This document shows positions 1 to 5,318 of a DNA stretch of 5,318 nucleotides, one piece after another. The notes beneath the pieces are model-generated. The model saw only the letters and a list, made by a program, of their open reading frames with translations. It was not told the DNA's origin and searched no databases. The DNA lies in the IMG/VR virus record IMGVR_UViG_2703718792_000005. One strand, 5' to 3'. Origin of the DNA: a virus. Lineage: Duplodnaviria; Heunggongvirae; Uroviricota; Caudoviricetes. The position numbers and the translations under genes were made by a program. How positions within the stretch are numbered: position 1 is the stretch's first letter; the number at the start of each line of letters is the position of its first letter.

Positions 1-676
1 ACTGAATGAATGCAACCGTGCGGAGCAGTCGGCCAGCGTGGTGCTCTGGGAAATCGATCTGACAGAGGGCGGTGGTGAACGTGATTTTTTCTGTAATGGG
101 CAGAACGAAAAAGGTGAGCCGGTCACCTGGCAGGGGCGGCAGTATCAGGCGTACCCCATTCAGGGAAGCGGCTTTGAGATGAACGGCAAAGGAGCCAGTG
201 CAAGACCAACGCTGAAAGTCTCTAATCTGCACGGCATGGTCACCGGGATGGCGGAAGACCTGCAGAGTCTGGTCGGCGGAACGGTGGTCAGGCGTAAGGT
301 TTACGCCCGTTTTCTGGATGCGGTGAACTTCGTCAACGGAAACAGCGAAGCTGATCCGGAGCAGGAGGTGATCAGCCGCTGGCGCATCGAGCAGTGCAGC
401 GAACTGAGTGCGGTCAGCGCCTCCTTTGTGTTGTCCACACCGACGGAAACGGATGGCGCTGTTTTTCCGGGACGTATCATGCTGGCCAACACCTGCACCT
501 GGACCTATCGCGGCGATGAGTGCGGTTATCACGGTCCGGCGATCGCGGATGAATATGACCAGCCAACGTCCGATATCACGAAGGATAAATGCAGCAAATG
601 CCTGAGCGGTTGTAAGTTCCGCAATAACGTCGGCAACTTTGGCGGCTTCCTTTCCATTAACAAACTTTCGCAGTAA
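1..676 (+). CDS. L: Tail tip assembly protein L (lambda gpL-like), 5'-truncated by window edge; codon phase begins at nt 2; stop TAA 674-676
   Basis: Translation from nt 2 reads LNECNRAEQSASVVLWEIDLTEGGGER...FRNNVGNFGGFLSINKLSQ*, closely matching recalled lambda gpL. C-terminal cysteine cluster (C-x8-C ... C-x2-C-x3-C, nt 494-613) matches the gpL Fe-S motif. The ORF track's start at 38 is an internal GTG; the real start lies upstream of the window. Confidence 0.93.
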   Translation, partial: LNECNRAEQSASVVLWEIDLTEGGGERDFFCNGQNEKGEPVTWQGRQYQAYPIQGSGFEMNGKGASARPTLKVSNLHGMVTGMAEDLQSLVGGTVVRRKVYARFLDAVNFVNGNSEADPEQEVISRWRIEQCSELSAVSASFVLSTPTETDGAVFPGRIMLANTCTWTYRGDECGYHGPAIADEYDQPTSDITKDKCSKCLSGCKFRNNVGNFGGFLSINKLSQ

Positions 677-681
677 ATCCC

Positions 682-1425
682 ATGACAGAGACAGAATCAG
701 CGATTCTGGCGCACGCCCGGCGATGTGCGCCAGCGGAGTCGTGCGGCTTCGTGGTGAGAACGCCGGAGGGGGAAAGATATTTTCCCTGCGTGAATATCTC
801 CGGTGAGCCGGAGGCGTATTTCCGGATGTCGCCGGAAGACTGGCTGCAGGCAGAAATGCAGGGTGAGATTGTGGCGCTGGTCCACAGCCACCCCGGTGGT
901 CTGCCCTGGCTGAGTGAGGCTGACAGGCGGCTGCAGGTGCAGAGCGATTTGCCCTGGTGGCTGGTCTGCCGGGTGACGATTCATAAGTTCCGCTGTGTGC
1001 CGCATCTCACCGGGCGGCGCTTTGAGCACGGGGTGACGGACTGTTACACGCTGTTCCGGGATGCTTATCATCTGGCGGGGATTGAGATGCCGGATTTTCA
1101 TCGCGAGGATGACTGGTGGCGTCACGGTCAGAATCTCTATCTGGATAATCTGGAGGCCACAGGGCTGTATCAGGTGCCGTTGTCATCAGCACAACCGGGC
1201 GATGTGCTGCTGTGCTGTTTTGGTTCATCGGTGCCGAATCATGCCGCCATTTACTGCGGCGACGGCGAGCTGCTGCACCATATTCCTGAACAACTGAGCA
1301 AACGAGAGAGGTATACCGACAAATGGCAGCGACGCACACACTCCCTCTGGCGTCACCGGGCATGGCACGCATCTGCCTTTACGGGGATTTGCAACGATTT
1401 GGCCGCCGCATCGACCTTCGTGTGA
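682..1425 (+). CDS. K: Tail tip assembly protein K (lambda gpK-like); N-terminal JAMM/MPN metalloprotease-like domain plus C-terminal NlpC/P60 cysteine peptidase-like domain
   Basis: 247-aa ORF starting MTETESAILAHARRCAPAESCGFVV, nearly identical to recalled lambda gpK. JAMM motif HSHPGGLPWLSEAD (H-x-H-x7-S-x2-D) at nt 883-924. Candidate NlpC/P60 catalytic Cys in GVTDCYTLF (nt 1042-1044) and His in VPNHAAIY (nt 1240-1242). Starts 5 nt after the L stop, suggesting translational coupling. Confidence 0.95.
   Translation: MTETESAILAHARRCAPAESCGFVVRTPEGERYFPCVNISGEPEAYFRMSPEDWLQAEMQGEIVALVHSHPGGLPWLSEADRRLQVQSDLPWWLVCRVTIHKFRCVPHLTGRRFEHGVTDCYTLFRDAYHLAGIEMPDFHREDDWWRHGQNLYLDNLEATGLYQVPLSSAQPGDVLLCCFGSSVPNHAAIYCGDGELLHHIPEQLSKRERYTDKWQRRTHSLWRHRAWHASAFTGICNDLAAASTFV
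1306..1311 (+). promoter_or_regulatory. Shine-Dalgarno-like (GAGAGG) for I, embedded in the K coding sequence
   Basis: Purine-rich GAGAGG lies 11 nt upstream of the I ATG at 1323. Confidence 0.45.
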
Positions 1426-1970
1426 AAACGGGGGCTGAAGCCATCCGCGCACTGTCCACACAGGTCCCGGCGTTTCGTCAGAAACTGAATGACGGCTGGT
1501 ATCAGGTGCGCATTGCCGGGCGTGATGCAGGTGAAACCGAATTATCTGCCCGTCTTAATGAGCCGCTGGCAAATGGTGCCGTGATCCACATCGTACCGCG
1601 CCTGGCGGGGGCTAAAAGTGGCGGCGTATTTCAGGCTGTGCTGGGGGCGGCGCTGATTGCGGTGGCATGGTGGAACCCTGCAGGCTGGCTGGGTGCTGCG
1701 GCTTTATCGGGCATGTATGCGGCAGGAGCCAGTATGATCCTGGGCGGTGTGGCCCAGATGCTGGCACCGAAAGCCCGGACGCCCACAGCGACCAGCACGG
1801 ATAACGGTAAGCAGAACACCTATTTCTCGTCACTGGATAACATGGTTGCTCAGGGCAATGTTTTGCCTGTTCTGTACGGTGAAATGCGTGTGGGGTCGCG
1901 GGTGGTTTCTCAGGAGATCAGCACGGCAGACGAAGGTGACGGTGGTCAGGTTGTGGTGATTGGTCGCTGA
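1323..1970 (+). CDS. I: Tail tip assembly protein I (lambda gpI-like); N-terminal ubiquitin-like (beta-grasp) region and Gly/Ala-rich hydrophobic C-terminal segment
   Basis: 215-aa ORF MAATHTLPLASPGMARICLYGDLQRFGRRIDLRVKTGAEAIRAL...EISTADEGDGGQVVVIGR*, matching recalled lambda gpI at both ends. Start overlaps the 3' end of K by 103 nt in a different frame, as in lambda. GAGAGG Shine-Dalgarno-like motif at 1306-1311, 11 nt upstream of the ATG. Confidence 0.92.
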   Translation: MAATHTLPLASPGMARICLYGDLQRFGRRIDLRVKTGAEAIRALSTQVPAFRQKLNDGWYQVRIAGRDAGETELSARLNEPLANGAVIHIVPRLAGAKSGGVFQAVLGAALIAVAWWNPAGWLGAAALSGMYAAGASMILGGVAQMLAPKARTPTATSTDNGKQNTYFSSLDNMVAQGNVLPVLYGEMRVGSRVVSQEISTADEGDGGQVVVIGR

Positions 1971-1988
1971 TGCAAAATGTTTTATGTG

Positions 1989-2008
1989 AAACCGCCTGCT
2001 GGCGGTTT
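1989..2008 (+). terminator. GC-rich stem-loop with trailing T-rich tract in the I-J intergenic spacer; possible partial intrinsic terminator, attenuator or mRNA-stabilising hairpin
   Basis: Inverted repeat AAACCGCC (1989-1996) / GGCGGTTT (2001-2008) around tetraloop TGCT gives an 8-bp stem (5 GC + 3 AT), followed by TTTTGTCGTTTAT. Sits in the 60-nt gap between the I stop (1970) and J start (2031). Confidence 0.35.
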
Positions 2009-2018
2009 TGTCGTTTAT

Positions 2019-2022
2019 GGAG
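2019..2022 (+). promoter_or_regulatory. Shine-Dalgarno (GGAG) for J
   Basis: GGAG lies 8 nt upstream of the J ATG at 2031. Confidence 0.6.
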
Positions 2023-2030
2023 TATGACGA

Positions 2031-5000
2031 ATGGGTAAAGGCAGCAGTAAGGGGCATACCCCGCGCGAAGCGAAGGACAACCTGAAGTCCACGCAGTTGC
2101 TGAGTGTGATCGATGCCATCAGCGAAGGGCCGATTGAAGGTCCGGTGGATGGGTTAAAAAGCGTGCTGCTGAACAGTACGCCGGTGCTGGACAGTGAGGG
2201 GAATACCAACATCTCTGGTGTCACGGTGGTGTTCCGGGCAGGTGAGCAGGAACAGACACCGCCGGAGGGATTTGAATCCTCCGGATCCGAGACGGTGCTG
2301 GGTACGGAAGTGAAATACGACACGCCGATCACCCGGACCATCACGTCGGCAAACATCGACCGTCTGCGCCTGACCTTCGGTGTGCAGGCACTGGTGGAAA
2401 CCACCTCAAAGGGTGACAGGAATCCGTCGGAAGTCCGCCTGCTGGTTCAGATACAACGTAACGGTGGCTGGGTGACGGAAAAAGACATCACCATTAAGGG
2501 TAAAACCACTTCACAGTATCTGGCCTCGGTGGTGGTGGATAACCTGCCGCCGCGCCCGTTCAGTATCCGGATGCGCAGGATGACGCCGGACAGCACCACA
2601 GACCAGCTGCAGAACAAAACGCTCTGGTCGTCATACACCGAAATTATCGATGTGAAACAGTGCTACCCGAACACGGCACTGGTCGGCGTGCAGGTGGACT
2701 CGGAGCAGTTCGGCAGCCAGCAGGTGAGCCGTAATTATCATCTGCGCGGGCGTATTCTGCAGGTGCCGTCGAATTATAACCCGCAGACGCGGCAATACAG
2801 CGGTATCTGGGACGGAACGTTTAAACCGGCATACAGCAACAACATGGCCTGGTGTCTGTGGGATATGCTGACCCACCCGCGCTACGGCATGGGGAAACGT
2901 CTTGGTGCGGCGGATGTGGATAAATGGGCGCTGTATGTCATCGGCCAGTACTGCGATCAGTCAGTGCCGGACGGTTTTGGCGGCACGGAGCCGCGCATCA
3001 CCTGTAATGCGTACCTGACCACACAGCGCAAGGCGTGGGATGTGCTCAGTGATTTCTGCTCTGCGATGCGCTGTATGCCGGTATGGAACGGGCAGACGCT
3101 GACGTTCGTGCAGGACCGACCGTCGGATAAGGTGTGGACCTATAACCGCAGTAATGTGGTGATGCCGGATGATGGCGCGCCGTTCCGCTACAGCTTCAGC
3201 GCCCTGAAAGACCGCCATAATGCCGTTGAAGTGAACTGGACTGACCCGGATAACGGCTGGGAGACGGCAACAGAGCTTGTGGAGGACACGCAGGCCATTG
3301 CCCGTTACGGTCGTAACGTCACGAAGATGGATGCCTTTGGCTGTACCAGTCGGGGGCAGGCACACCGTGCCGGGCTGTGGCTGATTAAAACGGAGCTGCT
3401 GGAAACGCAGACCGTGGACTTCAGCGTGGGCGCAGAAGGGCTTCGCCATGTACCGGGCGATGTCATTGAAATCTGTGATGATGACTATGCGGGGATCAGC
3501 ACCGGTGGGCGTGTGCTGGCGGTGAACAGCCAGACCCGGACGCTGACGCTCGACCGTGAAATCACGCTGCCATCCTCCGGTACCACGCTGATAAGCCTGG
3601 TTGACGGAAGTGGCAATCCGGTCAGCGTGGAGGTTCAGTCCGTCACCGACGGCGTGAAGGTAAAAGTGAGCCGTGTTCCTGACGGTGTTGCTGAATACAG
3701 CGTATGGGGGCTGAAGTTGCCGACGCTGCGCCAGCGACTGTTCCGCTGCGTGAGTATCCGTGAGAACGATGACGGCACGTATGCCATCACCGCCGTGCAG
3801 CATGTACCGGAAAAAGAAGCCATCGTGGATAACGGGGCGCACTTTGACGGTGACCAGAGCGGCACAGTGAATGGTGTCACGCCGCCAGCGGTGCAGCACC
3901 TGATCGCAGAAGTCACTGCAGACAGCGGGGAATATCAGGTGCTGGCGCGCTGGGACACGCCGAAGGTGGTGAAGGGCGTGAGCTTCCTGCTCCGTCTGAC
4001 CGTAACAGCGGACGACGGCAGTGAGCGGCTGGTCAGCACGGCCCGGACGACGGAAACCACATACCGCTTCACGCAACTGGCGCCGGGGAACTACAGGCTG
4101 ACAGTCCGGGCGGTAAATGCCCGGGGGCAGCAGGGCGATCCGGCGTCGGTATCGTTCCGGATTGCCGCACCGGCAGCACCGTCGAGGATTGAGCTGACGC
4201 CGGGCTATTTTCAGGTAACCGCCACGCCGCATCTTGCGGTTTATGACCCGACGGTACAGTTTGAGTTCTGGTTCTCGGAAACGCGGATTACCGATATCAG
4301 GCAGGTTGAAACCACAGCCCGCTACCTTGGCACGGGGCTGTACTGGATAGCCGCCAGTATCAATATCAAACCGGGCCATGATTATTACTTTTATATCCGC
4401 AGTGTGAACACCGTTGGCAAATCGGCATTCGTGGAGGCTGTTGGTCAGCCGAGTGATGATGCATCCGGTTATCTGGATTTTTTCAAAGGCGAGATAGGGA
4501 AAACCCATCTGGCTCAGGAGCTGTGGACGCAGATTGATAACGGTCAGCTTGCGCCTGACCTGGCTGAAATCAGGACGTCCATTACGGATGTCAGCAATGA
4601 AATCACACAGACCGTCAATAAGAAACTGGAAGACCAGAGTGCGGCAATTCAGCAGATACAGAAGGTTCAGGTTGATACAAATAATAACCTGAACAGCATG
4701 TGGGCAGTGAAGCTGCAGCAGATGCAGGACGGACGCCTCTATATTGCGGGTATCGGTGCCGGTATTGAGAACACCCCTGACGGCATGCAGAGTCAGGTGC
4801 TGCTGGCGGCAGACAGGATTGCGATGATTAATCCTGCAAATGGCAACACAAAGCCGATGTTTGTTGGTCAGGGTGATCAGATATTCATGAACGAAGTGTT
4901 CCTGAAGTATCTGACGGCTCCTGCCATTACCAGTGGCGGTAATCCTCCGGCATTTTCCCTGACGCCGGACGGGCGACTGACGGCGAAAAATGCGGATATC

Positions 5001-5318
5001 AGTGGCAGTGTGAATGCGAACTCAGGGACGCTCAACAACGTCACGATAAATGAGAACTGTCAGATTAAGGGGAAACTGTCCGCCAACCAGATTGAAGGCG
5101 ATATTGTCAAAACGGTCAGCAAGTCTTTCCCCCGCACGAGCACTTATGCCAGCGGCACCATTACGGTCACGATTAGTGATGATCAGAAGTTTGACCGACA
5201 GGTCATGATACCGCCAGTGTTATTCCGCGGTGGTAAGCATGAGAATTTCAACAGTAATAACCAACAGTCATACTGGTATTCAACCTGCCGATTAAGAGTG
5301 ACCCGCAATGGTCAGGAG
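2031..5318 (+). CDS. J: Tail tip central fibre / host specificity protein J (lambda gpJ-like), 3'-truncated by window edge (1096 codons present, no stop in window)
   Basis: Open frame from ATG 2031 to the window end reads [54 protein letters not shown]..., near-identical to recalled lambda gpJ (1132 aa) for roughly the first 820 residues. GGAG Shine-Dalgarno at 2019-2022, 8 nt upstream. Not listed in the ORF track because there is no in-frame stop within the window. The C-terminal third diverges from lambda. Confidence 0.96.

Follow-up and report, generated by a model that had tools for sequence, protein, structure and literature searches.

What would a protease of the deubiquitinase type and a protein with a ubiquitin-like (Ubl) domain, encoded by overlapping genes, do in the tail-tip operon of a phage? 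We addressed this question for genes K and I in a 5,318-nucleotide stretch of DNA from a tailed virus of the Caudoviricetes (the window; all features described here lie on its + strand). The window is occupied by an L-K-I-J tail-tip operon of the lambda type, and its DNA is about 94–95% identical to that of lambda-type phages in which L, K, I and J are annotated. The 3' part of gene L (2–676), coding for a tail-tip hub protein of the gpL family (Pfam Phage_tail_L, E 1e-97), is cut by the left window edge and its frame is open throughout; phage 21 and lambda carry L at the matching locus. It is followed by two ATG-initiated genes with Pfam matches, K (682–1425, 247 aa) and I (1323–1970, 215 aa, Lambda_tail_I), and by the 5' part of J (2031–5318), the gene for the central tail fibre, which matches the Pfam families FNIII-A_GpJ, Phage-tail_3, Ig_J, Phage_Tail_Tip and Ig_GpJ_C and is cut by the right edge. 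K and I are thus placed between L and J, as the original prediction of a tail-tip operon had it, and all of its coordinates were verified against the sequence. They are ordinary orthologues of the lambda tail-tip genes, in the order L-K-I-J, and related loci with K beside I again have these four genes side by side.

Between the I stop and the J start a GC-rich hairpin is followed by a U-rich tract (1988–2009). RNA folding of 1971–2030 gave -17.9 kcal/mol (z -2.55), and phage 21 has a terminator annotated at this place; a simple terminator scan of the window did not report the hairpin.

Domains of K and I

Pfam matches far beyond chance assign two peptidase domains to K, a Prok-JAB domain (PF14464, residues 4–105, 691–996) with 53.7 bits (cut-off 25, E 2.3e-14) and an NlpC/P60 domain (C40, PF00877, residues 111–224, 1012–1353) with 49.2 bits (cut-off 23, E 5.5e-13). 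Both profile searches had been named beforehand as tests of the domain assignment, and both gave significant matches. The JAMM motif is defined as E-x(n)-H-S/T-H-x7-S-x2-D (PMC300881), and K has it entire as E19, H68-S69-H70, S78 and D81. The stretch HSHPGGLPWLSEAD (883–924), which had been proposed as an intact JAMM motif, indeed lies exactly there and corresponds to K residues 68–81 with the zinc-site residues H68, H70 and D81 plus S78. Alignment of 10 K proteins (28–97% identity) showed E19, H68, S69, H70, S78 and D81 to be invariant. The upstream Glu (E19, codon 736–738) was omitted from the residues originally listed, yet it is present in K.

The structure model of K was built on P0031, a natural frameshift fusion that is 95% identical and lacks the last 28 K residues. 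In this model, which like that of I is of only moderate confidence, the JAB domain has the MPN fold, and the closest structures in the fold search were JAB/MPN+ enzymes, among them Rpn11 and PfJAMM1 in complex with SAMP2. Of the curated NCBIfam families the desampylase family comes nearest to the JAB part; K scores 29.8 bits there, below the cut-off of 130, and so lies outside that family. Its JAB/MPN+ domain is in the same enzyme class as archaeal desampylase and Rpn11. By profile, motif and predicted fold the JAB domain of K is a metalloprotease, with putative zinc binding and putative peptidase or isopeptidase activity on a Ubl C-terminus.

Resequenced lambda (PV340536.1) also has a K of 247 aa, to which the window protein is 97% identical. 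In the lambda reference (NC_001416) a difference of 1 nt shortens the annotated K to 199 aa. The intact K is the 247-aa protein, and the widely copied lambda annotation loses the catalytic Glu.

The Cys/His region of the NlpC/P60 domain was likewise found at the exact codon positions originally given (C121, 1042–1044; H187, 1240–1242; H199-H200, 1276–1281), and D120-C121, N186-H187-A188 and H199-H200 are invariant among the same 10 K proteins. For the catalytic spacing we used the rule of Spr/NlpC-type enzymes; K has the Cys, the His and the third polar residue, with H199 12 residues after H187. Matches to NlpC/P60 proteins in a PDB sequence search were weak (E 0.065). This part of the K model had a pLDDT of 46–73, and fold searches with it returned 0 NlpC matches.

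The partner protein I starts with a 13-aa leader and a MoaD-like Ubl domain, which a hydrophobic, Gly-rich linker joins to the plug domain at the C terminus. Its residues 14–97 (1362–1613) match Lambda_tail_I (PF06805) with 87.2 bits (cut-off 23.8, E 9.9e-25), and the predicted fold of the same residues is a ThiS/MoaD-like beta-grasp, so that both the family match and the fold agree with the beta-grasp domain expected at the N terminus. G21, F26 and G27 are invariant among homologues. At the end of the domain the stretch G96-A-K-S-G100-G101 (1608–1625) is a candidate cleavage site, based on conservation and on a prediction by Iyer et al.; across 65 I homologues (31–96% identity) neither G96 nor G101 varies, and K98 hardly does. 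Comparison of the I profile with the E. coli MoaD sequence was not significant (E 0.81). In that register I 82–93 lies against MoaD 66–77 and G96-A97 falls opposite the terminal Gly-Gly of MoaD, which is a hint only.

The plug domain (about residues 126–215, 1698–1967) was delimited with chains of PDB 9e7m (E 7e-44, window residues 131–214), and I matches lambda gpI in PDB 8iyk with E 5.5e-107. It corresponds to residues 134/135–223 of lambda gpI, the only part seen in virions by cryo-EM, and gpK was not detected in virions by mass spectrometry (PMC10721106, PMC12617516). The virion mass spectrometry gave a single gpI peptide with 9.87% coverage, and only the C-terminal tryptic peptide 202–223 has that length. 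Modelled alone, I had a mean pLDDT of 49, and the C-terminal half as a monomer stayed below 50, in keeping with a domain whose folding takes place only within the trimeric tip.

Lambda itself has the same gene order, the same 103-nt overlap and the same domains and motifs. Its gpI is 82% identical to the window I, and the differences, including the length gap of 8 residues (223 aa against 215 aa), are concentrated in the hydrophobic Gly/Ala-rich linker.

Candidate processing of I by K

The computational prediction of a lambda gpK/gpI pair to which the first description of this locus referred is that of Iyer, Burroughs and Aravind (2006), who paired K and I as TAPK/TAPI and predicted that the Ubl domain is cut at its C-terminal Gly (PMC1779556). 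According to a 2025 meeting report, gpK removes the Ubl domain of gpI by cleavage, and only once gpI is in the tip complex; the report is a single paragraph that leaves the catalytic domain and the site of the cut unnamed (PMC12908700). The statement that the role of the pair in tail assembly is poorly defined is therefore partly out of date, also in view of the F-pyocin checkpoint described below, and it still holds for the NlpC/P60 domain.

The F-type pyocin genes PA0639 (gpK homologue) and PA0640 (gpI homologue, the 'tip plug') form the same two-gene module in a tail-tip operon, although the pyocin is a tailocin and the window belongs to a phage. Window I matches a chain of 25vf, which by inference is PA0640, with E 9.5e-22. 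Only the C-terminal plug part of PA0640 is seen in particles, and its N-terminal region is lost at a 'proteolytic checkpoint': the region is present in stalled F-pyocin mutants and absent from mature particles. As it is retained in stalled tips, its removal is tied to the stage of assembly. Deletion of PA0639 gives tubes without tips. The F-pyocin study did not identify the enzyme that makes the cut.

We consider it likely that K cuts the Ubl cap off I during tip assembly, the window pair being a K/I pair of the lambda type. In the proposed mechanism I would be made as a precursor with its leader, the MoaD/SAMP-like Ubl domain (14–97), the conserved glycines, the linker and the C-terminal domain, and the latter would become the trimeric plug in the tail tip, where it keeps the end of the tape-measure protein in place. 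K would act as a non-structural assembly enzyme, whose JAB/MPN+ domain most likely recognises the Ubl domain and cuts the chain just after it. The cut would follow the building of I into the J-L tip complex, and removal of the Ubl domain may then permit the next assembly steps. We infer that the JAB site, and not the NlpC/P60 site, makes the cut, and that it would fall at G96-A97 or G100-G101. A model of a K-I fusion, for which K-only and I rows of the alignment were joined through bridging fusion sequences, had a pTM of 0.36 and is thus uninformative about the docking of the Ubl domain on K.

Alternatively, the Ubl domain could be a mere folding or solubility cap that is trimmed by unspecific host proteases, K having a different essential job in tip assembly. 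Recombinant PA0640 does lose its N-terminal region to host proteases in E. coli, and our literature search found no published K-I cleavage assay and no full paper on the biochemistry of the cleavage. However, K-dependent cleavage was reported in a talk (PMC12908700), stalled F-pyocin tips keep the N-terminal region of PA0640, and the adjacency of K and I is conserved across lambda-like and T1-like phages, with invariant active sites in K and invariant glycines in I. Trimming by host proteases is accordingly regarded as very unlikely.

The choice between the two active sites of K is a separate matter. Papain-fold enzymes are the commonest deubiquitinases, and the Cys-His-His residues of the NlpC/P60 domain are as invariant as those of the JAMM motif; both points can be counted for an NlpC/P60 domain that separates the Ubl domain from I, with the JAB domain merely binding the Ubl domain or having another substrate. 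Iyer et al. suggested such Ubl processing by NlpC/P60 as possible, and there are phages where TAPI adjoins a K with only NlpC/P60 (PMC1779556). Against this, the JAMM motif of K is complete and invariant, its nearest structures (PfJAMM1-SAMP2 and Rpn11) are those known to cut after MoaD/Ub-type domains, and the meeting summary refers to gpK by a 'deubiquitinating domain' (PMC12908700). We therefore hold a cut by the NlpC/P60 domain to be unlikely and favour the JAB site.

The second active site (Cys121-His187-His199) might instead not be redundant with JAB and cut another tail-tip substrate, the best candidate being the tape-measure protein gpH, which is processed to gpH* and gpHC by a protease stated to be not known. 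This is a speculative proposal that we think will probably not hold; if true, K would be a two-headed maturation protease timing two cuts in the tip. The C-terminal piece of gpH ends up held by the I plug. The NlpC/P60 site is conserved in K, which is not a virion (cell-wall-digesting) protein.

The original prediction described K and I as a ubiquitin-system-like pair. This is apt for the Ubl domain and the deubiquitinase-type protease and not for the rest of such a system, as no E1- or E2-type genes were found in the window, which holds only L, K, I and J. Since, in addition, the Ubl domain is synthesised as one chain with its partner, the pair points to processing and not to conjugation. This separates it from the archaeal JAMM1 desampylase with SAMP1/SAMP2 (PDB 5lda, 5ld9) and from Rpn11, CSN5 and BRCC36 with ubiquitin or NEDD8: the window pair has no E1, E2 or conjugation, its Ubl domain is the N-terminal part of its own 'substrate' and would simply be cut off, and K has a second peptidase domain. 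BilC of Bil and Cap3 of CBASS belong to bacterial defence modules with E1 and E2, whereas the phage K/I pair would serve the assembly of the phage itself.

Start of I and overlap with K

The 103-nt overlap of K and I (1323–1425) and the different frames of the two genes, I being in the -1 frame relative to K, were confirmed on the assumption that I starts at ATG 1323. The size of the overlap varies with the start chosen, because public annotations differ and place it at ATG 1323, ATG 1362 (Met14) or GTG 1422. GTG 1422, used in PV340536.1 with a 4-nt GTGA overlap, was rejected since I would then lack strand beta1 as well as G21, F26 and G27, which do not vary.

Comparative evidence favours ATG 1323 as the conserved I start in the lambda clade. 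This ATG is found in 8/8 lambda-clade lineages; it overlaps the Trp codon of K residue W215, and the preceding codon always ends in A (AAA, AGA, TCA). A Shine-Dalgarno-like sequence, GAGAGAGG (1304–1311), read from the window, lies inside K 11 nt upstream of the start. Its GAGG or GGAG core is likewise present in 8/8 lineages, and in the K frame it codes for the conserved residues R-E-R. The predicted N-terminal tryptic peptide of I from ATG 1323 is MAATHTLPLASPGMAR, or its Met-less form.

Translation from Met14 would shorten the overlap to 64 nt and remove the 13-residue leader. Such a start would fit the observation that residue 14 is where the Pfam domain and every distant homologue start, as well as the many database entries with an I of 200–202 aa. 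Residues 2–13 moreover vary mainly at third positions of K codons, so that the I frame appears to be without constraint of its own there. However, four lineages have another codon in place of Met14 (CTG in Stx phages and Edwardsiella, TTG in Providencia, a codon for Val in Salmonella), and the Stx phages have no other ATG, GTG or TTG upstream of strand beta1. No SD-like sequence precedes 1362, whereas ATG 1323 and its upstream GAGG-type motif are kept in every lambda-clade lineage. A start at Met14 thus seems rather unlikely, and ATG 1323 is used in what follows.

The overlap consists of two parts: 1323–1361 codes for the last residues of the K core and for the leader of I, and 1362–1425 for the K tail and strands beta1–beta2 of the Ubl domain. 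In the first part the K third positions are the most variable sites across the 8 lineages, while at the population level 3/3 variants are non-synonymous in K. In the second part 8/10 polymorphisms leave the I protein unchanged and alter K, compared with 14/15 synonymous in K in the K-only flank (1200–1322); across the 8 lineages the picture is mixed, with 12/20, 5/20 and 10/20 sites variable at the first, second and third position of the I codons. The polymorphism counts are from viral-contig loci 96–100% identical in K, with four more divergent loci added for the deeper comparison; few substitutions fall in the overlap, and the sequences compared are mutually related. Taken with these limits, the pattern suggests that each part is constrained mainly in one frame, and the overlap would then not be functional dual coding.

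An overlap of 97–103 nt is kept in the 8 lambda-clade lineages, and distant phages have one of only 4–20 nt. The long overlap is a feature of the lambda clade alone and therefore no general requirement for coupling K and I. In this clade the K stop is shifted downstream by about 60 nt compared with distant relatives, and I begins 39 nt ahead of its Ubl domain. The main likely consequence of the overlap is that the ribosome-binding site of I would lie inside K and be traversed by ribosomes translating K.

A programmed -1 ribosomal frameshift leading to a K-I fusion protein would match the frame of I, the about a dozen K-I fusion proteins in databases and the one fused prophage copy mentioned by Iyer et al. 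(PMC1779556). The fusions, however, are singletons with differing junctions (e.g. after K residues 213, 216, 218, 219 and 226), as random indels or sequencing errors would be expected to give. The K frame has no X XXY YYZ slippery heptamer between 1288 and 1425, and the short overlap of distant phages also argues against a frameshift. We regard this explanation as extremely improbable.

Implications

The reading of K/I as a Ubl protein and its protease was put forward in 2006 and others are now confirming it experimentally, so the copy in the window adds nothing new in kind. The present analysis adds three practical points: the intact K has 247 aa, ATG 1323 is the I start conserved in the lambda clade although databases carry three different ones, and the 103-nt overlap appears not to be functional dual coding. 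The K/I pair represents a clean non-eukaryotic case of a Ubl domain and a JAB protease that would act together as an assembly checkpoint of a virus tail.

The lambda-type tail-tip operon

The plus strand of the 5318-nt window carries open reading frames for the 3' part of L (2-676, Pfam Phage_tail_L), K (682-1425, Prok-JAB and NLPC_P60), I (1323-1970, Lambda_tail_I) and J (gpJ domain set), whose 5' part runs from 2031 to the window end. Based on megablast, 199 phage records cover at least 80% of the window, and the best matches (PhiR70_1, cdtI, lambda variants and phage 21) are 94-95% identical and carry annotations for the tail-tip genes L, K, I and J. This gene content, together with the Pfam families and the annotated matches, identifies the sequence as a lambda-type tail-tip operon.

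The C-terminal part of L (493-630, residues ~165-210 in lambda numbering) contains the cysteine cluster CTW...DECGY...KCSKCLSGCKF, corresponding to the [4Fe-4S] site reported in gpL (PMC10721106). A 515-aa frame antisense to J (2961-4508, minus strand) most likely stays open by chance on the strand opposite a long, GC-rich gene. Between the I stop and the J start lies a GC-rich hairpin, AAACCGCC-UGCU-GGCGGUUU (1988-2009), with a U-rich tail to ~2016. RNA folding of 1971-2030 gave -17.9 kcal/mol (z -2.55); a terminator is annotated at this position in phage 21, and the hairpin was not reported by a simple terminator scan. Placed midway through the tail operon, this putative terminator-like element might reduce the expression of J relative to I.

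Active sites of K

The original prediction had located an intact JAMM motif and an NlpC/P60-type Cys/His region in K, and all positions proved correct. The motif HSHPGGLPWLSEAD at nt 883-924 corresponds to K residues 68-81, the Cys codon 1042-1044 encodes C121, and the His codons 1240-1242 and 1276-1281 encode H187 and H199-H200. The JAMM motif is complete (E19, then H68-S-H70-x7-S78-xx-D81), including the upstream Glu, E19 (nt 736-738), which had not been listed. Pfam HMM matches for K and I were well above the curated thresholds, and the closest curated NCBIfam family for K was the haloarchaeal desampylase, with a score far under the cut-off. We aligned ten K sequences spanning 28-97% identity, taken from lambda-like, T1-like, HK97-like, Burkholderia, Stenotrophomonas and Acinetobacter phages. 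E19, H68, S69, H70, S78 and D81 in the JAB domain and D120-C121, N186-H187-A188 and H199-H200 in the NlpC/P60 domain were invariant, indicating that both active sites are kept by selection.

The window shares its 247-aa K frame, which starts 5 nt past the L stop, with phage 21 and the resequenced lambda PV340536.1. The lambda reference (NC_001416 13400-15600) is one base short (ggaggc-tatttcc) where the window has an extra G at ~816 (within 811-820), so that K is annotated there with 199 aa from an internal ATG, dropping the first 48 residues, the JAMM Glu included. The missing base probably reflects an old sequencing error, or else a reference-record difference, that has spread to many 199-aa annotations.

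The K/I overlap and the start of I

As originally proposed, I overlaps K by 103 nt (1323-1425); relative to K it is read in the -1 frame. The overlap measures 97-103 nt in eight lambda-clade lineages (the window, lambda, an Stx phage, Providencia PSTCR8lys, and Edwardsiella, Salmonella and two further enterobacterial prophages). Distant phages have short annotated overlaps: 4 nt in Burkholderia phiBt-TXDOH, 8 nt in Stenotrophomonas CUB19, 10 nt in slur06, 13 nt in mEp237, 17 nt in Acinetobacter qsb1 and 20 nt in the T1-like grams. According to protein alignments, the lambda-clade overlap is long because K extends ~12 residues beyond the conserved W-R-H-R/K ending and I has a 13-residue leader ahead of strand beta1.

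In public records I is annotated with three starts (window 1323, 1362 and 1422), giving 213-215 aa (ATG1), 200-202 aa (Met14) or 182-190 aa (GTG34, with a 4-nt GTGA overlap), and at one compared locus (L099) the gene caller set I wholly downstream of K despite an intact upstream frame. The GTG 1422 start, used in one lambda record, was rejected as it would remove strand beta1. Each of the eight lineages keeps ATG 1323, with a GAGG or GGAG motif 10-12 nt ahead of it; the K codon preceding the conserved Trp ends in A throughout (AAA, AGA or TCA). The Met14 position is a CTG, TTG or Val codon in four of the eight, and ahead of G21, F26 and G27, the invariant residues of beta1, the Stx phages have no ATG, GTG or TTG other than ATG 1323. 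Because ATG 1323 is conserved, Met14 is not, and the Stx phages lack an alternative start, ATG 1323 is the best-supported start of I and, judging from these sequences, the 103-nt overlap is real in the lambda clade.

Polymorphisms were counted among close relatives (26 haplotypes). Of the changes in the K-only stretch 1200-1322, 14 were synonymous and 1 was non-synonymous in K, whereas in 1362-1425 eight of ten variants changed the K residue and were silent in I; this latter segment had a mixed substitution pattern across the eight lineages. For 1323-1361, K third positions were the most variable among the lineages (9/12) and I third positions the least (4/12), and at population level all three variants were non-synonymous in K. 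These counts, which are small and come from related sequences, suggest constraint in mainly one frame for each part of the overlap; on this reading the I leader would be carried by the last conserved K strand, and the K tail by I strands beta1-beta2. K-I fusion proteins do occur in databases, but they are singletons with differing junctions and no slippery heptamer was found in the K frame from 1288 to 1425, making a programmed frameshift unlikely.

I homologues with a Ubl domain were also seen in Pseudomonas phage YMC11/02/R656 (1195-1779 of its locus) and Vibrio phage H20 (1204-1803), and in the immediate neighbourhood no K-like gene was found directly upstream of either. The Pseudomonas protein has a lambda-clade-like 9-residue leader, MTIAAHHTP, without an overlapping K.

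The ubiquitin-like domain of I and its probable removal by K

An AlphaFold2 model of I, built on a 65-sequence alignment reaching down to 31% identity, gave an N-terminal domain of moderate confidence (pLDDT 58-72) with the order beta-beta-alpha-beta-beta, and a low-confidence C-terminal half. All of the best 50 Foldseek PDB matches of this predicted model were beta-grasp Ubl proteins, in agreement with the fold proposed originally; MoaD ranked first (1fm0_D, TMt 0.69), followed by SAMP1, Urm1, ubiquitin and SUMO. We also modelled P0031, in which a natural frameshift has joined residues 1-219 of K with residues 7-215 of I and which shares 95% identity with the window. Its pLDDT was ~90 in the JAB domain and 70-83 in the Ubl domain, and its best Foldseek match was JAMM1 complexed with the Ubl SAMP2. 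Foldseek did not recover an NlpC/P60 fold from the P0031 model; this predicted domain is assigned solely from the HMM match and the invariant residues.

At the end of the Ubl domain lies the pattern I-x-I-x-P-x-x-x-G-[AS]-K-x-G-G, with G96 and G101 invariant and K98 nearly invariant in the 65 homologues, and these glycines are candidate cleavage points. A non-significant MoaD profile alignment would set G96-A97 opposite the MoaD terminal Gly-Gly. The cut would fall after residue 97 or after residue 101. The hydrophobic, Gly/Ala-rich linker that follows (1626-1720, residues ~102-133) is the most divergent segment of I compared with lambda and holds the 8-residue length difference from lambda gpI, the Ubl and plug domains being nearly identical. 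Others have predicted it to be a membrane-spanning segment that inserts into the outer membrane.

The JAMM motif of lambda K was already noted in 2003 (PMC300881). Iyer, Burroughs and Aravind described the same pair in 2006, with K as JAB plus NlpC/P60 and tail assembly protein I carrying a ThiS/MoaD-like Ubl domain with a conserved C-terminal Gly, at which JAB was predicted to cut and release the Ubl domain (PMC1779556); this is the published prediction to which the original one had referred. In lambda cryo-EM gpI is visible at residues 134/135-223 only, as a trimeric plug gripping the C-terminal helices of the tape-measure protein, and gpK is absent from virions (PMC10721106, PMC12617516). 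The virion mass-spectrometry table has a single gpI peptide (9.87% coverage); the only tryptic peptide of matching length is the C-terminal 202-223 (22/223 residues), so presumably no Ubl peptide was reported. [quoted passage not shown] In F-pyocin, deletion of the gpK homologue PA0639 gave tubes without tips; the gpI homologue PA0640 loses its N-terminal region at a proteolytic checkpoint, the protease not being named in that study, and when expressed alone it was trimmed by host proteases.

The original interpretation of the K-I pair is therefore supported and already known, and the pair in the window is an ordinary lambda-clade copy. A cell-wall role of K at infection is unlikely, as K is not in virions. 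We are less sure of the cut site and of JAB rather than NlpC/P60 as the scissile enzyme. The NlpC/P60 site is conserved as strongly as the JAB site. It is quite probable that K acts as a non-structural maturation protease: I would first be built into the tip, the JAB domain of K would then remove its MoaD-like cap, and the C-terminal plug of I would remain.

Follow-up and report, generated by a model that had tools for sequence, protein, structure and literature searches.

Tail-tip genes of a lambdoid prophage

The window, by which we mean the whole 5,318-nucleotide stretch analysed here (IMG/VR record IMGVR_UViG_2703718792_000005), spans four tail-tip genes (L, K, I and J) belonging to a lambdoid prophage, placed as follows:

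up to 676: L, 3' part, tail-tip gene
682-1425: K, tail-tip gene
1323-1970: I, tail-tip gene
2031-5318, + strand: J, from its ATG at 2031 to the window end, open, 1,096 codons without a stop

The three genes that precede J lie within the window, while lom and stf on its 3' side are seen in relatives only, and the hairpin between I and J was not called in a terminator scan. The full-length J protein is expected to have 1,160 residues and the C-terminus ...VVVMKKSTAGISIS; measured against that length, the final 64 codons of J lie past the window, and with them about 40% of the receptor-binding domain.

The J protein in the window has Pfam matches above the curated cut-offs to FNIII-A_GpJ (residues 86-207), Phage-tail_3 (330-498) and Ig_J (610-714), and in its distal part to Ig_J_second (716-818), Phage_Tail_Tip (872-1000) and Ig_GpJ_C (from 1037), the last of these covering profile positions 16-68 of 135 only, as the window stops within the domain. 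The domain order of a lambda-type J is thus present: a hub, two FNIII/Ig domains, a fibre (Phage_Tail_Tip) and a C-terminal Ig-like receptor-binding domain, the last one truncated. Lambda gpJ (PDB 8IYK, 8XCJ and 8XCK) is the natural point of comparison. The two proteins share their position after L, K and I, their Pfam architecture and a conserved prism base; they differ in that the shaft encoded by the window is 28 residues longer and only 41% identical in DNA, the upper prism is 70% identical, and the tip is of an OmpC type. With 97% identity to lambda gpJ residues 1-805, for which structures exist, the J protein would be expected to form a trimer and to sit in a tail tip with gpL, gpI and gpM. 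Alignment to lambda and to other lambdoid J genes divides the reading frame into five parts, listed here with the evidence for each:

2031..4438, + strand: J residues 1-803, hub and two FNIII/Ig domains, lambda-like and tip-embedded (identity to lambda, Pfam, cryo-EM)
4439..4697, + strand: J residues 804-889, linker and alpha-helical shaft, the 'long' allele (alignment to lambda 809-861)
4698..4935, + strand: J residues 890-968, upper beta-prism of the central straight fibre, inherited together with the long shaft allele (identity pattern, Pfam Phage_Tail_Tip)
4936..5029, + strand: J residues 969-1000, conserved prism base (homology patch; site of receptor-binding domain swaps)
5030..5318, + strand: J residues 1001-1096, A8-type receptor-binding domain, cut by the window end (near-identity to A8)

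A junction at the end of the tip-embedded part of J

A preliminary description of the sequence had held that J follows lambda nearly residue for residue as far as about position 4440 and diverges sharply from there, and both statements are borne out. Residues 1-805 are identical to lambda J (NC_001416) at 784 of 805 positions (97.4%), the protein strings that had been quoted are present, and the corresponding DNA (2031-4438) is 96.3% identical. The 89 bases at 4350-4438 show no difference from lambda at all, and identity collapses at 4439, so that the proposed coordinate was accurate to a few bases. A maximum chi-square scan places the best single breakpoint against lambda at 4497, with a chi-square of 754 (at most 17 in 300 permutations). 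Beyond the junction, nucleotide identity to lambda is 41% at 4439-4697, a segment that is longer in the window by 84 bases (28 codons, in frame), 70% at 4698-4935, 89% at 4936-5029, and 51% at 5030-5318.

At codon 804, where identity breaks off, the tip-embedded part of J gives way to the free fibre, as follows from three placements: in the cryo-EM structure of Ur-lambda, gpJ residues 1-807 are resolved and make up a rigid segment within the tip complex (PMC12617516); the Pfam domains fall accordingly; and the alpha-helical shaft of lambda gpJ comprises residues 809-861 (PMC11101478), beginning immediately beyond. The first divergent stretch after 4439 is, then, the shaft and not the receptor-binding domain. 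The extra residues of the long allele, 28 more than in lambda 809-861, lie inside the shaft, and a single-sequence AlphaFold2 model of residues 790-1096 (mean pLDDT 38) places helices at about residues 812-884, a weak pointer to the same assignment.

The base composition of J also changes along the gene. The sequence downstream of the junction had been described as more AT-rich, and as far as the averages go it is: GC content is 0.588 in J upstream of 4440 and 0.502 downstream, and the last 879 bases have the lowest GC of the window, the other non-overlapping 879-base stretches being at 0.552 or above. The two AT-rich stretches that had been singled out both exist, each with 36% GC, at 4665-4700 and 5253-5285, which moves them by three bases and one base. 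The fall, though, begins at about 4200, where GC drops from 0.66-0.68 to 0.53, 240 bases before the identity break and in sequence about 90% identical to lambda; it is a common property of J genes, weaker in lambda (0.583 to 0.541) and equal to that of the window in phage 21 (0.586 to 0.491). Because the fall lies at about 4200 and recurs in the J genes of lambda and phage 21, the GC shift does not mark the junction, and for the same reasons GC content was rejected as a marker of foreign origin.

The tip is nearly identical to an OmpC-binding domain

A sequence search of the PDB with a full-length relative retrieved 'A8 gpJ 713' (9wca and 9wcb), a near residue-for-residue match over the tip. 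This protein begins at residue 713 of lambda gpJ, follows lambda to the end of the prism and then continues into a foreign tip. Three OmpC chains are also present in 9wcb; our literature search found no paper describing 9wca or 9wcb, and reading the entry as a complex is based on its chain names and sequences only. The visible part of the window's tip is identical to A8 at 92 of 95 residues, the differences being S1037N, T1038S and T1047R, and the full-length relative, 99.7% identical to the window over the visible part and the source of what is said here on the last 64 residues, departs from A8 in the tip region by four substitutions only, one of them within those 64. The 3' sequence of the window is also found in the published A8 DNA (supplement to PMC11338833).

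The A8 chimera was made by fusing the C-terminal part of gpJ from a natural E. coli phage to lambda gpJ (Brodel et al., Nature 2024, PMC11338833). It is reported to recognise OmpC, such variants having been picked on a lamB-deleted recipient; cells deleted for lamB and ompC and supplied with ompC received DNA from A8 particles and not from wild-type lambda particles; and A8 was functional on most of 23 OmpC variants, a broader set of alleles than that accepted by another chimera, 1A2 (PMC11338833). The 1A2 chimera carries a tip of the 640R1 type. A8 differs from the J gene of the window, which is natural and has the long shaft, in being engineered and in having lambda's short shaft and prism. 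Minor alterations of a J tip are known to shift the range of receptors or alleles it accepts.

From the near-identity of the tip to A8, the J protein very probably binds OmpC and not LamB, a reading drawn from sequence comparison. The expectation that the receptor would differ from lambda's LamB accordingly finds good support in a tip about 97% identical to that of the OmpC-using A8. Compared with the LamB-binding lambda tip (residues about 1001-1132), the window's tip has only about 44% protein identity and 51% nucleotide identity, with indels, and does not qualify as LamB-type.

It is unlikely, in our judgement, that the three substitutions or the last 64 residues direct the tip to some other receptor (LamB, OmpF or another porin). 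A few mutations can change the receptor of a J tip, and Ge and Wang (PMC11101478) cite work in which lambda gained the use of OmpF by point mutations; the A8 and 1A2 tips accept different OmpC alleles (PMC11338833); and the C-terminal 64 residues of J lie outside the window. Against this stand the match of nearly all visible tip residues to A8, the low identity to the LamB-binding tip, and the closest full-length relative, which remains near-identical to A8 up to its last residue. A literature search for receptor data on PhiR70_1, Chlobot and 640R1 returned nothing usable.

Shaft and tip modules assort independently

The 3' ends of J were aligned among lambda, 434, 21, cdtI, 640R1, PhiR70_1, an Stx1 phage (Stx1_8100) and a cdt prophage. 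The shaft (4439-4697) is 96-99.6% identical to those of 21, cdtI, 640R1 and PhiR70_1 and 41% identical to those of lambda and 434; the upper prism (4698-4935) is 93-94% identical to the same four phages, and the two segments together (4439-4935) are 41-71% identical to lambda and 434. The prism base (4936-5029) is conserved in all eight references, at 79-98%. For the tip (5030-5318) the affinities change: nucleotide identity is 94.5-99.7% to PhiR70_1, Stx1_8100 and the cdt prophage, 74% to 21, 62% to 640R1, and 51-53% to lambda, 434 and cdtI. Phages 21, cdtI and 640R1 thus share one shaft type, that of the window, and carry three other tips, and cdtI combines the long shaft with a 434-like tip while 434 combines the same tip with lambda's shaft. 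Against phage 21, the maximum chi-square scan finds its best breakpoint at 4922, a significant second joint.

The same independence is seen at the level of the viral population. A 39-base marker of the window's tip type identified more than 120 IMG/VR contigs, of which 103 had enough upstream sequence for comparison. Lambda's short shaft and prism lie upstream of the tip in about 59 of the 103 loci (86-98% identical to lambda in the examples checked), an upstream region of the Stx1-phage type in about 27, and the long type of the window in about 10. When each locus is followed upstream of its tip, similarity to the window stops at 4890-5040, at the conserved motif of the prism base, in 94 of the 103. 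Farther upstream, J proteins of four lengths (1,137, 1,159, 1,160 and 1,161 residues) accompany one and the same allele of gpI; identical gpI is encoded on many contigs (304 index blocks), and the eight loci that were compared match the window at no more than 98.0%. A 59-mer specific to the window was absent from the species-representative genomes and from IMG/VR.

The J gene is accordingly a mosaic whose distal part has been horizontally exchanged, and its shaft and upper-prism module and its receptor-binding module assort independently and recombine freely, as is evident from the finding that most of the 103 tip-bearing viral contigs have lambda's short shaft. The earlier proposal of an exchanged host-range cassette starting at 4440 is upheld in its essence, a mosaic J with an exchanged distal part, and amended in two respects: the exchanged part comprises two modules, and position 4440 is not the host-range boundary. 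The boundary of the host-range determinant is at 4890-5040, about 450-600 bases past the 4440 joint.

A single cassette running from 4440 to the end of J, acquired from one donor in one event, appears quite unlikely in the light of these data. PhiR70_1, Chlobot and the cdt prophage do carry the same pair of shaft and tip, at 94-99.7% identity, and the immediate ancestor of the window may have received both together; yet the two are unlinked in the population, where the long shaft accompanies only some 10 of the 103 tips, the same shaft is found with other tips in 21, cdtI and 640R1, and the comparison with phage 21 reveals a second significant breakpoint. It is highly improbable that J diverged where it stands, through diversifying selection or through hypermutation of the kind produced by a diversity-generating retroelement, with no exchange. 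Tail-fibre tips are frequent targets of diversifying systems and the divergence is concentrated distally, but the 'divergent' segments are 93-99.6% identical to those of unrelated lambdoid phages with differing flanks, the change includes the 84-base in-frame difference in length, and no pair of template and variable repeats was found within the window, where the longest repeat has 28 bases at 71%. That two prophage J copies of one genome were falsely joined here, in assembly or in sequencing, is scarcely credible, for although several J paralogues are usual in E. coli (median 3) and repeats can be mis-assembled in drafts, the junctions in 2564-5318 are colinear and 99-100% identical in the closed chromosome NZ_CP027550 and in isolated phages.

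Relatives and occurrence

Closest to the window is a prophage in the chromosome of E. coli 2015C-4136CT1 (NZ_CP027550), of the type converting for cytolethal distending toxin (cdt-I), with 98.3% identity over the window and 99.7% over 4440-5318. It adjoins ssrA, encodes a J of 1,160 residues followed by lom and stf, and has the same three modules as the window. It differs in patches of 84-95% identity at 1-100, 700-975 and 1800-2600, and on account of these patches the window is regarded as a distinct mosaic of the same parts. The three-module combination is also present, at 95% identity, in PhiR70_1 and Chlobot. Phage 21 has the long shaft and upper prism in common with the window (93-96%) and differs in its tip, which has 74% DNA identity and 82% protein identity. 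Phage 434, with lambda's short shaft, has a tip with 45% protein identity to that of the window; this tip is cited as OmpC-using (PMC11101478), which implies that OmpC has been reached by unrelated-looking tips. Natural equivalents of A8, in which the window's tip follows a lambda-type shaft, make up the commonest arrangement in IMG/VR.

Of 5,426 complete E. coli genomes, 4,660 have DNA similar to the window, as do 271 phage records; the long shaft of the window occurs in 3,550 of the 5,426 genomes and the short shaft of lambda in 2,567. Tips of the window type (at least 90% identity) account for about 1,479 records in the complete E. coli genomes. Lambda's LamB-type tip is present in 98 of the 5,426, in every case at 99% identity or above, the examples listed being laboratory K-12, B and DE3 strains. 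The 39-base marker of the tip type is absent from species-representative genomes. Set against some 1,479 records with the window's tip, the 98 genomes with a LamB tip show that the 'divergent' end of the window is the ordinary natural form, and that lambda is the exception.

A three-piece mosaic with an OmpC-type tip

J is a mosaic of three interchangeable pieces, and we consider it likely that recombination joined them and that the tip docks on OmpC. The first piece, the lambda-like proximal part (residues 1-803), builds the hub and the two FNIII domains and contacts the other tip proteins; the second, from residue 804 to about 968, supplies the long-allele alpha-helical shaft and the upper prism of the fibre; and the third, from about residue 969-1001 to the end, is the A8-type receptor-binding domain. 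Homologous recombination between lambdoid phages that resided in or infected the same cell probably brought the pieces together, with crossovers in the short patches conserved in all J genes, at 4350-4438 and 4936-5029. Substrate for such recombination is plentiful: in E. coli genomes with any match, the median copy number of the region is 3 and the maximum 14. The receptor on which the trimeric tip docks is most probably the trimeric porin OmpC, not LamB, and a signal would pass from the tip up the prism and the shaft to bring about tail opening, by analogy with lambda, with which the J of the window presumably shares the trigger pathway from tip through prism and shaft to the FNIII domains.

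The mosaic is ordinary module shuffling among lambdoid phages, of a kind long known, and its tip type has already been characterised, so that the novelty of the locus is low. Both shaft alleles are common, and the data do not show which way the exchanges went or which came first. The difference of 28 residues between the alleles amounts to four heptads and, should these residues be helical, to a length of very roughly 4 nm. We raise, as a rather doubtful suggestion, the idea that the long and short alleles are not neutral spacers and that they set the stand-off distance of the tip or the energy barrier to tail opening and are kept by selection. Such selection on shaft length, for example to match surface layers of different thickness, may be at work and has, as far as we could find, not been described before.

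The prism-base joint coincides with the fusion point of the published A8 chimera, and a domain map with joints at the boundary of the second FNIII domain and the shaft and at the conserved prism base may aid the engineering of delivery particles derived from lambda; nature already produces the modules in all combinations. For the prophage itself the value of the result is mainly one of annotation: its host range should be predicted from OmpC, and from the OmpC allele of its hosts, and not from LamB. More generally, lambda is a poor reference for the J genes of natural lambdoid phages, its LamB tip being nearly confined to laboratory strains, and the tip carried by the window is among the commonest in E. 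coli.

Mosaic patches and joints

Sequence identity to relatives marks out a second mosaic patch, which encodes the Gly/Ala-rich hydrophobic middle of gpI, the product of gene I:

1426-1800, second mosaic patch, in gene I

Across this patch the window shares only 53-79% identity with lambda and phage 21, as against about 100% with its closest relative, the cdt-I converting prophage of E. coli 2015C-4136CT1 (NZ_CP027550; hereafter the cdt prophage). The middle of gpI is 8 residues shorter than that of lambda; the N- and C-terminal ends of the protein are both conserved. More recombination joints lie within the left half of the window, because identity to the cdt prophage drops to 84-95% at 1-100, 700-975 and 1800-2600, as against 99-100% outside these intervals; a maximum chi-square (MaxChi) scan of the same pair places a breakpoint at 2564.

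Gene K, the I-J hairpin and an antisense frame

Three further features lie in or between the tail-tip genes:

682-1425, gene K, a 247-aa open frame that encodes JAB/MPN and NlpC/P60 domains
1990-2009, hairpin AAACCGCC-tgct-GGCGGTTT, between I and J
2961-4508, minus strand, 515-aa open reading frame, opposite the GC-rich portion of J

The K frame overlaps gene I by 103 bases. K is annotated at only 199 aa in the lambda reference record, whereas the records of phages 21 and 434 annotate it from the longer start. These two records also annotate a terminator at the site homologous to the I-J hairpin; a consensus terminator scan of the window did not call this hairpin. The antisense frame, which sits inside a 686-aa stop-free stretch, has the look of a shadow frame produced by base composition, not of a gene: among nine J genes compared the antisense open stretch ranges from 331 to 705 aa, and the frame is interrupted in the more divergent ones.

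Tail-tip determinants in J

The abortive-infection nuclease HepS of Gifsy-1 is triggered by F924 of lambda J, and phages escape it through F924S (PMC13043305). At the counterpart of this residue, J aa 952 (4884-4886), the window retains phenylalanine, in the motif QIFMNE. The engineered gpJ chimera A8, which targets OmpC, has the tip type of the window; 1A2, the other published chimera directed at OmpC, has a tip of the type found in phage 640R1 (the C-terminus of its J; PMC11338833). OmpC use is therefore reported for no fewer than three natural types of J tip that are dissimilar to one another (A8/window, 1A2/640R1 and 434), and the OmpC allele ranges differ among them.

Toxin genes in the nearest relatives

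In the nearest relatives of the window, all prophages, the cdtABC genes for cytolethal distending toxin type I lie downstream of J, after lom and stf, as located in two of these loci in their own coordinates:

L007, 14151-16250, cdtABC region
L014, 16849-18949, cdtABC region

The integration site of the cdtABC-carrying relatives adjoins ssrA/smpB. The window may originate from a cdt toxin-converting prophage of this kind.

Follow-up and report, generated by a model that had tools for sequence, protein, structure and literature searches.

The lower beta-prism of a lambda-type gpJ fibre as a probable junction zone between shafts and tips

Tail fibres such as lambda Stf, P2 H and T-even gp37/gp38 combine a conserved N-terminal part with a variable C-terminal part; crossover takes place in conserved segments, and the swap of cassettes changes host range. 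Unlike in these fibres, exchange in the DNA analysed here (the window, i.e. the whole stretch of 5,318 nt) takes place inside one long hub-plus-fibre protein, the product of gene J, with variable cassettes on both sides of a conserved zone that we call the island (Table 1).

The closest described structure is the central straight fibre of lambda gpJ (PDB 8XCK/8XCJ/8XCI; Ge & Wang 2024, PMC11101478), encoded by the same gene at the same position and gap-free relative to the window protein across the island. This fibre comprises lambda residues 808-998 (PMC13455828), starting at about nt 4452 of the window, and its lower prism, just above the receptor-binding domain (RBD), relays the receptor-binding signal upward in lambda (PMC11101478). 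In both proteins, FNIII is followed by the helical shaft, the prism and the Ig-like RBD, and about 94% of the non-synonymous sites of the island are unchanged (pN 0.062). The two proteins differ in the helical shaft and upper prism, which in the window are another version, 28 residues longer than in lambda, and in the RBD, which is of another type (pN about 0.27-0.41).

Exchange within J is already known (incongruence, PMC6646904) and used by phage engineers (PMC11338833). Trees of whole J and of residues 960-1132 disagree (normalised RF 0.93), for which frequent recombination was blamed, and a breakpoint was also found within the J specificity region (Maddamsetti et al. 2018, PMC6646904); that study used protein alignments, without DNA junctions or homology substrate, whereas here the junction zone and a second cassette were mapped. 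Laboratory recombination between lambda J and the J of a relict prophage was observed elsewhere in the gene (bioRxiv 10.1101/2020.11.02.365361), and PMC12315714 and bioRxiv 10.64898/2026.04.02.716166 contained nothing on lambda J junctions. In the engineered chimeras A8 and 1A2, lambda gpJ was fused at its residue 964; both are functional, with their receptor switched to OmpC (Brödel et al. 2024, PMC11338833, which also describes STF chimeras). The A8 fusion point lies inside the island, which shows that fibres joined there can work with a new receptor, and the window's own junction is about 50 nt upstream of it; A8 was built in the laboratory on the lambda shaft, whereas the window carries a mosaic of natural origin with another shaft.

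Gene J of the window and its identity to lambda J

The window contains 1096 codons of J and ends about 64 codons short of its stop; the closest full-length relative is the J protein of PhiR70_1 (1160 aa). Several observations place the protein among lambda-type gpJ. All six Pfam domains were found in order (Phage-tail_3, FNIII-A_GpJ, Ig_J, Ig_J_second, Phage_Tail_Tip and Ig_GpJ_C; E values 1e-13 to 3e-43), the last one partial as the window ends. The gene order is L-K-I-J, as compared with lambda, 434 and 21; these four genes are annotated in the 199 phage records that cover at least 80% of the window, and the K/I overlap is likewise annotated in lambda and phage 21. Finally, window J is homologous to the solved gpJ fibres 8iyk/8xcj (E about 1e-94 to 1e-96) and 9wca (E 2e-135), with no gaps in the island.

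Table 1. Features of the window (positions in nt; position 1 is its first letter)
Feature	Position	Strand	Basis or remark
3' part of tail-tip gene L	1..676	+	ORF 38..676; matching phage records: 'tail tip assembly protein L'
Tail-tip gene K	682..1425	+	ORF; K / C40 peptidase label in matching phages
Tail-tip gene I	1323..1970	+	ORF; overlaps end of K
Gene J (tip attachment protein / central tail fibre)	2031..5318	+	Translation, Pfam, PhiR70_1 J
Variable shaft cassette (alpha-helical shaft + upper beta-prism)	4500..4859	+	Low identity to lambda
Conserved island (lower beta-sheet prism of central straight fibre)	4860..5060	+	Window J residues 944-1010, lambda gpJ 916-982
Interval with the window's own recombination junction	4941..4964	.	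Triplet test
Gly992 codon, equivalent of lambda gpJ residue 964, engineered fusion point	5004..5006	+	28-residue offset (query 76 = lambda 838)
Receptor-binding module (last prism layers + Ig-like RBD), A8/OmpC type	5061..5318	+	Cut by window end

Window J (2031-5318) was aligned by codons with lambda J, and identity was followed along the pair in 30-nt sliding windows. The two genes were about 97% identical up to nt ~4450 (1.0 at 4341-4430); identity was 0.10-0.33 at 4521-4670, 0.57-0.70 at 4671-4835, 0.77-1.0 at 4836-5045 and 0.47-0.67 from 5046 onward. The three short boxes that a previous, sequence-only reading had described as near-exact matches to lambda were recovered, with 26/27 identical bases in 4881-4907 (mismatch at 4895), 29/32 in 4942-4973 (mismatches at 4952, 4964 and 4973) and 48/50 in 4986-5035 (mismatches at 5024 and 5035). 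The peptide quoted for these boxes is present in the J translation, and the renewed divergence, expected after about 5040, was found at about 5045-5061. Upstream of these boxes, the description of the flank as divergent holds only against lambda-type and Stx-type shafts; it does not hold for most database relatives, which share the shaft type of the window and are 93-99% identical to it there.

PF09327 Phage_Tail_Tip (window residues 872-1000) ends within the island, where window J residues 944-1003 (lambda gpJ 916-975) belong to the lower beta-sheet prism. On the upstream side of the island, synonymous sites of the shaft cassette are saturated relative to lambda, and 7-8 shaft types were distinguished at 88% identity. 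On its downstream side, 10-12 types of the receptor-binding module (Pfam Ig_GpJ_C) part from about nt 5061. The RBD part of the window has about 97% amino acid identity to PDB 9wca ('A8 gpJ 713'), with about 100/103 residues identical after the fusion point; this likeness suggests OmpC, the receptor of the A8 chimera, as the receptor of the window fibre.

Re-assortment of shafts and tips and position of the junctions

Shaft types and RBD types combine freely among 95 distinct J 3' ends, in a sample weighted toward E. coli lambdoid phages. The window-type RBD was found on three shaft types, and 434-type, phi21-type and other RBDs on two each. Incongruence of the phylogenies on the two sides of 4860-5040, which the sequence-only reading had proposed to test for, was observed: the two trees had no common splits (RF 58/58), 48 pairs of splits with bootstrap values of 90% or more were in conflict, and the Mantel correlation of shaft and RBD distances was r 0.23. 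Mosaicism extends into the RBD, whose sub-blocks 5043-5138 and 5139-5318 re-assort, and BLAST matches stop at 5071, 5134, 5245 and 5287 in this module. Of 5426 complete E. coli genomes, 4523 carried homologues of the J 3' part, with a median of 2 and a maximum of 11 copies each; J copies in complete E. coli genomes number roughly 12,800.

Using a single change-point model, which tends to snap to island edges, and pairs that are not independent events, the change-over was placed within 4853-5022, at about ten distinct positions, in pairs with a common RBD and different shafts, and mostly at 5020-5080 in pairs with a common shaft and different RBDs. Junctions are scattered across 4853-5080 (lambda residues ~914-990), with no single fixed site. 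Change-point resolution is limited in the island because all sequences are alike there; the window's own junction was placed by triplet informative-site tests, not by this model. The window is a recombinant (Fisher p about 2e-79): left of the junction it resembles J of the L145/L018/L044 type, and right of it J of the Stx2a_WGPS8/Stx1_121427 type, to which it is 97.4% identical from 4941 to the end, with 0 mismatches in 4941-5047.

Recombination is pervasive elsewhere in J too, and the island is not the sole recombination zone (Rmin per 100 nt: Ig region 5.5, island 6.6). The PHI test was significant for the whole region (4299-5042, p = 0.001). It was not significant for the island alone (p = 0.45), where the test is without power: incompatible pairs of sites already make up about 46% of the total, irrespective of their distance, so that incompatibility is saturated at this scale. 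No Chi sites were found.

The island stands apart in the homology that it offers. Between types that differ on both sides, the longest exact run in the island had a median of 26 nt and reached at least 23 nt in 68% of pairs; in the same pairs, the median was 8 nt in the shaft block, where 0% reached 23 nt, and 8-9 nt in the RBD, where 5-6% did. Long exact homology runs between such types are thus offered only by the island. In conclusion, a segment between discrete types, re-assortment of what lies on its two sides, varied junctions and exact homology runs were all found, as expected of a junction zone, and the island is very probably a conserved lower prism in which homologous recombination (HR) between J types re-assorts shafts and tips.

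The island is kept because the protein needs its lower prism, as the low dN/dS and the baseline level of synonymous sites show, and it is flanked by two cassettes with several deeply diverged versions each, the shaft and upper prism upstream and the last prism layers and RBD downstream. In the mechanism that we propose, co-infecting phages and resident prophages recombine by ordinary HR, which resolves in the island because only the island has long uninterrupted identity between J types; the junction positions, the incongruent trees and the window's own junction show this. The exchange would be homology-driven, presumably via RecA or phage recombinases. The clustering of surviving junctions could reflect selection for functional chimeras as much as crossover sites.

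Conservation of the island and other explanations

Our first sample was dominated by the window's shaft type (74/80 sequences), and the island then looked like the upstream flank. In a later, type-balanced sample, with 20 added GenBank phages, the multiple alignment bore out the proposed higher conservation of the island relative to either flank. Its conservation is not unusual and lies at the ordinary J baseline, nucleotide identity being 0.76-0.86 in the island vs 0.77-0.84 in the Ig domains. Database-wide, the island was detectable in 250 phage records, the upstream flank in 87 and the downstream flank in 146; the distribution of identities was unimodal for the island, at 80-90%, and bimodal for the flanks.

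Selection on the protein is strong (island dN/dS 0.03-0.16), and at synonymous sites the island is not particularly constrained: third-codon identity was 0.61-0.72, vs 0.63-0.67 in the Ig region, and island dS was 3-5 times that of the Ig region in the same pairs (0.64 vs 0.13 for window and lambda). Because synonymous sites carry no extra constraint, protein-level selection explains the conservation of the island, and recombination is a by-product of this conservation. Relative to close relatives, island dS (0.2-0.8) was above that of their near-identical flanks (0.03-0.26); since it exceeds flank dS in these relatives, the ancestry of the island is decoupled from that of its flanks.

An extension of the preferred explanation, which we regard as improbable, is that the lower prism acts as a universal mechanical adaptor through which any tip would trigger any helical shaft, that the deeply diverged shafts would adjust the firing threshold or the fibre length to the surface of the host, and that DNA identity would partly be kept for exchangeability; the synonymous-site data argue against this last part.

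Somewhat less probable still is that the island is conserved purely structurally, with no special role in recombination, and that the clustering of junctions is an artefact of low resolution, or results from selection for chimeras joined at a tolerant place. The strong purifying selection, a conservation only at the J baseline, the comparable density of recombination in the Ig region and the non-significant PHI test in the island are all consistent with this explanation. However, informative sites on both sides bracket the window junction to 4941-4964, about ten distinct junction positions lie inside the island, and exact runs of at least 23 nt, needed for HR, are present only there between types that differ on both sides. 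Structural constraint is already the cause of conservation in both this explanation and the preferred one, and the two are compatible.

The sequence-only reading had proposed the boxes as HR anchors and a possible recombination linker. The anchor part of this proposal stands, with junctions inside the island and incongruent trees around it, but the segment is the structural lower beta-prism rather than a dedicated linker. A linker as understood in the modular theory of phage evolution, with DNA kept alike for exchange beyond the need of the protein, is a poor candidate. In its favour, the island is found in nearly all J types and its dS relative to lambda (0.64) is far below that of the flanks, which are saturated. 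However, third-codon identity equals the J baseline, island dS exceeds that of the Ig region, and the phage record search yielded no record more than 95% identical to the island of the window; repeated recombination, which mixes alleles and is visible as a fine patchwork, accounts for a dS below that of the flanks.

Two further explanations are barely credible. The first is that a hidden nucleic-acid element or overlapping gene (regulatory RNA, promoter or alternative frame) accounts for the conservation: nothing was found in its support, Rfam gave no match at E <= 1 in 4400-5318, a scan found promoter-like and terminator-like sites absent from the island, no ORF of at least 60 aa in another frame covers 4860-5040, and synonymous sites show no special conservation. 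The second is that tip diversity is generated by a dedicated system, whether DGR retroelement or invertase shufflon, with the island as its fixed site; a hypervariable C-terminal receptor-binding region does adjoin a conserved segment, but neither inverted crossover repeats nor direct repeats resembling a template were found within the 5.3 kb window (only one 28-nt pair, 71% complementary, near 4860-5318, and weak, short chance repeats elsewhere), junctions are spread over ~200 nt and not at one site, and the variants differ by whole cassettes that have diverged and contain indels, rather than by adenine-specific substitutions.

Significance for fibre exchange

The data on window J leave the current understanding of J exchange unchanged. 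They locate the junction zone on the DNA (about nt 4853-5080) and identify the upstream shaft as a second exchangeable cassette. The window provides a clean natural example, an A8/OmpC-type tip on a non-lambda shaft, joined in the zone that engineers chose. Host-range evolution and the engineering of delivery particles depend on where such a fibre tolerates a cut and a new joint.

Conservation of the 3' part of J

The window carries a lambdoid tail-tip cluster. At least 80% of it was covered by 199 records in a phage collection search, the best relative being Escherichia phage PhiR70_1 (95% identity; J of 1160 residues). Pfam recognized the full gpJ architecture in window J (Phage-tail_3, FNIII-A_GpJ, Ig_J, Ig_J_second, Phage_Tail_Tip, Ig_GpJ_C), with Phage_Tail_Tip at residues 872-1000 and Ig_GpJ_C represented by its start. 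Between I and J there is a hairpin rich in G+C, AAACCGCC TGCT GGCGGTTT, with TGTCGTTT after it; the hairpin was not called by a simple terminator scan of the window, and a terminator is annotated at the equivalent position in the phage 21 record. The ORF antisense to J is most likely a by-product of J codon composition.

Features of the window and modules of J
Feature	Coordinates	Remark
L, 3' end	to 676	tail-tip cluster
K	682-1425	tail-tip cluster
I	1323-1970	tail-tip cluster
Hairpin	1989-2015	
J, first 1096 codons	2031 to window end	tail-tip cluster
Antisense ORF	2961-4508	minus strand, 515 codons
Helical shaft and upper prism	4500-4859	variable block
Island, lower prism	4860-5060	
Last prism layers	5061-5108	co-varying with RBD
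RBD (receptor-binding module) proper	from near 5109	

Codon alignment with lambda J gave ~97% identity up to nt ~4450, a collapse at 4520-4680 with a 28-residue length difference, ~60% at 4680-4840, 77-100% at 4836-5045, and ~60% further downstream. The sequence-only reading had described a conserved island within the divergent 3' part of J, and this alignment proved it correct; its three boxes (4881-4907, 4942-4973 and 4986-5035) match lambda J at 26/27, 29/32 and 48/50 bases, and the peptide it quoted is found in the window J translation.

A first sample (80 loci from IMG/VR and 53 from species-representative genomes), for which the query was the upstream Ig domains to avoid selecting on the island, was dominated by the window's shaft type, and everything upstream of ~5058 appeared equally conserved. 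The whole phage collection was queried with three equal-length segments. The island segment (4860-5040) matched 250 records, none above 95% identity, 36 at 90-95%, 150 at 80-90% and 64 at 60-80%; matches were bimodal upstream (4670-4850; 87 records, 65 at ≥90% and 17 at ≤80%) and downstream (5050-5230; 146 records, 44 and 102, respectively). In a type-balanced set, supplemented with 20 diverse GenBank phages and reduced to one representative per module combination (n = 32), nucleotide identity was 0.76-0.86 in the island (amino acids, 0.80-0.91) and 0.66-0.77 in the shaft block (4629-4868), dropped from 0.74 to 0.51 past 5049, and was 0.77-0.84 in the Ig domains, the J baseline. At the population level the island is genuine: it marks a return to the ordinary baseline of J and is not an ultra-conserved element.

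A lambda-identical J 3' end was also present in non-enteric assemblies (Neobacillus, Leeuwenhoekiella, Pseudomonas, Shewanella, Oceanobacillus, Bradyrhizobium, a Chromatiales MAG and others; sampled loci L091-L097 and L103, also L090, L098-L100 and several short contigs), several copies lying on low-coverage contigs of ~48.4-48.5 kb; these are almost certainly contamination by lambda control or spike-in DNA.

Re-assortment of shaft and receptor-binding modules

J segments clustered at 88% identity fell into 7-8 types of shaft and 10-12 of RBD, in free combination. The window-type RBD is carried by the window-type shaft (PhiR70_1 and others), the lambda-type shaft (phage 2H10) and the Stx-phage-type shaft (Stx1_9793, Stx2a_WGPS8, Stx1_121427), and two shaft types each were found for the 434-type, the phi21-type and three other RBD types. 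These at least three shaft versions are deeply diverged, with saturated synonymous sites between them and a lambda-type 28 residues shorter than the window-type, and they re-assort independently of the RBD. Neighbour-joining trees of the two sides (4500-4859, and 5061 onward to the window end) were incongruent: they had no common split (RF 58/58), 48 pairs of splits were mutually incompatible at ≥90% bootstrap, and the Mantel correlation of the distance matrices was 0.23.

Transitions between J pairs, the counts of which are not independent events, were placed by change-point analysis at 4853-5022 (about ten distinct positions) when the RBD was common and the shaft different, and mostly at 5020-5080 when the shaft was common and the RBD different. 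Such positions would mix crossover sites with chimera survival, which are inseparable from sequence data. The window and Stx2a_WGPS8 J, whose shafts are unrelated, are 97.4% identical from 4941 to the end, with zero mismatches at 4941-5047; upstream of the junction the window matches a group of sampled loci (L145/L018/L044). At sites distinguishing the two putative parents, the window agreed with the left one 209:7 up to the junction and with the right one 125:4 beyond it; the junction lies within 4941-4964 (Fisher p = 2e-79). This exact mosaic (4300-5318) is rare: among 5426 complete E. coli genomes only strain 2015C-4136CT1 matched it at ≥99% (99.7%), and 132 records matched at 95-99%.

Recombination also occurs in J outside the island: in 74 same-shaft-type sequences, minimum events per 100 nt were 6.6 for the island, 5.5 for the Ig region and 2.2-2.8 for the shaft block, and PHI on the island alone was not significant. 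The receptor-binding module (5043-5318) is itself mosaic, all four combinations of types 3/5 of sub-block 5043-5138 with types 3/4 of sub-block 5139-5318 being present; together with BLAST matches terminating at 5071, 5134, 5245 and 5287, this indicates that the tip contains one or more additional junction zones.

Homology and selection in the island

In 222 representative pairs differing in both shaft and RBD type, the median longest exact match was 26 nt in the island, with runs of ≥23 nt in 68% of pairs; it was 8 nt in the shaft block (0% of pairs) and 8-9 nt in the RBD (5-6%). From these runs, the island would be the only usable homologous-recombination substrate between the two cassettes. 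Recombination partners are plentiful, as J 3' homologues occur in 4523/5426 complete E. coli genomes (median 2, maximum 11 copies). There was no Chi site, no Rfam match and no repeat architecture; a scan showed no promoter-like or terminator-like site in the island, and no long ORF overlapped it, all of which argues against a dedicated element.

Window J is aligned to solved lambda gpJ chains with a fixed 28-residue offset, so that the island (window residues 944-1003) corresponds to lambda residues 916-975. The C-terminal part of gpJ comprises FNIII domains, an alpha-helical shaft, a prism of beta sheets (the central straight fibre) and an Ig-like RBD, and LamB binding creates new hydrogen bonds at the prism base and a rotation passed upward (PMC11101478); the lambda central straight fibre spans residues 808-998, followed by the RBD (PMC13455828).

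The dN/dS of the island was 0.03-0.16. Between the window and lambda, dS was 0.64 in the island and 0.13 in the Ig region, and both flanks were saturated at synonymous sites. Against close relatives whose flanks are almost the same as the window's (dS 0.03-0.26), island dS was 0.2-0.8; the island therefore holds a pool of moderately old variants with ancestry decoupled from either flank. Base by base the island is a patchwork, whose linked blocks (4907-4910, 4973-4976, 4982/4985, 4994-5009) combine differently irrespective of flank type. Third-codon identity (0.61-0.72) equalled that of the Ig region (0.63-0.67), with no sign of DNA-level constraint. The proposed recombination anchor is supported with a refinement: the island is a structural segment of the fibre that protein-level selection maintains, and recombination in it is a result of this and not its purpose.

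PhiR12_5 (locus L144, ~1540-1560) has a frameshift inside the island (...TSGGNPP then stop, the rest in another frame), so that its J is annotated as two genes, and in JLK-2012 (locus L139, ~1475) an in-frame stop lies just before the island; sequencing errors, defective genes or a genuine fibre/tip split could account for these.

Relation to known exchanges of the J tip

The whole-J tree conflicts with that of the 'specificity region' (residues 960-1132; normalised RF 0.93), from which frequent recombination was concluded (Maddamsetti et al. 2018, PMC6646904). In the laboratory, lambda J was seen to recombine with a relict prophage J, further upstream in J (bioRxiv 10.1101/2020.11.02.365361). 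A8, an engineered, OmpC-using lambda gpJ chimera, was fused at lambda residue 964 (Brödel et al. 2024, PMC11338833), which is window Gly992 (nt 5004-5006), within the third box. Its structure (PDB 9wca, 'A8 gpJ 713') is lambda-like before residue 964, and past that residue it shares ~97% identity with the window; by this homology only, the window fibre is predicted to use OmpC. Exchange of the J tip in the island is a phenomenon already known and already exploited; added here are a map of its junction zone at the DNA level, the junction of the window itself, and evidence for the shaft as a second exchangeable cassette.
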